The notes: generated from the sequence alone by a model not told the origin. Numbered from the stretch's first letter, positions 1 to 64,000 are shown. The stretch: 64,000 nt of DNA from an uncultured SAR116 cluster alpha proteobacterium (GCA_902542765.1 CACBVW010000004.1:351-64350); one strand, 5' to 3'. Numbers and translations are program-made.

Positions 1-495
1 TCTATTGGAAAAGGATTTGGAATTGATTTAATTGGAAAAAAATTAAATCAACTTGGAATAAAAAATTATTTAATCAATATTGGAGGAGACATCCTAACTA
101 AAGGCCACAATAAGAAAAATAAAAAATGGATTATTGGCATTGAAAATCCAAATTTAAAAGAAAAATTAATTAAGGAGATAGTCAATTTAACAAACAAAGG
201 GTTAGCAACATCAGGAGATTATAAAAATTTTTTCACTACTGACGGCAAAAGATATTCACACATCATAAATCCAAAAACAGGAAAGCCAATAATGCATTCA
301 ACAAAGTCAGTAACTGTAATCCATGACAATTCAATGAAAGCTGATGGATGGGCAACAGCCCTTTTAGCTTTAGGAAGGGTGGATGGATTAAAAATAGCAG
401 AAAAAGAGAAGATTGCAGTTCTGTTTATTGATGAAATTGATGATAAATTTTTAAAATTTAAAAGTAATCAATTTTTAAATTTTAAACAAAATTGA
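1..495 (+). CDS. apbE: FAD:protein FMN transferase ApbE, 5'-truncated by the window edge
   Basis: Frame open from base 1: SIGKGFGID...YLINIGGDI...LATSGDYKNFF...RYSHIINPKTG...SVTV...ADGWATA; the 292..495 ORF is only its C-terminus. Confidence 0.93.
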   Translation, partial: SIGKGFGIDLIGKKLNQLGIKNYLINIGGDILTKGHNKKNKKWIIGIENPNLKEKLIKEIVNLTNKGLATSGDYKNFFTTDGKRYSHIINPKTGKPIMHSTKSVTVIHDNSMKADGWATALLALGRVDGLKIAEKEKIAVLFIDEIDDKFLKFKSNQFLNFKQN

Positions 496-529
496 TTGAG
501 ATTTTAGACTAATAGTTGTAATACAAGCT

Positions 530-742
530 ATGGAAATTTTTATTATTACATTCGTAATATTTTTAATTATTATTTTAATAATGTCATTAGGCGTGATGTT
601 AATGAATAAAAATATCAAAGGAAGTTGTGGCGGCTTGAATGCAATCTCTGGCTCAAATAAGTGCTCAGTATGTAATAAAGATATAGATCCTAATAGTCCA
701 TTAGCAACTCAACTTAACTGTAAAAAAGCACAAAAAATTTAA
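530..742 (+). CDS. nqrM: Na(+)-NQR maturation protein NqrM (DUF539)
   Basis: N-terminal TM helix, then IKGSCGGL and three more Cys; directly after apbE as in nqr operons. Confidence 0.88.
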   Translation: MEIFIITFVIFLIIILIMSLGVMLMNKNIKGSCGGLNAISGSNKCSVCNKDIDPNSPLATQLNCKKAQKI

Positions 743-754
743 CATTTCTTATAT

Positions 755-961
755 TTAATTGTGTGGTAAAAATGCTAATATCAAAAATGAAATTAAATTT
801 ATAATTCCATAAATCCACGCTTTTGTTTGCCACCCTTCTTTTTTATTTTTCCAATTAACTATAAATAATCTTCCAAAAATAATGAATATAATTAATAAAA
901 TTAGAGAGTTAGAAAGAGAATAAGAAAAAAATTCAACAAATTTATCATACTCTGTAAACAT
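755..961 (-). CDS. small hypothetical membrane protein (2 TM)
   Basis: 68 aa, two hydrophobic segments around a WKNKKEGW loop; starts 4 nt after the upstream DMT gene and fills the gap. Confidence 0.6.
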   Translation of the reverse strand: MFTEYDKFVEFFSYSLSNSLILLIIFIIFGRLFIVNWKNKKEGWQTKAWIYGIINLISFLILAFLPHN

Positions 962-965
962 AAAA

Positions 966-1862
966 TTATTTCAACTTTTGTACTTGATTATATTCAAAAA
1001 GATAAATTCCAGTAAAGATCATTATTAATGATAATAAATGAAAAAACTGAAATTCTTCTCCTAAAAAAAATACTGCTAATAATGAACTAAAAACTGGTAC
1101 TAAATTAGTATATAAACCAGATCTTGAAGGACCTATTTTTTCAACACCCTTCATAAAAAAAATCTGTGCCAAAAATGATGGAAAGATAATTATAACTCCC
1201 AATATTATGAAACCTTTTTGGCCAGGTAAAATTAATTGATTAGAATAAGTCTCATAAATGAAACCTGGAAGAGAGCCCAAAAATGCAATATAAGCAAAAA
1301 AAGTTAATAAAGGCAAAGCACTAATTTTAGGTTTTTTTCTTAGACCAACTGCATAAATTGCATACAAGGTACAAGCAAATATCATTACAATATCACCACT
1401 GTTTAATTCTAATTCAATTAAGGCATTAAAGTTACCAGAACAAACAACAATTAATACTGCTATAAAAGTTATCAAAACACCTAAAAATTGTGTAAAATTG
1501 ATTTTATCTTTCAACCATATCCATGCAGTTATAATTATAAAAGCAGGCATTGTTCCTTGAACCAAACCAAGATTAATAGCTATTGTATCATGTGCTGCAA
1601 TATAATACGCAGAATTAAAACCAGTAAAGCCAAATAAACCCATGAATATTAGCCATTTGATTTTTTTGTTTAATATGCTCCAAGTTTCAATTAATTGATT
1701 TCTACATAAAATTGATAAAATTATTGAAACAAAAAACCACCTCACACTGACTATTAATAAAGGTGAAACTTCTCCTACTGCTGCTCTTCCAGCAACAGTA
1801 TTAAATGCCCAAAATATTGATGTTAACGTTAACAGAAAATGAGGATTAGTTAAAATTTTCAT
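966..1862 (-). CDS. EamA/DMT family transporter
   Basis: About 10 TM helices in two repeats; G..KIGPSRSGLYTNLVPVF..FLGE signature. Confidence 0.9.
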   Translation of the reverse strand: MKILTNPHFLLTLTSIFWAFNTVAGRAAVGEVSPLLIVSVRWFFVSIILSILCRNQLIETWSILNKKIKWLIFMGLFGFTGFNSAYYIAAHDTIAINLGLVQGTMPAFIIITAWIWLKDKINFTQFLGVLITFIAVLIVVCSGNFNALIELELNSGDIVMIFACTLYAIYAVGLRKKPKISALPLLTFFAYIAFLGSLPGFIYETYSNQLILPGQKGFIILGVIIIFPSFLAQIFFMKGVEKIGPSRSGLYTNLVPVFSSLLAVFFLGEEFQFFHLLSLIMIFTGIYLFEYNQVQKLK

Positions 1863-1970
1863 AAATTTTGATTTAATACGCTTAAATATATTGAATTAAA
1901 AAAAATTAATTGTTATTTATTTAGTATAATTCTTTTACATCATATTCAAACTTAATTTTTGGGAGATAAA

Positions 1971-2843
1971 ATGTCAGAAACACAATATTTAGCTGCAAAA
2001 ACTATTGATGAAGCAGTTAATGCTCATGAAAAAGCCAATGGAACAGCACGTTTTTTAGCTGGTGGAACAGATTTGTTAGTTCAAATCAAAAGCGGTATCA
2101 GAAAGCCGAATTTAGTTATAGACATTAAAAAAATTGTTGAGTTAAATTCTATTAATGAAAATTCAGATGGTGAATTTGAAATTGGTGCCTCAGTATCAGG
2201 CGCTAATTTAAATAGAAATTCTAAATTTGCTAAACTTTGGCCAGGTGTATTAGAGGCATTCAGATTAATTGGATCAGAACAGATACAAGGAAGAGCGTCT
2301 TTAGGTGGAAATCTATGCAACGGATCACCAGCCGGTGATAGTGTTCCAGCTTTAATCGCAGCTGGTTGTAAAGCAGTTATTGCTGGTCCAAAAGGTAGAA
2401 AAGATGTACCTATTGAAAATTTTCATTTAGGACCAGGAAAAACCGTTTTAGAAAATGGAGAAATGCTCGTGAGTTTAAAATTTCCTAAACGTGTATCAAA
2501 TTCTGCGGATGCTTATTTAAGAATGACTCCTAGAACTGAGATGGATATTGCTGTTGTTGGTTGTGGTGTGAATATTTCATTGGAAAATGATATTTGTACT
2601 CACGCAAGAGTTTCTTTAGGTGCTGTTGCACCAACACCCTTATTAATTAAGGAAGCATCAGATATTATGATTGGATCAAAGCTTGATGATGACACTCTAG
2701 ATAGGGTTTCCAAAATATGTATGGATGCTTGTAATCCAATTAATGATAAAAGAGGAACAGTTGACTATAGAACAAAAGTTGCAGGCGTTTTGGCTAAAAG
2801 AGCTACAAAATTAGCAGCTGAAAGAATTGGAGGAAATAAATAG
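1971..2843 (+). CDS. molybdenum hydroxylase FAD-binding subunit (CoxM/XdhB-like)
   Basis: LAGGTDL and ASLGGNLCNGSPAGD motifs; ATG 1971 preceded by GGGAG. Confidence 0.92.
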   Translation: MSETQYLAAKTIDEAVNAHEKANGTARFLAGGTDLLVQIKSGIRKPNLVIDIKKIVELNSINENSDGEFEIGASVSGANLNRNSKFAKLWPGVLEAFRLIGSEQIQGRASLGGNLCNGSPAGDSVPALIAAGCKAVIAGPKGRKDVPIENFHLGPGKTVLENGEMLVSLKFPKRVSNSADAYLRMTPRTEMDIAVVGCGVNISLENDICTHARVSLGAVAPTPLLIKEASDIMIGSKLDDDTLDRVSKICMDACNPINDKRGTVDYRTKVAGVLAKRATKLAAERIGGNK

Positions 2844-2844
2844 T

Positions 2845-3324
2845 ATGGCAAAAATTCAAGTTTCAACTAAAATAAACAACGAAAATATAGACTATTTATG
2901 TGAACCACATGATACTATGTTGGATGTTTTAAGAAACCAATTAAATTTGACTGGATCGAAAGAAAGCTGTGGTTCAGGTGATTGTGGTTCTTGTAGTGTA
3001 ATCCTTGATGGTGAATTAATCTGCTCTTGTTTGATGTTAGCTGCAGAAGCAGAAGGAAGCAATATTGAAACTATTGAAGGTATGTCAGAAGGTGGCAAAC
3101 TTCATGCATTACAACAAAAATTTCTTGAAAAAGCTGCACTTCAATGTGGCATTTGTACACCTGGTTTCTTAATGGCTTCTAAAGCTTTATTAGACCATAA
3201 CCCTTCACCAACAGAAACTGAAGTAAGATATTGGCTGGCTGGCAATTTATGTAGATGTACTGGATATGACAAGATTGTAAAAGCTGTATTAGAAGTTGCT
3301 GATGAAATGAAGGAGAGTGCATAA
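2845..3324 (+). CDS. molybdenum hydroxylase [2Fe-2S] subunit (CoxS-like)
   Basis: CGSGDCGSC..CSC and QCGICTPG..NLCRCTGY; ATG 2845 preceded by GGAGG. Confidence 0.94.
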   Translation: MAKIQVSTKINNENIDYLCEPHDTMLDVLRNQLNLTGSKESCGSGDCGSCSVILDGELICSCLMLAAEAEGSNIETIEGMSEGGKLHALQQKFLEKAALQCGICTPGFLMASKALLDHNPSPTETEVRYWLAGNLCRCTGYDKIVKAVLEVADEMKESA

Positions 3325-5561
3325 TGAATGAAATTAGCAATAAATGGATTGGTAAAAACACTATTAGACCTGACGGTGCAGATAAGGTTACTGGTCGAGC
3401 ACAATATTCATCAGACACAACAATGCCAGGTATGATTTGGGGTCATGTATTAAGAAGCCCTCATCCACACGCTAAAATTTTGTCTATTAACACAAAAAAG
3501 GCAGAGGAATTAGAAGGAGTTAAGGCAGTAATTACATCCAAAGATGTTGTTGACTTCCCTATTGATACGCCAGTTATACTTGGTATCCAAGATATGCGAT
3601 GGATGTGTAGAAATGTTATGGCTAGAGACAAAGTTCTTTTTCATGGCCATCCACTTGCAGCGGTTGCTGCAACAACTGAGGAAATAGCAGAAAAAGCATG
3701 TGAATTAATAGAGGTAGAATACGAAGTTTTACCATGGGCCATTGAGATTGACGACGCAATAAAACCTGACGCCCCTATTCTACATGATCACATTAAATTT
3801 GAAGGAAAGTCTTCAAATATAGCTGGCACGCTAGAGCATAAAAAAGGTGATATTGATAAAGGTTTTTCAGAATCTGATGTCATTATAGAAAGGGAATTTA
3901 AAACAGAAGCAGTACATCAAGGTTACTTAGAAACACATTCATGTTTAGTAAGTGTTGCGGCAGATGGTAGAGCTACTATATGGAGCTCAAGCCAAGGTCA
4001 ATTTATGGTTAGAGCAATGACCTCATATTTAACAGGTATACCTCAGAGTAACATCAGAGCAATACCTGCTGAAATTGGTGGAGGATTTGGAGGCAAAACT
4101 ATTGTTTATTTGGAACCATTAGCTACTATCTTGTCACAAAAAACAGGCCGTCCAGTTAAAATAGTTATGAACAGAGAAGATACAATGAGAGCTTCCGGGC
4201 CTACATCTGGATCTAAAAGCAAAATTAAAATTGGTGCTACTAAAGATGGAAAGATTGTTGCGGCACAAGGAACATATTATTTACAAGCAGGAGCTTTTCC
4301 CGGTTCACCTATTAGAGGTGCAGTAGGATGCTCTCTTGCACCATATGACATTCCTAATGCACATACTTTTGGTTATGACGTTGTATCTAACAGATGTAAA
4401 GTTGCTGCATACAGAGCTCCTGGAGCTCCTATTGGTGCATATGGAGTCGAATGTGTTTTAGACGAAATTGCTGAAAAACTTAACATGTGTCCTTTGGAAT
4501 TAAGAAAAATTAATGCTGCAAAAGAAGGAACCCAAGCAGTCCACGGCCCTACTTATCCTCAAATGGGATATTTGGAAACAGTTGAAGCAGCAATAAACCA
4601 TCCTCATTATAAAGCTCCTTTAGGCAAGCATCAAGGTCGAGGCGTAGCTAGTGGTTTTTGGTTTAATGCTGGTGGAGAATCAAGCGCACAGTTAAACATC
4701 ACTGAAGACGGTAATGTAGTTGTAACTACAGGACATCCGGATATTGGAGGTTCCAGAGCATCTATAGCCAATATTACTGCTGAATTATTAGGTATTCATC
4801 ATGATAAAGTATCGGTTTTAATTGGTGACACAGCAACAATTGGATACAGCAACCTTACTGGTGGAAGTAGAGTATTATTTGCTTCTGCAATGGTAGTAAC
4901 TGAATCTGCAAAAATAGTAATTAAACAATTAAAACAAAGAGCAGCTAAAATTTGGGGTATTGATGAAGAGGCAATTGAGTGGGAAAATGGTGAAGCCAGA
5001 CCTGCCGGTGATAATGCAGGAAAATTTGCTCCACTTACACTGGCTGAATTAGCAGAAAAAGCCACCGCGACCGGTGGTCCAATTGGTGCTGGATACCAGG
5101 TAAACACTGAAGGTGCTGAAGGTGGCTTTGCAACTCATATTTGTGATGTTGAAGTTGATATGGATCTTGGTATAGTAAGAGTAAAGCGATACACATCTAT
5201 ACAAGACGTTGGTAAGGCCATTCATCCTGATTATGTGGAAGGCCAGCTTCATGGTGGTTGTGTTCAAGGTATTGGCTGGGCTTTAAGCGAAGAATATATC
5301 TACAATAAAGATGGTCATTTGGATAACACTGGATTTTTGGATTATAGAATGCCTGTCTGCTCAGATTTACCAATGTTAGACACTGTATTAATAGAAATTC
5401 CTAACCCCAAACATCCGCAAGGGGTAAGAGGTGTAGGTGAAGTTCCTTTAGTTCCACCCTTGGCAGCTATATCAAATGCAGTTTATCAAGCAATCGGAAA
5501 ACGTTCGTACAGCCTTCCGATGTCGCCACCTAAAGTATTGAAGATTATAGAGGGTAATTAA
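3324..5561 (+). CDS. xanthine dehydrogenase-family molybdopterin-binding large subunit (CoxL-like, not a form I CODH)
   Basis: KVTGRA, GGGFGGK, AYRAPG, GGSR, GQLHGG, GVGE motifs; TAATG overlap with small subunit. Confidence 0.92.
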   Translation: MNEISNKWIGKNTIRPDGADKVTGRAQYSSDTTMPGMIWGHVLRSPHPHAKILSINTKKAEELEGVKAVITSKDVVDFPIDTPVILGIQDMRWMCRNVMARDKVLFHGHPLAAVAATTEEIAEKACELIEVEYEVLPWAIEIDDAIKPDAPILHDHIKFEGKSSNIAGTLEHKKGDIDKGFSESDVIIEREFKTEAVHQGYLETHSCLVSVAADGRATIWSSSQGQFMVRAMTSYLTGIPQSNIRAIPAEIGGGFGGKTIVYLEPLATILSQKTGRPVKIVMNREDTMRASGPTSGSKSKIKIGATKDGKIVAAQGTYYLQAGAFPGSPIRGAVGCSLAPYDIPNAHTFGYDVVSNRCKVAAYRAPGAPIGAYGVECVLDEIAEKLNMCPLELRKINAAKEGTQAVHGPTYPQMGYLETVEAAINHPHYKAPLGKHQGRGVASGFWFNAGGESSAQLNITEDGNVVVTTGHPDIGGSRASIANITAELLGIHHDKVSVLIGDTATIGYSNLTGGSRVLFASAMVVTESAKIVIKQLKQRAAKIWGIDEEAIEWENGEARPAGDNAGKFAPLTLAELAEKATATGGPIGAGYQVNTEGAEGGFATHICDVEVDMDLGIVRVKRYTSIQDVGKAIHPDYVEGQLHGGCVQGIGWALSEEYIYNKDGHLDNTGFLDYRMPVCSDLPMLDTVLIEIPNPKHPQGVRGVGEVPLVPPLAAISNAVYQAIGKRSYSLPMSPPKVLKIIEGN

Positions 5562-5591
5562 TTGTAAAATACAGTTTTATTATTTAGATAA

Positions 5592-6542
5592 ATGAATCAA
5601 AATAATAAAACTTTGATAATATTAGCTTATTTTTCTGCACTTCTAGGTGTTTGTGGCCATGCTAGTTCTGAATTTTTTGTTAAACTTTCAGGGATTTCTG
5701 GGGTGGAGGTATCAGTTTGGAGATTTGGCTTAGGTGGCTTTGCCTTATTAATATTGTGCTTAATTAATCCAACATCTAGAAACTTAATTACACCACTAAA
5801 AAAAGATCCCTACCCCATTGTTATTCTTTCAGTTTTTGGGATGGCATTTGGACAATTTTTATTTCATTGGGCCTTAGATTTTGCTTCTGTTGTACAAGTT
5901 GCTACTATGGTTACAATAATGCCAATAGGAGTTGTTTTTGTAGCTCGTATAATTGAAGGAACTATAATTACACCTCCCAAAATTATAAGTGGAATTGGTG
6001 CCTTTCTAGGATGTGTTTTTTTACTTACCGACGGCTACTTAGAACAACTTACTGGGACTGGGGATAGTATCTTGGGCATTTATTTATCTATTGGATGCGC
6101 ATTAGTTGGAGCAATTTATCTGGTTATGGTTAAACCATATGTACAATTATATGGACCTGTAAGAATGACTACATACACTTTTGTACTGGGCTTTATAGCT
6201 TTATATCCATCTATAGGTGTTATTTGGAATATTTGGGTAAATCCATTTGATCTTTTTGATAGAACACATATTGAGTATATGTCAATTATAACTCTTGGTG
6301 TCTGGAACACTTGTATAGCGTTCATACTTTGGTTGTGGGGGCTATCTAAAATTCCTGATGTAGCAAGAGGAAATTATTTGTTTTTCTTGAAACCTGTAAT
6401 TGCTTTAGGATTAGCATTTTTCATTCTTGAAGACGAAATTACAATTAATCAATTAATTTCTATTTTTACAATAACTGGATTTGTAATATTAGAAATTTTT
6501 TATTCTCCAATTTCTAATTTTTTAAAATTAAAAAGAAATTAA
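5592..6542 (+). CDS. EamA/DMT family transporter
   Basis: About 10 TM, two EamA repeats; 30 nt after the Mo-subunit stop, same strand. Confidence 0.87.
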   Translation: MNQNNKTLIILAYFSALLGVCGHASSEFFVKLSGISGVEVSVWRFGLGGFALLILCLINPTSRNLITPLKKDPYPIVILSVFGMAFGQFLFHWALDFASVVQVATMVTIMPIGVVFVARIIEGTIITPPKIISGIGAFLGCVFLLTDGYLEQLTGTGDSILGIYLSIGCALVGAIYLVMVKPYVQLYGPVRMTTYTFVLGFIALYPSIGVIWNIWVNPFDLFDRTHIEYMSIITLGVWNTCIAFILWLWGLSKIPDVARGNYLFFLKPVIALGLAFFILEDEITINQLISIFTITGFVILEIFYSPISNFLKLKRN

Positions 6543-6610
6543 TCAATCTTATAAAAAAATTTTCAACTTAATATAAAAATGTTATTCATATCAAAAAGAT
6601 AAATCGTCAT

Positions 6611-6764
6611 ATGAACATTGGAAAAAATTAGATTTGGATCAATGGGATTAAATTTAGCTAAGAATATTATATTAACAAAACATAAAGTTCGTGCATTTGA
6701 AGAAACTCTTACAACAGAAGAAAAGATATCACATTTAACTTCTAATATTAAAATTAAGTTTTGA
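6611..6764 (+). pseudogene. degraded N-terminal fragment of an NAD(P)-binding dehydrogenase (6-phosphogluconate/3-hydroxyisobutyrate dehydrogenase family)
   Basis: ATG AAC ATT GGA AAA [+1 shift in A6 run] ATT AGA TTT GGA TCA ATG GGA TTA AAT TTA GCT AAG AAT = MNIGK/IRFGSMGLNLAKNIILTKHKVRAFE, matching IGxIGLGxMGxNLAxN..GHxVxxFD; stops at 6764. Confidence 0.65.
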
Positions 6765-6766
6765 TT

Positions 6767-8053
6767 ATGGAAAATAAAAATAATAATTACAGTGATATAC
6801 CTGAAAAAATTCAATTCGATTCAAATTTTAAAGAAATCTTTAATTTAATGGAGCATTCTAAGCAAAATATTTTTATCACTGGAAAAGCTGGCACAGGAAA
6901 AACCACCCTATTAGAATATTTTAGAATTAATTCAAAAAAGAATTTTGTAATATTAGCCTCAACGGGAATATCTGCAATAAAAGCTAAAGGAAAAACTATT
7001 CATTCCTTTTTTCTATTTCCACCAAGAATATTAATTAATGAAAAAATCAAAAGATTACGAAGCAAAGTAATAAGTAAAATTGATACTATTTTAATTGATG
7101 AATGCTCTATGATAAGATGTGATGTACTCGATGCTATAGATCAATCACTTAGATTAAACAGAAATAATGACAAAAGCTTTGGCGGTATTCAAATTATTCT
7201 TTTAGGAGACTTACATCAACTTCCACCAGTAATAAGGGAAAATGAAAGAGAAATTTTTAATAATTTTTATCCACTTGGTCATTATTTTTTTAATGCGAAT
7301 TGCTTTGAGCCAAGTGATATTAAAACCTATGAATTAACAAAGGTCTATAGACAAAAAGATGAAGATTTTATTAATATACTCAACAATATTAGATCTGGGA
7401 ACATAAATGATAATGATCTTTTTATATTAAACAACAGGGTCGTTAATGAAAGTTTAGATATACCGTCAGAAACAATAATATTGTCACCTACAAATAGAAG
7501 AGTGGATTCTATAAATAATGCTAACCTTCAAAATATAAATAGTGAAACATTTTCTTATGAGTCAACTGAAACAGGTGACTTCAAAGAAAAGCCAGCTGAC
7601 GAAATTCTTGAGTTAAAAGTTGGAGCTCAAGTAATGCTCATTAAAAATGATTTAAAATCTCCTAAAAGATGGGTTAATGGATCAATTGGTATAGTTACAC
7701 AGTTAACGGATAATTCTATTCATTTAAAAATTAAAAATAAAATCTATAAAATTACACAAGATACTTGGGAAAAATTTGATTATCTAATTAAAGATGGTCA
7801 AGTTATACATGAAGTTGTAGCAACTTTTACTCAATACCCTATTAAGTTAGCTTGGGCTGTAACAATACATAAAAGCCAAGGACAAACATTTGAAAAAGCT
7901 ATAATAGATTTAGACAAAGGCTCGTTTGCCCCTGGTCAAACATATGTAGCATTAAGTAGAGTAACTTCTTTAGATGGTCTTTTTTTAACTCGAGCGATAA
8001 ATGTTTCTGATGTGGTTTTTGATCAAAATATTGAAGATTATTTTTCTAGTTGA
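6767..8053 (+). CDS. Pif1-family (SF1B) DNA helicase
   Basis: GKAGTGKT, STGISA, TIHSFF, IDECSM, FGGIQIILLGDLHQLPPV, LTKVYRQ, LKVGAQVM..N, QYPIKLAWAVTIHKSQGQT, GQTYVALSRV. Confidence 0.9.
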   Translation: MENKNNNYSDIPEKIQFDSNFKEIFNLMEHSKQNIFITGKAGTGKTTLLEYFRINSKKNFVILASTGISAIKAKGKTIHSFFLFPPRILINEKIKRLRSKVISKIDTILIDECSMIRCDVLDAIDQSLRLNRNNDKSFGGIQIILLGDLHQLPPVIRENEREIFNNFYPLGHYFFNANCFEPSDIKTYELTKVYRQKDEDFINILNNIRSGNINDNDLFILNNRVVNESLDIPSETIILSPTNRRVDSINNANLQNINSETFSYESTETGDFKEKPADEILELKVGAQVMLIKNDLKSPKRWVNGSIGIVTQLTDNSIHLKIKNKIYKITQDTWEKFDYLIKDGQVIHEVVATFTQYPIKLAWAVTIHKSQGQTFEKAIIDLDKGSFAPGQTYVALSRVTSLDGLFLTRAINVSDVVFDQNIEDYFSS

Positions 8054-8997
8054 TTTTTTGTTTTTATCTGTTCTCGAAAAGCAATTAAAATACCTGAAAA
8101 AGCAATTAAAAACATTCCAAATATATTTGAATAACTAGGCCAAACTCCAAATAAAAGTTTTCCCCAAATGGTTGCAAAAACTAAATATGAGTAATCCATT
8201 GGAGCTAACCAACTACTTTCAGCTGTCTGGTAAGCTTTAGCTAAAAGCATGTTACCTGTAATATTTAAGATTGAACATGATAAACAAAAAGAAAAAACGA
8301 TAAAAGTTAATAATGGCCATCCTATAAAAACAAATGGACTTGCTTCTCTGTAAATGTTTTCTATATAAAAATACTCAAAGAATAATATTCCCAAAGATGC
8401 AGAGACAAAAAACATTACACCTACAGCCAATGTAAGAGAGATTACAGATTCTTCTCTACAATATCTTCTAATAAGAATAATATTACAAGCAAAGAAAAAA
8501 CCAGCCATTATAGGCAATATTTGTAATAGCAAAAAATCTTCAGACCATGGCTCTAATATCAACAAAGCTCCTAAACTCCCTAATATCAAAGCAAAAGTCC
8601 TCCAAATTCCAATCCTTTCTTTAAGAAAGACAATGGCTAATAAAGATACAAAAATTGGAAAAGTATAAAGACCAGCCGCCATCTGCGCAAAACTTAATTT
8701 TGGAGATGCTGCAAAGAAGCAAAACATGCAAGTTGTCATCGTTAGAGCTCTGAAATATACGGGCTTCCAGTTAAGTGGAAACAGTAGATGAATACTGTTA
8801 GTAAATTTAGCTATTAAAAAAAGTAAAAATATATTTCCAATTGATCTTATAAATTGCAATTGCCAAAAACTTGTTTCACTAGACATTAGTTTGATTAAAC
8901 TATCCTGCAAAGATAAAATTATTACCCCTAAAACTAACATTATTAGTGAAGAAAAGGGATTATCTCTAACTTGTGAACTAAAAAAATCAAATCTCAC
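8038..8997 (-). CDS. EamA/DMT family transporter
   Basis: About 10 TM; FLKERIG and AYQTAESSWLAPMDYSYL signatures; GTG start. Confidence 0.9.
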   Translation of the reverse strand: MRFDFFSSQVRDNPFSSLIMLVLGVIILSLQDSLIKLMSSETSFWQLQFIRSIGNIFLLFLIAKFTNSIHLLFPLNWKPVYFRALTMTTCMFCFFAASPKLSFAQMAAGLYTFPIFVSLLAIVFLKERIGIWRTFALILGSLGALLILEPWSEDFLLLQILPIMAGFFFACNIILIRRYCREESVISLTLAVGVMFFVSASLGILFFEYFYIENIYREASPFVFIGWPLLTFIVFSFCLSCSILNITGNMLLAKAYQTAESSWLAPMDYSYLVFATIWGKLLFGVWPSYSNIFGMFLIAFSGILIAFREQIKTKNQLEK

Positions 8998-9018
8998 TAT
9001 ATTGAAACCTAAGCAGAA

Positions 9019-10767
9019 TTAAAAAAAGGATTTCTTGTATAAGTTATTTATTTCATCTTTGTAACGATTTGCAATTATATGCCTTCTTATTTTAAGTGTT
9101 GGAGTTAATTGACCATTATCAGTACTAAAAACTTCATTTGAAGAAATAAATTTTCTAATTTTTTTGGTTTGAGATAAATTTTTATTTACATTGTTTAATA
9201 TAGTTTGAAGATTTTCTTTTAAATAATTATCATTATCTTCTAATAAAGTTTCGTTCGGAATAATTATAGCAATTAAAAAGGGTCTGTTATGACCATAAAT
9301 CATTACTTGCTCAATTTCATCATATGACAGTAAAAGATTTTCAATTGGAACAGGAGCTATATTTTCACCACCTGAATTAACAATCATTTCATTCACTCTT
9401 CCAGAAATTTTTAAGTATCCATCATTATCAATTGATCCCAGGTCTCCTGTGTGCAACCAACCATTTATCAAAACTTTATCTGTATTTTTTTTATCCTTCC
9501 AATATCCTTTCATTAAAGAACTTCCCTTTACGAGAATTTCATTTTCACCAGAAATTTTAACCTGAAGCCCGTCTATAACAATGCCCACAGTGTCTATTTT
9601 TATTTTATTTATTGGATTACACGATATAAGTGGTGAACATTCAGTCTGACCGTATCCTTGTAAAATATTAATTCCAAGGGATTGAAAAAACAAACCAACT
9701 TGTTCATTCAGAGCAGCGCCTCCAGAAATAAAAGCTTGTAAATTTCCACCAAACTTTTTCTGAAAGTTTTTTCTTACTAATTTATCTAAAATTATATTTT
9801 GGACTTCTTCTAAAAAACTTAGTTTTATTTTTTTATATTTTTTTGTCCCAAATATAATTGTTTTTTCAAACAGTTTTTGTGAAAATTTACTTTTTGTTAA
9901 TAGTTGATTATTTATTTTCTTATATAAAACTTCATAAAGTCTTGGCACGGCAGTCATTAATGTTGGCTTAACACTTAATAAATCATTTACTATTTGATCA
10001 CGATTTTCATTAAAATAAATTTCTGCTCCAATAAATATAGGCAAGAAAAATCCAGCAGTATGTTCATACGCATGTGATAGTGGAATGATAGATAAAAATT
10101 TATGATCTTTTATTTTGATTTCAGAAACCAACTTATTTGCTCCAAATATATTAGATATAATTGACTTATGAGTTAACATTACACCCTTAGGTTTATTACT
10201 AGTGCCAGATGTATAAATAATTGAAATAACATCATTCTCGTCAATTTTAGAAACAAAACTTTCAATAATTTTAGATTTCACATTACTTTTTGAACCCAGA
10301 GTTAATAACTCATTAAATGTATAAAAACCTACATTAAATTTTTTGAATTTTGATGTATTTATATCGTCAATACAAACTACATGTTTAATTTTATTCAAAC
10401 TTGGTAGTATTTTTAAAATTAGTGATAGAAGTTTTCCATTAACAAAAACTATTGAGGTTTCTGAATGAGATAAGAGATAAGAAATTTCTTCTTCATTACT
10501 TGTTGTATAACCAGGAACAGTTATTGCTCCCAATGATATTGTAGCCAAATCTACAGCGCACCACTTATAACTATTATCAGCAATAATGGATATTTTATCA
10601 TTTTTTTTAACACCTATTTCATGTAAAGCAGAACTTATATTTAGAACTAGATCTTTTGTGTTTTTCCAAGAAAGGTGTTCCCAGTTATTATTTATTTTAA
10701 AACCAAATAGTGTTTTACTCTTATATAATTCTGAATTGTTAAAGAAAATCTGTGGTAAATTATTCAT
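9019..10767 (-). CDS. long-chain fatty acid--CoA ligase (AMP-dependent synthetase)
   Basis: IIYTSGTS..PKGVML, GYGQTEC, WLHTGDLG, SGGENIAP, LTPTLKIRR. Confidence 0.92.
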   Translation of the reverse strand: MNNLPQIFFNNSELYKSKTLFGFKINNNWEHLSWKNTKDLVLNISSALHEIGVKKNDKISIIADNSYKWCAVDLATISLGAITVPGYTTSNEEEISYLLSHSETSIVFVNGKLLSLILKILPSLNKIKHVVCIDDINTSKFKKFNVGFYTFNELLTLGSKSNVKSKIIESFVSKIDENDVISIIYTSGTSNKPKGVMLTHKSIISNIFGANKLVSEIKIKDHKFLSIIPLSHAYEHTAGFFLPIFIGAEIYFNENRDQIVNDLLSVKPTLMTAVPRLYEVLYKKINNQLLTKSKFSQKLFEKTIIFGTKKYKKIKLSFLEEVQNIILDKLVRKNFQKKFGGNLQAFISGGAALNEQVGLFFQSLGINILQGYGQTECSPLISCNPINKIKIDTVGIVIDGLQVKISGENEILVKGSSLMKGYWKDKKNTDKVLINGWLHTGDLGSIDNDGYLKISGRVNEMIVNSGGENIAPVPIENLLLSYDEIEQVMIYGHNRPFLIAIIIPNETLLEDNDNYLKENLQTILNNVNKNLSQTKKIRKFISSNEVFSTDNGQLTPTLKIRRHIIANRYKDEINNLYKKSFF

Positions 10768-10902
10768 AAATTAAACCATTATAATGATATAATTATATAA
10801 GCATAAATAGCTAAATATTAATATTGATTATTTTAATATTTACTGTTTTTTTTAATAAAATTATAGATTAATAGTAATATTAAAAGTTAAGGAGTTTTCA
10901 AA

Positions 10903-11871
10903 ATAATTTTTAAATATGTTATCCCTTTTATAATACTTTTTAGTTTAACTTTAATAATATCTATGAATACAAATCAGATAAAATTTTCGAGCGATTTTAA
11001 TCCAAATTTTATCGGATCAAATATAAATGAATATTTAAAACAAACAGAAGAGCAATTTTCAGACATCAAAGAAGGAGTAGCAAAAAAAGTCATATGGGCT
11101 AAGGAAAAAAACAAAAAAACACCAATCGCAATAGTTTATATCCATGGCTTTACAGCGTCCTCAGAAGAGGTTCGCCCTCTTCCTGACAAAATTGCTGGTG
11201 ATTTAAATGCTAATCTTTTTTTTACAAGATTAACAGGGCACGGAAGAAATCCAAAGGCAATGGAATTATGTTCAATTCCAAATTGGATGAAAGACCTTCA
11301 CGAGGCAATAGAAATTGGTTCAAAAATTGGAGAAAAAGTTGTTTTAATGTCCTCTTCAACTGGTGGAACGATTAGTGTAACTTCTGCTCTAGATAAAAAA
11401 CTTTCAAATAAAATTTTAGGATATATATTTATATCACCAAATTTTGGAATAAATAACAAATTTGCTAGTTTTATTTCATGGCCATTTTCTGAATATTGGT
11501 TAAAATTAATTCTTGGTAAGACAATGAAACACAATCCAAGAAATGATCTCAACAAAAAATATTGGACAATGTCATATCCAACAAATGCTCTTATTCCAAT
11601 GGCAAAGCTAGTAAATGAAGTAAATGACAAGGATTATAGTAAAGTAGATAAACCTGCGCTTTTTTATTTTTCAATGGACGACAAAGTGGTTAATCCTAAA
11701 AAAATTAAAAAATTTATATCTAATTGGGGTGGAAAAAGCACAATAAAAATCGTTAAACTTTCAAATAAAGATGATAAATATTCACATGTGTTAGCTGGTG
11801 ATATTATTTCTCCAAATCAAACTGATCATGCAAAAAAAACAATGGTAAATTGGATTAAAAATTTGAAATAA
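10903..11871 (+). CDS. alpha/beta hydrolase (esterase/lysophospholipase-like), probable N-terminal membrane anchor; first ATG at 10963
   Basis: YIHGFT, RLTGHG, S-S-S-T-G nucleophile elbow, DDKVV, HVLAG; frame open upstream to an ATA/ATT after TAAGGAG (start uncertain, see findings). Confidence 0.8.
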   Translation: MIFKYVIPFIILFSLTLIISMNTNQIKFSSDFNPNFIGSNINEYLKQTEEQFSDIKEGVAKKVIWAKEKNKKTPIAIVYIHGFTASSEEVRPLPDKIAGDLNANLFFTRLTGHGRNPKAMELCSIPNWMKDLHEAIEIGSKIGEKVVLMSSSTGGTISVTSALDKKLSNKILGYIFISPNFGINNKFASFISWPFSEYWLKLILGKTMKHNPRNDLNKKYWTMSYPTNALIPMAKLVNEVNDKDYSKVDKPALFYFSMDDKVVNPKKIKKFISNWGGKSTIKIVKLSNKDDKYSHVLAGDIISPNQTDHAKKTMVNWIKNLK

Positions 11872-11886
11872 AGCTGAATTTTTCTT

Positions 11887-12369
11887 TTAATTTGTATATG
11901 GAATAGATGAATGGTGTAGGTTAATTAACAAGTTTTTATCATTATCTTTAACATAACCAAAAGTAAATTCTACTTTAACCTCATCGCCACCATCAATACC
12001 TTGAAAAAAGTAATTTCCCATTGATAAAGCTAACTCCTTCAGAATAATTATTTTTCTTTCGGCAAAATTTATTTTTTTCCACGGCTTTAATGCAAAACCT
12101 TTATCTTCTGAGATATTACCACCAATGAAATAAGATAAGGCGTCATCATAAGAATAACGAAATTGTTTTTCTGACGCTAATGTAGGCTTAAATAATACTT
12201 CACCTACATCAAAAGCATAAAATTGTTTAACAAAAATACTCGCTCTTGATTTATAATCTTTGTTTTTTGTATATAAATTTCCGATTTCAATAACATTTTG
12301 AGCCCATAACTCTTGAGCTTTAATAACTTCTAATTCAGTTATATTAATTTTTTCTGGGATATTTTTCAT
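11887..12369 (-). CDS. COG4337-like iota-class carbonic anhydrase (NTF2-like fold)
   Basis: LFKPTLA, ALSYF, EDKGFALKPW, MGNYFF, FTFGY and C-terminal HHSSIPY. Confidence 0.75.
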   Translation of the reverse strand: MKNIPEKINITELEVIKAQELWAQNVIEIGNLYTKNKDYKSRASIFVKQFYAFDVGEVLFKPTLASEKQFRYSYDDALSYFIGGNISEDKGFALKPWKKINFAERKIIILKELALSMGNYFFQGIDGGDEVKVEFTFGYVKDNDKNLLINLHHSSIPYTN

Positions 12370-12394
12370 AATGATAAATTTATTAGTATTAAGA

Positions 12395-12469
12395 TGGTGA
12401 TCCCTAGGGGATTCGAACCCCTATTGCAGCCGTGAAAGGGCTGAGTCCTAACCATTAGACGAAGGGACC
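12395..12469 (-). tRNA. tRNA-Glu(UUC) with encoded CCA
   Basis: Minus strand GGTCCCT TCGTCTAATGGTTAGGACT CAGCC CT-TTC-AC GGCTG CAAT AGGGG TTCGAAT CCCCT AGGGATC A CCA; full cloverleaf, 75 nt. Confidence 0.97.
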
Positions 12470-12503
12470 ACTGGTTTGTTATTAACTATAATTTAATTAA
12501 AAA

Positions 12504-14309
12504 TCAAGTAACATCTGCATAAATTATATCATCAAGCATAAACTCAATAGTTTTAGAATTATTCCATGTATCAATAGATAAAGTACCTAAAAAATCGAAA
12601 TTTATATTTTCGTAATTTGCAAAAACTTTATCCAAATCACTATTTAATAAATTAAATTTTTTTACTCTTAGTTTTTTTGATGAACCATCATTTATATAAA
12701 ATGAAGCATGCTCATTATTAGAGCCAAATCTTCTAAAAGAAGATATCTTAGAATTAGGTACTATAAATTTTGGCTCCTCCATTCCCGAACCCCACGGACC
12801 CAAATTTTCAAGCCATTCAGCTATCTCTAAAGTACAGGCAGAAATTGGAATAACAGAAGTTACAATATGAGAAAATCTTGGAACTCCCTTTTCCATAAAA
12901 GAACTTACCTTATCATTTAAAAAGTTGTTAAAGTTATTTATCTCTGATGGATCAATTGTAAATCCAGCAGCCATATCATGACCGCCACCAGTTTTAATTA
13001 TTTTCAAATTTAATGCTTCTAAAATTATTTCTCCTAGAGGAATGCCATAAATTGACCTACCTGAACCCTTGCCAATTCCATCTTTAACTGAAATTAGGCA
13101 TACCGGTCGGTTATATAATTCTTTCATTCTACCAGCTACGATGCCCGTTATACCTTGATGAAAATCATTGCCATTTACCACTATTGCGTTAGGAATTCTG
13201 TTATCATTATTATTTTTAATTTTTTCAATTAATCCTATGGCTTTACTCTCTAATTCAGCCGTTAAAAATCTTCTTTTTTTGTTTAATTCATCTAATTTGC
13301 TAGCTTTTTCAACAGCTTTACTTTCATCATTTTCTTTAAGAAGATTTACACCAAGTTCACTGTTTCCAATCCTACCACCTGCATTAATTCTTGGACCCAA
13401 AGAGAAACCTAAAGATTGGGTATTAGGTGCACTATTGATTTTACTAATATCAGATAAAACTTTGATCCCAATATTCTCTCTTCTTTTCATTATGTTAAGT
13501 CCTTGCTTTACAAGGGCCCTATTTAGCTTACTTAAAGGAACCACATCACAAACTGTCCCTAAAGCAACCAAATCAAGAAATTGAAACAAATTAGGTTCAG
13601 CTCTATTTTTAAAAAAACCTTGTTTTCTTAATTCTCTATTCAAACCAATTAAGAAAATAAAAGTTACACCTGCCGCACACAAATCTTCATATCCTTTTTC
13701 AGTATCAATTCTTTTTGGATTAATAATAGCATATGCTGGAGGCAATTTAATATCGGGTATGTGATGATCAATAACAATTACATCAATGTCAACAGAGGTC
13801 ATTGCTTGAAGAGGCTCAAAAGAAGAAATACCACAATCAACAGTAACTATTAATTTAGAACCTTTTTTATGCAGCCCTTTTAAAGCTTTTTCATTTGGCC
13901 CATATCCCTCTAAAAACCTATCTGGTATATGTATAAATGTTTCACAGCCACATTGTTCTAAATATTTTGATATAATAGCCGCAGAAGTAGCTCCATCTAC
14001 GTCATAATCACCGAAAATACCTATAGGTCGCGATTCAATTACTTCAGAAGCTAATCTTTTTACTCCTTTTTCTAAATCTTTAAATTTAAATGGCTCTGGC
14101 AATAAATTTTTAAGCTTAGGAGCAAAAAAATTATCAAATTCATCTAAATTAACGCCCTTATACATAAGATAAGGTGTAATAAAACTTGGCAACTTATATT
14201 TTTGGTACAAATAATCTACAGATCTTTTCATAAAATCATTTGAAACAATTAAATGCCAGTCTGCATTATTTACTGATGAATTTGAGTTATATAATAATGT
14301 TTTTGTCAC
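12504..14309 (-). CDS. recJ: ssDNA-specific exonuclease RecJ
   Basis: GDYDVDG, TVDCG, DHH, GTVCDVV, GPRINAGGR, GSGRS, GGH. Confidence 0.96.
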   Translation of the reverse strand: MTKTLLYNSNSSVNNADWHLIVSNDFMKRSVDYLYQKYKLPSFITPYLMYKGVNLDEFDNFFAPKLKNLLPEPFKFKDLEKGVKRLASEVIESRPIGIFGDYDVDGATSAAIISKYLEQCGCETFIHIPDRFLEGYGPNEKALKGLHKKGSKLIVTVDCGISSFEPLQAMTSVDIDVIVIDHHIPDIKLPPAYAIINPKRIDTEKGYEDLCAAGVTFIFLIGLNRELRKQGFFKNRAEPNLFQFLDLVALGTVCDVVPLSKLNRALVKQGLNIMKRRENIGIKVLSDISKINSAPNTQSLGFSLGPRINAGGRIGNSELGVNLLKENDESKAVEKASKLDELNKKRRFLTAELESKAIGLIEKIKNNNDNRIPNAIVVNGNDFHQGITGIVAGRMKELYNRPVCLISVKDGIGKGSGRSIYGIPLGEIILEALNLKIIKTGGGHDMAAGFTIDPSEINNFNNFLNDKVSSFMEKGVPRFSHIVTSVIPISACTLEIAEWLENLGPWGSGMEEPKFIVPNSKISSFRRFGSNNEHASFYINDGSSKKLRVKKFNLLNSDLDKVFANYENINFDFLGTLSIDTWNNSKTIEFMLDDIIYADVT

Positions 14310-14327
14310 GTTAACTGCTTATAATTA

Positions 14328-15623
14328 TTAGGAATAAATACTTAAGCAAACAGGCTTTGTAATTACTCCATCCAATATTGATATTTTTGATAAAGAAGCG
14401 TTTAGCACAAAACCTTCAGCCTCATGAGTAATAATCACTAATTCAGCAGTTTTGTCTTCTTGATTAGATTTTTGAATAAAGCTTTCAATTGACAAACCAT
14501 AATCTTTAAAAATTGATGTAACATCAGCTAACACACCAGACTTGTCTACTACATTCAATCTCAAGTAATACCTAAATTTATTTGTATAAGGTATTGTATT
14601 ATAGTTGTTTTTAATGTCATTTGAATTTCTTCCAAATGAAAATAACTTTGTTTCATTAGCATAATCAACTATATCTGCCAAAACAGCAGATGCGGTAGGT
14701 TCTCCACCAGCCCCAGCACCTGTAATCATTACAGAGCCAGCTAGGCTTGACTCAATTTGAACAGCATTTAGCACCCCAGAAACACTTGCAAGGCCAAGAT
14801 TTTTTGATATAAGCCATGGCTCAACAGAACAACACAACTCATCTTCACCATTTTTATTTTTTGATAACATGGAATTACCTAATAACTTTATTTTATATCC
14901 TAATTGATTGCAGTATGAAATATCATTTAATGTAATATCCCTAATTCCCTTAATTGTAAGATTATTAACATTTGGCATTTTCCCATAGGCTAAAGCTGAT
15001 AATATTATTGTTTTGTGGGCTGCATCTATTCCATCTACATCAAAAGATGGATCTGCTTCTGCAAAACCTTTTTTTTGTGCCTCTTTGAGAACAATATCAA
15101 AACTTTTTTGTTCTTTTTCCATCTCGGATAAAATATAATTTGCAGTTCCATTTAAAATACCTGTGAGTTTAGTAATTTCATTTACTATTAATCCTTCTCT
15201 AATGAGTTTAAGAATTGGAATGCCCCCTGCTACAGAAGCTTCAAAAGAAAAGAATAGATTTCTTTCCTCGGCTATTTCGGCTAATTCATTACCATATTTT
15301 GCAATTAGTGCCTTATTAGCAGTAATAACTGCCTTTTTATTTTTTAAAGCAGAAAAGCATAAATCTTTTGCAACACCCTCATCACCACCAATTAATTCTA
15401 CAATTACATCAATTTTATTGTCTGACACCATATCTATAGGATTTTCAAAAAATTTAAGATGATTTATATCAATTTTTCTTTTTTTGTTTTTTGATCTTGC
15501 TGAAACAGCCACTAGTTCAATTTGGAATAAATTTTTTTGGACTCTAAAACCTTTTATTAACTGATAAGCAACTTCTTCACCAACATTTCCTAGCCCTGCT
15601 ATTCCTATTTTTATAGGTTTCAT
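14328..15623 (-). CDS. hom: homoserine dehydrogenase with C-terminal ACT domain
   Basis: GLGNVG, TANKA, EASVAGGIP, GILNGT, GFAEADP, GAGAGG.PTASAV. Confidence 0.96.
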   Translation of the reverse strand: MKPIKIGIAGLGNVGEEVAYQLIKGFRVQKNLFQIELVAVSARSKNKKRKIDINHLKFFENPIDMVSDNKIDVIVELIGGDEGVAKDLCFSALKNKKAVITANKALIAKYGNELAEIAEERNLFFSFEASVAGGIPILKLIREGLIVNEITKLTGILNGTANYILSEMEKEQKSFDIVLKEAQKKGFAEADPSFDVDGIDAAHKTIILSALAYGKMPNVNNLTIKGIRDITLNDISYCNQLGYKIKLLGNSMLSKNKNGEDELCCSVEPWLISKNLGLASVSGVLNAVQIESSLAGSVMITGAGAGGEPTASAVLADIVDYANETKLFSFGRNSNDIKNNYNTIPYTNKFRYYLRLNVVDKSGVLADVTSIFKDYGLSIESFIQKSNQEDKTAELVIITHEAEGFVLNASLSKISILDGVITKPVCLSIYS

Positions 15624-15676
15624 TAAATTTCCTTCTCATTAAAAATAACAAAATATTTATAAATTATTTTTAAGAT

Positions 15677-15703
15677 AAAAAAAAGGTGTGCATTGCACAC
15701 CTT
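15677..15703 (-). terminator. intrinsic terminator of rplM-rpsI
   Basis: Minus strand AAGGTGTGCA-A-TGCACACCTT hairpin running into a T tract, 25 nt after the rpsI stop. Confidence 0.88.
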
Positions 15704-15728
15704 GTAAATTAAATAAGCATGCTCATTT

Positions 15729-16217
15729 CTATCTTTTAGAAAATTGAAAGCTTTTTCTAGCCTTAGCTCTACCATACTTTTTGCGCTCAACAACTCTAGA
15801 ATCTCTGGTTAACATTCCAGCAGATTTTAATGGCTTTCTAAGATCCGGCTCAAAAAGACATAAAGCTCTGCTCAGACCGTGTTTAACAGCTCCTGCCTGT
15901 CCAGATAAACCGCCACCTTTTACAGTTGCAATAACGTCAAACTGATCTTTTCTTTCAGTTACATCAAAAACGAAATTCAATTGCATTTGAAGAACTGGCC
16001 TAGCAAAATAATTTACCATTTCTTTACCATTAATAGAAATCTTTCCTGTACCACGTTTTACCCAGACACGAGCAGTAGATTCCTTTCTTCTTCCAGTAGC
16101 ATAAGACCTACCAAGCGTGTCAATTTTTGGTTCATTAAGATTAGCTTCTTCTTTATCGTCAACTTTCAATTTAGATAAATCATCAAGACTATTTGTTTCT
16201 TTATTTTCTTCAGCCAT
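15729..16217 (-). CDS. rpsI: 30S ribosomal protein S9
   Basis: [35 protein letters not shown]. Confidence 0.98.
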
Positions 16218-16227
16218 GTTTAAACCT

Positions 16228-16692
16228 TTAACTATTTTTTCTATTCATAGATTTTACATCTAAAGTTACTGGAGATTGAGCTTCATGGGGATGATTATTG
16301 CCAGAATATATATATAATTGCCTCATATGTTGACGTCCAAGTGGACCACGAGGAACCATTCTTTCTACAGCTTTGCGAATAACTCTATCTGGAAATCTTC
16401 CATCTAAAATTTTATCAGCTTTTCTTTCTTTTATACCTCCAGGGTAACCTGTATGCCAATAATATGTTTTTTGTGTTCTTTTGTTTCCAGTTAAAACAAC
16501 TTTTTCACAATTAATAACAATTATATTATCACCACAAGCCATATGTGGAGTGTATCCAACCTTGTGTTTGCCTCTTAATCTATTAGCAATAATAACAGCC
16601 AAGCGTCCTAAGACCAACCCTTCTGCATCTACAACAAACCAATCTTTTTTAATATCTTTTGGTTTAGCTGAATAAGTACCTTTTAAGGCCAT
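16228..16692 (-). CDS. rplM: 50S ribosomal protein L13
   Basis: [37 protein letters not shown]. Confidence 0.98.
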
Positions 16693-16734
16693 TACATCTT
16701 CCTTTAATGAAAATTTATTAATAAAATTTACGGT

Positions 16735-16763
16735 TACTTAACCTTTTTATCTTTAACAGTCAA
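16735..16763 (-). promoter_or_regulatory. candidate sigma70 promoter of rplM
   Basis: Minus strand TTGACT-N17-TAAGTA ending 43 nt before the ATG; AT-rich background lowers certainty. Confidence 0.5.
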
Positions 16764-16922
16764 TTAAAAAGTTCTTGTTATTTTGCAATAATTTCAATTA
16801 CTTAATTTATTGAGTATTATAATACCACATAATAACAGTGGATAAAGAAATATAGATTAAATCAATAAAAAATATTAGTATTATTTGGTATAACGTTAAT
16901 ACAATTATAGATGAGCAAATAA

Positions 16923-17945
16923 ATGAATTATGATTTGGATTTTAAAAACATTTTAAAAATTGTTACAGATGGAAAAGAATTAAGTTATCAATTAAGTAAA
17001 TCAGCATTTGAGATAATTATGTCTGGAAAAGCAACTGATGCTCAAATTTCATCTTTTTTAACAGCTATCAAAATGCAAAACCATAATCCAACTGTTATTG
17101 CAGCAGGAGCAGAAATTCTCAGGGATAAATGTTCAAAAATTAAATCTAAAGAAAATACTATTGATGTTGTAGGAACTGGAGGAGACAATTTAGGTACATT
17201 AAATATATCAACTGCTGTTTCATTTGTATTGGCAGGAACTAATATTCCCGTTGCTAAACACGGAAACTATTCTGCTACCTCTAAATCTGGAGCAGCAAAT
17301 GTTTTAAAATCTCTCTCAGTCAATATCGATTGTGACCTTGATATCGTAGAAAGATGTTTGGACGAAATTGGTATTTGTTTTCTTCTTGCTCCAAAACATC
17401 ATATTGCAATGAAATATGTTGGTAAAATAAGACAAGAAATGGGCATAAGAACTATTTTTAATTTATTAGGACCTTTATCCAACCCAGCTTTAGTTAAGAA
17501 ACAATTATTAGGTGTTTATGATAAATCTCTTATTTTACCATTTGCTGAGTCTTTAAAAACTCTCGGATCCACTCATGCATGGATAGTCCATGGCAGTGAT
17601 GGATTAGATGAAGTAACAATAACCGGAAAGACTTATTGTGCTGAACTTAAAAATGGAGAAATAAAGGAGTTTTCAATAAGTCCATCGGACATTGATCTTC
17701 CCACCGCTAAAATATCTGATATTGTTGGTGGAGAACCAGAAGAAAATGCTAAAGAAATTATTCAATTATTTAATGGTAAAAAAAGTAAGTTTAGAGATGT
17801 GGTTATTTTAAACTCTGCTTCTGCTTTAGTTGCAACAGGCAATGCAATCAATCTTCAAGAAGGTGCGTTAAAATCCATAGAATCATTAGACAAAGGTAAA
17901 GCTATGGAAAAATTAGAAATGTTAATAGAAATGACTAATTTGTAG
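16923..17945 (+). CDS. trpD: anthranilate phosphoribosyltransferase
   Basis: DVVGTGGD, NIST, AKHGN, RTIFNLLGPL.NP, DGLDE. Confidence 0.97.
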   Translation: MNYDLDFKNILKIVTDGKELSYQLSKSAFEIIMSGKATDAQISSFLTAIKMQNHNPTVIAAGAEILRDKCSKIKSKENTIDVVGTGGDNLGTLNISTAVSFVLAGTNIPVAKHGNYSATSKSGAANVLKSLSVNIDCDLDIVERCLDEIGICFLLAPKHHIAMKYVGKIRQEMGIRTIFNLLGPLSNPALVKKQLLGVYDKSLILPFAESLKTLGSTHAWIVHGSDGLDEVTITGKTYCAELKNGEIKEFSISPSDIDLPTAKISDIVGGEPEENAKEIIQLFNGKKSKFRDVVILNSASALVATGNAINLQEGALKSIESLDKGKAMEKLEMLIEMTNL

Positions 17946-17959
17946 GATTATAAATTAAA

Positions 17960-18748
17960 ATGATAACAAAACTTCAAGAAATCATAAACTATAAGAAAGA
18001 AGAATTTTCTTTTAGAAGAAATCAAACAAATGACTTTGATCTCCAATCAAAAATTGACAAACAATCAAAACCAAGAAAATTTATAGAAAACCTTAATAAT
18101 CCAAAAAAATTAAACCTTATAGCAGAAATAAAAAAAGCATCGCCAAGCAAAGGATTAATAAGAAAAGATTTTGATCCATTAGAGCTAGCAAAATGTTATC
18201 AAGATGGAGGTGCCTCTTGTTTATCTGTTTTAACCGATGAGAAATATTTCCAAGGCAATAATGAATACATTGATATTATAAAAAAAGAAATTGATTTACC
18301 AATTCTGAGAAAAGATTTTATAGTTGATCCTTGGCAGATAAAAGAATCTAGATCATTAGGTGCTGATTGTATATTATTAATAATGGCAGCACTTAATTTA
18401 GAAGAAGCAATCTTATTAGAAAAAGAGGCTTTAGATTTAGGTATGGATGTGCTTGTTGAGACACATACTCACGAAGAAATTAAGATGGCAAACAAACTTA
18501 AATCAAAATTAGTTGGCGTTAATAATCGAAATTTAAAAACAATGAAAGTAGATATTAGCAATACTATAAAATTAAAAAAATTTATTGATCCAGATAAAAT
18601 TATTGTAGCAGAGAGTGGATTAAAAAAACACACAGATCTTCAGTTGTTTAAAGAAAATGGGATAATAAATTTTTTAATTGGAGAAAGCCTTATGAAAGAA
18701 AAAAATTTAACTTTAGCAACAAAAACAATATTAGGAATTAAAAATTGA
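17960..18748 (+). CDS. trpC: indole-3-glycerol-phosphate synthase
   Basis: IAEIKKASPSKG, LSVLTD, LRKDF, GVNNRNL, AESG. Confidence 0.97.
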   Translation: MITKLQEIINYKKEEFSFRRNQTNDFDLQSKIDKQSKPRKFIENLNNPKKLNLIAEIKKASPSKGLIRKDFDPLELAKCYQDGGASCLSVLTDEKYFQGNNEYIDIIKKEIDLPILRKDFIVDPWQIKESRSLGADCILLIMAALNLEEAILLEKEALDLGMDVLVETHTHEEIKMANKLKSKLVGVNNRNLKTMKVDISNTIKLKKFIDPDKIIVAESGLKKHTDLQLFKENGIINFLIGESLMKEKNLTLATKTILGIKN

Positions 18749-19227
18749 GCAAAAATGAACTTACACATTTTGATAAAAAAGGAAACCCATCAATGGTTGA
18801 TATAAACCAAAAAGACTCTACCGTTCGCGTAGCTATTGCAACTGGCAAGATTATAATGAAAGCAAATACTCTTAAAAAAATATTAGATTTAGAAATTAAA
18901 AAGGGTGATGTTCTTAATGTAGCAAAATTAGCAGGTATCATGGCTGCAAAAAAAACAGATCAACTTATCCCTTTATGTCACTCTATTCCCTTATCATATG
19001 TTAATGTCGATTTAGAACCAAATATTGAAGAATCTTCTGTAAAAATTACTTCTGAAGCCTCTCTTGTTGGGAAAACTGGCGTTGAGATGGAGGCTTTAAC
19101 TGCAGTCTCAGTTGCTGGTCTTACCATTTATGACATGTGTAAAGCTATAGATAGAGAAATGACATTAACAAATATAAAACTTATTCACAAGTCTGGAGGC
19201 AAATCTGGAGAATTCAATGCAGTCTGA
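18745..19227 (+). CDS. moaC: cyclic pyranopterin monophosphate synthase
   Basis: LTHFD..MVD, LIPLCH, TGVEMEAL, YDMCKA, KSGGKSG. Confidence 0.97.
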   Translation: MSKNELTHFDKKGNPSMVDINQKDSTVRVAIATGKIIMKANTLKKILDLEIKKGDVLNVAKLAGIMAAKKTDQLIPLCHSIPLSYVNVDLEPNIEESSVKITSEASLVGKTGVEMEALTAVSVAGLTIYDMCKAIDREMTLTNIKLIHKSGGKSGEFNAV

Positions 19228-20449
19228 TTTGCTGTCCTTAGATGAAGCAATCAATAAAATTAAATCAAGCTTTCAGAAAATTAGTAATGAAGAAATTTTT
19301 CTAAAAGATGCTCTAGGAAGATGCCTTGCCAAACCCATTATAAGCAAAGTAGACAATCCTAAATATGACGTTTCTTCAATGGATGGATATGCTGTAAATC
19401 ACAAAGATTTTACTAAGATAAAAGACAGCATAATTAAAAAGTTTAAAATTGTTGGAGAATCCTCTGCAGGCGCTCCTTTCTCAAAAAAAATCAATGCTCA
19501 AGAAACAGTTAGAATTTTTACAGGTGCTAAATTACCTAAAGGAAGCAATACTGTAATTATTCAAGAGGATGTAAAAGTTTTAAACAATGGAAATTTTATA
19601 ATAATTGAAGGAACTCCAAAGAAAAATCAGTTTGTTCGTAAAAAAGGATTAGATTTTAAAAAAAACAACATCCTTTTTAAAGAAGGTATAATTCTAAAAT
19701 CACGTCACCTTGGATCTATTGCTATGACTGGACAAGCTTGGTTGACAGTATCAAGAAAACCAACAGTCTCTATTTTATCTACTGGCAATGAAATTTTAAA
19801 AGTAGGAGAGCAAATATCAAAGGATAAAATTCCTAGTGGAAACAGCCTTATGTTAGCATCTATGGTCCAAGAGTTTGGAGGAATAGCTAGAATTTTGCCA
19901 GTTGTTAAAGATAATTTACAAGATATTTATGAAATATTAGATAACGCTCTTGATAGTGATTTAATTATAACAACTGGAGGAGTTTCAGTTGGAAAATATG
20001 ATTTAATACAAAAAGCTTTATCAAAATTTAAGAACAAGATTGAATTTTGGAAAATAGCTATGAGGCCCGGAAAACCTTTACTTTTTTCAAAAATAAATAA
20101 TACTCCATTGATTGGATTACCTGGAAATCCTGTCTCTTCAGGTGTTTGCTCATTAATATTTGTAAATATAGCTATAAGAAAAATGTTAGGAGACAATAGC
20201 TATTTCCCTCTTTTGGAAAATGGTATTTTAAATGGTAAAATGTCTAAAAATGATAAAAGACTGGATTTTGTAAGAGCAAAATCAAGCTACAATAATGGTA
20301 TTTTAAACGTTACACCATTTAACATACAAGACAGCTCAATGATTACAAATTTTTCAAGAGCAGACTGTTTGATTGTAAGAAACCCATTCGAAAAATCAAT
20401 TAGCAATGGTGAGAATGTAAAAGTATTAAAATTCCCAAATAATATTTAA
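19217..20449 (+). CDS. moeA: molybdopterin molybdotransferase MoeA
   Basis: SSMDGYA, RIFTGA, STGNE, TTGGVSVG..D, MRPGKP, GLPGNPVS. Confidence 0.96.
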   Translation: MQSDLLSLDEAINKIKSSFQKISNEEIFLKDALGRCLAKPIISKVDNPKYDVSSMDGYAVNHKDFTKIKDSIIKKFKIVGESSAGAPFSKKINAQETVRIFTGAKLPKGSNTVIIQEDVKVLNNGNFIIIEGTPKKNQFVRKKGLDFKKNNILFKEGIILKSRHLGSIAMTGQAWLTVSRKPTVSILSTGNEILKVGEQISKDKIPSGNSLMLASMVQEFGGIARILPVVKDNLQDIYEILDNALDSDLIITTGGVSVGKYDLIQKALSKFKNKIEFWKIAMRPGKPLLFSKINNTPLIGLPGNPVSSGVCSLIFVNIAIRKMLGDNSYFPLLENGILNGKMSKNDKRLDFVRAKSSYNNGILNVTPFNIQDSSMITNFSRADCLIVRNPFEKSISNGENVKVLKFPNNI

Positions 20450-20477
20450 AACTTGTGTTTTGCTTAAAAATATATTA

Positions 20478-20492
20478 GAACAAAGAGTGAAC
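20478..20492 (+). promoter_or_regulatory. alphaproteobacterial LexA (SOS) box
   Basis: GAAC-AAAGAGT-GAAC (GAAC-N7-GAAC) ending 11 nt before the lexA ATG. Confidence 0.88.
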
Positions 20493-20503
20493 ATGAGGAA
20501 TTA

Positions 20504-21187
20504 ATGTTAACAAACAAACAAAATCAATTATTAAACTTCTTAATTCTGCGTATAGAAAAAGAAGGTGTTTCCCCATCTTATGAAGAAATTTGTTTAGAAC
20601 TTAATTTAAAATCTAAATCTGGTATTCACAGAATTGTAAAAGCTCTTGAAGAAAGAGGATATATTAAACATCTAGAAAATAAAGCTAGAGCAATTGCTCC
20701 AACTAAATATCCAAATGGGCAACCATATATTAGCAATGTGATCGATATTAATAAGTTACTACATCCAAAAGATAGAGATATTATAGAAACATCGAATGAA
20801 GACATTATAAAAATTCCAATGCTAGGGAAAATTGCAGCTGGAACTCCAATTGAAGCAATCTCAAATTATGACCAACTCATAGAAGTACCTAAAAATCATT
20901 TACTTTACAAAGAAAGCTTTGCATTAACTGTAGAAGGAGACTCAATGATAGACGAAGGTATATTTGATGGAGATACAGTTTTAATAAGTAAAACAACAAA
21001 TGTTAATAATGGAGATATTGTTGTTGCTTTAATAGACAACGAAGAAGCAACATTAAAAAAATTTAGAAAAAAAGGCGACAGTATCGCCCTTGAACCTGCT
21101 AACAAACATTATAAAACCCAAATATACGGACCAGACAGAGTTACAATACAAGGAAAAATGTGTGCACTTATAAGAAAATTTTTTTAA
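20504..21187 (+). CDS. lexA: SOS repressor LexA
   Basis: PSYEEI..LKSKSGIHR..LEERG wHTH; IAAG cleavage site; GDSM and TLKK catalytic dyad. Confidence 0.97.
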   Translation: MLTNKQNQLLNFLILRIEKEGVSPSYEEICLELNLKSKSGIHRIVKALEERGYIKHLENKARAIAPTKYPNGQPYISNVIDINKLLHPKDRDIIETSNEDIIKIPMLGKIAAGTPIEAISNYDQLIEVPKNHLLYKESFALTVEGDSMIDEGIFDGDTVLISKTTNVNNGDIVVALIDNEEATLKKFRKKGDSIALEPANKHYKTQIYGPDRVTIQGKMCALIRKFF

Positions 21188-21263
21188 AAATATATTAATA
21201 ATTCTTTAAATTTATATAAAATTATGTCAAATAATTTGATTTAATTTATTCAAGAGAAATAAT

Positions 21264-22637
21264 TTGAACGTAGTTACAAGATTTGCACCCTCTCCTACTG
21301 GTTATTTACATATTGGGGGAGCTAGAACTGCAATATTCAACTATTTGTTTGCAAAAAAACACTCAGGTAAATATTTGTTAAGAATTGAAGATACCGATAA
21401 AAAAAGATCTTCTGAAGAAGCCATTAAGGCTATACATGAAGGTTTAAATTGGCTGAATGTAAATTCTAAACATAATGTAGTTTACCAATCTCAAAACTTT
21501 AATTGTCATATTAAAGTTGCTCAAGAACTTTTAAGAAAAGGGCATGCTTACAAATGTTACTTAAATTCTGACGAATTAGAAAAATTAAGAATAAAAAGTC
21601 GGGAAAATGGTATCCCAATAAAATCACCATGGAGAAACAAAGAAGAACCACATGATAATAAAAACAAAGAATTTGTTATACGCTTAAAAATGCCATCGGA
21701 TGGTACAACAACAATTGATGATTTAGTTCAAGGAAAAGTGACTGTTAAAAATGAAATTCTAGATGATATGGTTATTTTAAGATCAGATAATACACCAACT
21801 TATATGCTATCTTCAGTTGTAGATGACAATTACATGGGAATTACCCACATAATCAGAGGTGATGATCATTTTAACAATGCATTTAGACAAATACAAATTA
21901 TTAAATATCTTAACTGGAATATACCATATTACGCGCACATACCTCTAATTCATGGAACAGATGGAGCCAAACTATCTAAAAGACACGGTGCAACAAGTCT
22001 TTTTGATTATCATGATTTAGGTTACACTAGTGAAGCAATGTTTTCATATTTACTTCAATTAGGATGGTCAGCTAAAAATGATGAAGACTATTGTATTGAC
22101 AGAGCAATAAAGTTATTTGCTCTTGAAGATGTAAGCAAGTCTCCAGCAAAATTTGATTTAAAAAAACTTAATAATATTAACGCCAAAAACCTAAATAGTA
22201 TGAAAATAAGTGATATTTACAAGTTGGTTATTGATAGATTTAAGCTCTCTTTAAATGATGAAAAACAAAAAAGATTTAAATCTTTACTACCTGAACTCCT
22301 AAAAAGAGTGCAAGTTTACACTGACTTAGAATTTGAATTTGATTGGCTTTTTGAAGAAGATTTTTTTTGTAAAGATAAAAATCTTCAATTAAAATTACAA
22401 AATCATAATTTAATGCTCAAAGAGATTGGATCACGACTAAAAGAGTGTGAATGGAGCGTAGAAAATATAAAAAACACACTTAATCAGTACATTCTAGATA
22501 AATCATTAACGTTTAAGGATATTGGACCAATCCTAAGAATGGCTTTAACTGGCAAAACTAATTCTCCTGATTTAGTTTCAATTATTTATGAACTAGGTTG
22601 TACTATTACTGTAAATCGATTAAATTATAAATATTAG
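21264..22637 (+). CDS. gltX: glutamate--tRNA ligase
   Basis: TRFAPSPTG.LHIGG, RIEDTD, IRGDDH, KLSKR; TTG start. Confidence 0.96.
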   Translation: MNVVTRFAPSPTGYLHIGGARTAIFNYLFAKKHSGKYLLRIEDTDKKRSSEEAIKAIHEGLNWLNVNSKHNVVYQSQNFNCHIKVAQELLRKGHAYKCYLNSDELEKLRIKSRENGIPIKSPWRNKEEPHDNKNKEFVIRLKMPSDGTTTIDDLVQGKVTVKNEILDDMVILRSDNTPTYMLSSVVDDNYMGITHIIRGDDHFNNAFRQIQIIKYLNWNIPYYAHIPLIHGTDGAKLSKRHGATSLFDYHDLGYTSEAMFSYLLQLGWSAKNDEDYCIDRAIKLFALEDVSKSPAKFDLKKLNNINAKNLNSMKISDIYKLVIDRFKLSLNDEKQKRFKSLLPELLKRVQVYTDLEFEFDWLFEEDFFCKDKNLQLKLQNHNLMLKEIGSRLKECEWSVENIKNTLNQYILDKSLTFKDIGPILRMALTGKTNSPDLVSIIYELGCTITVNRLNYKY

Positions 22638-22685
22638 TAATGAAAAAATCCAAATAATTCTTAGTAGTTAATATAGGTATTAAAC

Positions 22686-23987
22686 ATGTCATACGATTCG
22701 TCATCAGATAAAAATAAAATTGTCTTTAATGGTAAAGAAATGGAGTTAAAAACTTTGTCAGGGACTGTTGGGCCATCTGTGTTAGATATAAGATCACTCT
22801 ATAGTGATCTAGGTATCTTCACTTATGATCCAGGATACGGATCAACTGGTTCATGTGAGTCAGGAATCACCTATATAGACGGAGAAAAAGGAGTATTACT
22901 TCATAGAGGTTATCCCATTGACCAACTGGCTGAAAAAAGTAGTTTTTTAGAAGTAGCTTATTTATTGCTTAATGGAGATTTACCTAAAAAACCAGAAAAA
23001 GAAGAATTTGAAAATGCCATTACATATCACACTATGGTGCATGAACAATTAATAAATTTTTATAGAGGCTTTAGGCGTGATGCCCATCCAATGGCGATTA
23101 TGGTCGGTGTGGTTGGTGCTCTCTCATCATTTTACCCAGATTCAACAAATATAAATGATCCATATGAAAGACTTGTTTCTTCAAGAAGAATGATAGCCAA
23201 GATTCCAACTATAGCAGCAATGGCTTATAAATATTCACTAGGCCAACCTTTTAATTATCCTCAAAATGATTTAACTTATGCAGAAAATTTTTTACATATG
23301 TGCTTTTCTGTTCCAGCTGAAAAATATAAAATAGATCCAATAATCGCTAAAGCGATGGATAAAATATTAATTTTACATGCTGATCACGAACAAAATGCCT
23401 CAACTTCAACTGTAAGGATTGCTGGATCATCTGGTGCAAATCCCTTTGCTTGCATTGCAGCAGGTATTGCTTCGTTGTGGGGCCCTGCTCACGGTGGTGC
23501 AAACGAAGCTGTATTAAAAATGTTATCTGAAATAGGCACTGTAGACAGAATTGATGAATTCGTAAACAAAGCAAAAGATAAAAATGATCCTTTTAGATTA
23601 TTTGGATTTGGCCATAGAGTTTATAAAAATTATGATCCAAGAGCAGCTGTAATGAGAATTTCATGTCATGAAGTTTTAGATTTGTTAGGGATAAAAAATG
23701 ATCCACTTTTAGAAATAGCAATGGAATTGGAGAAAATTGCTCTCAACGATGATTATTTTATTGAAAAAAAGCTTTACCCTAATGTTGATTTTTATTCAGG
23801 AATAATTCTAAAAGCAATGGGTTTCCCCACAGATATGTTTACAGTCTTATTTGCGGTAGCTAGAACAGTTGGTTGGGTGGCGCAATGGAACGAAATGATC
23901 ACTGATCCAGTTCAAAGGATTGGCAGGCCTAGACAACTCTATACAGGCAACACGATTAGAGATTTTGTTGAGTTAAAAAATAGATAA
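22686..23987 (+). CDS. gltA: citrate synthase (type II)
   Basis: [35 protein letters not shown]. Confidence 0.98.
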
Positions 23988-25184
23988 TTATCCTTTATAA
24001 TTATTAATTAGATTGATTACCATTTTACCAGAGTTAGTTGTAAAATTTGTTGTTTTAGAATTTAAATAACCCATGTCTTTAAGTATATTTTTTGAATAAT
24101 TCTTATATAGTTTATTTTGTATATCAATATTATTCATGAAATTAATTAACATTTTTTGCATTTGAATATAATTACATTTTTCTTGAAAAAGAAATGGTAC
24201 AACATTTTCTTTTAATAAAAAATTTGGTAAAATAACATTCTTAAAATTTACTAAAATTCTACCTATAAGAGCACTAATAAAATCTGTTTTATAGACGGCA
24301 ATAGTAGGAATTTTGAATAATACTAACTCTAGAGTGATTGTTCCACTGCACGCAATCGCAATACTTGCATGCTTAAGTATTTCATAATTATCTTCAAGTA
24401 TAATTACTTCTATAGGATAAGATTTTATTTCATTTACTTTTGATAAAACATTTAAGTATTCTGATTTAGTTATTGGTATAATCCAATTTACATTTTTAAA
24501 TTTATTATTTGTATTTTTTATTAATTTTATAAATTCAGGAAGAACATATTTTATTTCTCGATTTCTGCTCCCTGGTAGTAATAGGACATTAATTTTTTTT
24601 GAACTATACGCATCAATGTTTTTAGATTTTTTAGAATATTCTAAACCTAAAAATTTTTCTATGATTGGGTTTCCTAGATAAATACACTTAGTATCATATT
24701 TTTTAAAAATATCCTCTTCAATTTTATAAAGACAAATTAGTTCATCATGTATGTTTTTCCATTTTTTTAATCTTGATTTACCATAAGCCCATATTGTTGG
24801 AGGCACAAAATGGATTAAAGGACATTTGTAATTAGAATTTTTAAAAGCAGTTTTCAATGACTTTGCTAATGCAAGAGAAAAACCTTTAGTATCAATTGTA
24901 ATAACTATTTTTGGTTCTTCTTTTATAATAAATTTTACAAATTCATTAACATAATTTCTCAATTTTTTTAATTTTACAACAGTATTTAAAAAACCTATTA
25001 CATTAAATTCTTTTATATTGTATAGAGAGTTTAAGCCTTCATTTTTCATGTGGCTTCCACCAACTCCTAAAAATTTGATGTTATTATAATTTTTTTTAAC
25101 ACCTCTCATTATACAGGAACCTATATAATCACCTGAGGTTTCTCCTGCTAAAATAAAAATTTTATTCTTTTTGTCTAATTTCAT
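23988..25184 (-). CDS. lpxB: lipid-A-disaccharide synthase
   Basis: AGETSGD, P.IWA, LLPGSR..E, CSGT.TLE, LPN. Confidence 0.93.
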   Translation of the reverse strand: MKLDKKNKIFILAGETSGDYIGSCIMRGVKKNYNNIKFLGVGGSHMKNEGLNSLYNIKEFNVIGFLNTVVKLKKLRNYVNEFVKFIIKEEPKIVITIDTKGFSLALAKSLKTAFKNSNYKCPLIHFVPPTIWAYGKSRLKKWKNIHDELICLYKIEEDIFKKYDTKCIYLGNPIIEKFLGLEYSKKSKNIDAYSSKKINVLLLPGSRNREIKYVLPEFIKLIKNTNNKFKNVNWIIPITKSEYLNVLSKVNEIKSYPIEVIILEDNYEILKHASIAIACSGTITLELVLFKIPTIAVYKTDFISALIGRILVNFKNVILPNFLLKENVVPFLFQEKCNYIQMQKMLINFMNNIDIQNKLYKNYSKNILKDMGYLNSKTTNFTTNSGKMVINLINNYKG

Positions 25185-25220
25185 AATTTTATAATCAAAA
25201 TTAAAATTAAAATTAAAATT

Positions 25221-26030
25221 TTAAATTGCAAAAATGCAAAACTTGGTCTTTTTTAAATAGTCTTTAACAATGTTGATTTCTGTAATCAAAGTACCCATTG
25301 AAGATAACACGATTGAACTAAACCCTAATTCATTACATTTTTTTATTGTTTCTAAACCTATAACTGGTAAATCCAAATTAAAATTTTGATTTAATTTAGG
25401 AATTTTTATTAAAACTGGCCCAAAATTACTGTTTTGAAAGTAATTATTATATAATTCTCCTGCTCTAATTATCATTTCATCAGTACCTTCCAATGCTTCT
25501 ATTGCATATACTATAGAATTACTTACAACTACAGATTGACCAGCGTCAAATTCAGACATTTTATTAAGGAAATTACTACCAAACTTAGCATTTTGAATTA
25601 CGAAATCTTTTAGTTTTTTTGAAAAAAATTCTTCTTTGTAAAAACCTTTTGTAAAAAAACAGTCCTTAAGCATGGATTTAACTGATATTATTTCAAAACC
25701 ATTCTCATTAAAAAAATCTTCAATAAGATTTAAGGCCGAATTATCACCTAGAGAAAATGTTTTTTTTATTAGGTCATGAGATAATTCATCATCATGAAAT
25801 TTTTCATTTGAAATTCTATTAATCTTACCAGCCATTACCAAATGGGTTATTTTATTTTTCTTCAATACTGAAATCCAACTTAACGGATCATTTAAAGAAA
25901 TAACTTCAGAATTATTTTTAAATGCAGTTGTAGATGAATGATTTTCAATACACAAAACAAAAGCATCTGGGTTTTCTTTTGCAATTTGAATGGGAAAATC
26001 ACCACGACCAGCAATGATAGCTATTTTCAT
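25221..26030 (-). CDS. lpxI: UDP-2,3-diacylglucosamine diphosphatase LpxI
   Basis: IIAG.G.FP, D.GQ.VVV, EA.EGTD.MI.R, DLPVIG; between lpxA and lpxB. Confidence 0.9.
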   Translation of the reverse strand: MKIAIIAGRGDFPIQIAKENPDAFVLCIENHSSTTAFKNNSEVISLNDPLSWISVLKKNKITHLVMAGKINRISNEKFHDDELSHDLIKKTFSLGDNSALNLIEDFFNENGFEIISVKSMLKDCFFTKGFYKEEFFSKKLKDFVIQNAKFGSNFLNKMSEFDAGQSVVVSNSIVYAIEALEGTDEMIIRAGELYNNYFQNSNFGPVLIKIPKLNQNFNLDLPVIGLETIKKCNELGFSSIVLSSMGTLITEINIVKDYLKKTKFCIFAI

Positions 26031-26827
26031 TAGTGCTTACCCATTTTAGGGTGAACTAATGGACGGTTAAGATTTTTTTTTAGAAAAATTAATATTTCTT
26101 TTACTAATACATTTTTATTATAAGTTTCACTTACCTCTAAAAGTCTTTCATTAAACGTTCCTTCAGGAGCAAATAGAAGTCTATAAACATTTCTTAATGT
26201 CTTGATTTCATCTTTTTTAAAAGACCTCCTCTTTAAACCAACTAAATTTAAACCACTAAGATAACCTCTACTTCCAATAACTGATGTATAAGGTATAACG
26301 TCACCATCAATGGTAGTTCCAGCACCTATGATAGCATGTTTTCCAATTCTACAATATTGATGAACAGCACTTTGACCGCCTAAATAAACATAATCAGAAA
26401 TTTCTACATGTCCTCCAATAACTGCATTGTTTACAAATACAACATTATTTCCTACCAAACAATCATGAGCTACATGTGATCCAACCATAAAAAATCCGTT
26501 GTCACCAATAATTGTTTTTTTAATACCAACTTTTGTACCTGGATGAACAGTTACGTGTTCTCTAAATACATTATTATTACCAACTAAAAGCTCAGTCTTT
26601 TCACCTTGATATTTCAAATGTTGAGGATTAGACCCTAGTACAGCAAAAGAATAGATCTCATTATTTAATCCAATAGTGGTATTACCATCAATTACAACAT
26701 GAGAATGAATTTTAGAATTTTTTCCAATTTTAACATTTGGACCAATTATAGAATAGGCACCTATAGAAACGTTTTGGTCAATTTCACATCCATCATGAAT
26801 TATTGATGTTGGATGTATATTACTCAT
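26030..26827 (-). CDS. lpxA: UDP-N-acetylglucosamine acyltransferase
   Basis: Hexapeptide repeats, PQHLKY.GE, HVAHDC, VHQYCRIG, GLN.VGL.R. Confidence 0.96.
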   Translation of the reverse strand: MSNIHPTSIIHDGCEIDQNVSIGAYSIIGPNVKIGKNSKIHSHVVIDGNTTIGLNNEIYSFAVLGSNPQHLKYQGEKTELLVGNNNVFREHVTVHPGTKVGIKKTIIGDNGFFMVGSHVAHDCLVGNNVVFVNNAVIGGHVEISDYVYLGGQSAVHQYCRIGKHAIIGAGTTIDGDVIPYTSVIGSRGYLSGLNLVGLKRRSFKKDEIKTLRNVYRLLFAPEGTFNERLLEVSETYNKNVLVKEILIFLKKNLNRPLVHPKMGKH

Positions 26828-27303
26828 TTTGCTTTTTCCTCATTAACAAGCATCGCTGAAAATTCTGAAGATGCTACTAATTTATTTTGGACAAAAGCTT
26901 CACCGTTAAATTTATATAAAGATCGTTTGTTAGACATAAGATTTATTTTTAAAATTAGCTCATTCCCTGGAATAACTGGTTTTCTAAACTTAGCTTTTTC
27001 TATACCAGTAAAAAAAACAAGATTATTAGAGGATAAAGATTTGTCTTGATACGACACTAAACATGCGGCAGTTTGGGCCATAGATTCTAAAATCAAAACA
27101 CCAGGCATTACTGGACGCTCAGGAAAATGACCAGGGAAGTAAGGTTCATTAAATGTTACGGCTTTTATACCAGTAGCACTTTCATTAAATTTAATATCTG
27201 TTACTTTATCAATTAACAAAAGAGGATATCTATGAGGAATTAATTTAATAATATCATTATGTAAAAGTGTAATTATTTCACCTTTATCATCTTTTAAAAC
27301 CAT
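26824..27303 (-). CDS. fabZ: 3-hydroxyacyl-ACP dehydratase
   Basis: PHRYPLLLID, GHFP..PVMPGVL..E.MAQ. Confidence 0.96.
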   Translation of the reverse strand: MVLKDDKGEIITLLHNDIIKLIPHRYPLLLIDKVTDIKFNESATGIKAVTFNEPYFPGHFPERPVMPGVLILESMAQTAACLVSYQDKSLSSNNLVFFTGIEKAKFRKPVIPGNELILKINLMSNKRSLYKFNGEAFVQNKLVASSEFSAMLVNEEKAK

Positions 27304-27304
27304 A

Positions 27305-28357
27305 TCAGTTTTTCTTTCTTTTTTTGTAACTTAATCTTTGAGATGCTACTAATCTTTTCCAAGAGTTAATATCTTGAGCTGGACTTCCACCTATTTTGCT
27401 AGCTTTAGGAAAACTATTAAAAACTTTTGAAGCACCCGCTATGATAGATCCCTCCCCAATCTTTATATTATCTTTTACACTAACATCTCCACCTAAAATA
27501 ACGTTTTTTTCTAAAACAACTGAACCAGATAAACCGACTTGACCAGCTAAAATACAAAAATCACCTATAACACAGTTATGGCCGATATGTACTTGATTAT
27601 CAATCATTACATATTTACCAATTAGAGTTTTATCTATCAACCCTCTATCAATTGTACAACCAGACCCAATATTAGTACCTTCGTCAATAACAAGGCTTCC
27701 TACATGAGGGGTTAAAATTGTATTAGTGTTTTCTGGAATGAAACCAAATCCTATTTTACCTAAAACAGTGTTATGAGCTACATTTACTTTTTTATTTAAA
27801 ACTGTACATTCTATAACCACACCAGCGCCAATAAAACATTCTCTTCCTACTTTACAATTTGAGGAAATAGTTACTCGTTCAGAAATATATGTATTATCTT
27901 CAATAGTGACATCTTCACAAATAATAGAATATGCGCCTATAGAAACATTCTTTCCGATCTTAGCAGTTTTATGAACTACTGCTAATGGATGAATTTTATT
28001 TTCTTCGTTATTTTGTTGATTTATGGTTACATATTTTTTTAGAATTTTTGAAAATCCCATTTTAGGATTACAAAAAGGTATTTTAATAATATTCTTATTT
28101 AAAAATTTAAAATTCTTCTCTTCAGCTATACAAATCCCAGAAGATACATTTTTAAAATTACTTTTCATATTTGTAAAAAAAGATAATTTATTTTTTTTTA
28201 AATTTTCAAATGAAACTAAATCTTCAATATAAATTTTTTCTGGATGAATGAAATGATTCTCTCTTTTGAAAACAATATCATCTTTAGATATGTTTAAAAT
28301 ATCTAAGATATCTAATAAATTAATATTATGATTAAATTTAAAAAATTCTTTGTTCAT
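27305..28357 (-). CDS. lpxD: UDP-3-O-acylglucosamine N-acyltransferase
   Basis: GFGF, TIDRG, IDNQVHIGHN, hexapeptide repeats. Confidence 0.93.
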   Translation of the reverse strand: MNKEFFKFNHNINLLDILDILNISKDDIVFKRENHFIHPEKIYIEDLVSFENLKKNKLSFFTNMKSNFKNVSSGICIAEEKNFKFLNKNIIKIPFCNPKMGFSKILKKYVTINQQNNEENKIHPLAVVHKTAKIGKNVSIGAYSIICEDVTIEDNTYISERVTISSNCKVGRECFIGAGVVIECTVLNKKVNVAHNTVLGKIGFGFIPENTNTILTPHVGSLVIDEGTNIGSGCTIDRGLIDKTLIGKYVMIDNQVHIGHNCVIGDFCILAGQVGLSGSVVLEKNVILGGDVSVKDNIKIGEGSIIAGASKVFNSFPKASKIGGSPAQDINSWKRLVASQRLSYKKRKKN

Positions 28358-28369
28358 TTGTTTTCCTAA

Positions 28370-28969
28370 CTATTTAGGAGAATTAATTATAATCTTCATA
28401 GATTTTGTCTTATTATTGAATAATTCAAGAACCTCGTTAGTAAAATCAATGCTTTGATTATTAAATAAAAAAACGTTTTCTTTAAGCAAAACAACATTAA
28501 TATTTTTATTTATTGAAACATCCTTAATAATTTGAGCTAACAAATCCTTAATATCTTTTTGAATTTTTTGAAAAGACTTGTTCAACACAGCTCTCTCATC
28601 TTTATATTTTTTTTGGATTTTAAAAACTTCTTTTTTAAATAATTTCACTCTTTTTTTATATTCAGATTCTGTCAGCTTATTTTTATTTTTTTTTAAAATT
28701 TCCTCCTTTTGTTTAAGAAAAATTTGTTTTTGTTTAATTTTTTCATTAATTTCTTTCTCTAAAGTCAAGAATTTATTACCTAAGAGCTTCATAGCGTTTG
28801 AGCTTTTCAAAATATATCTAAAATCAATAATGCCTATTCTATCATTTACAACATTATTTGAGATATTTTGTATGTTAAGAATTCTATTTTTGTATTCATT
28901 ATTGTTTATATACTTAATGTGTTGATTGTCTAATAATGTTGAAAAAACAAGAAGATCAAAAAAAAACAT
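28370..28969 (-). CDS. skp: OmpH/Skp outer-membrane chaperone
   Basis: IGIID, long Lys-rich coiled coil, C-terminal IDFT.EVL; between bamA and lpxD. Confidence 0.8.
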   Translation of the reverse strand: MFFFDLLVFSTLLDNQHIKYINNNEYKNRILNIQNISNNVVNDRIGIIDFRYILKSSNAMKLLGNKFLTLEKEINEKIKQKQIFLKQKEEILKKNKNKLTESEYKKRVKLFKKEVFKIQKKYKDERAVLNKSFQKIQKDIKDLLAQIIKDVSINKNINVVLLKENVFLFNNQSIDFTNEVLELFNNKTKSMKIIINSPK

Positions 28970-28989
28970 ATAGAGTCCAATATTATAAT

Positions 28990-31263
28990 TTAAAAACTTG
29001 TACCTATAGAAAATTGAAAGTTTTCTTCAATATCATAAGTTTCGCTTTGTATAGGAAATCCCCAAACCATTTGAAATGGTCCTACAGGCGTGTTCATTGC
29101 CAAACCAAAACCATTTGTTACCCTTGGGCTTTTGTCGTTGTAACCTCTAACGCCTGATTTATAGTCAGTTCCCCATAATGAACCAACATCAGAAAAAACA
29201 AACCATTCTAAACCGGTATCCTCAGGCATAAGTTTGTCAGATTTCAATTCAAAAGATAAATTATAAAAATTATTTCCTCCTACTGATTGATTGTTTCCTG
29301 TATCTCTTGGCCCCACTCCTGCGTTATCAAAGCCTCTTAAAGTTTTTCCACCTAAAAGAAACCGATTTGATGATGTAATTTTATCATCTATAGACGAAAT
29401 AAATCCAAAACCACTTTTTAATCCTAATATATAATCACCATAGTTAATAGGGTAGAATGCTTTTATATTAAAGACAGATTTATAAAATTTTGCGTCACCA
29501 CCAATTCCTGCTAAAGTATTATCAAATTTCCACCTATAACCAGATGATGGATTAAAATAACTATCACTTGTATCTTGTGATAAAGTATAAGTCATTGAAG
29601 AAGTAGTAATTTCTTTACCCTCCTCTCCAGTTTCAGATGCAGACGTGGAAGTACTAGAAGTAGTTGTTTCTGAGGTTGATAAATTATACATAATTGTCTG
29701 AGTAAAGTCATTTAAATTAAAACCAAACCCTAAATTAAATCCAGTTTTATTATTTTTTACATCCCCTTTGGAATTCTCACTTTCTTGATCATACATACCT
29801 CCGAATAAAGAAAGATGTCTATCTAGAAAATAAGGTTCTGTAATACCTATATTGTAGGTGGATTTTTGATCAGATAAATTTGCTTCAAATCGTATATTTT
29901 TCCCTTCACCAAGAAAATTTCTTTCTCTCAAACCAAGGGTAAACATTGTATTATTTAAAGAAGAATATCCAACACCAAATGTTGCAGAGCCAGTATTAAT
30001 TTCTCTAACTTGAATTATTAGATCAATAGATTGAGAGTCATCAGCATCTTCTAATCTATAGTTAACTGTTTCAAAAAAACCTAGTCTTTTGAGAGAATTG
30101 ATAGATGTATCTAGTTTACCTTTGTTAAAAGGATCTCCTTCTAAAAAAGATAATTCTCTTCTAATTACACTATCATTAGTTCTAGTATTACCAAGTATTA
30201 TGATTTTATTTATGAATTTTTTACTTCCTTCACTAATATTATAAGTAATATCGATTAAATTTTTTTTCTTTTCAACAACAGGAACAACCCTAACAAAACT
30301 GAACCCTATGTTTTCGAAATGTTTAATTAAATATTTAGTAGACTCATCTAACGCACGTGAGTCAAAAAAATCACCTTTTTGTAAGTACAATTCTTTTAAT
30401 AAATTTTTGTTATCATCAATGAGTGAAGTATTGATGTTAATTTTATCTACAGAATATCTCTGACCTTCACTAATAACAAAATTTATATTAAATCCTGAAA
30501 GATTAGGCAGAAGATCTCCTCTAGCCACTTTGACAGTAAAATCAGCATAACCTCTTTGGTTATAAAATTCTCTTAGTTTTTCTTTATCATAGTCTAAACG
30601 TTCAGGTATAAATTTATTAGAACCAAATATTTTATACCATGCATCTTCTTTTGTTGATATTGTTAATTTCAATTCAGTATCAGAAAAATTTTTATTGCCT
30701 ATAAAATTAATATTTTTAACAACGAGCAATGCTCCTTCATTAATTACAAAGTTTAGATTAACCCTCCCTTCACCTATTTCAATTTTCTTAATATTTACTT
30801 CGGCTAAATAACGACCAATTTTTTGATATTCTACTTTTATTTTTTTTATTGAATCACTTAAATCATTTTTATTAAAAATATCTCTTGAATCTATAGAAAT
30901 TAAATTGCTTAGTGTTTCATCATCTAACAAATCGTTTCCTGTGAAAGAAATTTCATTAATAATAGGATATTCTTCAACATTGATTAATAGAGTATAATTA
31001 TCAACTTTCAAACTAACCTTGTTAAACAAACCCGAATTATATAAGTCTTTTGTAAATTTATTTAAAACATCTTTGCTAAAATTTGTATTAGGGTATTCTG
31101 GAAGAAAATTTAGAATAAATGATTTAGATATTCTTTGCGTTCCATTTATTTTAACTTTTTCAATTCTTAATTCATAAGCATAAGATAAAGAGAAATTTGC
31201 TAAAAAAATAAATATTAACAAAAATTTATTTAATAATAAAAAAATTTTTAAAAATTTAATCAT
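28990..31263 (-). CDS. bamA: outer membrane protein assembly factor BamA
   Basis: POTRA repeats (GNTRT.D.VIRRE), LRGF, C-terminal FQFSIGTSF. Confidence 0.96.
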   Translation of the reverse strand: MIKFLKIFLLLNKFLLIFIFLANFSLSYAYELRIEKVKINGTQRISKSFILNFLPEYPNTNFSKDVLNKFTKDLYNSGLFNKVSLKVDNYTLLINVEEYPIINEISFTGNDLLDDETLSNLISIDSRDIFNKNDLSDSIKKIKVEYQKIGRYLAEVNIKKIEIGEGRVNLNFVINEGALLVVKNINFIGNKNFSDTELKLTISTKEDAWYKIFGSNKFIPERLDYDKEKLREFYNQRGYADFTVKVARGDLLPNLSGFNINFVISEGQRYSVDKININTSLIDDNKNLLKELYLQKGDFFDSRALDESTKYLIKHFENIGFSFVRVVPVVEKKKNLIDITYNISEGSKKFINKIIILGNTRTNDSVIRRELSFLEGDPFNKGKLDTSINSLKRLGFFETVNYRLEDADDSQSIDLIIQVREINTGSATFGVGYSSLNNTMFTLGLRERNFLGEGKNIRFEANLSDQKSTYNIGITEPYFLDRHLSLFGGMYDQESENSKGDVKNNKTGFNLGFGFNLNDFTQTIMYNLSTSETTTSSTSTSASETGEEGKEITTSSMTYTLSQDTSDSYFNPSSGYRWKFDNTLAGIGGDAKFYKSVFNIKAFYPINYGDYILGLKSGFGFISSIDDKITSSNRFLLGGKTLRGFDNAGVGPRDTGNNQSVGGNNFYNLSFELKSDKLMPEDTGLEWFVFSDVGSLWGTDYKSGVRGYNDKSPRVTNGFGLAMNTPVGPFQMVWGFPIQSETYDIEENFQFSIGTSF

Positions 31264-31307
31264 GCATATATTTTATATTCTTTTTTATTAATGTATAGCA
31301 TTTATAT

Positions 31308-32378
31308 CTATAATCCTAAATCAAAAGCTGTTACTAATACCATTAATGAAATTAGAAATAAAAAACCGAATTTTAGCAAAAATAATTGTATCGAACCTGA
31401 TAAAGGTTTTCCAAATATTAATTCATAAGTAAAAAGTAAAATATACCCGCCATCCAAAGCAGGTATTGGTAATAGATTTATCAGTCCTAAGTTTATAGAC
31501 AAAATTGCCATTAAAAAAATTATTGACGCAAAACCTCTATCTAAACTTGTGCCAGAAATTTTTGCAATACCAATGGGACCCAATACATCTTTTTTGTCAA
31601 CTTCAAGTGATAATAAAGCATTTAAACCTTTCACCCATTCAAGAGTCATGTTAATAGAATCCAAAACTCCAAACTTTAAAGCTGGTAAAATAGATAATGT
31701 AATTAATTCAGATGGCGCCGCTGTAACGCCAATCCTACCCAATATTCGTTTTGAATTTTTATCAAAAAATTCATCAGGAACAATATTAAAATAAAAAACA
31801 TCATCATTTCTTAAAACCTCAAATATAAGATTAATTTTAGCACTTTTTTCAACAATATTTTTAATATCAGAAAAATTTTTTATTTTCTTATTATTTATAC
31901 TTATGATTTTATCTCCAGAAATGATACCACCAATTTTTGCTGGCTTAGTTTCTAATACTTCATTAATAATTGGAGGAGAAACATATCTACCGTTAAAATA
32001 ATAGAGGCTAGTAATTAAAAGTAATCCTAAAATCAAATTAGCTAAAGGCCCGGACAAAACAATCATAAATCTAGAAAATAAATTAGCTTGCAAAAAAGCA
32101 CCTTTTTCTAAAAATTTTTTATCATTTTTTTTGGTAAGATTTACGAGTTCGCCTTTCATTTTTACGTAACCACCCAACGGTATTAAGGAAAATTTCCATC
32201 TAGTATTACTTCTGTCAGTATAACCAAATATTTCAGGTCCAAAACCAATCGAGAAAGACTCTACTCCTACTCCAGACTTTTTGGCGGCAAGATAATGGCC
32301 GAGTTCATGAAAAAATATCAAGGGTGTTAAAACAATAAAAAAACCAATCAAAGATGTAAAAAAACCACTCTCAATCAT
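31308..32378 (-). CDS. rseP: RIP metalloprotease RseP
   Basis: HELGH, FSIGFGP, PDZ domain, NLLPIPALDGG. Confidence 0.95.
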   Translation of the reverse strand: MIESGFFTSLIGFFIVLTPLIFFHELGHYLAAKKSGVGVESFSIGFGPEIFGYTDRSNTRWKFSLIPLGGYVKMKGELVNLTKKNDKKFLEKGAFLQANLFSRFMIVLSGPLANLILGLLLITSLYYFNGRYVSPPIINEVLETKPAKIGGIISGDKIISINNKKIKNFSDIKNIVEKSAKINLIFEVLRNDDVFYFNIVPDEFFDKNSKRILGRIGVTAAPSELITLSILPALKFGVLDSINMTLEWVKGLNALLSLEVDKKDVLGPIGIAKISGTSLDRGFASIIFLMAILSINLGLINLLPIPALDGGYILLFTYELIFGKPLSGSIQLFLLKFGFLFLISLMVLVTAFDLGL

Positions 32379-33544
32379 TTATAAAATTTCCTTTTAATAA
32401 GATTTAATGCATTCCTTCTTGCTATATTATCTATTTCAATTATATCGTCGATATTTTGGGGAATACTTGGCTTGCAAATATTTAAAGTTTCGTAAACTAT
32501 ATTATAGATATCTGTAAACTTAGCTTTATTTTTCAAGAAAGCATCAACAGCAATTTCATTTGAAGCATTTAGAACAATTGGAGAGCAATCAGAACTTTCA
32601 AGGACTTTCCAACCTAATTTTAATGCTGGAAATTTGTTAAAATCAGGTTCAAGAAAATTTAGATTACTAATATTATTTAATAATAATTTTTTTAGATTTA
32701 AATCTATTCTTTCAGGCCAGTTGAGAGCAACACTTAATGGTGTTATCATATCAGGAAAACCTAAGTTTGCTATAACTGAACCATCTTTATAATGAACTAA
32801 ACCGTGAATAATATGTTCGGGATGAACTGTAACTTGAATTTTATCACTTTTAATATTAAAAAGCACAGAAGCTTCAATAATTTCTAATGCTTTATTAAAC
32901 ATAGTAGCGCTGTCAACTGATATCTTTTTGCCCATTTTCCAAACAGGATGTTTTATTGCGTCTTTTGGTTTAATATTTTTAAAATTTTCAATTGGCGTTT
33001 TTAAAAAAGGGCCTCCAGATGCGGTAAGTGTAATAAAATCAACATTATCAATATTATTTTTTTCTAGACATTGAAATATTGCACTGTGCTCAGAGTCCAC
33101 TGGTAAGATCTTAACTTTTTTCTCATGACTTTTTTCCATAAAAATTTTCCCAGCAGATACTAATGTTTCTTTATTTGCAATAGCAAGATTATTTCCGGCA
33201 CTGATTGCAGCAAATGCTGGATACAAACCCGACATTCCAATTATTCCTAAAATTACAATATCGCAATTTATCTTTGCTAATTCAATTAAACTAGACTGCC
33301 CCACATATAACTCATTTTTACCATTATATGATTTAGCATTTTTAGGATTTGATAATACAACATTAGGAACATCAAATTCATTAACTATTTTGCTTAATAA
33401 TTCTGCGTTGTTATGAGCAGAAACACCAATTAGATTAAATCTTTCTTTGTTTTTTTTTAACAACCGCAAAGAAGACTCACCTATAGAACCAGTTGCTCCT
33501 AATAATATAATATTTTTTTTATTATCCATTTTGAAAGTTTTCAA
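32375..33544 (-). CDS. dxr: 1-deoxy-D-xylulose-5-phosphate reductoisomerase (alternative ATG 33529)
   Basis: LGATGSIG, ANKE, PVDSEH, TASGGPF, HPVW.MG.KISVDSATM.NK. Confidence 0.97.
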   Translation of the reverse strand: MKTFKMDNKKNIILLGATGSIGESSLRLLKKNKERFNLIGVSAHNNAELLSKIVNEFDVPNVVLSNPKNAKSYNGKNELYVGQSSLIELAKINCDIVILGIIGMSGLYPAFAAISAGNNLAIANKETLVSAGKIFMEKSHEKKVKILPVDSEHSAIFQCLEKNNIDNVDFITLTASGGPFLKTPIENFKNIKPKDAIKHPVWKMGKKISVDSATMFNKALEIIEASVLFNIKSDKIQVTVHPEHIIHGLVHYKDGSVIANLGFPDMITPLSVALNWPERIDLNLKKLLLNNISNLNFLEPDFNKFPALKLGWKVLESSDCSPIVLNASNEIAVDAFLKNKAKFTDIYNIVYETLNICKPSIPQNIDDIIEIDNIARRNALNLIKRKFYK

Positions 33545-34377
33545 TTAATAGAAATGTATAAAAAAGGTATTACAACAAAATATCCATCTAATCTATCCAT
33601 TAAACCTCCATGTCCAGGGATAAACTTTCCACTATCTTTTACTCCTATTTTTCTCTTAAAAGCAGATTCTATAAGGTCTCCAGAAAAAGCAAGAACTCCT
33701 ATAAAAAAGCCATAAATTAAAGAATAGACAAAATTAAAGTTCATTAAATCCTTAATAAAATAAGAAATCAAAATAGCACAAGCAAGACCAATTATAGTAC
33801 CTTCAACAGTTTTACCCTTACTTATAGTAGGAACAATTTTTCTTTTACCAAATAATTTACCTCCCAAGTATGCAAAAACATCCATAGTGCTAACTAAAAT
33901 CACAGCGTATAAGATTGTATATAATCCATTCGGAGAATGCAAAATAGATATTAAAGCAAAAAAAGAGAGAATTATTAAATTTGATAAGATAAAATTGATT
34001 AATTTTGATTTTTTGTATAAAAGAAAAATGATATTGAAAAAAACAGCAATAAAAAGAAAGATAATAATATTATTAAAAAACAAATATACGATTTCTATTT
34101 CATAAATTTCAAAAATAGTGAAAAATAAAAAAATTATTTGTAGAAACAAAATTTTAAAAATTTGTATTTTTTTTAAAATTTTAGTGGTTAATTTTTCATA
34201 TTCAAAAAAAACAAAGCTAAAAAAAATTGAAAAGAAAATTGAAACAAAGGGATTACCTAATGAAATTAAAGATAAAAACAAAAAAGATAATATTATAGTT
34301 GAAATAGACCTTTGTCTAAATTCTTGTACATTAACCATAGATATTATGTTTTTGAAAGGTTTAATTATCCCCACCAT
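33541..34377 (-). CDS. cdsA: phosphatidate cytidylyltransferase (alternative ATG 34338)
   Basis: IS.GKT.EG, GDLIES.FKR..GVKDSG..IPGHGG.MDR.D. Confidence 0.95.
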   Translation of the reverse strand: MVGIIKPFKNIISMVNVQEFRQRSISTIILSFLFLSLISLGNPFVSIFFSIFFSFVFFEYEKLTTKILKKIQIFKILFLQIIFLFFTIFEIYEIEIVYLFFNNIIIFLFIAVFFNIIFLLYKKSKLINFILSNLIILSFFALISILHSPNGLYTILYAVILVSTMDVFAYLGGKLFGKRKIVPTISKGKTVEGTIIGLACAILISYFIKDLMNFNFVYSLIYGFFIGVLAFSGDLIESAFKRKIGVKDSGKFIPGHGGLMDRLDGYFVVIPFLYISIN

Positions 34378-35047
34378 ATTTTCTTTTTCTTTTAGAGTAA
34401 TCTAAGATACAATTTTCTAATATTAATTTGTCAAAGTCAGGCCACATTTGTGATACAAACATCAACTCAGTATAAGCCAAATCCCATAGTAAAAAATTTG
34501 ATAATCTCATCTCCCCACCTGTCCTTATTAATAGATCTGGGTCTGGTAAATCATTGTTTAATGTATATTTTTTAAAGTCCTTTTCACTTATTTGTTTAAA
34601 ATTTTTATTGTGAATTAAAATTTTGTTGATTGCAGAAATAATATCTAATCTACCGCCGTAATTTAATGCTAAAGTTATAACAATTCCTTTATTTGATTGT
34701 GAGATATTTTGAATAATTTCTATCTTATCTTTTATTTTCTTTTCAAAAGCTGATAAATCACCAATAAATCTTACTCTAAAACTGTTTTCATTAATTTTTG
34801 AAATTGTCTGATCTAAAAATTGATTCAACAAACTCATTAAAAAAGAGATTTCTCTTTTAGATCTTTTCCAATTTTCAGTAGAGAAAACAAATAGAGTAAG
34901 AAATTTTAATTTAAACTCTTGAATATTATTTATTATATTCCATAAATTTTCAGCACCTTTTTTATGACCTTCGTAAGAAGGCAAGTTGTTAGCAGATGCC
35001 CAACGTCTATTGCCATCCATTATAATAGCTATATGGTCTAATTTCAT
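34361..35047 (-). CDS. uppS: undecaprenyl diphosphate synthase
   Basis: HIAIIMDGNRRWA, FSTENW.R, NYGGR, DLLIRTGGE.RLSNFLLW. Confidence 0.97.
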   Translation of the reverse strand: MKLDHIAIIMDGNRRWASANNLPSYEGHKKGAENLWNIINNIQEFKLKFLTLFVFSTENWKRSKREISFLMSLLNQFLDQTISKINENSFRVRFIGDLSAFEKKIKDKIEIIQNISQSNKGIVITLALNYGGRLDIISAINKILIHNKNFKQISEKDFKKYTLNNDLPDPDLLIRTGGEMRLSNFLLWDLAYTELMFVSQMWPDFDKLILENCILDYSKRKRKYGGDN

Positions 35048-35049
35048 AA

Positions 35050-35607
35050 TTAATTGTCTAATATTTCTTTTTCTTTATTTGAAAAGACTTCATCAATGTT
35101 ATTAATAATTTCATTTGTGATTTGTTGAATTAATAATTCATCTTGATGTTTTTGATCTTCACTAATATCGCCATTTTTTTGAAGCTTTCTTACATTTTCA
35201 ACATAATCTCTTCTGATGTTTCTTACAGCGACTTTAGAGTTTTCAGCATATTTTGCTGCGACTTTAGTAATTTCTATTCTTCTTTCTTCAGATAAAGGTG
35301 GAATATTAATCCTAATCACATTACCTTCTACCATTGGATTAAGACCTAATGGGCTCTCTCTTATACTTTTTTCTGTCGCAGCCACTATCGAACTATCCCA
35401 TACATTCACTAACAATAATCTAGGCTCTGGAACGCTAACAGTACTAACTTGGTTTATTGGCATTAGACTTCCATATGCATTTACACTTATTTGATCTAAC
35501 ATCGAAGAAGAAGCTCTTCCAACTCTTAGCCCACTTAAATCTTTTTTTAGAGAATCTATAGCTTTTTCCATTCTAGCTTTTATCTCATTAGATTTTAGTT
35601 CAACCAT
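35050..35607 (-). CDS. frr: ribosome recycling factor
   Basis: LR.GRA, LGLNP, PPLSEERR, KVAVRNIRRD. Confidence 0.97.
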   Translation of the reverse strand: MVELKSNEIKARMEKAIDSLKKDLSGLRVGRASSSMLDQISVNAYGSLMPINQVSTVSVPEPRLLLVNVWDSSIVAATEKSIRESPLGLNPMVEGNVIRINIPPLSEERRIEITKVAAKYAENSKVAVRNIRRDYVENVRKLQKNGDISEDQKHQDELLIQQITNEIINNIDEVFSNKEKEILDN

Positions 35608-35618
35608 AAAAATTCCTC

Positions 35619-36335
35619 CTAATCAGAAATTATAGTGAAAGAACCTTCACCTTTCAAAACTTTTGTAAGGTTTTTGTTTTTGTTTATTGAACAAACTATA
35701 ATTGGTATTTTATTTTCTCTAGCTAACGATATAGCTGATGCATCCATGACCTTAAGATCTTTGCTTAATACATCAAGATAATTAAGGTTTTTAAACTTAA
35801 TTGCATTTTTATCTTTTTTTGGATCAGCAGAATATACACCATCAACAAGGGTTGCTTTAATAATTGCATCACAATTCATTTCCGATGCCCTAAGAGCTGC
35901 TGCTGTGTCCGTTGTAAAATATGGATTGCCGGTACCAGCAGCAAAAATCACCACCCTACCTTTTTCCATATGCCTCTTTGCTCTCCTTCTAATATATTGC
36001 TCACAAACTGCAGAAATTGGCAGAGCTGACTGGACTCTTGTTTGAATTCCAATTTTTTCCATAGCATTTTGAATTGCTAAGCTATTCATAACGGTAGCTA
36101 GCATACCCATGTAATCTCCAGTAGCTCTGTCCATGCCGTTTTGAGTATTTGATATACCTCTATAGATATTCCCACCACCAACTACTATACATAACTGAAC
36201 ACCTAATTTAACAACTTCATGAATTTGATTTGCAAATGATTTTACAACTGAAGAATTTATACCAAAAGAATCTTCTCCCATCAGAGACTCACCGGATATT
36301 TTGAGAAGAATTTTTTTCCAATTAAAATTATTCAA
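35619..36335 (-). CDS. pyrH: UMP kinase
   Basis: [25 protein letters not shown]; TTG 36335 after AGGA preferred over the ORF-track start inside tsf. Confidence 0.96.
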
Positions 36336-36360
36336 AACTATTCCTGAAATTTTTTTAGCA

Positions 36361-37284
36361 CTATATACCAGCTGTCGCAGCAACTTCAGCCGCAAAATCA
36401 TTTTCAGCCACTTCTATACCTTCACCTAATTTTAATATTTTAAAATTCTTGATTTTTACTTCAGTTCCAAGATCATTAGATAATTTCTTAATGACATCTT
36501 TGATTTTAGTTTCACCATCAATTACTGACACTTGTTCATTTAAAACAACTTCTTGATAAAATTTTTGCAATCTCCCTTGAACCATTTTTTCTGCAATTTC
36601 TTTAGGCTTTCCAGTTGACATTGCTTGATCAATTAAAACTTCTTTTTCTCTTTTTACTAAATCGCTATCAAGATCGTCAATATTTAGCGCTTTAGGAGAG
36701 GTAGCTGCAATATGCATAGCAATTTGTCTACCTACATCTAATAATTGATTTTGTTTAGCTTGACACTCAAAAGCAACAATTACTCCTAATTTTCCAAGGT
36801 CCTCTGTAATTTTATTGTGAATATATGAAACTATAACTCCCTTAGACACCTCAAGGTATTCTACTCTCCTAATATTAATGTTTTCACCAATAGTAGCAAT
36901 GTTGTTATTAAGTTCTTGATCTACAGATCTACCTGTGTCAGGAAAAGGTAATTTTTTAAGAGCATTAACGTCAGATTTATGTGAAAGAACTAAATTACTG
37001 CAATTTTTTACAAAGTTTTGGAATAATTCATTTCTTGCTACAAAGTCAGTTTCAGAGTTGATCTCTACCATTGCGCCTTGAAGTTCATTTGTACTTATGC
37101 CTATTAAGCCTTCAGCTGCAACTCTATTAGATTTTTTTGCAACAGCAGATAAGCCTTGTTTTCTAAGCCAATCGATTGCATCTTCCATGTTTCCATTAGA
37201 TTCAACTAAAGCTTTTTTACAGTCCATCATGCCTGCACCACTTTTTTCTCTTAATTCTTTAACCATCGATGCTGACAAAGTCAT
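36361..37284 (-). CDS. tsf: elongation factor Ts
   Basis: [29 protein letters not shown]. Confidence 0.98.
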
Positions 37285-37370
37285 TTTTTTTCCTTTCTAA
37301 TTTTCTAGTAGGCACTATCAAGCTTACATGTGAATATTTAACTTATTTAAACATTTTTGATAGGTATAAC

Positions 37371-38219
37371 TTAGTTTGCAACTTCTTCAGTAGAAGTGCT
37401 TAAATCAATATTTTCGTTATTTTCACTTAGATTAACCTCGTGTACATTTTCTTCGGTTGGAACGTCATCTGCTATTTTTTCTTCTGCTAAATCTTGTGTC
37501 TCACCAATATCGACACCACTCTCCTCTAAATTAGTCTCTAACCCCTTCAATACTGAAGCAGCGATTAAATCACAGTACAGAGAGATTGCTCTTAATGCGT
37601 CATCATTTCCAGGTATAGGGTAATCAACATTAGATGGATTGGTATTAGTGTCACATATGGCAATAACTGGTATATTCAAGTTGTTAGCTTCCAAAACTGC
37701 AATAGCCTCTTTGTTTATATCTATTACAAATAATGCGTCTGGAATACCGTTCATATTTTTAATACCACCTAAGGTTAAATCTAGCTTTTCCTTTTGCCTT
37801 TCTATATTAAGTCTTTCTTTCTTTGTTAAACTATTAATTTCCTCAGATGAAATTCTATCTTCTAAATTTTTGAGTTTTTTAATAGATTTAGAAACGGTCT
37901 CCCAATTCGTTAACATGCCACCTAACCATCTATGATTAACATAATATTGACCACAGTTAGTGGCTGCTTGTGCAATCAGATCAGAGGCTGAACGTTTTGT
38001 TCCTACAAATAAAAATTTTCCTCCATTTTTGGCAATTGATTGAATGGCTTCTAATGCTTCATACAACATAGGAACAGTTTTTTCTAAATTAATGATATGA
38101 ATGCTATTTCTTTTGCCAAAAATGTATGGTGCCATTTTAGGGTTCCATCTTCTAGTATGATGACCAAAATGAACCCCAGCTTCCAGCAATTGACGCATTG
38201 TAAAAGTAGGTATTGACAT
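37371..38219 (-). CDS. rpsB: 30S ribosomal protein S2
   Basis: [27 protein letters not shown]; acidic tail. Confidence 0.98.
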
Positions 38220-38293
38220 AAATAATCCTTTTACCGGTTAATGTTATAGTAATGTTTACGAACACCGGATGGTTTTAAAACCAAACATTACAC
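38220..38293 (-). promoter_or_regulatory. rpsB 5' leader (probable S2 autoregulatory RNA)
   Basis: Minus strand stem GTAATGTTT/AAACATTAC enclosing GGTTTT/AAAACC and a CCGGT that can pair with ACCGG just before the AAGGA SD (pseudoknot). Confidence 0.7.
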
Positions 38294-38304
38294 AAGATTT
38301 AAAT

Positions 38305-38333
38305 TTTTTAGATTACTTTCATTGATTTTGCAA
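38305..38333 (-). promoter_or_regulatory. candidate sigma70 promoter of rpsB-tsf
   Basis: Minus strand TTGCAA-N17-TAAAAA immediately upstream of the leader stem. Confidence 0.5.
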
Positions 38334-38353
38334 GTTTTAAAATTAATAGAAAA

Positions 38354-41300
38354 TCAAGAAAATTTGAAACGATCAATTCCACTTATTTTTGACAGATCAT
38401 TAATAAATTTAGATGATAATTTTATATTTTCTTTGATTTTAATTTCAACCTGCTGTTCTTTATTAGAAGTATTAATTAAAATATCTGAATGTCCAACTTC
38501 CAAAATTTTTAGCAATGGAACAAGTTTATCTAAATGTTTGTTAGTATTTGTAAATAAGGTAATATTGTATTTCTTATCTGAGATATAATCATTCAACAAA
38601 TGTATCCTTTTAGCATTAATTCTAGAAGTTTGATTGTTTTCATTTTTAATTTCAGCATCAATCAAAATTAGATTTTTTTCTATTAAATAATCTTCATATT
38701 TCATCAATACATCTGAAAATATATTTATCTCCAGGGAACCACTTAAATCATTTAACTGAATTGATACCCATCTACCTCTAGGAGATTGTCTTTTTTGAAT
38801 TTTAGAAATCTGACCGCATAACTTTAAATTCTGTTTGATATATTTTTCAGGTTCCTTAAGTATTTCAATACTTCTTATAACGTTCATTTTTATTAAAATG
38901 TTTGAATAACTATCTAATGGATGAGCTGATAAATATAATCCAAGAGATAAAAATTCATTATTTATACTTTGTTGAAAACTCCACTCTGTAGAATCTTGAA
39001 GATTTAAAAGTAGCCTATTAGAATCATTATTATTAAAAAGATTTGATTGCTGAGAGACTTTTTCTTTTTCTATTGAATGTGAATAATTCAACATTAAATC
39101 AATAGATATACATAATTTGTTCCTATTAGCTTCAATGATGTCAAAAGCTCCAGATTTTATAAGATTTTCAAATGATTTTTTTGTAATTAAACCGTAAGGC
39201 ACCCTATTTAAAAAATCGTCAATATTTTTAAATTCACCATCTTTATCTCTAATCTGCACAACTTTTTTAATAGCTTCGGTTCCAACATTTTTTATAGAAG
39301 ATAATGAGTATCTAATACCAAATTCACTAGAAGAAATATCTTCAATAAGAAACTCATAACTACTTTTATTAATACATGGTTGTAATATTTTCAAACCTAG
39401 TTTTTTGGCATCCTCTACAAATAAAGATAATTTTTCAGTATTATTATTTTCCACAGTCATCATAGAAACAAAAAACTCATGAATATAATTGGTTTTTACC
39501 CAGGCAGTTTGGTAGGCAATTAGAGCATAAGCAGCAGCATGAGATTTATTAAAACCATATCCAGCAAATGCTGCGATTTGATCAAAAATTTCATTTGCTT
39601 TTTCTACACTAATTCCTCTTTTTTTTGTGCCGTTTAAAAAAAATTTTTTTTGTTCAGCCATTTCTTCTTTGTCTTTTTTACCCATCGCTCTTCTTAAAAT
39701 ATCCGCTTTACCCAGTGAGAAATCAGCTAATATTTGTGCAGCTCTTAAAACTTGCTCTTGATAGATAAATATTCCATGTGTTTCTTCTAAAATAGTTTCT
39801 AAATTAGGATGCATATAAACTATATTTTCTTTGCCATGTTTTCTATTTATATAACTTGGAATATTTTCCATTGGACCTGGTCTATATAACGATACAACAG
39901 CAATTATATCCTCAAATCTGTCTGGTTTTAATCCAATTAAAACATCTTTCATTCCAGCAGATTCTAACTGAAATATACCAGTGGTAGAGCCAGTTGATAA
40001 CATTTCATATGTTTTTTTATCATTTAACGAAATCTTACTAAGATCAAAATTTTTATCTTTAAGCCTTATTAGAGCTTCAGCTTTAGAAAGAAAAGTTAAG
40101 GTTTTTAAACCAAGAAAATCAAATTTTACAAGCCCAGCTTTCTCAACAAATTTCATATTAAATTGTGTGGCGGGAATTTCATCTTCATTAAACTTGTATA
40201 ACGGAAGTAATTCATAAAGTGGCTTATCTCCAATAACCAAGCCTGCTGCATGTGTGGAAACATGCCTGTTTAAACCTTCAACATTAGTGGCAGTTTCAAT
40301 TAAATTTTGTACTTGTTCATTTTTTACTATTTCGTTCTTAAGTACATCATTTGTGTCAATAGCTTCTTGAATTGTAATTGGTTTAGAAGGAACAAAAGGT
40401 ATTAATTTTGCAATTTTATCCACTTGACCATAAGGCATCTCTAATACTCTTCCAACATCTCTAATAGCTGCTTTTGCTTGAAGACTTCCAAAAGTAATTA
40501 TTTGAGCAACCTTATCTTTTCCATATCTATTTCTAACATAGTCAATCACTTCTTCTCTTCTATCTTGACAGAAATCAATATCAAAATCAGGCATTGAAAT
40601 TCGCTCTGGATTTAGAAAACGTTCAAACAACAAGCCCCATCTTATTGGATCAAGGTCTGTAATACTCAATGACCAAGCGACTATTGAACCTGCCCCAGAT
40701 CCACGACCTGGACCGACTGGAATATCATTTTCTTTTGCCCATTTTATAAAATCGTAAACAATTAAAAAATATCCTGCAAAACCCATCTCATTAATTATTT
40801 TAAGTTCTTTATCAAGACGATTTTTATAATTAATTTTTTCATCATCCGTAAATTTAGTTGTTGATAAATTAAATCTTTCAACCAAACCCTTAAAGGATAT
40901 TTTTAAGAGATAATCAGCCTCGGAAATATTTTCTAAACCAGGGTATTTTGGCAATATAGGATTTATTTCTTTTAAAAAGAAAGAACATCTTTTAGCAATT
41001 ACTATAGTATTTTCAATAGCTTCCGGAATATCTTTAAATAATGATATCATTTTTTTGGGGTCTTTTAGATAATGTTCTTTAGTCAGCATTCTTCTATTAT
41101 CAGATGAAATTGTAAGCCCCTTATCAATGCAGGTTAATACCTGATGGGCTTCAAATTTATCTTCATTTTGGAAAAAACAATCGTTTGTTGCAACTAAAGG
41201 AACATCATATTCATATGCAAGATCTATTAAATTTTTTTCAGCAATTAATTGGCTTTTAATGCCATGTCTTTGGAGCTCAACATATAAATTATCATTAAAA

Positions 41301-41779
41301 ATATTTTTTAAATATTTTAAACGCTCTTTTACTAATTTTAAGTTATTTAAAGAAGCTGGTTTTCCCAAAAATCCATTTTCAACACCTCCAGTTAGAAGTA
41401 AAAGTCCATCTCTATATTTTTCTAATTCAATTCCATCTATAAACTTTTCATAATTTTCATTACTCGAAAATGAATTAGTTAAAAAAAGTAAATTTTTATA
41501 ACCTTTTTCATTTTTAGCTAGTAAAACAACTTCTCCAGTATCTTTATCATCTTTTCCATTTTGACTAATATTCATTTGAATTCCAATTATAGGTTGGATA
41601 CCATAGGAAGTCATTTTTAGAGAAAATTCTAAAGCTCCAAAAAGATTATTTGTATCAGTAATTGCTATTGCTGGTTGGTTGTTTTCAATACAAAACTTTG
41701 ATAAATCCTCGAAGGATAACATTCCTTCAGCAAGAGAAAAATTTGAGTGTAATCGTAAGTGAATAAATAAATTTTTCAT
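38354..41779 (-). CDS. dnaE: DNA polymerase III alpha subunit
   Basis: PHP domain, GPGRGS.AGS, FERFLNPER.SMPDFDIDF, KFDFLGL, YGFNKSH; no intein-sized insertion. Confidence 0.98.
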   Translation of the reverse strand: MKNLFIHLRLHSNFSLAEGMLSFEDLSKFCIENNQPAIAITDTNNLFGALEFSLKMTSYGIQPIIGIQMNISQNGKDDKDTGEVVLLAKNEKGYKNLLFLTNSFSSNENYEKFIDGIELEKYRDGLLLLTGGVENGFLGKPASLNNLKLVKERLKYLKNIFNDNLYVELQRHGIKSQLIAEKNLIDLAYEYDVPLVATNDCFFQNEDKFEAHQVLTCIDKGLTISSDNRRMLTKEHYLKDPKKMISLFKDIPEAIENTIVIAKRCSFFLKEINPILPKYPGLENISEADYLLKISFKGLVERFNLSTTKFTDDEKINYKNRLDKELKIINEMGFAGYFLIVYDFIKWAKENDIPVGPGRGSGAGSIVAWSLSITDLDPIRWGLLFERFLNPERISMPDFDIDFCQDRREEVIDYVRNRYGKDKVAQIITFGSLQAKAAIRDVGRVLEMPYGQVDKIAKLIPFVPSKPITIQEAIDTNDVLKNEIVKNEQVQNLIETATNVEGLNRHVSTHAAGLVIGDKPLYELLPLYKFNEDEIPATQFNMKFVEKAGLVKFDFLGLKTLTFLSKAEALIRLKDKNFDLSKISLNDKKTYEMLSTGSTTGIFQLESAGMKDVLIGLKPDRFEDIIAVVSLYRPGPMENIPSYINRKHGKENIVYMHPNLETILEETHGIFIYQEQVLRAAQILADFSLGKADILRRAMGKKDKEEMAEQKKFFLNGTKKRGISVEKANEIFDQIAAFAGYGFNKSHAAAYALIAYQTAWVKTNYIHEFFVSMMTVENNNTEKLSLFVEDAKKLGLKILQPCINKSSYEFLIEDISSSEFGIRYSLSSIKNVGTEAIKKVVQIRDKDGEFKNIDDFLNRVPYGLITKKSFENLIKSGAFDIIEANRNKLCISIDLMLNYSHSIEKEKVSQQSNLFNNNDSNRLLLNLQDSTEWSFQQSINNEFLSLGLYLSAHPLDSYSNILIKMNVIRSIEILKEPEKYIKQNLKLCGQISKIQKRQSPRGRWVSIQLNDLSGSLEINIFSDVLMKYEDYLIEKNLILIDAEIKNENNQTSRINAKRIHLLNDYISDKKYNITLFTNTNKHLDKLVPLLKILEVGHSDILINTSNKEQQVEIKIKENIKLSSKFINDLSKISGIDRFKFS

Positions 41780-41800
41780 TTTTAAAATTTAATTTTAAAA

Positions 41801-42496
41801 TTATTCATCGAAAACAGAACCATTTTTTAAAACTATTTTTCTGTCCATTAGTTTTGCTAAATCACTATTATGTGTAGCAAAAATACAACCTATGTCTAAT
41901 GACTTAACTAATTCGTATAAAATTTCAAATACGTTTTTAGCACTAATAGCATCCAAATTTCCTGTAGGTTCGTCAGCTAAGATTAAATTAGGAGAATTAG
42001 ACAATGCTCTTGCAATAGCAACTCTTTGAGCCTCTCCACCAGACAATTTTGCAGGTCTAAATTCAAGTCTGTTCTTCAAACCAAGAGCTAATAATATTTC
42101 TTTAGATTTTTTTTCTGCTTCAATTTTAGATTTCCCCATAATCAGTTGTGGTAACATAACATTCTCTAAAGCAGAAAATTCTTGAAAAAGACGATGTGAC
42201 TGAAAGATAAATCCAATCTCAGCCCCTCTTATATATGTTTTACTGTCTTCACTTAATTTTGTACAATCACAGCCACTTAAACTAATTGATCCAAATGTGG
42301 GTTTTTCGAGCAAACCTGCGATATTTAATAAAGTTGATTTTCCAGTTCCACTAGGTCCAATTAATGAAATCATTTCACCTTTCAAAACTCTAATATTTAT
42401 GTCATTTAAAACTCTAATCTTTTGTGAATCTTGGTTATAAATATGAGAAATATTCTTTAAAATTAATAAATCTTTATTATCTAAAACACTATTCAT
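41801..42496 (-). CDS. lolD: lipoprotein-releasing ABC transporter ATPase
   Basis: GPSGTGKST, GFIFQ.H.L, LSGGE.QR, ADEPTGNLD. Confidence 0.93.
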   Translation of the reverse strand: MNSVLDNKDLLILKNISHIYNQDSQKIRVLNDINIRVLKGEMISLIGPSGTGKSTLLNIAGLLEKPTFGSISLSGCDCTKLSEDSKTYIRGAEIGFIFQSHRLFQEFSALENVMLPQLIMGKSKIEAEKKSKEILLALGLKNRLEFRPAKLSGGEAQRVAIARALSNSPNLILADEPTGNLDAISAKNVFEILYELVKSLDIGCIFATHNSDLAKLMDRKIVLKNGSVFDE

Positions 42497-43757
42497 ATCG
42501 CAATGCCTCCGCTGGAGATATTTTTGATGCTTTCCAAGCAGGAAACATGCTTGCTATTAAAGTTAGGGTAATAGATAATCCCATAACAATTAAAACTTCA
42601 TTAAAATTAATATTTGAAGGTAAAGTAGATAAAAAATAAATCTGAGGAGAGAATAATTCTTGTCCAAAAAGAGATGATACAAAATTTCTGATTGTTTCAA
42701 TATTTATAGATACAATAGTGCCTAAAATTGCTCCTATAATTGTACCTATAATACCTATAATAGAACCTGTTAATATAAAAATTCTTATTATAAAATGTTT
42801 AGAAGCACCCATTGTTCTCATAAGAGCTATATCTGACTTTTTTGTTTGAACTAGCATTATCATGGATGATATTATATTGAACGTTGCCACAAGAATTATT
42901 AACGTCAATATCACAAACATTACGTTTTTTTCTACATCAAGAGCATTCATAAAAGATGAGTTTCTTTTTTTCCAATCAATTATTGTCAAATTTTCATCTA
43001 ATTTAGAAATTAAATCATCATAAACATTTTGAGTTGTTTTGGAATTTTTTAAAAAAATTTCAATGCCATGAGCAATTTTATTTATTGATAGAAATTTTTC
43101 AGCTTTTTCCCATGGTATAAAAATAAAGTTATTGTCATATTCATACATACCAACATCAAAAAAACCACCAACCATAAAGTTTTGCTTGATTGGCAATACA
43201 CCAATTGCAGTCTCCATAACATTCGGAGAAATAAGCGATATATAATCACCTACTCTCAAATTTAATCTTTGAGCAAGCCTATATCCTAATATTATATTTT
43301 GTTTTATTTTAAAATTATCAATAGCTGTGTTATCAAGAGACTTCCATAGTAATTTTTTAGCAGGTAAATCTGACCATTTTGTACCTCTAATAATAATCCC
43401 TGAGATAGAGTTCCTAGTTTTGGCAAGAGCTTGCCCTTCCAAATACGGTGTGACAGCAACAACATTTTGTGTGTCTGAAATTTGACTAACTATTTTATTA
43501 TAATTTTCAATTGATAATCCATTTTTTTTATAAACGATTAAATGACCATTTATTCCTAATATTCTGTCAACTAATTCCGTTCGAAAACCATTCATCACGG
43601 ACATTACTACAATTAAAGTGGCTACACCTAAAACAATGCCAATAAGAGAAAACCAGGCTGAAACTGAGATAAAACCCTCAACTCGCCTAGATTTAATATA
43701 CCTTAAGGCAATAGTTCTTTCGGTTTCATTAAAAATAAAATTTCTCATGGGCTTCAT
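42489..43757 (-). CDS. lolC: lipoprotein-releasing ABC transporter permease (LolC/E family)
   Basis: GVATLIVVMSVMNGF, FNIISS..M.V..K..DIA.MRT.GA, PAEALRYE. Confidence 0.92.
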   Translation of the reverse strand: MKPMRNFIFNETERTIALRYIKSRRVEGFISVSAWFSLIGIVLGVATLIVVMSVMNGFRTELVDRILGINGHLIVYKKNGLSIENYNKIVSQISDTQNVVAVTPYLEGQALAKTRNSISGIIIRGTKWSDLPAKKLLWKSLDNTAIDNFKIKQNIILGYRLAQRLNLRVGDYISLISPNVMETAIGVLPIKQNFMVGGFFDVGMYEYDNNFIFIPWEKAEKFLSINKIAHGIEIFLKNSKTTQNVYDDLISKLDENLTIIDWKKRNSSFMNALDVEKNVMFVILTLIILVATFNIISSMIMLVQTKKSDIALMRTMGASKHFIIRIFILTGSIIGIIGTIIGAILGTIVSINIETIRNFVSSLFGQELFSPQIYFLSTLPSNINFNEVLIVMGLSITLTLIASMFPAWKASKISPAEALRYE

Positions 43758-45073
43758 TGATTAGTTTGAACAAAATTCAGTAGTTCATCGCAAGATAATC
43801 TGGAGATATCTCCACTTTTCCTACACTTTAAATCATATAATTGATCTTTTATTCCCTTCGGTCCAATTATAATTTGATATGGCAAACCAATTAAATCTGC
43901 TCTAGCGAGTTTGGTGCCAGCCCTTTCATCAGTATCATCATACAATACTTTTATTTCATTATTATTCATAGCATTATAAATTTCTGAACAAATTTTATCA
44001 CAATCAATATCACCACATTTTAAATTAATTATGTTATAATCCCAAGGGGTTACTTCTTTGGGCCAAATTATACCCTTCTGATCATGATTTGCTTCAATAA
44101 CAGCGCCGACCAACCTAGATAGACCCACACCATATGAGCCCATGAAAACTGGAATATTCTCTCCCACCCTATCTGATATGGTAGCTTTCATGGGCAAAGA
44201 ATATTTTTGTCCAAAATGAAAAATATGACCTACCTCAATACCTCTAGTTTTAATTAAGGTATTATTTTTATTATCAAAATTACTTGCATCGTGCTTTTCT
44301 TCTGTAGCAGCATATAGAGAGGTAAATTTATTTACTTCTTCTTGAAGATTGTCATTATAATTAATGTTCAAAAGTGAACCTTCAATATTTAATAATTGTT
44401 TATCTACGTAAACTTCACTTTCACCAGTATCAGCTAAAATAATAAATTCATGACTTAAATCTCCTCCAATTGGGCCAGTATCAGCTTTCATTGGTATTGC
44501 TTTTAAACCCATTTTTTTAAATAACTGCATATAAGCTATGAACATTATATTGTATGATTTAATAGAATTTTTGTAGTCAAAATCAAATGAATATGCGTCT
44601 TTCATTAAAAATTCTCTTCCTCTCATAACACCAAATCTTGGTCTTAGCTCATCTCTAAATTTCCATTGAATGTGAAAAAGGTTTAATGGTAATTCTTTAT
44701 AACTATTTACGTGAGTTCTAAATATTTCTGTTACTAGCTCTTCATTAGTTGGCCCATATAATAAATTTCTATTATTTCTGTCTTTAATACGAAGCATTTC
44801 TTTACCATAATCATCGTATCTTCCAGATTCTTCCCAGATCTCAGCAGATTGAACTGTAGGCATTAAAATCTCATTAGCACCTGCTTTTATCATTTCTTGT
44901 CTACAAATTTCTGTGATTTTTTCTAAAACAATTTTACCAAGGGGTAACCATGAATAAATTCCAGAAGCTGACTGTTGTATCATGCCAGCTCTAAGCATAT
45001 AAATATGTGATATAATTTCAGCTTCTTTTGGATTTTCCTTTAAAACAGGAAGAAAAAATCTTGTTAATAACAT
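43754..45073 (-). CDS. proS: proline--tRNA ligase (short form, no INS editing domain)
   Basis: GPTNEE, KFRDE.RPRFG.MR.REF.MKD, GIEVGHIF; 439 aa. Confidence 0.97.
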   Translation of the reverse strand: MLLTRFFLPVLKENPKEAEIISHIYMLRAGMIQQSASGIYSWLPLGKIVLEKITEICRQEMIKAGANEILMPTVQSAEIWEESGRYDDYGKEMLRIKDRNNRNLLYGPTNEELVTEIFRTHVNSYKELPLNLFHIQWKFRDELRPRFGVMRGREFLMKDAYSFDFDYKNSIKSYNIMFIAYMQLFKKMGLKAIPMKADTGPIGGDLSHEFIILADTGESEVYVDKQLLNIEGSLLNINYNDNLQEEVNKFTSLYAATEEKHDASNFDNKNNTLIKTRGIEVGHIFHFGQKYSLPMKATISDRVGENIPVFMGSYGVGLSRLVGAVIEANHDQKGIIWPKEVTPWDYNIINLKCGDIDCDKICSEIYNAMNNNEIKVLYDDTDERAGTKLARADLIGLPYQIIIGPKGIKDQLYDLKCRKSGDISRLSCDELLNFVQTNQ

Positions 45074-45184
45074 TTTATTTGTTTTCCTAATAGGTTTATA
45101 TCTAAAATTAAATTAAAACTAATTTGATTGATAGTTTATACCAGTATAAATTACAACTTATGTAATTATTAACAGGACATCAAC

Positions 45185-46213
45185 ATGAAACAATGGTCAA
45201 ATAAACAATTTTCTATAGATAGTTTTCCAAGAATAAGAATGAGAAGAAATCGTTTATCAGAATTTTCTAGAAGACTTATGTCTGAAAATAATTTGTCAGT
45301 TAATGACTTAATTTATCCAATTTTTATTACTTATGGATCAAACATTAAAGAAGAAATAAGTTCCATGCCTGGAATTTATAGATATTCTTTAGATTTACTT
45401 CACAAAGAAATTGAATATATTTCTTCTTTAAATATTCCTGCAATTGCATTATTTCCAAAAATTGAAAATGAATTAAAAACACCTGATGGAAAAGAAGCCC
45501 TAAATAAAAATAATTTAATATGCAAAGCTATTAAGATTTCAAAAAAAGTTAACCCAGATCTAGGTGTTATAACTGATGTTGCACTAGATCCTTATACAGA
45601 TCATGGCCATGATGGTATAATAAAAGAAGATCAAATTGATAATGACTTAACACTAGATATTCTATGCAAACAGGCTATTGTGCAGGCAGAAGCTGGATGT
45701 GATATTATAGCGCCTAGTGATATGATGGATGGAAGAGTTGGAGCAATTAGAGATACTTTAGATGAACATGGACTTATTAATGTTCAAATAATGTCATATG
45801 CTGCTAAATATGCATCATCATTTTATGGTCCTTTTAGAGATGCCGTAGGTTCAGCAGTCAATTTATCAAATAAATCAAAAAAAAGTTATCAAATGGACCC
45901 AGCAAATTCAGCAGAAGCATTAAGAGAAATTAGACTTGATATTAATGAAGGTGCAGACATGATAATAATTAAACCAGGAATGCCTTATTTAGATATTATT
46001 AGTAAAGCAAAAACTGAGTTAAGTTTTCCTGTTATTGCCTATCAAGTATCTGGAGAGTATTCAATGATAAAAGGTGCAATTCAAAATGGCTGGTTCGACG
46101 AAGAAAAAATTATATTTGAAACCATGATGTGTTTTAAAAGAGCTGGCTGTGATGGAATAATAACTTATTTTGCTCCATTAGTTGCAAAAATATTAATTAA
46201 TAAAACCTTATAA
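45185..46213 (+). CDS. hemB: porphobilinogen synthase (Asp-rich, non-Zn type)
   Basis: DVALDPYT.HGHDG, APSDMMDGR, FYGPFRDA, YQVSGEY. Confidence 0.97.
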   Translation: MKQWSNKQFSIDSFPRIRMRRNRLSEFSRRLMSENNLSVNDLIYPIFITYGSNIKEEISSMPGIYRYSLDLLHKEIEYISSLNIPAIALFPKIENELKTPDGKEALNKNNLICKAIKISKKVNPDLGVITDVALDPYTDHGHDGIIKEDQIDNDLTLDILCKQAIVQAEAGCDIIAPSDMMDGRVGAIRDTLDEHGLINVQIMSYAAKYASSFYGPFRDAVGSAVNLSNKSKKSYQMDPANSAEALREIRLDINEGADMIIIKPGMPYLDIISKAKTELSFPVIAYQVSGEYSMIKGAIQNGWFDEEKIIFETMMCFKRAGCDGIITYFAPLVAKILINKTL

Positions 46214-46242
46214 AAATTAGCAAACAAGTCGTATTTGAAATT

Positions 46243-46962
46243 ATGATTGATATAAAACCTAAAAACGTTCTAGAGCAACCTATTTACATGCTTACAAAAG
46301 CAACTTCATGTCCATATTTAATTGGAAAAGTTGAAAAAAGAATAGCTACAGATATCTCTTACAATAAAAATATATATGAAGAGCTTTCTATAAATGGTTT
46401 TAGAAGAGTTGAAAATTGGATGTACAGACCAGTATGTGACAATTGTAGCGCCTGTAAATCTTATAGAGTAGACATACAAAATTTTAAAATAACAAAAAGC
46501 TTAAAAAGAATTTCCAAAAATTTTGAAAATTTTAGTTTTAATTTAGTTAAGAACATCTCAACTAAAGAACATTTTGATCTTTTTAAAAAATATCAATTAG
46601 AAAGACACCCTGGTGGATCTATGTCAGATATGGATGAAGATGAATTTACTTCAATGATAGAAACATCACCAATAAAAACTTCACTTTTAGAATTTAGAGA
46701 TAAATCTAAAAATTTAACAGGGGTTATTCTTTTAGATATTGATAAAAAAAACTTATCAGCTGTATATAGTTTTTTTGATCCAGAATTTAATAAATTTGGT
46801 TTAGGAAATTATATGATTATGCAATGCTTGTTATATGGGAAGAGTAAAAAATATGAGTTTTTGTACCTTGGTTATTATATTGAAGAGTTAACAAGTATGT
46901 CATACAAATCCAGGTTTAAGCCAGGACAAATATTAAAGAATAATGATTGGGAAAATTTTTAA
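46243..46962 (+). CDS. ATE1-like aminoacyl-tRNA-protein transferase (Bpt / putative arginyltransferase)
   Basis: CPYL, GFRR, YRP.C..C.AC, SAVYSFFDP, YLGY.I...M.YK..F.P. Confidence 0.9.
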   Translation: MIDIKPKNVLEQPIYMLTKATSCPYLIGKVEKRIATDISYNKNIYEELSINGFRRVENWMYRPVCDNCSACKSYRVDIQNFKITKSLKRISKNFENFSFNLVKNISTKEHFDLFKKYQLERHPGGSMSDMDEDEFTSMIETSPIKTSLLEFRDKSKNLTGVILLDIDKKNLSAVYSFFDPEFNKFGLGNYMIMQCLLYGKSKKYEFLYLGYYIEELTSMSYKSRFKPGQILKNNDWENF

Positions 46963-46964
46963 CT

Positions 46965-48557
46965 TTATCCTCCAATAGCTGATCCATCGCTCCTTAAATC
47001 ATACCCTCCTTCTTTCAGACCATTGGGATAACACACTAAAGCACCTGCATGACCCATAATTTCTTCAAATGCTCCTACCTTTTCAACAATATGACCCATA
47101 GATTTTAATTTATCAATAGTATCAGTAGAAAAACGCTCTTCAATTTTTAATGAAGTCGTTTCCTCACCCCATGTTTTGCCTAAGAGCCATCTTGGTTCGT
47201 TAACTGCATTCTGTAGGTTTAAATTTTGAACATTATATCTATAAAATATTGTAGCTTGTGTCTGTGGTTGCCCTTCTCCACCCATAGTCCCGTATGACAT
47301 TACCCTACCATCATCGAAATGAGCTAATGCTGGTTGAATTGTGTGAAATGGTTTTCTACCAGGTAATAAATGATTATGATTTTTTAGATCAAGAGAAAAG
47401 CTTATCCCTCTATTTTGCATTGTTATACCAGTATTAGGTAAAACTAAACCTGATCCAAACTCCCAATAAATACTTTGTATAAAACTTATAGTATTTCCAT
47501 ATGTATCAGTGGCACCTAACCAAACTGTATCACCGCCTGGAGAAGACGCAGGCCAAGGTGTAGCTTTTTCAAAATTAATTTCCTCAGCTAATTTTTTAAT
47601 AAAATCTTTTGTTAAAAATTCACTAACATGAAAGCTCATATATCTCGGATCAGAAATATATTCGTCTCTTATCTTAAAAACTGATTTTGTTATCTCAACA
47701 ATATTATGGATTAATTCAACATCATTTTTGCAAGTAATTGATAATTCATCTAGCAATCCTAAAATTAATATAGATGCTAATCCTTGAGTGGGTGGTGGTA
47801 AGTTAAATAATTTAGCATCTTTAATTTTTAATTCTAAGGGATCTACAAAAGTTGCTTTATAATTTTTAAAATCTTCTGAACTTAATGGAGATCCTAAATT
47901 ATTTAAATCAGAAATGATTTTACTAAAGACTTCACCTGCATAAAAGTCCTCTAACCCATTTTTTATAAGGCAGGAAAAAGTATTCGACAAATTTGGAATA
48001 ATTAATTTATCTCCAACATTTGGAATTTTTCCATTTTTTAAATAAACATCTTTGAAACCTACAAGATCAACAAGCTGATTTAATTTTGATTTTAAATTAT
48101 TTCTTAAAGTATTAGTAACAGCAATTCCTTCTTTAGCAGCTTGTTCAGCATCAAACAAAAGTCTACTTATTGGAATTTTACCTCCTAAATTTTTAACACT
48201 AAAATCATATGCAAGTTTCCAACCTGCTACAGCGCCTGGAACAGTTAAAGCCGACAGTGGTCCTCGTGATGGAATAGTGTTAAAACCTAGTTTTTTATAA
48301 AAGTCTATATTTATATTATTAGATGCTGGTCCACAGGAATCAATTGCATGAACATTTTTGTTTTTGTCAGAAATTAACCAGAAATTATCACCACCCATAG
48401 AATTCATATGAGGATATACAACTGATATCATTGCAGCAGAAGCAATCATAGCTTCAACAACATTACCACCTTCCTTTAATATATCAGATCCAGTTTTTGT
48501 TGCTAAATGATGAGGAGCAATCATCATATAGTTATAAGAAAGTTTTGAAGAAAGCAT
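46965..48557 (-). CDS. gamma-glutamyltranspeptidase-family Ntn hydrolase, HpxW (oxamate amidohydrolase)-like; alternative TTG start 48572
   Basis: APHHLA, VVYPHMN..GGD.FWL, PPPTQG, GDTVWLG (catalytic Thr), SFIQSIY.EFGSG, MGGEGQPQTQ, PRWLLG.TWG, MGHAGA. Confidence 0.88.
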   Translation of the reverse strand: MLSSKLSYNYMMIAPHHLATKTGSDILKEGGNVVEAMIASAAMISVVYPHMNSMGGDNFWLISDKNKNVHAIDSCGPASNNINIDFYKKLGFNTIPSRGPLSALTVPGAVAGWKLAYDFSVKNLGGKIPISRLLFDAEQAAKEGIAVTNTLRNNLKSKLNQLVDLVGFKDVYLKNGKIPNVGDKLIIPNLSNTFSCLIKNGLEDFYAGEVFSKIISDLNNLGSPLSSEDFKNYKATFVDPLELKIKDAKLFNLPPPTQGLASILILGLLDELSITCKNDVELIHNIVEITKSVFKIRDEYISDPRYMSFHVSEFLTKDFIKKLAEEINFEKATPWPASSPGGDTVWLGATDTYGNTISFIQSIYWEFGSGLVLPNTGITMQNRGISFSLDLKNHNHLLPGRKPFHTIQPALAHFDDGRVMSYGTMGGEGQPQTQATIFYRYNVQNLNLQNAVNEPRWLLGKTWGEETTSLKIEERFSTDTIDKLKSMGHIVEKVGAFEEIMGHAGALVCYPNGLKEGGYDLRSDGSAIGG

Positions 48558-48568
48558 ACTAATGCCTA

Positions 48569-51223
48569 TCAAAAATATAAGGACAAATCACGGTGATCAG
48601 ATTTACAGCCTGCTAAAAACAAAGCAATATCTTTAGGAATTTTTTGCTGTTGTCTTAATCCTATTGTAAATTTTGTATTATTAAGAAATAATGATAAAGC
48701 GTCGATTACTTTATTATCAATTTTTTTAAGATCACTATATTTTTTTTCATACTCTGCGAAAGAAAGATTAAAATCTTTTACAACTTTTTTATAATTTACT
48801 TTTTTCTTCTTTAAATTTCTAGACACTTTTGAGAGTTTGGATATAATATTTGAATTATCGGGTAAACGTGAAACCTTTTTAGACAAAACTTTAATTTCTT
48901 TTGATAAAGATTTAGGCTCACTTATCTCTAATATATTGCTAAATTTTTTAAACTCATCTCTAAACATATAAAATTCATTTCTTGATAATAAAATGTAAAG
49001 CAGTGTTGTCATTTCGTCATACGAATTATCCATTGCTCTTCTATATTTAGTACGATTTAAATTTTCTTCTTTTATTAATTTCTGAAAATTTTTATAGGTA
49101 TCAGACCAATTTTTTGGAAAATCTCTTTTTTCAATTTGAATATCATTTTTAAGTTTTTCAATTTCTGATTTAAAAAATGAAATTCTTTGTTTATCATCAT
49201 TTTCAATTCTTGAAATGATTGTTTCATTATTTTTAATTAAAGATTCAAGTTCTCTAATATTTTTTTCTTTATTTCTTACTGTTTTTAATAATGGCAAATA
49301 ATTTATAGATTGATCTTGTATTTTAGCTTCAATTTCAAATGCTTTTTTTAAGTTCAATAAACCACTTTCAATTGAATTAATGGAGTTTGTAATTGTAGTG
49401 TAATATTTCTTAGGCATAGAGGACAAATCAGCTTTAGATAAATTTGTAACTGAGAGTTTTGTTAAACTATTAGAATTTAATACATTGTCTTTCATATATT
49501 TTTCTGTACACAATTGTAATTTTGGGTTCTTTGGAGGAGGAGATGTCTCTGAAAGAAAATTTAGTCTATTTGGTAAGTAATTAACTAAAAATGGGTATGA
49601 GCCAACAACTGCTAAAGCTATTAATTGTAAAGTTATAAATGGCACAACACCTTTATACATTTGGATAGTCTTAACTGCTTTTGAAGCAACACCTCTTAAA
49701 TAAAACAAAGCAAAACCAAAAGGAGGAGTTAAAAAAGAGGTCTGAATATTTAGACCAATCATTACCCCTAACCATACAGCTGTTATATTTGCTGAAGGAT
49801 CCGCAAGTAGAATAGGTGCGACAATTGGCACTACTACAACTGCAATTTCAATAAAATCTAGGAAAAAACCCAGTATAAAAATTACTATCATTACAATAAC
49901 AAATTTTGACCAAAAACCACCAGGCAGAGAATTTAAATATTCTTTTACAAGTTCTTCTCCTCCAAACGCTCTAAACGCGGCTGTAAGCATAGCAGCACCC
50001 AAAAGAATGATAAAAACTAAAGAAGTTGTTTTGGCTGTTTCCATCATTACACCTTGCATAGTATTATTTAGCTTAAATAGTCTCCAACTGCTCCATCCAA
50101 GGGCAAATAATAAAATAAAAGATCCTAAAACACCTATGAAAATACCTATTTTATCCTCAAACGTATTTATAAGTTTTACATTCATCGTATAATTGCCGAC
50201 TGCATATGCCAAAAGTAATATTGCAATTAAAACTAATATTGCTGGATACAAAGAGGATTTTTTTCCTTCTGTTTGCCTGTAACCAGCCATTATAATAGCA
50301 CCGGCCGCACCTATTGCGCCAGCCTGATTCACAGTGGCAATTCCAGTAATAATTGAGCCTAACACTAATATAATTAATGTTAATGGAGGTATTAATATCA
50401 ACATTACATTTAGCCAGAATTTTTTGTCCATTTTACCTTCATATGGAACTGAGGGGGCGCTTTTAGGTGAAACAAAAGCTAATAACAAAATAAAAAGCAT
50501 ATATATGCCTACAAGCAAAATACCTGGAAGAAAAGCACCTAAAAACATTTCTCCTGCGCTAGTGGATACAACATCAAATACTGACGGCATTGATATTTGT
50601 CCTGTTGCTTCTTTATAAAGAGCTTTTCTCATAGTACTAGCTTGATCCGAGGCTGTTGCAAGTTGATCAGCTAAAATAATTAAGACAATAGACGGAGGAA
50701 TGATTTGTCCTAAGGTTCCAGATGCAGCTATTGTTCCAGTAGCAAGAGGTGCAGAATATTTATTTCTAAGCATAGCTGGCAAAGATATTAATCCCATTGC
50801 TACGACGGTTGCACCAACAATTCCAGTTGTAGCAGCCAGTAATGCTCCAACAAAAACGACTGAAATTCCTAAACCACCACGAACAGGGCCAAAAAGTTGT
50901 GCCATGGTTACTAACAAATCTTCAGCAATTTTAGATCTTTGTAGCATTAAGCCCATAAAAATAAACAAAGGTATGGCTATTAATGTGTCTCTTTCAACCT
51001 CCCAATAAACACCTCTCAGGTTTGTTACTCCAGCAGACAACCACTCAGATGCCCCACCAGAATAAAAATATGCATCCGTGTTATTTTCAAATAAATATCC
51101 AAAAAGAGCAGCAACACCTATAGAAATTATAGCTGAACCAGGTAAAGCAAAAGCAACTGGGAAACCTGATCCAAGAGAAATGGCCATCAAAATTATTAAT
51201 AATACTAAAAATAAAAGTTCCAT
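48569..51223 (-). CDS. TRAP transporter large permease DctM with ~330-aa soluble C-terminal extension
   Basis: AIPLFIFMG, SGTLGQIIPPS, LGFFLDF.EI, QTSFLTPPFG; hydrophilic helical tail after YLP. Confidence 0.92.
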   Translation of the reverse strand: MELLFLVLLIILMAISLGSGFPVAFALPGSAIISIGVAALFGYLFENNTDAYFYSGGASEWLSAGVTNLRGVYWEVERDTLIAIPLFIFMGLMLQRSKIAEDLLVTMAQLFGPVRGGLGISVVFVGALLAATTGIVGATVVAMGLISLPAMLRNKYSAPLATGTIAASGTLGQIIPPSIVLIILADQLATASDQASTMRKALYKEATGQISMPSVFDVVSTSAGEMFLGAFLPGILLVGIYMLFILLLAFVSPKSAPSVPYEGKMDKKFWLNVMLILIPPLTLIILVLGSIITGIATVNQAGAIGAAGAIIMAGYRQTEGKKSSLYPAILVLIAILLLAYAVGNYTMNVKLINTFEDKIGIFIGVLGSFILLFALGWSSWRLFKLNNTMQGVMMETAKTTSLVFIILLGAAMLTAAFRAFGGEELVKEYLNSLPGGFWSKFVIVMIVIFILGFFLDFIEIAVVVVPIVAPILLADPSANITAVWLGVMIGLNIQTSFLTPPFGFALFYLRGVASKAVKTIQMYKGVVPFITLQLIALAVVGSYPFLVNYLPNRLNFLSETSPPPKNPKLQLCTEKYMKDNVLNSNSLTKLSVTNLSKADLSSMPKKYYTTITNSINSIESGLLNLKKAFEIEAKIQDQSINYLPLLKTVRNKEKNIRELESLIKNNETIISRIENDDKQRISFFKSEIEKLKNDIQIEKRDFPKNWSDTYKNFQKLIKEENLNRTKYRRAMDNSYDEMTTLLYILLSRNEFYMFRDEFKKFSNILEISEPKSLSKEIKVLSKKVSRLPDNSNIISKLSKVSRNLKKKKVNYKKVVKDFNLSFAEYEKKYSDLKKIDNKVIDALSLFLNNTKFTIGLRQQQKIPKDIALFLAGCKSDHRDLSLYF

Positions 51224-51226
51224 TTA

Positions 51227-52192
51227 CTAATGTCCTAACTGATCTTCTATAATTCGTTTACCTTTTTCACCATGATAATCAGCAAGAGATTCAAAAAAAT
51301 AACTTATAAATTGAATCAGCATTGTTAAACCAAAAATACCCAGAAACATAGCAAGATGGTATTTTATAAACATACCGACACTACCCTGTTGTGTTATTTC
51401 AAAATTTAGAACTGGACTATTAATTATTGATTGTTTCCCGTTAAATCCTATAAATATGATTGTCAATGAGGTGGATACACCAAGAGTTATTGATCCAATT
51501 GAATTAACAAGACCTTTTGTTCTATCTTTAAGTCCTTGATATAAAATATCTACCCTAACATGACCTTCATCATAAAGTGTATATGCAGATGCAAATAAAA
51601 ATAATCCTGCATACCAATAACGTACAAGATCTCCCATAAATGTTTGTTCATATGAAAAAATAAATCTGGTAATAACTATAACAAGTTCACTTAACACAAT
51701 TAAAAGAGATAACCAGTGAAAACCTAATGTTCTTGTAAATAAGCCAAGAATAAAACCAATTATAATTAATGGAATGTGTATATAAGTACCAACAAAAACG
51801 GGTCTTGTGAATTGAGCTGTAATACTTTTTGTTAAGAAAAGGTCAAAGATTTTTTCAACTCTTAAGAAAGCAATCGAAATATCAACTATCCCTATTAAAA
51901 AAATTACCCAAAAACAAGAACGAATAATGTAGATATTCAAATTATGTAAAAATTTAGCATCAATTCTTAGGGATTGGTTCTTATATTTAGGTATAAAATA
52001 AAAAACAAGACATAAGGAAAATAAATAAATCACTAACTCAATTAATGGGAACAGTGAAAAACCGTTAATCAAAGATAAAATGCCAGGAAATTGGAAGCCG
52101 ACCATTAATATATTGTCAATCAAAAAAGCAAATATAATCGCTAATGTTGACCACCCAAATAATCGGTAATAAGTATAAATATTTTTATCCAT
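51227..52192 (-). CDS. TRAP transporter small permease DctQ with extra N-terminal TM segments
   Basis: VITRFIF, SAYTL..EGHVRVD.LY; 321 aa. Confidence 0.88.
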   Translation of the reverse strand: MDKNIYTYYRLFGWSTLAIIFAFLIDNILMVGFQFPGILSLINGFSLFPLIELVIYLFSLCLVFYFIPKYKNQSLRIDAKFLHNLNIYIIRSCFWVIFLIGIVDISIAFLRVEKIFDLFLTKSITAQFTRPVFVGTYIHIPLIIIGFILGLFTRTLGFHWLSLLIVLSELVIVITRFIFSYEQTFMGDLVRYWYAGLFLFASAYTLYDEGHVRVDILYQGLKDRTKGLVNSIGSITLGVSTSLTIIFIGFNGKQSIINSPVLNFEITQQGSVGMFIKYHLAMFLGIFGLTMLIQFISYFFESLADYHGEKGKRIIEDQLGH

Positions 52193-52200
52193 TTTTTGAA

Positions 52201-52227
52201 TAGAGGTCAGCTTTTAGCTGACCTCTA
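52201..52227 (-). other. strong stem-loop between dctP and dctQ
   Basis: Perfect 12-bp inverted repeat TAGAGGTCAGCT-N3-AGCTGACCTCTA; no long U tract on the coding strand. Confidence 0.8.
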
Positions 52228-52236
52228 GTTATTATT

Positions 52237-53337
52237 TTATGAAAGTCCTAAGACTCTATTTCTTTGGTTGACATATGATATTTCAAACTTTGCCATCATA
52301 CTTCCACATTCTTTTAAAAATGCTTGATAGGCATCATCTATTTCTTTGGCTAATGCAGAATGATTTCTTGTTTCTTCAAAAACTTCTGCCGCAGCCTCTC
52401 CAAATGAATCCCATACATCATCATTAAATGATTTTACCTTAGTACCATGTTCATTAATGAGTTTTGCAAGGTATTCACCATTTTTAGCACATGTTTCTTC
52501 GTATTGAGCTGCATGTTCTTCCATAGAAGCAGCAGTAATGAGAGCCTTTTCATTATCTGTTAGCTTACCCCAGAAACTTGCATTAAATGCTAAAGCTAGA
52601 CATGAGCCTGGCTCATGCATACCACCTGTGTAGTAATATTTAGCAGCTTCATAAAATTTCATGAAATAATCATTGTAAGGACCTACCCACTCTGTAGCAT
52701 CAATTGAGCCTGATACTAAATTTTCATATATTTGTCCACCTGGTAATGAAACTGGAGAAGCGCCTAATTTTGACATTACTGTACCACCTAATCCAGGAAT
52801 TCGCATTTTAAGTCCTTTTAGATCTTCACTAGAGTTGATTTCTTTATTAAACCATCCACCAGCTTGCGTGCCAGTTCCACCACATGGAAGTGCTTTTAAA
52901 CCAAACTCACCTGACATTTTATCCCAGAGCTGTTGTCCACCACCAAACTTAATCCAAGCATTCCATTCAACAGTAGTCATACCAAATGGTACAGCTGTAA
53001 AATAAGCAAAACCAGGATGTTTACCTTTCCAATAATAATCTGCAGCAATGTAAGCTTGTGAATTTCCAGATGCAACTTCGTCAAAAACGTCAAATGCTCC
53101 AACTTTTTCACCTGCGGCAAAGTAATTAACCTTTAATTTACCTTTAGATAACTCTGTTATTCTAGCTGATAATCTTTGAGCTGATAATCCTAAACCTGGA
53201 AAATCTCTTGGCCAAGTTGATACTATATTAATCTCTTTATGGCCTCCTGCAACAGCTGGTGCAGATAATGCAGATGCGCTAGCAACACCAGCTACCACGC
53301 CAACACCTGCTTTAGATATAAAATCTCTACGTTTCAT
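52237..53337 (-). CDS. TRAP substrate-binding protein, TakP (2-oxo/monocarboxylate-binding) family, Tat signal
   Basis: MKRRDFI Tat motif; YYWKGK, Q.GGWF, LKMRIPG, DATEWVGP, HEPG; SD GGGAGG. Confidence 0.9.
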   Translation of the reverse strand: MKRRDFISKAGVGVVAGVASASALSAPAVAGGHKEINIVSTWPRDFPGLGLSAQRLSARITELSKGKLKVNYFAAGEKVGAFDVFDEVASGNSQAYIAADYYWKGKHPGFAYFTAVPFGMTTVEWNAWIKFGGGQQLWDKMSGEFGLKALPCGGTGTQAGGWFNKEINSSEDLKGLKMRIPGLGGTVMSKLGASPVSLPGGQIYENLVSGSIDATEWVGPYNDYFMKFYEAAKYYYTGGMHEPGSCLALAFNASFWGKLTDNEKALITAASMEEHAAQYEETCAKNGEYLAKLINEHGTKVKSFNDDVWDSFGEAAAEVFEETRNHSALAKEIDDAYQAFLKECGSMMAKFEISYVNQRNRVLGLS

Positions 53338-53502
53338 TAAACGTCCTCCCTATTAAGTATTAATTTGAAATAATATTTACATTACTACACAAAAAAAATG
53401 TTAATAAAAGATATTTATTACATAACAATCAAATATATTAATTTTAATTAAAATCGCTTAAAGATTGATCAAAATTAAATTCATTTGTTTGAAAGTTTAA
53501 AA

Positions 53503-55719
53503 CTAATTAAAAATGGGTGGTCTTGGAAAGCCATTAGGAACCATCCTACCTGCACCACCCCTTTTACCCTGCCATGTTAATAAATCTTTTTCTTTTCTCT
53601 GACGTCCACCAGTCATTTTCCAAATTATTCCATCTTCTTTATTAAATGTAGTTATATCAGACAACGTACCATCTTTATATCTTTGAAGAATAACACCTTT
53701 TCCTTTATTTAATTCTGGAACTTCATCTACTGAATACACCAATAATTTTCTATTATTACCAACAACAGCAATAGTATCTCCTTCAATTTTTTTACACACT
53801 ATTGCTTTGTTATCGCCTTTGACATTTAATATTTGTTTTCCAGATTTTGTCTGTGCAACAATATTAGAAGTATTAATTTTAAAACCATGACCTGATTCAA
53901 GTGCTAAAACTATATTTCCTTCAAAAATTGGGAAGCAAGATATTATTTTATCTTCTGCTTTGAGATCTATAATAAGAGATATAGGTTCTCCAAAACCTCT
54001 TCCAGAAGGAAGTTTGTTTGCAAGAACGCAAAAAAATCTTCCATTGTCTGCGAAGAAAATTATTTTATCAGTAGTAAATGCATGTATCTTAAATTTTTCT
54101 TTATCACCTTCCTTATATTTTATCTCAACATCATCATTTAAATGACTTTTTTGAGTTCTAATCCATCCTTGATCAGATAAAATGATTGTTACTGGTTCTT
54201 TGGTTACAAATTGATCTTCATCAAATTCTTCAACCAAAGGTAAATCACCAATTTCTGTTTTTCGGTTTGCAATATCTTGGAAATCTTTCTTAAGATTTTT
54301 TATTTCTGAATAAATTTCTTTCCATTGAACATCAACGTTATTTAAAATATCATTTAAATTATTTTGTTCAATTTCTAATTTACTAAGTTCATTTCTTAGT
54401 TCAATTTCCTCTAACTTTCTAAGTGAACGTAGACGCATATCTAAAATAGCATTAGCCTGAATTTCGTTAATCTTAAAATAGGATATTAAAACCAACTTAG
54501 GATTGTCTTCTTCTCTTATAATTTCAATAACTTTATCAAGGTTTAAATATACAATTATATAACCATTTAAAATATTAACTCTATTTTCAATTTGATTTAA
54601 TCTATATTTACTTTTTCTCTGCAGAATGATTTGTCTATGATCTAACCAAGATTTCAGTGCTTCTTTTAAAGATTTTACACCAGGTATATTTTTATCATCA
54701 ATTACATTTAAATTAAGGGAAACTCTTGCCTCTAAGTCTGTTTTTTTAAAAAGTGTTTCCATAATCATTTCGGGTGATAAATTTCGACTTTTTGGCTCAA
54801 TAACTATTCTAACATTTTCTGTACTTTCATCTCTTATATCAGAGAGCATAGGAAGAAATTTATTATCCATCAACTCAGAGATTTTTTCTAACAATCTACT
54901 TTTTTGAACTTGGTAGGGAATTTCACTTATAATTATTTTCCATTGTCCACCTTTCATATTTTCAATATTCCATCTAGCTCTTAATCTAAAACTTCCTTTT
55001 CCATTATTGTAAGAGTTTTCAATTGATGATTTTGGTTCAACTAAAATACCTCCTGTAGGAAAATCTGGTCCTTTTATAAAATTAGAAATCGTAGTATCAG
55101 AAGCATTTGGAAATTTAATTAAATGAAGCAGAGCATCAATTAATTCGTACATATTATGTGGAGGAATTGAAGTTGCCATACCTACCGCAATACCCTGCGA
55201 TCCATTAGCCAATAAATTAGGAAAAGCTGAAGGCAATACTACAGGCTCTTTTCCCTCGTCATCATAAGTGATTCTAAAATCTACCGTATCTTTATCAATA
55301 TCAGCTAATAATAATTCTGCAGCCTTAGACATTCTTGCCTCAGTATATCTCATGGCTGCTGCATTATCTCCATCGATATTACCAAAATTACCCTGACCAT
55401 CAACTAAAGGATATCGCAATGCAAAGTCCTGAGCCATTCGTACCATCGAATCGTAAATTGCAGCATCTCCATGAGGATGAAATTTTCCCATTACATCACC
55501 TACAACACGAGCAGACTTTTTGAATGATACGTTATGATTTAGTTTTAATTGCATCATCGCAAATAAAACTCTTCTATGAACAGGCTTTAAGCCATCTCTT
55601 ACGTCTGGCAAAGATCTTGATGTTATTGTTGATAATGCATACGAAAGATATCGCTCAGAGATTGCTTTTGAAAAAGGAGTAAGGCTTATATTTTCATTTT
55701 GTAATTCTTCATTTTCCAT
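53503..55719 (-). CDS. parC: DNA topoisomerase IV subunit A
   Basis: [23 protein letters not shown]; short CTD, no GyrA box; after recO. Confidence 0.95.
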
Positions 55720-55736
55720 TAAACAACTCTCTAAAA

Positions 55737-56495
55737 TTATAGTTTTTTAATCATGTTTTCTAATCTGTCTCTAGGATTTGGTAAATTCATAATTCTAGAG
55801 TCATTTATAGATAATAATAATTTATTTTTGAAGAAATAAGTTGTTATATTTAGCCCCATGATAATCTCCTCATAAAGACTTGATCCAATAACTTTTGTAC
55901 CTCCTAAAAACATTGGTAATTTTAAGAGTTTAGGAGCGAATTTTCCAGCACCTTCCTTAGATACTGCTTTTCCAGTTTTTGGGCTTACATAATATAAATT
56001 GTCTTTTTGTCCTGTTACAGCGCATTGTTTTAAATCTAAAGAAAAACCAATTGATGATAATAACCCAATTTCCCATTTCACATACCCTTTAATCCATTGT
56101 TTATTATCTACTTCATCATTCATAACTATAACATTTAAAAAGGCCTTTGTTGCATTAAAAACCTCGGAATAACTTTGTCTTTCAGGTAAAAATTTTTCTA
56201 ACAAAGAACATAATGAATTTAAAGCTTGTAATTTAAGTTTTTCATCAAAAATCTTTCCTGAAATTGAAGAAATTAGTTCAATTTTAAAGTTACCCATTTG
56301 TTCAATTATTCTGGATTTCCAATATACTTTAACTAAATTTCCAGGTTGAACACCAGATAAAATACTTTTCGTTTTATAATTATTAATCCAACCTACATAA
56401 CGTCCATGTGTTTCTGTCAAAATATTTATAATCAGACCTTTTTCACCATATTTTTTTGCAGATAGTATTATACCAACATCATTCCACTCAGGCAT
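55737..56495 (-). CDS. recO: DNA repair protein RecO
   Basis: W.D.GIIL, QPGN, CAVTG..L.YVSPKTG.AVS. Confidence 0.94.
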
Positions 56496-57405
56496 TATAG
56501 TTTAAACCAATAGATGAATATTTAGATGGGTCATCCATCCAGTTTTTTTTAAATTTTATGTGCAAAAATAAATGAATTTTGCAATCTAACAATTTTTCAA
56601 GTTCTTTACGAGCCAAAGTGCCAATTCTTTTTATATTTTGGCCTTGTTTTCCTAATATTATCGGTTTATAACTTTGTTTATTAATAAATATTGTCTGCTG
56701 GATATTTAATGTTTCATCAGTATTAATTACCCATTTTTCTGTTTCAACCGTAAGATTGTATGGTAATTCTTGATTTAGATTTTTAAACAACTTTTCTCTT
56801 GTGATTTCAGAGGCTAAAATTGATTGAGGTAAATCTGAAATAATATTTTGATCATAAAAAAAAGAGTGCTCTGGCATTTTTATAGCTAAATATTCTAATA
56901 ACTTGCTACAACCACTTCCATTTTTTGCAGAAATTAAAAATGTTTCTTCAAAGTCATATAAATTTTTGATTTCAGAAATTTTTTTTAGGAGCATTTCCTT
57001 AGGCAACAAATCAATTTTATTTAAAACTAAAATTACATTTGATTTTATTTGAAAAATTTTTTTAATTATTTCTTTAGTGTTATCATCTATTTTTTTTGAA
57101 ATATCATGAATAAAAACTACTTTATCAGTTAATTTTAATTCAGACCATGCTGCTGTTACCATGGCTTTTTCAAGTCTTCTTTTTGGTAAAAAAATACCAG
57201 GTGTATCAACAAAAATTATTTGAGATTTCAATTTTTTGGGCAAATGAAAATTATAAATCCCTCTAATACAAAATCTAGTAGTTTGCACTTTATGAGATAC
57301 TATAGAAACTTTTCTGCCAACTAATTTGTTGATAAGAGTAGATTTGCCTGAGTTTGGAATTCCAACTAAATTAACAAACCCAGATTTCAAGTCTATTTTT
57401 CCCAA
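56488..57405 (-). CDS. era: GTPase Era
   Basis: G.PNSGKST, QTTR, DTPG, NKID, EITREK, QELPY, KH domain. Confidence 0.96.
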   Translation of the reverse strand: MGKIDLKSGFVNLVGIPNSGKSTLINKLVGRKVSIVSHKVQTTRFCIRGIYNFHLPKKLKSQIIFVDTPGIFLPKRRLEKAMVTAAWSELKLTDKVVFIHDISKKIDDNTKEIIKKIFQIKSNVILVLNKIDLLPKEMLLKKISEIKNLYDFEETFLISAKNGSGCSKLLEYLAIKMPEHSFFYDQNIISDLPQSILASEITREKLFKNLNQELPYNLTVETEKWVINTDETLNIQQTIFINKQSYKPIILGKQGQNIKRIGTLARKELEKLLDCKIHLFLHIKFKKNWMDDPSKYSSIGLNYNA

Positions 57406-57436
57406 GATAATTATACACCACTTTTATTTAATAACT

Positions 57437-58108
57437 TTAAATTTTTAAAATATTTAATAATTTTGTTGCCGCAGCTTCTTCAGCTTTTTTTAAATTAGCA
57501 CCTGTTGCAGAAACTACATTATGATTTTTAACATATACAGAAACTTCGTAAATGGGTTGATGTTCATTTCCAGATTTATTTAAAATATTATATTTTGGTA
57601 GAGTATTATATTGATGTAAACAATATTCTTGAAGTATAGATTTAGGATGTTTTTGGGGTTTGGAATAAATAAAATCTTTGTCAATAAGATTATTTATTAT
57701 AAAGTTTTTACAATTATATAATCCTGTATCAATGTATATTGCTCCGATTATTGCTTCAACAACATCACTCAATATAGATTTGTTATTTTCTAAATTATCA
57801 CCTTTTTGTGTCTTTAAAAATTTTGAAAGGTTTATTTTTTTAGCATATTTAAATAGATTATCCTGATTTGCAAATTTTTGAAAATAATTATCTAAAACAC
57901 CCTCCTTGGCTTTAGGAAAAATTTTTAAGAGATATTCTGATAATACCAAACCTAAAACTCTATCACCAAGAAACTCTAATCTTTCGTAATTTTTTTTATC
58001 ATTTTTCAATTTATTTTTTTGAAAACTAGAATGTATTATAGCCTCTTCTAATAAAGCAATATTTTTAAACTTGTAATTAATCTGTTTTTCTAATTTATTA
58101 ATACACAC
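57437..58108 (-). CDS. rnc: ribonuclease III
   Basis: ERLEFLGD, D.VEAIIGAIY.D, dsRBD; GTG overlapping the lepB stop (TAGTG) preferred as start. Confidence 0.95.
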   Translation of the reverse strand: MCINKLEKQINYKFKNIALLEEAIIHSSFQKNKLKNDKKNYERLEFLGDRVLGLVLSEYLLKIFPKAKEGVLDNYFQKFANQDNLFKYAKKINLSKFLKTQKGDNLENNKSILSDVVEAIIGAIYIDTGLYNCKNFIINNLIDKDFIYSKPQKHPKSILQEYCLHQYNTLPKYNILNKSGNEHQPIYEVSVYVKNHNVVSATGANLKKAEEAAATKLLNILKI

Positions 58109-58833
58109 TATTCTATAGCCTTGCCAATTCTTGAAAATCTTATTGCTTTGTGCCAATTCCAAATTTCAAAAATTGAAGCCGAACTATTATGAGAGAAAAA
58201 AATAATTTCAGCTTTACCAATTAAATTTTTCCTTGGAACAAAACCAACCTCAGGTGTTCTGCTATCCCTACTATTGTCTCTATTATCACCCATGAAGAAA
58301 AAATGGTTTGGTGGCACTTTGAATAAAATTGTATCGTCAAATGGATCATTATCACTAGCCTCAATTATCTGATGAGATTTTGATCCTTCGAAAACCTCAT
58401 CATATTGTGTGAAAACTTTTTCATTACCAAATACGTTTTTCATTATCCCTATATTTGTTTTTATTCTTTTAGCTTTTTTTGAATTAATATAAAGAATGCC
58501 TTCTTTAACTTGTACTGTATCGTTTGGAAGTGCAACCAACCTTTTGATATAATCAACTGTTTCATCTCCTGGCTTTCTAAAAACAATAACATCTCCTCTT
58601 TGTGGAGTTTTATATAATATTCTATCTTTTATAGGCCCCAATCCAAATGGGAAACTATATTTCGAATAACCATATGAGTATTTCGACACAAATAAATAAT
58701 CACCAACCAATAATGTTGGTATCATAGAGCCTGATGGAATATTAAATGGTTCAAAAAAAATAGAGCGAAAAAAAATTGCTATCGAGCCAGCTATTAAAAG
58801 AGTCTTAGTTAGCTCTCTAAAGGAATTCTTCAT
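58108..58833 (-). CDS. lepB: signal peptidase I
   Basis: IPSGSM.PTL..GD, YIKR, GDNRDNS.DSR. Confidence 0.97.
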   Translation of the reverse strand: MKNSFRELTKTLLIAGSIAIFFRSIFFEPFNIPSGSMIPTLLVGDYLFVSKYSYGYSKYSFPFGLGPIKDRILYKTPQRGDVIVFRKPGDETVDYIKRLVALPNDTVQVKEGILYINSKKAKRIKTNIGIMKNVFGNEKVFTQYDEVFEGSKSHQIIEASDNDPFDDTILFKVPPNHFFFMGDNRDNSRDSRTPEVGFVPRKNLIGKAEIIFFSHNSSASIFEIWNWHKAIRFSRIGKAIE

Positions 58834-58885
58834 AAAATATACTCCAAGGGTATGTGTTCTTTAAATAATTTACTTTATGCAATAG

Positions 58886-59293
58886 CTAAACATAAGGAGC
58901 AAGTGAAATCACAACAAAAGCAATAACAAATGGAGGGTCATCTGATAAAGAAATATCAAATTTTAATTTAGCCTTTAAAATTTTCTCTTTTTTCTCAATA
59001 AATTGTTTTGTTTTACCGGAAAAAAATAAATATGGCCTACCATTGATATCATTTAGAATTTCTATTTCTTTAAAAATTAGTCCCTCCCCTCTTGTAGGAC
59101 TTAAGGCCTTCCAGGTTGCTTCTTTGGCTGAAAACCTCTTTCCAAAATGATTTATAGAGTTTATTAATTTACTTTTAGAAATTTTAATCTCATTCTTCCC
59201 ATAAATACGATCAATAAATTTTTGATCATATTTATTTATGATTTTATTGAGTTTTTCTAAATTTAAGATGTCTGTTCCAATTCCAATAATCAT
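58886..59293 (-). CDS. acpS: holo-ACP synthase
   Basis: GIGTD, RFSAKEA..KAL, G.P, ISLSD. Confidence 0.94.
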   Translation of the reverse strand: MIIGIGTDILNLEKLNKIINKYDQKFIDRIYGKNEIKISKSKLINSINHFGKRFSAKEATWKALSPTRGEGLIFKEIEILNDINGRPYLFFSGKTKQFIEKKEKILKAKLKFDISLSDDPPFVIAFVVISLAPYV

Positions 59294-60027
59294 TTAATCG
59301 TTTCTGAAATTATTTTACGCATTTTTAATATTGAGTTTTCTAACCCTTCAAAAATAGAACTTGCTATGATAAAATGTCCTATATTTAATTCAACAATATC
59401 ATTTATAGATACAATTGAACTTACATTATCATAAGTTAAGCCATGGCCGGCATGACAATTTAAACCCAATTTATTTGCAAAAGCAGTGCTATCAGTAATT
59501 TTTTTTAATTCTAATTCAACATTATTCTTTTTTATGAAGGCATTTGCATAACTACCAGTATGAAACTCGATTGTTTTTACACCTAATTTTTGAGTGGCAA
59601 TTAGTTGGTCTTTATTTGGATCGATAAAAATAGCAACATTTATATTATGATTAGAGAGTAATTTAAGAATTTTTTTTAATTTTTCAAAATTATTTACTAC
59701 ATCTAAACCACCTTCCGTAGTAATTTCCTGTCTCTTTTCTGGAACAAAGCATACACATTTAGGCTTATATTCAATCGCAATATCAACCATTTCTGAGTTT
59801 GCTCCAATTTCAAGATTAACAGGAATATTAACAACATTCAAAATGTCACCTAAATCCTTTTCATTAATATGTCTCCTATCTTCTCTTACATGAACAGTTA
59901 CTAAATCTGCGCCAGATTTTTCAACAATTTTTGCAGCTTCTGTAACTTCTGGATAATTTTCTCCACGAGCATTCCTCAATGTAGCAACATGGTCAATATT
60001 TATGCCTAACCTAACGTATCTTTTCAT
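59290..60027 (-). CDS. pdxJ: pyridoxine 5'-phosphate synthase
   Basis: LG.NIDHVATLRNAR, H.REDRRHI, VPEKR.E.TTEGG, HAGHGL, ELNIGH. Confidence 0.97.
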   Translation of the reverse strand: MKRYVRLGINIDHVATLRNARGENYPEVTEAAKIVEKSGADLVTVHVREDRRHINEKDLGDILNVVNIPVNLEIGANSEMVDIAIEYKPKCVCFVPEKRQEITTEGGLDVVNNFEKLKKILKLLSNHNINVAIFIDPNKDQLIATQKLGVKTIEFHTGSYANAFIKKNNVELELKKITDSTAFANKLGLNCHAGHGLTYDNVSSIVSINDIVELNIGHFIIASSIFEGLENSILKMRKIISETIK

Positions 60028-60038
60028 TACAATAGCCT

Positions 60039-60524
60039 TTAATTTTTTTTATTTCTTCTTCTCTTGAACGATGCAATAAAACTATAAATAATATAGTAGG
60101 TTATTATCCAAACCAATGGCGCTATAATAATACCCCCAACAAGCATTGGAAAAAAAATCTCATAAGTTTGGTTTACTATCATGTCAAAATTTATCTCATG
60201 AGTTATTTTCTGTAACTTTATATTTGTAAGATAAGTGCCAATTTTATATATTAATCCCCAAATAAATGGAAAAGTTATAGGATTTCCAACTACTGTTCCA
60301 ATCAATGCAGCTATGAAGTTCCCTCTTATCAAATAAGCAAAAATCACAGCTAAAATAAAATGAAGTCCAAGAAGAGGTGTAAAAGAAACCATAGCCCCAC
60401 ATGCAAAGCCTGAAGAGATAGCATAATTAGAATCAGGTAAACGAGCTAATCTTAATTTATAATAAGATATAATTCTTTTAACCTTACTTACTGAATTTCT
60501 GTAATATAAATTAAAATTAATTAT
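60039..60524 (-). CDS. DUF2062 family membrane protein; start non-canonical or frameshifted (first ATG 60392 is internal)
   Basis: Frame open upstream of 60392: ..RIISYYKLRLARLPDSNYAISSGFACGAMVSFTPLLGLHF..GNPITFP. Confidence 0.8.
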   Translation of the reverse strand: MINFNLYYRNSVSKVKRIISYYKLRLARLPDSNYAISSGFACGAMVSFTPLLGLHFILAVIFAYLIRGNFIAALIGTVVGNPITFPFIWGLIYKIGTYLTNIKLQKITHEINFDMIVNQTYEIFFPMLVGGIIIAPLVWIITYYIIYSFIASFKRRRNKKN

Positions 60525-60537
60525 TTAAAAACTCCAC

Positions 60538-62655
60538 CTAATCTTTACCTCTTTGTACACTTTCCACAAATTGAGACAACCTTATTGCTGCGATTATTTG
60601 ATTTAAATGACTTAAGTTTCTAACTTCTAAATCAATATTAAACTTATAAAAATCTAAATCTCTGGAAACTACTTGAATGTTTGATATATTTCCCTCATTT
60701 AAACTTATTATTTTAGTAATGTCTGCTAGACTTCCAGGCTCATTTGACAAAACTGTTACTAGATTACCCTTGTGAAAAGATTCACCTTCTCTGTCCCACG
60801 AAATTTCAAGCCAAACCTCAGGCATATCTATAAATTTTTCTAGTGCAAAACAATCTAAAGCATGAACTGTAATCCCTTTCCCAGTAGTTACAATTCCAAC
60901 AATTCTTTCACCCGGAAGAGGATGACAACAATGTGCATAATGTGTAGCCATCCCAGAAATTAAACCCTTAATCTTCATAGTTTCTTGTAAATGAGGTTTT
61001 TTCAATTTTGGCAATTTATTTTTTAAATTTTCTTTTTCTGGATATAAAAAATTTAACACATCCCTGGATTTTATATTTCCTTTTCCTATTTCAATAAGTA
61101 ATTCTTCTAAGTCAGAAAGATCAAAAGCATTAATTACTTTAATTAAGCTTTTTTCGTGCATTCTTTTATTTTGTTGTCTATATTCTCTTTGTAATAATGC
61201 AGTTCCTAATTGTAAAAATTCTTTTATCTCTCTATTTCTTATGAATCTTTTGATTGCTGATTTAGCCTTTCCAGTAATACATATTTCTATCCATTTTGGA
61301 TCTGGAAACCCACTTTTAGAGGTTAAAATTTCTACTTGATCACCATTTTTAATTTCTGTTGTCATCAATCTATTCTTATTATTTATTTTTGCACCCACTG
61401 CAGAATTACCAATTTCAGAATGAACAGCGTATGAGAAGTCAATTGCATTTGCTCCTTTGGGTAAAATTATTAAATTCCCCTTAGGTGTAAAACAAAAAAT
61501 TTGGTCATTATACATTTCTAATTTTGTATTTTCTAATAATTCTTCAGGCCCATTACTCTCTTCAACAATTTGAATTAATTCTCTAACCCACTTATATTTC
61601 ACGCCCTCAGACCATTTTTTTCCCTCTTTATAAATCCAGTGTGCAGCAACTCCATTAAGTGCAAATTCATTCATAATTGAAGTTCTTATTTGTACTTCTA
61701 TTCTTGTTTTCTTGGGGCCAATTAAGCTTGAATGAAGTGATTGATATCCATTTCTTTTTGGAGCAGAAATATAATCCTTAAAACGCCCCATTATTGCAGT
61801 ATATTCTTGATGCAATAATCCCAGACTTTTATAACAGCTAGGTACATCATCAACAATAACTCTGAATGCCATTATATCAGAAAGTTGGTCCATGCTTAAA
61901 TTTTTATATTGCATTTTTTTCCAAATCGAATAACTACTTTTAATTCTGCCAGTTACCAGACATTTGATATCATTTTTTTTTAAAAGGGTTTCAATTTCAT
62001 TAGTAATGTATGGTATATTCAATTCATCTTGAGAATAAATTAACTTTAGACGCTTTAATATTGAATCACGAGTTTCTGGTTTCAAAACAGCAAAACATCT
62101 GTCTTCTAATTCTCTCTGTATAGCATTAATTCCTAAACGTTCAGCTAGTGGAGCAAAAATTTCTAGGGTTTCATAACAAATTTTAGACTTTTTTGTATCG
62201 TTTTTAATGCCATCAATTGTTCTAATATTATGCAATCTATCAGCTAATTTTACCAATAAGACCCTTATGTCATCAGAAGATGCTAACAAAAGCTTTCGAA
62301 AATTTTCTGCTTGAGCAAATCCAAATTTTAAATCTAACTTTGATAGTTTAGTAACTCCATCAACAAGCTTTGAAATTTCAGATCCAAATTCATCTTGAAT
62401 ATTTTTTAAAGTAAATTCGCTATCTTCAACTACATCATGAAGAAGAGCTGTAATAATTGTAGAGGAGTCTAATCGCATATTAACTAAATAATCAGCTACA
62501 GCTAAAGGATGAGTGAAATAAGCTTCACCACTGCCTCGAAATTGATTAGAATGTGCTTTTTTTGATAAATTATATGCCTTCTCGATCGCTCTTTTTGAAA
62601 CAAAGTTATCATATTTAGATATTTTATTATAAAGTTGCGATGCTGTTATGGTCAT
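60538..62655 (-). CDS. spoT: bifunctional (p)ppGpp synthetase/hydrolase (Rel/SpoT)
   Basis: LLHD.VED, KLADRLHN, RFKDYI..PK.NGYQSLH, TGS, CCHPLPG, ACT. Confidence 0.97.
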   Translation of the reverse strand: MTITASQLYNKISKYDNFVSKRAIEKAYNLSKKAHSNQFRGSGEAYFTHPLAVADYLVNMRLDSSTIITALLHDVVEDSEFTLKNIQDEFGSEISKLVDGVTKLSKLDLKFGFAQAENFRKLLLASSDDIRVLLVKLADRLHNIRTIDGIKNDTKKSKICYETLEIFAPLAERLGINAIQRELEDRCFAVLKPETRDSILKRLKLIYSQDELNIPYITNEIETLLKKNDIKCLVTGRIKSSYSIWKKMQYKNLSMDQLSDIMAFRVIVDDVPSCYKSLGLLHQEYTAIMGRFKDYISAPKRNGYQSLHSSLIGPKKTRIEVQIRTSIMNEFALNGVAAHWIYKEGKKWSEGVKYKWVRELIQIVEESNGPEELLENTKLEMYNDQIFCFTPKGNLIILPKGANAIDFSYAVHSEIGNSAVGAKINNKNRLMTTEIKNGDQVEILTSKSGFPDPKWIEICITGKAKSAIKRFIRNREIKEFLQLGTALLQREYRQQNKRMHEKSLIKVINAFDLSDLEELLIEIGKGNIKSRDVLNFLYPEKENLKNKLPKLKKPHLQETMKIKGLISGMATHYAHCCHPLPGERIVGIVTTGKGITVHALDCFALEKFIDMPEVWLEISWDREGESFHKGNLVTVLSNEPGSLADITKIISLNEGNISNIQVVSRDLDFYKFNIDLEVRNLSHLNQIIAAIRLSQFVESVQRGKD

Positions 62656-62717
62656 CTAATAATAATATATTATAAAAGCTTACTAATCTAGATTAAATAA
62701 GTACCGAATTTAAATTT

Positions 62718-63122
62718 TTAATCTTCGTTTTTAATCATTTCTTCAGAGATATCTTCAAAAGAGCCTTCATCTTCTTGAATGGTTTTATTAATAACAAAAT
62801 CATTATTAATATTATTTTCTGAATTTGATTCATTTAAATAAGCAGCGAATTCATCTTCTAGTGATGCTTCTTCTTCAATTTCATTATCTTCTTTATTTAA
62901 ATTTTTTTGCATAGAACGTATAAATCTTTCTTGCAAACTTTCTGCATCAACTGCTTCAGAAGCAATTTCACGTAATGAAACAACTGGGTTTTTGTCATTG
63001 TCTCTATCAACTTCTATTGCAATACCATTTGAAATTTCTCTAGAGCGTTGTGCTGCGGCTATAACAAGATCAAATCTATTAGGTATTTTTTTTATACAAT
63101 CTTCAACAGTTACACGTGCCAT
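62718..63122 (-). CDS. rpoZ: RNA polymerase omega subunit
   Basis: [24 protein letters not shown]; acidic tail. Confidence 0.97.
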
Positions 63123-63176
63123 ATTAAAATATCTCCATAATTTTAGTGAAGTATTTAATTAATATATAATAAAAAA

Positions 63177-63695
63177 TCAAACTAAAATTTCTTTTTCATT
63201 AAAAATTTTAATATTTTGATTATGTAAATTTTTTAAAATTTTATTAATGTTTATTTTTAAAATTGGATGTACCCAAGTTTTGTCTAATTCGGCTAGTGGT
63301 TCCATTACAAACCTTCTTTGATGAGCTCTTGGATGAGGAATAACAATTTCTTTACTTATTAATATTTTATTTGAATAATCAATAAGATCTAAATCGATAA
63401 TCCTAGCCTCATTTAGTATCCTTCTTTTTCTTCCAAGGTTATGTTCTATTTCATGTAATGACTTTAAAACATCTAACTCATTTAAGTTTGTGTTTGCAAG
63501 AACAACACAATTAAAAAAATTTGGCTGATCACTTTTGGGAATTGGCTCAGTTTCATACCAGCTTGACTGATTAGTAACATTAATTGAATAATCTTTAAAA
63601 TAGCTAATTGCCTTCATTGCAACCTTAATTGGATGAACTCCTTCCTCTGACTTTATATTACCACCAATACCAATTATTATTTTTTTATTTTGCAT
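63177..63695 (-). CDS. folK: 6-hydroxymethyl-7,8-dihydropterin pyrophosphokinase
   Basis: G.G.N, SS.YET.P, Q..F.N, R.IDLD, PHPR...R.FV..PL. Confidence 0.95.
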   Translation of the reverse strand: MQNKKIIIGIGGNIKSEEGVHPIKVAMKAISYFKDYSINVTNQSSWYETEPIPKSDQPNFFNCVVLANTNLNELDVLKSLHEIEHNLGRKRRILNEARIIDLDLIDYSNKILISKEIVIPHPRAHQRRFVMEPLAELDKTWVHPILKININKILKNLHNQNIKIFNEKEILV

Positions 63696-63733
63696 AAATT
63701 GATATAGAACTTAAGTATTTAAAAAAACAAGGT

Positions 63734-64000
63734 TTAATTATTATTTTTTAAAATTCTCTGTTTTTCTCTATTCCAATCTCGTTTTTTAATTTCCTCTCTT
63801 TTATCAACTTTCTTTTTACCCTCTGCAATTCCTAAAGATATTTTAGCCAAACCTTTACTATTGAAATATAAACTTAAAGGCACAACCGTACATCCATCTT
63901 TCTTTATTTGACCTAAAATTTTATCTCTTTCTTTTTTATGTACTAAGAGACGTCTTACTCTTTTAGGATCATGATTTTGACCAGATGCTGCTAAATTATA
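63734..64000 (-). CDS. smpB: SsrA-binding protein SmpB, 5' part outside the window
   Basis: Not in the ORF track; minus-strand translation [54 protein letters not shown], stop at 63736-63734. Confidence 0.95.

What the first reader, a model, noticed from the sequence alone, without database searches (positions are those of the whole stretch)
46965..53337. TakP-type TRAP transporter coupled to an HpxW-like amidohydrolase: candidate oxamate / 2-oxo-acid-amide scavenging operon
Seen: four co-oriented genes dctP-dctQ-dctM-ggt with gaps of 44, 3 and 11 nt or less, sitting between core genes (parC and the ATE1-like transferase). Known: the binding protein keeps the TakP cation/2-oxo-acid motifs (Q.GGWF, KMR, EWVGP, downstream Glu), and the GGT-family protein has the GDTVWxG / SFIQSIY.EFGSG / PRWLLG.TWG pattern of Klebsiella HpxW, which hydrolyses oxamate to oxalate and ammonia in purine catabolism. 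Oxamate is an isostere of pyruvate, a TakP ligand. The usual hpx neighbours are absent. Inference: a stand-alone module importing oxamate or a related small keto-amide and releasing its nitrogen, a plausible uncharacterised N source for an oligotroph.
Basis: partly seen in the sequence, partly recalled or inferred. Interest (0 to 1): 0.72.

Follow-up and report, generated by a model that had tools for sequence, protein, structure and literature searches.

The report
Oxamate amidase joined to ancient importer
In one family of marine bacteria a gene for a likely oxamate-splitting enzyme sits directly behind an old, widespread transporter predicted to import small keto acids, so these cells may gain nitrogen from oxamate, although most bacteria with this transporter lack the enzyme.

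Summary
The four genes, gaps and motifs are as described. The hydrolase is an HpxW orthologue: 46% identical to Klebsiella HpxW, nucleophile kept, glutathione-binding residues of true GGT lost, and relatives often beside oxamate-making allFGH or hpxYZ genes. The binding protein keeps all six TakP cation/2-oxo-acid contacts. But the unit is not a purpose-built module. The transporter is an old resident of the parC-ate site: 39 of 87 genomes of sister families carry it and none of the 87 carries hpxW; in a class-wide sample 7 of 31 carriers have hpxW and none was found adjacent. hpxW was added once, in this family, and kept, while the transporter genes were swapped in place. Best reading: a general 2-oxo-acid importer with a recruited oxamate amidase, oxamate likely one ligand among several. 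A better candidate for a dedicated oxamate importer turned up elsewhere: a second TakP-like clade whose 10 of 10 carriers have hpxW, 8 adjacent. The window's DctM also carries an uncharacterised 330-residue helical extension with two invariant cysteines. The scan reported this arrangement before on another genome. No ligand or activity was measured.

The parts
52237..53337 (-). dctP, TakP-type TRAP solute-binding protein, 366 aa, Tat-like N-terminus (MKRRDF). TakP contacts kept: Y102, Q158, R179, E216, W217, E242; clade signature A[AG]DYY / ATEW
52201..52227 (.). perfect 12-bp hairpin between dctP and dctQ; likely stabilises the dctP part of the message (inferred)
51227..52192 (-). dctQ, long form, 321 aa, 7 hydrophobic segments by hydropathy; Pfam DctQ covers only residues 171-301
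49559..51223 (-). dctM membrane part (residues 1-555), about 12 hydrophobic segments
48569..49558 (-). dctM C-terminal extension (residues 556-884): all-helical model, two cysteines (C572, C873) invariant in 32 of 32 homologues; no Pfam match; likely periplasmic and disulfide-closed (inferred)
46965..48557 (-). hpxW-like Ntn amidohydrolase, 530 aa, no signal peptide evident; predicted self-cleavage before the Thr at 47526-47528 (T349 in 535-aa numbering, = T342 of Klebsiella HpxW)
53503..55719 (-). parC, upstream flank; marks the ancestral site of the transporter
46243..46962 (+). arginyltransferase (ate/bpt family), convergent downstream flank; directly follows dctM in genomes G426 and G041, which lack hpxW

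Best explanation
An old, widespread TakP-type transporter that likely imports small 2-oxo (or 2-hydroxy) acids has, in this one family, gained a gene for a likely oxamate amidohydrolase at the end of its predicted operon, so oxamate entering as one of several ligands would be split into ammonia and oxalate. Shown: gene order, orthology, conserved catalytic and binding residues, the age of the transporter relative to the link, and retention of hpxW under purifying selection. Inferred: co-transcription; DctP binds a cation plus the carboxylate and 2-oxo oxygen of the ligand as TakP does; DctQM moves it in on the ion gradient; HpxW self-cleaves, its new N-terminal Thr attacks the amide carbon, ammonia leaves, the oxalyl-enzyme is hydrolysed; ammonia is assimilated and oxalate is probably excreted, since no oxalyl-CoA decarboxylase was found. 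The gain would be nitrogen, removal of a pyruvate mimic, or both.
For: Hydrolase: 46.3% identity over 529 columns to K. pneumoniae HpxW, which is its best match in the own genome by far (464 bits against 197 and 87 for two paralogues); best solved relative 5HFT; falls with HpxW in a 114-row clade (support 99) apart from the paralogues; of 80 related loci 17 have allF, 14 allG, 12 allH, 12 allK and 5 an AtzH/HpxZ gene plus amidase nearby; one annotated relative is followed by an oxalate/formate antiporter. Transporter is older: 39 of 87 sister-family genomes have it, 0 of 87 have hpxW; in 8 of 20 distant genomes it lies between parC and ate without hpxW, in G426 and G041 in the window's own order. 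Link is stable: 30 of 30 genus genomes with a full ate gene have hpxW beside it; three genera of the family; dN/dS 0.12. No allG, hpxZ, allF or hpxY orthologue in the 5 genus genomes tested per search, which suggests an outside source. A sister TakP-like clade pairs with hpxW in 8 of 10 genomes, so this fold is compatible with the enzyme's substrate. RNA-library contigs span the dctM-hpxW junction in 5 of 6 runs (weak).
Against: No ligand or activity was measured. The pocket residues do not differ between hpxW-linked and unlinked members, apart from variable positions 245-247, so nothing in the protein marks adaptation to oxamate. 24 of 31 carriers in the class sample have no hpxW. The transporter genes were replaced in place several times while hpxW stayed, which fits loose coupling. 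TakP's pocket is described as hydrophobic and poor for polar tails (PMC1839085). No paper found gives oxamate levels in seawater or oxamate binding by a TRAP protein.
Confidence: 0.5

Rival explanations
1. Hitchhiker: hpxW was parked behind a strongly expressed housekeeping transporter during genome streamlining and acts on oxamate made inside the cell or entering by another route; the TRAP carries pyruvate-like acids only.
For: Single origin of the link (one 100%-supported hpxW clade); transporter widespread without hpxW; same pocket signature either way; the nearest hpxW relatives on the tree sit with allFG(H), not with a transporter (support only 89-90); the genus has a separate purine-degradation cluster (8-oxoguanine deaminase, OHCU decarboxylase, allantoicase) whose intermediates could leak to oxamate by an unknown route.
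Against: No known oxamate-forming gene found in near-complete relatives; 11-nt gap kept tight across the family; TakP-type transporters are repeatedly hpxW partners elsewhere; hpxW is somewhat more frequent in carriers of this transporter (7 of 31 against 29 of 369, Fisher p 0.014, overstated because kin are not independent).
Confidence: 0.22
2. One reading: the four genes form a dedicated oxamate (or oxalurate) import-and-deamidation module, with oxamate as the main ligand of this transporter.
For: Tight operon geometry and family-wide conservation; precedent of dctPQM-hpxW operons; an invariant acidic residue (D100) beside the pocket where TakP has Gly could in principle hold an amide NH2 (orientation not determined).
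Against: The same acidic residue and pocket occur in all 39 unlinked rows of the clade in the tree; 39 sister-family genomes carry the transporter with no hpxW; the clade that does track hpxW is a different one (36-42% identity, N[SA][YF]FW motif, normal-length DctM).
Confidence: 0.15
3. The hydrolase has drifted to another small amide (a 2-oxo-acid amide or an N-substituted oxamate) that the transporter imports, releasing an acid the cell can use as carbon.
For: Only 46% identity to the one characterised enzyme; long branch leading to the family's clade (0.58); differences near the active site against Klebsiella HpxW (SIY-W-EFG for SIY-H-EFG, GGEG for GGDG, TIQP for TLNP); no oxalate-using enzyme found.
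Against: Those same variants are carried by the homologues that sit beside allFGH-allK, where oxamate is the expected substrate; the motif blocks are otherwise nearly invariant.
Confidence: 0.13

Closest known systems
Klebsiella pneumoniae HpxW, oxamate amidohydrolase (PDB 5HFT; Hicks and Ealick 2016, seen only as cited in PMC5270733)
   Same: 46% identity full length, same start position, nucleophile Thr aligned (T342/T349), shared motif blocks, no signal peptide.
   Different: Klebsiella hpxW is in a cluster with hpxY, hpxZ, an aminotransferase and allantoate amidohydrolase that make oxamate in the cell; here none of these adjoins it and it follows a transporter.
Rhodobacter sphaeroides TakP (2HZK/2HZL) and related cation-dependent 2-oxo-acid binders (7UG8, 4PET, 5CM6, 4YZZ)
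   Same: All six cation/pyruvate contacts and Y99 kept; model superposes at Z 46.8, rmsd 1.4 A over 333 residues, including the long C-terminal helix.
   Different: Only 31-36% identity; pocket changes F40W, V97A, G98D, P243S, V245L; partnered by an elongated DctQ and an 884-aa DctM.
Unnamed dctPQM(-tauE)-hpxW operon of Halomonadaceae, Marinobacterium, Rhodoferax and Hyphomicrobiaceae
   Same: Same gene order and same two protein families.
   Different: Different DctP clade (N[SA][YF]FW, AAEF), DctM of about 440 aa, and tight co-occurrence with hpxW (10 of 10 genomes, 8 adjacent).
E. coli AllFGH oxamic transcarbamylase pathway (PMC11326118)
   Same: Produces oxamate, called a dead-end product that accumulates to 17.7 mM in culture; its homologues neighbour many hpxW genes.
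   Different: Not found in this family; relevant as a possible outside source of oxamate.

Membership tests
HpxW oxamate amidohydrolase | Ntn-hydrolase of GGT fold with Thr nucleophile at the self-cleavage site | tested here: met
   GD/TVW aligned with the first residue of 5HFT chain B; T342 in the Klebsiella gene, T349 here
HpxW oxamate amidohydrolase | Orthology to Klebsiella HpxW rather than to other GGT-like proteins | tested here: met
   Best hit in the own genome, 464 against 197 bits; same clade, support 99, FastTree only
HpxW oxamate amidohydrolase | Adjacent oxalurate-degrading genes (hpxXYZ or allFGH) | tested here: not met
   None among the window's ORFs; none found in 5 genus genomes per search
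HpxW oxamate amidohydrolase | Hydrolyses oxamate to oxalate and ammonia | not testable with these tools
   Needs an enzyme assay
Canonical gamma-glutamyltransferase | Gamma-glutamyl binding residues (E. coli R114, Q430, D433, S462, S463) and curated cut-off | tested here: not met
   Aligned residues are C, R, S, H, T (R114, D433, S462/S463 roles from PMC8062742; Q430 recalled); 319.5 bits under the 357.85 cut-off, although Klebsiella HpxW also misses it
Canonical gamma-glutamyltransferase | N-terminal signal peptide (mesophilic GGTs) | tested here: not met
   N-terminus aligns directly with HpxW residue 1 and has no hydrophobic leader by inspection; no predictor was run
TakP-type cation-dependent TRAP binding proteins | Y100, Q156, R177, E214, W215, E240 (TakP numbering) | tested here: met
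   Y102, Q158, R179, E216, W217, E242
TakP-type cation-dependent TRAP binding proteins | Long C-terminal helix used for dimer swapping | tested here: met
   Helix 297-332 of the mature model; top six structural matches are TakP-type; the dimer itself was not modelled
TakP-type cation-dependent TRAP binding proteins | Binds a 2-oxo acid with Na+ or Ca2+ | not testable with these tools
   Needs DSF or ITC
hpxW-tracking TakP-like TRAP clade (candidate oxamate importer) | N[SA][YF]FW / AAEF signature, normal-length DctM, same branch of the DctP tree | tested here: not met
   Window protein has AADYYW / ATEW, an 884-aa DctM and lies in another clade

The most novel reading that the evidence does not exclude
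Oxamate is a cross-fed dissolved nitrogen compound in the sea, and TakP-type TRAP transporters have been harnessed for it twice: once as a dedicated dctPQM-hpxW operon spread across Proteobacteria, and once in this oligotrophic family, which dropped the oxamate-making genes, kept hpxW and attached it to its resident keto-acid importer, a transporter type whose DctM carries an undescribed disulfide-closed helical domain.
Probability: 0.35. Interest if true: 0.65.

Novelty: new variant of a known kind. Interest (0 to 1): 0.42.

Why it matters
No transporter for oxamate turned up in the literature searches made here, and oxamate is described as a dead-end product of allantoin breakdown (PMC11326118). 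If a streamlined marine family keeps an oxamate amidase with no known way to make oxamate, oxamate may be an overlooked nitrogen source in seawater. The work gives two concrete binding-protein clades to screen, one in culturable non-pathogenic genera (Halomonas, Marinobacterium), and points to an abundant, uncharacterised TRAP type with an extra domain. If the link is only positional, the locus is an ordinary case of gene recruitment during streamlining.

Tried and rejected
True GGT or cephalosporin acylase: rejected on residues, tree and scores. Recent horizontal insertion of the whole four-gene block: rejected; GC3 is 0.15-0.21 like the flanks (0.13-0.18), hpxW diverges in step with ate and hemB, and the transporter is at this site in distant genomes. 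Empty-site test in the genus: uninformative; the 5 genomes checked that lack hpxW also lack ate and parC, so the region is unassembled. Neighbour-based substrate guess for the transporter clade: no recurring catabolic neighbour (dddP/hpt, glcDEF-like, iron alcohol dehydrogenase, acyl-CoA synthetase, bioY, each in a few genomes). Promoter and terminator scan: counts equal to shuffles (42 against 40.7; 4 against 3.5). Fold search of the DctM extension: no Foldseek match at E 0.001 or better; VIA-align best Z 11.5 over 85 residues, four-helix bundles only, within the range expected by chance for helical models; this does not show a new fold. The Atlas search for that domain gave no result. RNA contig depth was not used to rank genes; joints with 20-29-letter sides were treated as noise. 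The primary HpxW paper and the Vetting 2015 screen could not be read, so HpxW active-site roles beyond the nucleophile and the ligands of 4PET, 5CM6 and 4YIC are not verified. No complex was predicted: enzyme and transporter are not claimed to bind.

Full report
Observation. The hydrolase most likely starts at the ATG at 48557 (530 aa), which aligns with the first residue of Klebsiella HpxW. A perfect 12-bp hairpin lies between dctP and dctQ. The own genome is 54% complete, so statements of absence rest on relatives.

The hydrolase. Its best solved relative is 5HFT (E 1e-76 and 2e-68 for the two chains). I fetched the Klebsiella gene with its cluster (hpxZ, an AtzE-type amidase and allantoate amidohydrolase confirmed). 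Identity is 46.3% over 529 columns, the nucleophile T342 aligns with T349, and the Klebsiella protein scores 464 bits against this gene and 197 and 87 against two other GGT-like genes of the genome. Against E. coli GGT the gamma-glutamyl contacts R114, Q430, D433, S462 and S463 are replaced by C, R, S, H and T (residue roles from passages of PMC8062742, Q430 recalled). A FastTree tree of 131 rows (139 collected, 8 close genus rows dropped) puts it with HpxW in a 114-row clade of support 99, apart from the paralogues. Context points the same way. AllFGH makes oxamate from oxalurate (PMC11326118, passages). One annotated relative is followed by an oxalate/formate antiporter. The few active-site differences from Klebsiella are shared with the allFGH-linked homologues. 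dN/dS against G005 is 0.12, like the flanks (0.07-0.14). I put oxamate activity at about 0.85; it was not measured, and the primary paper was not available, only its citation in PMC5270733 (passages).

The binding protein. The TakP paper (PMC1839085, parts 2 and 3 of the text) names Y100, Q156, R177, E214, W215 and E240 as the cation and pyruvate contacts; all are kept (alignment, columns). The AlphaFold model (pLDDT 94.3) matches 4YZZ, 2HZL, 4YIC, 7UG8, 5CM6 and 4PET at Z 44.6-46.9, then lactate binders at 38-39. This fixes the chemistry (cation plus small carboxylate with a neighbouring oxygen) but not the ligand: identity to these is 31-36%, the paper says TakP's natural ligand is unknown and that polar tails bind poorly, and a Ca2+-dependent TRAP protein of SAR11 binds isethionate (PMC11485210, passages and supplement rows; its kinship to TakP is recalled, not tested).

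Linkage in relatives. Of 45 genus genomes, 31 have hpxW and 31 have ate; all 30 with a full ate have hpxW beside it, one has only an ate fragment, one only an hpxW fragment, and 13 have neither; 5 of these were checked and also lack parC, so the region is probably unassembled. The arrangement extends to three genera of the family (13 of 16 family genomes have hpxW; order of genes). Contigs from RNA libraries cross the dctM-hpxW junction with at least 31 letters to the contig end in 5 of 6 runs; DNA can be present in such libraries, so this is weak.

The transporter is older than the link. In the three sister families of the order, 39 of 87 genomes have the DctP orthologue (58-65% identity) and 0 of 87 have hpxW. 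Among 400 genomes drawn from the class, 31 have the orthologue at E 1e-130 or better and 36 have hpxW at E 1e-120 or better; 7 have both, on different contigs or 1.2 Mb apart; non-adjacency was seen directly for 6 of the 7 and not checked for G229. The overlap is above the base rate (7 of 31 against 29 of 369, Fisher p 0.014, overstated). Of 20 distant carriers whose surroundings I fetched, 11 have parC nearby and 8 both parC and ate; none has an HpxW-type gene there, and G426 and G041 show the window's order with dctM running straight into ate. So hpxW was inserted once between dctM and ate. The family's hpxW genes form one clade (support 100) whose nearest relatives sit with allFG(H) (support 89-90 only). 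Within the family hpxW diverges in step with ate and hemB (69-84% against 63-83% and 71-85%), whereas DctP ranges from 62 to 95% regardless of parC identity and falls in three places on the DctP tree (quick tree, the careful search did not finish): the transporter genes were exchanged in place while hpxW stayed. Pocket positions W42, L49, A[AG][DE]YY, Q158, R179 and E242 are essentially the same in the 16 linked and 39 unlinked rows.

A better candidate elsewhere. Nineteen of the 80 hpxW loci have a different TakP-like transporter with a normal-length DctM, upstream, convergent or divergent, often with tauE; the 16 that entered the tree form their own clade (support 96). Because those were found through hpxW, I searched 400 genomes of the phylum with the binding protein alone: 10 have it (7 genera, 4 families); in 8 dctPQM is followed by hpxW, in one case with tauE between, and the other 2 carry hpxW elsewhere. 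Their pockets have Asn where TakP has V97, which would suit an amide ligand (inference). This clade looks like the dedicated importer; the window's transporter is not in it.

Source and fate of oxamate. AllG, AtzH/HpxZ and oxalyl-CoA decarboxylase were not found over their cut-offs in G000, G006, G018, G010 and G009 (54-97% complete; positive controls rang); AllF and HpxY gave only paralogue-level matches in G445, G457, G006, G018 and G010. G009 and G006 have a purine cluster elsewhere with 8-oxoguanine deaminase, OHCU decarboxylase, a PuuE-like gene and allantoicase, a route that by established knowledge ends in glyoxylate and urea. An outside source of oxamate is therefore plausible but not shown.

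Mechanism and odds. Best reading (0.5): a general small-acid importer with a recruited oxamate amidase, oxamate being one ligand among several. Rivals: positional hitchhiker (0.22), dedicated oxamate module (0.15), different amide (0.13).

Literature. Ten searches of the held library were made. 'oxamate' with 'TRAP' and 'solute binding protein' gave 0 papers; 'HpxW' with 'oxamate' gave 4, none on transport by title or the passages read. Subscription journals are largely missing, and one supplementary file of PMC11485210 could not be searched. The scan had noted the same arrangement on another genome with a similar conclusion (e1-5457991); my reading was written before seeing it, and it is not independent evidence.

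Verdict. Real and conserved, both protein families known, the pairing undescribed in what I could search: a new variant of a known kind. The claim of a dedicated module is weakened by the transporter's history; the second clade and the DctM extension are the more promising leads. Interest 0.42.

Noticed in passing
L109:4059-9590, L152:5024-9593, L279-L283, L285, L286, L288: A separate TakP-like TRAP clade (N[SA][YF]FW, AAEF) that tracks hpxW: 10 of 10 genomes carry hpxW, 8 directly downstream, often with tauE or a GntR regulator. Strong candidate for an undescribed oxamate importer, with tauE as a possible oxalate exporter.
   Followed up: partly
window 48569-49558 (minus strand): 330-residue C-terminal extension of DctM, confident all-helical model (pLDDT 89.7), two cysteines invariant in 32 of 32 homologues, no Pfam or clear structural match; marks a widespread marine alphaproteobacterial TRAP clade that also has a long DctQ.
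   Followed up: partly
L069, L070, L252-L255 against window 48569-53337: The transporter genes are mosaic within the family: DctP 62-95% identical while flanking genes follow vertical descent, and G457 holds two different versions; suggests repeated in-place replacement.
   Followed up: partly
L102, L103, L114, L117-L119, L123, L161, L258: Marine Rhodospirillales-type genomes carry allantoate amidohydrolase, an aminotransferase, allG-allF-allK-allH and hpxW in one cluster: a hybrid of the E. coli and Klebsiella oxalurate routes that would recover the last nitrogen E. coli leaves in oxamate.
   Followed up: partly
L087-L093, L095, L096, L099, L101, L105: In Granulosicoccaceae-type genomes hpxW is followed by a class-V aminotransferase (cysteine desulfurase-like) and a PALP-CBS gene, with no purine genes recognised nearby.
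   Followed up: no
L256:72-15830 and L257: Purine-degradation cluster of the genus (8-oxoguanine deaminase, allantoicase, dihydropyrimidinase-like, OHCU decarboxylase, PuuE-like) with its own TRAP system and a hydantoinase/oxoprolinase pair.
   Followed up: partly
L061:5762-7102, L062, L063, L064, L072: In one sister family the same long-DctM transporter lies next to the DMSP lyase dddP and hpt; probably positional.
   Followed up: no
window 1959-5561 (+): Three-subunit molybdopterin oxidoreductase of the xanthine/CO dehydrogenase family between two EamA transporters, 41 kb from the finding.
   Followed up: no
L295 (G829:C4): Same gene order in a third genus; hpxW, era and recO each appear in two or more frames, probably assembly errors.
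   Followed up: no
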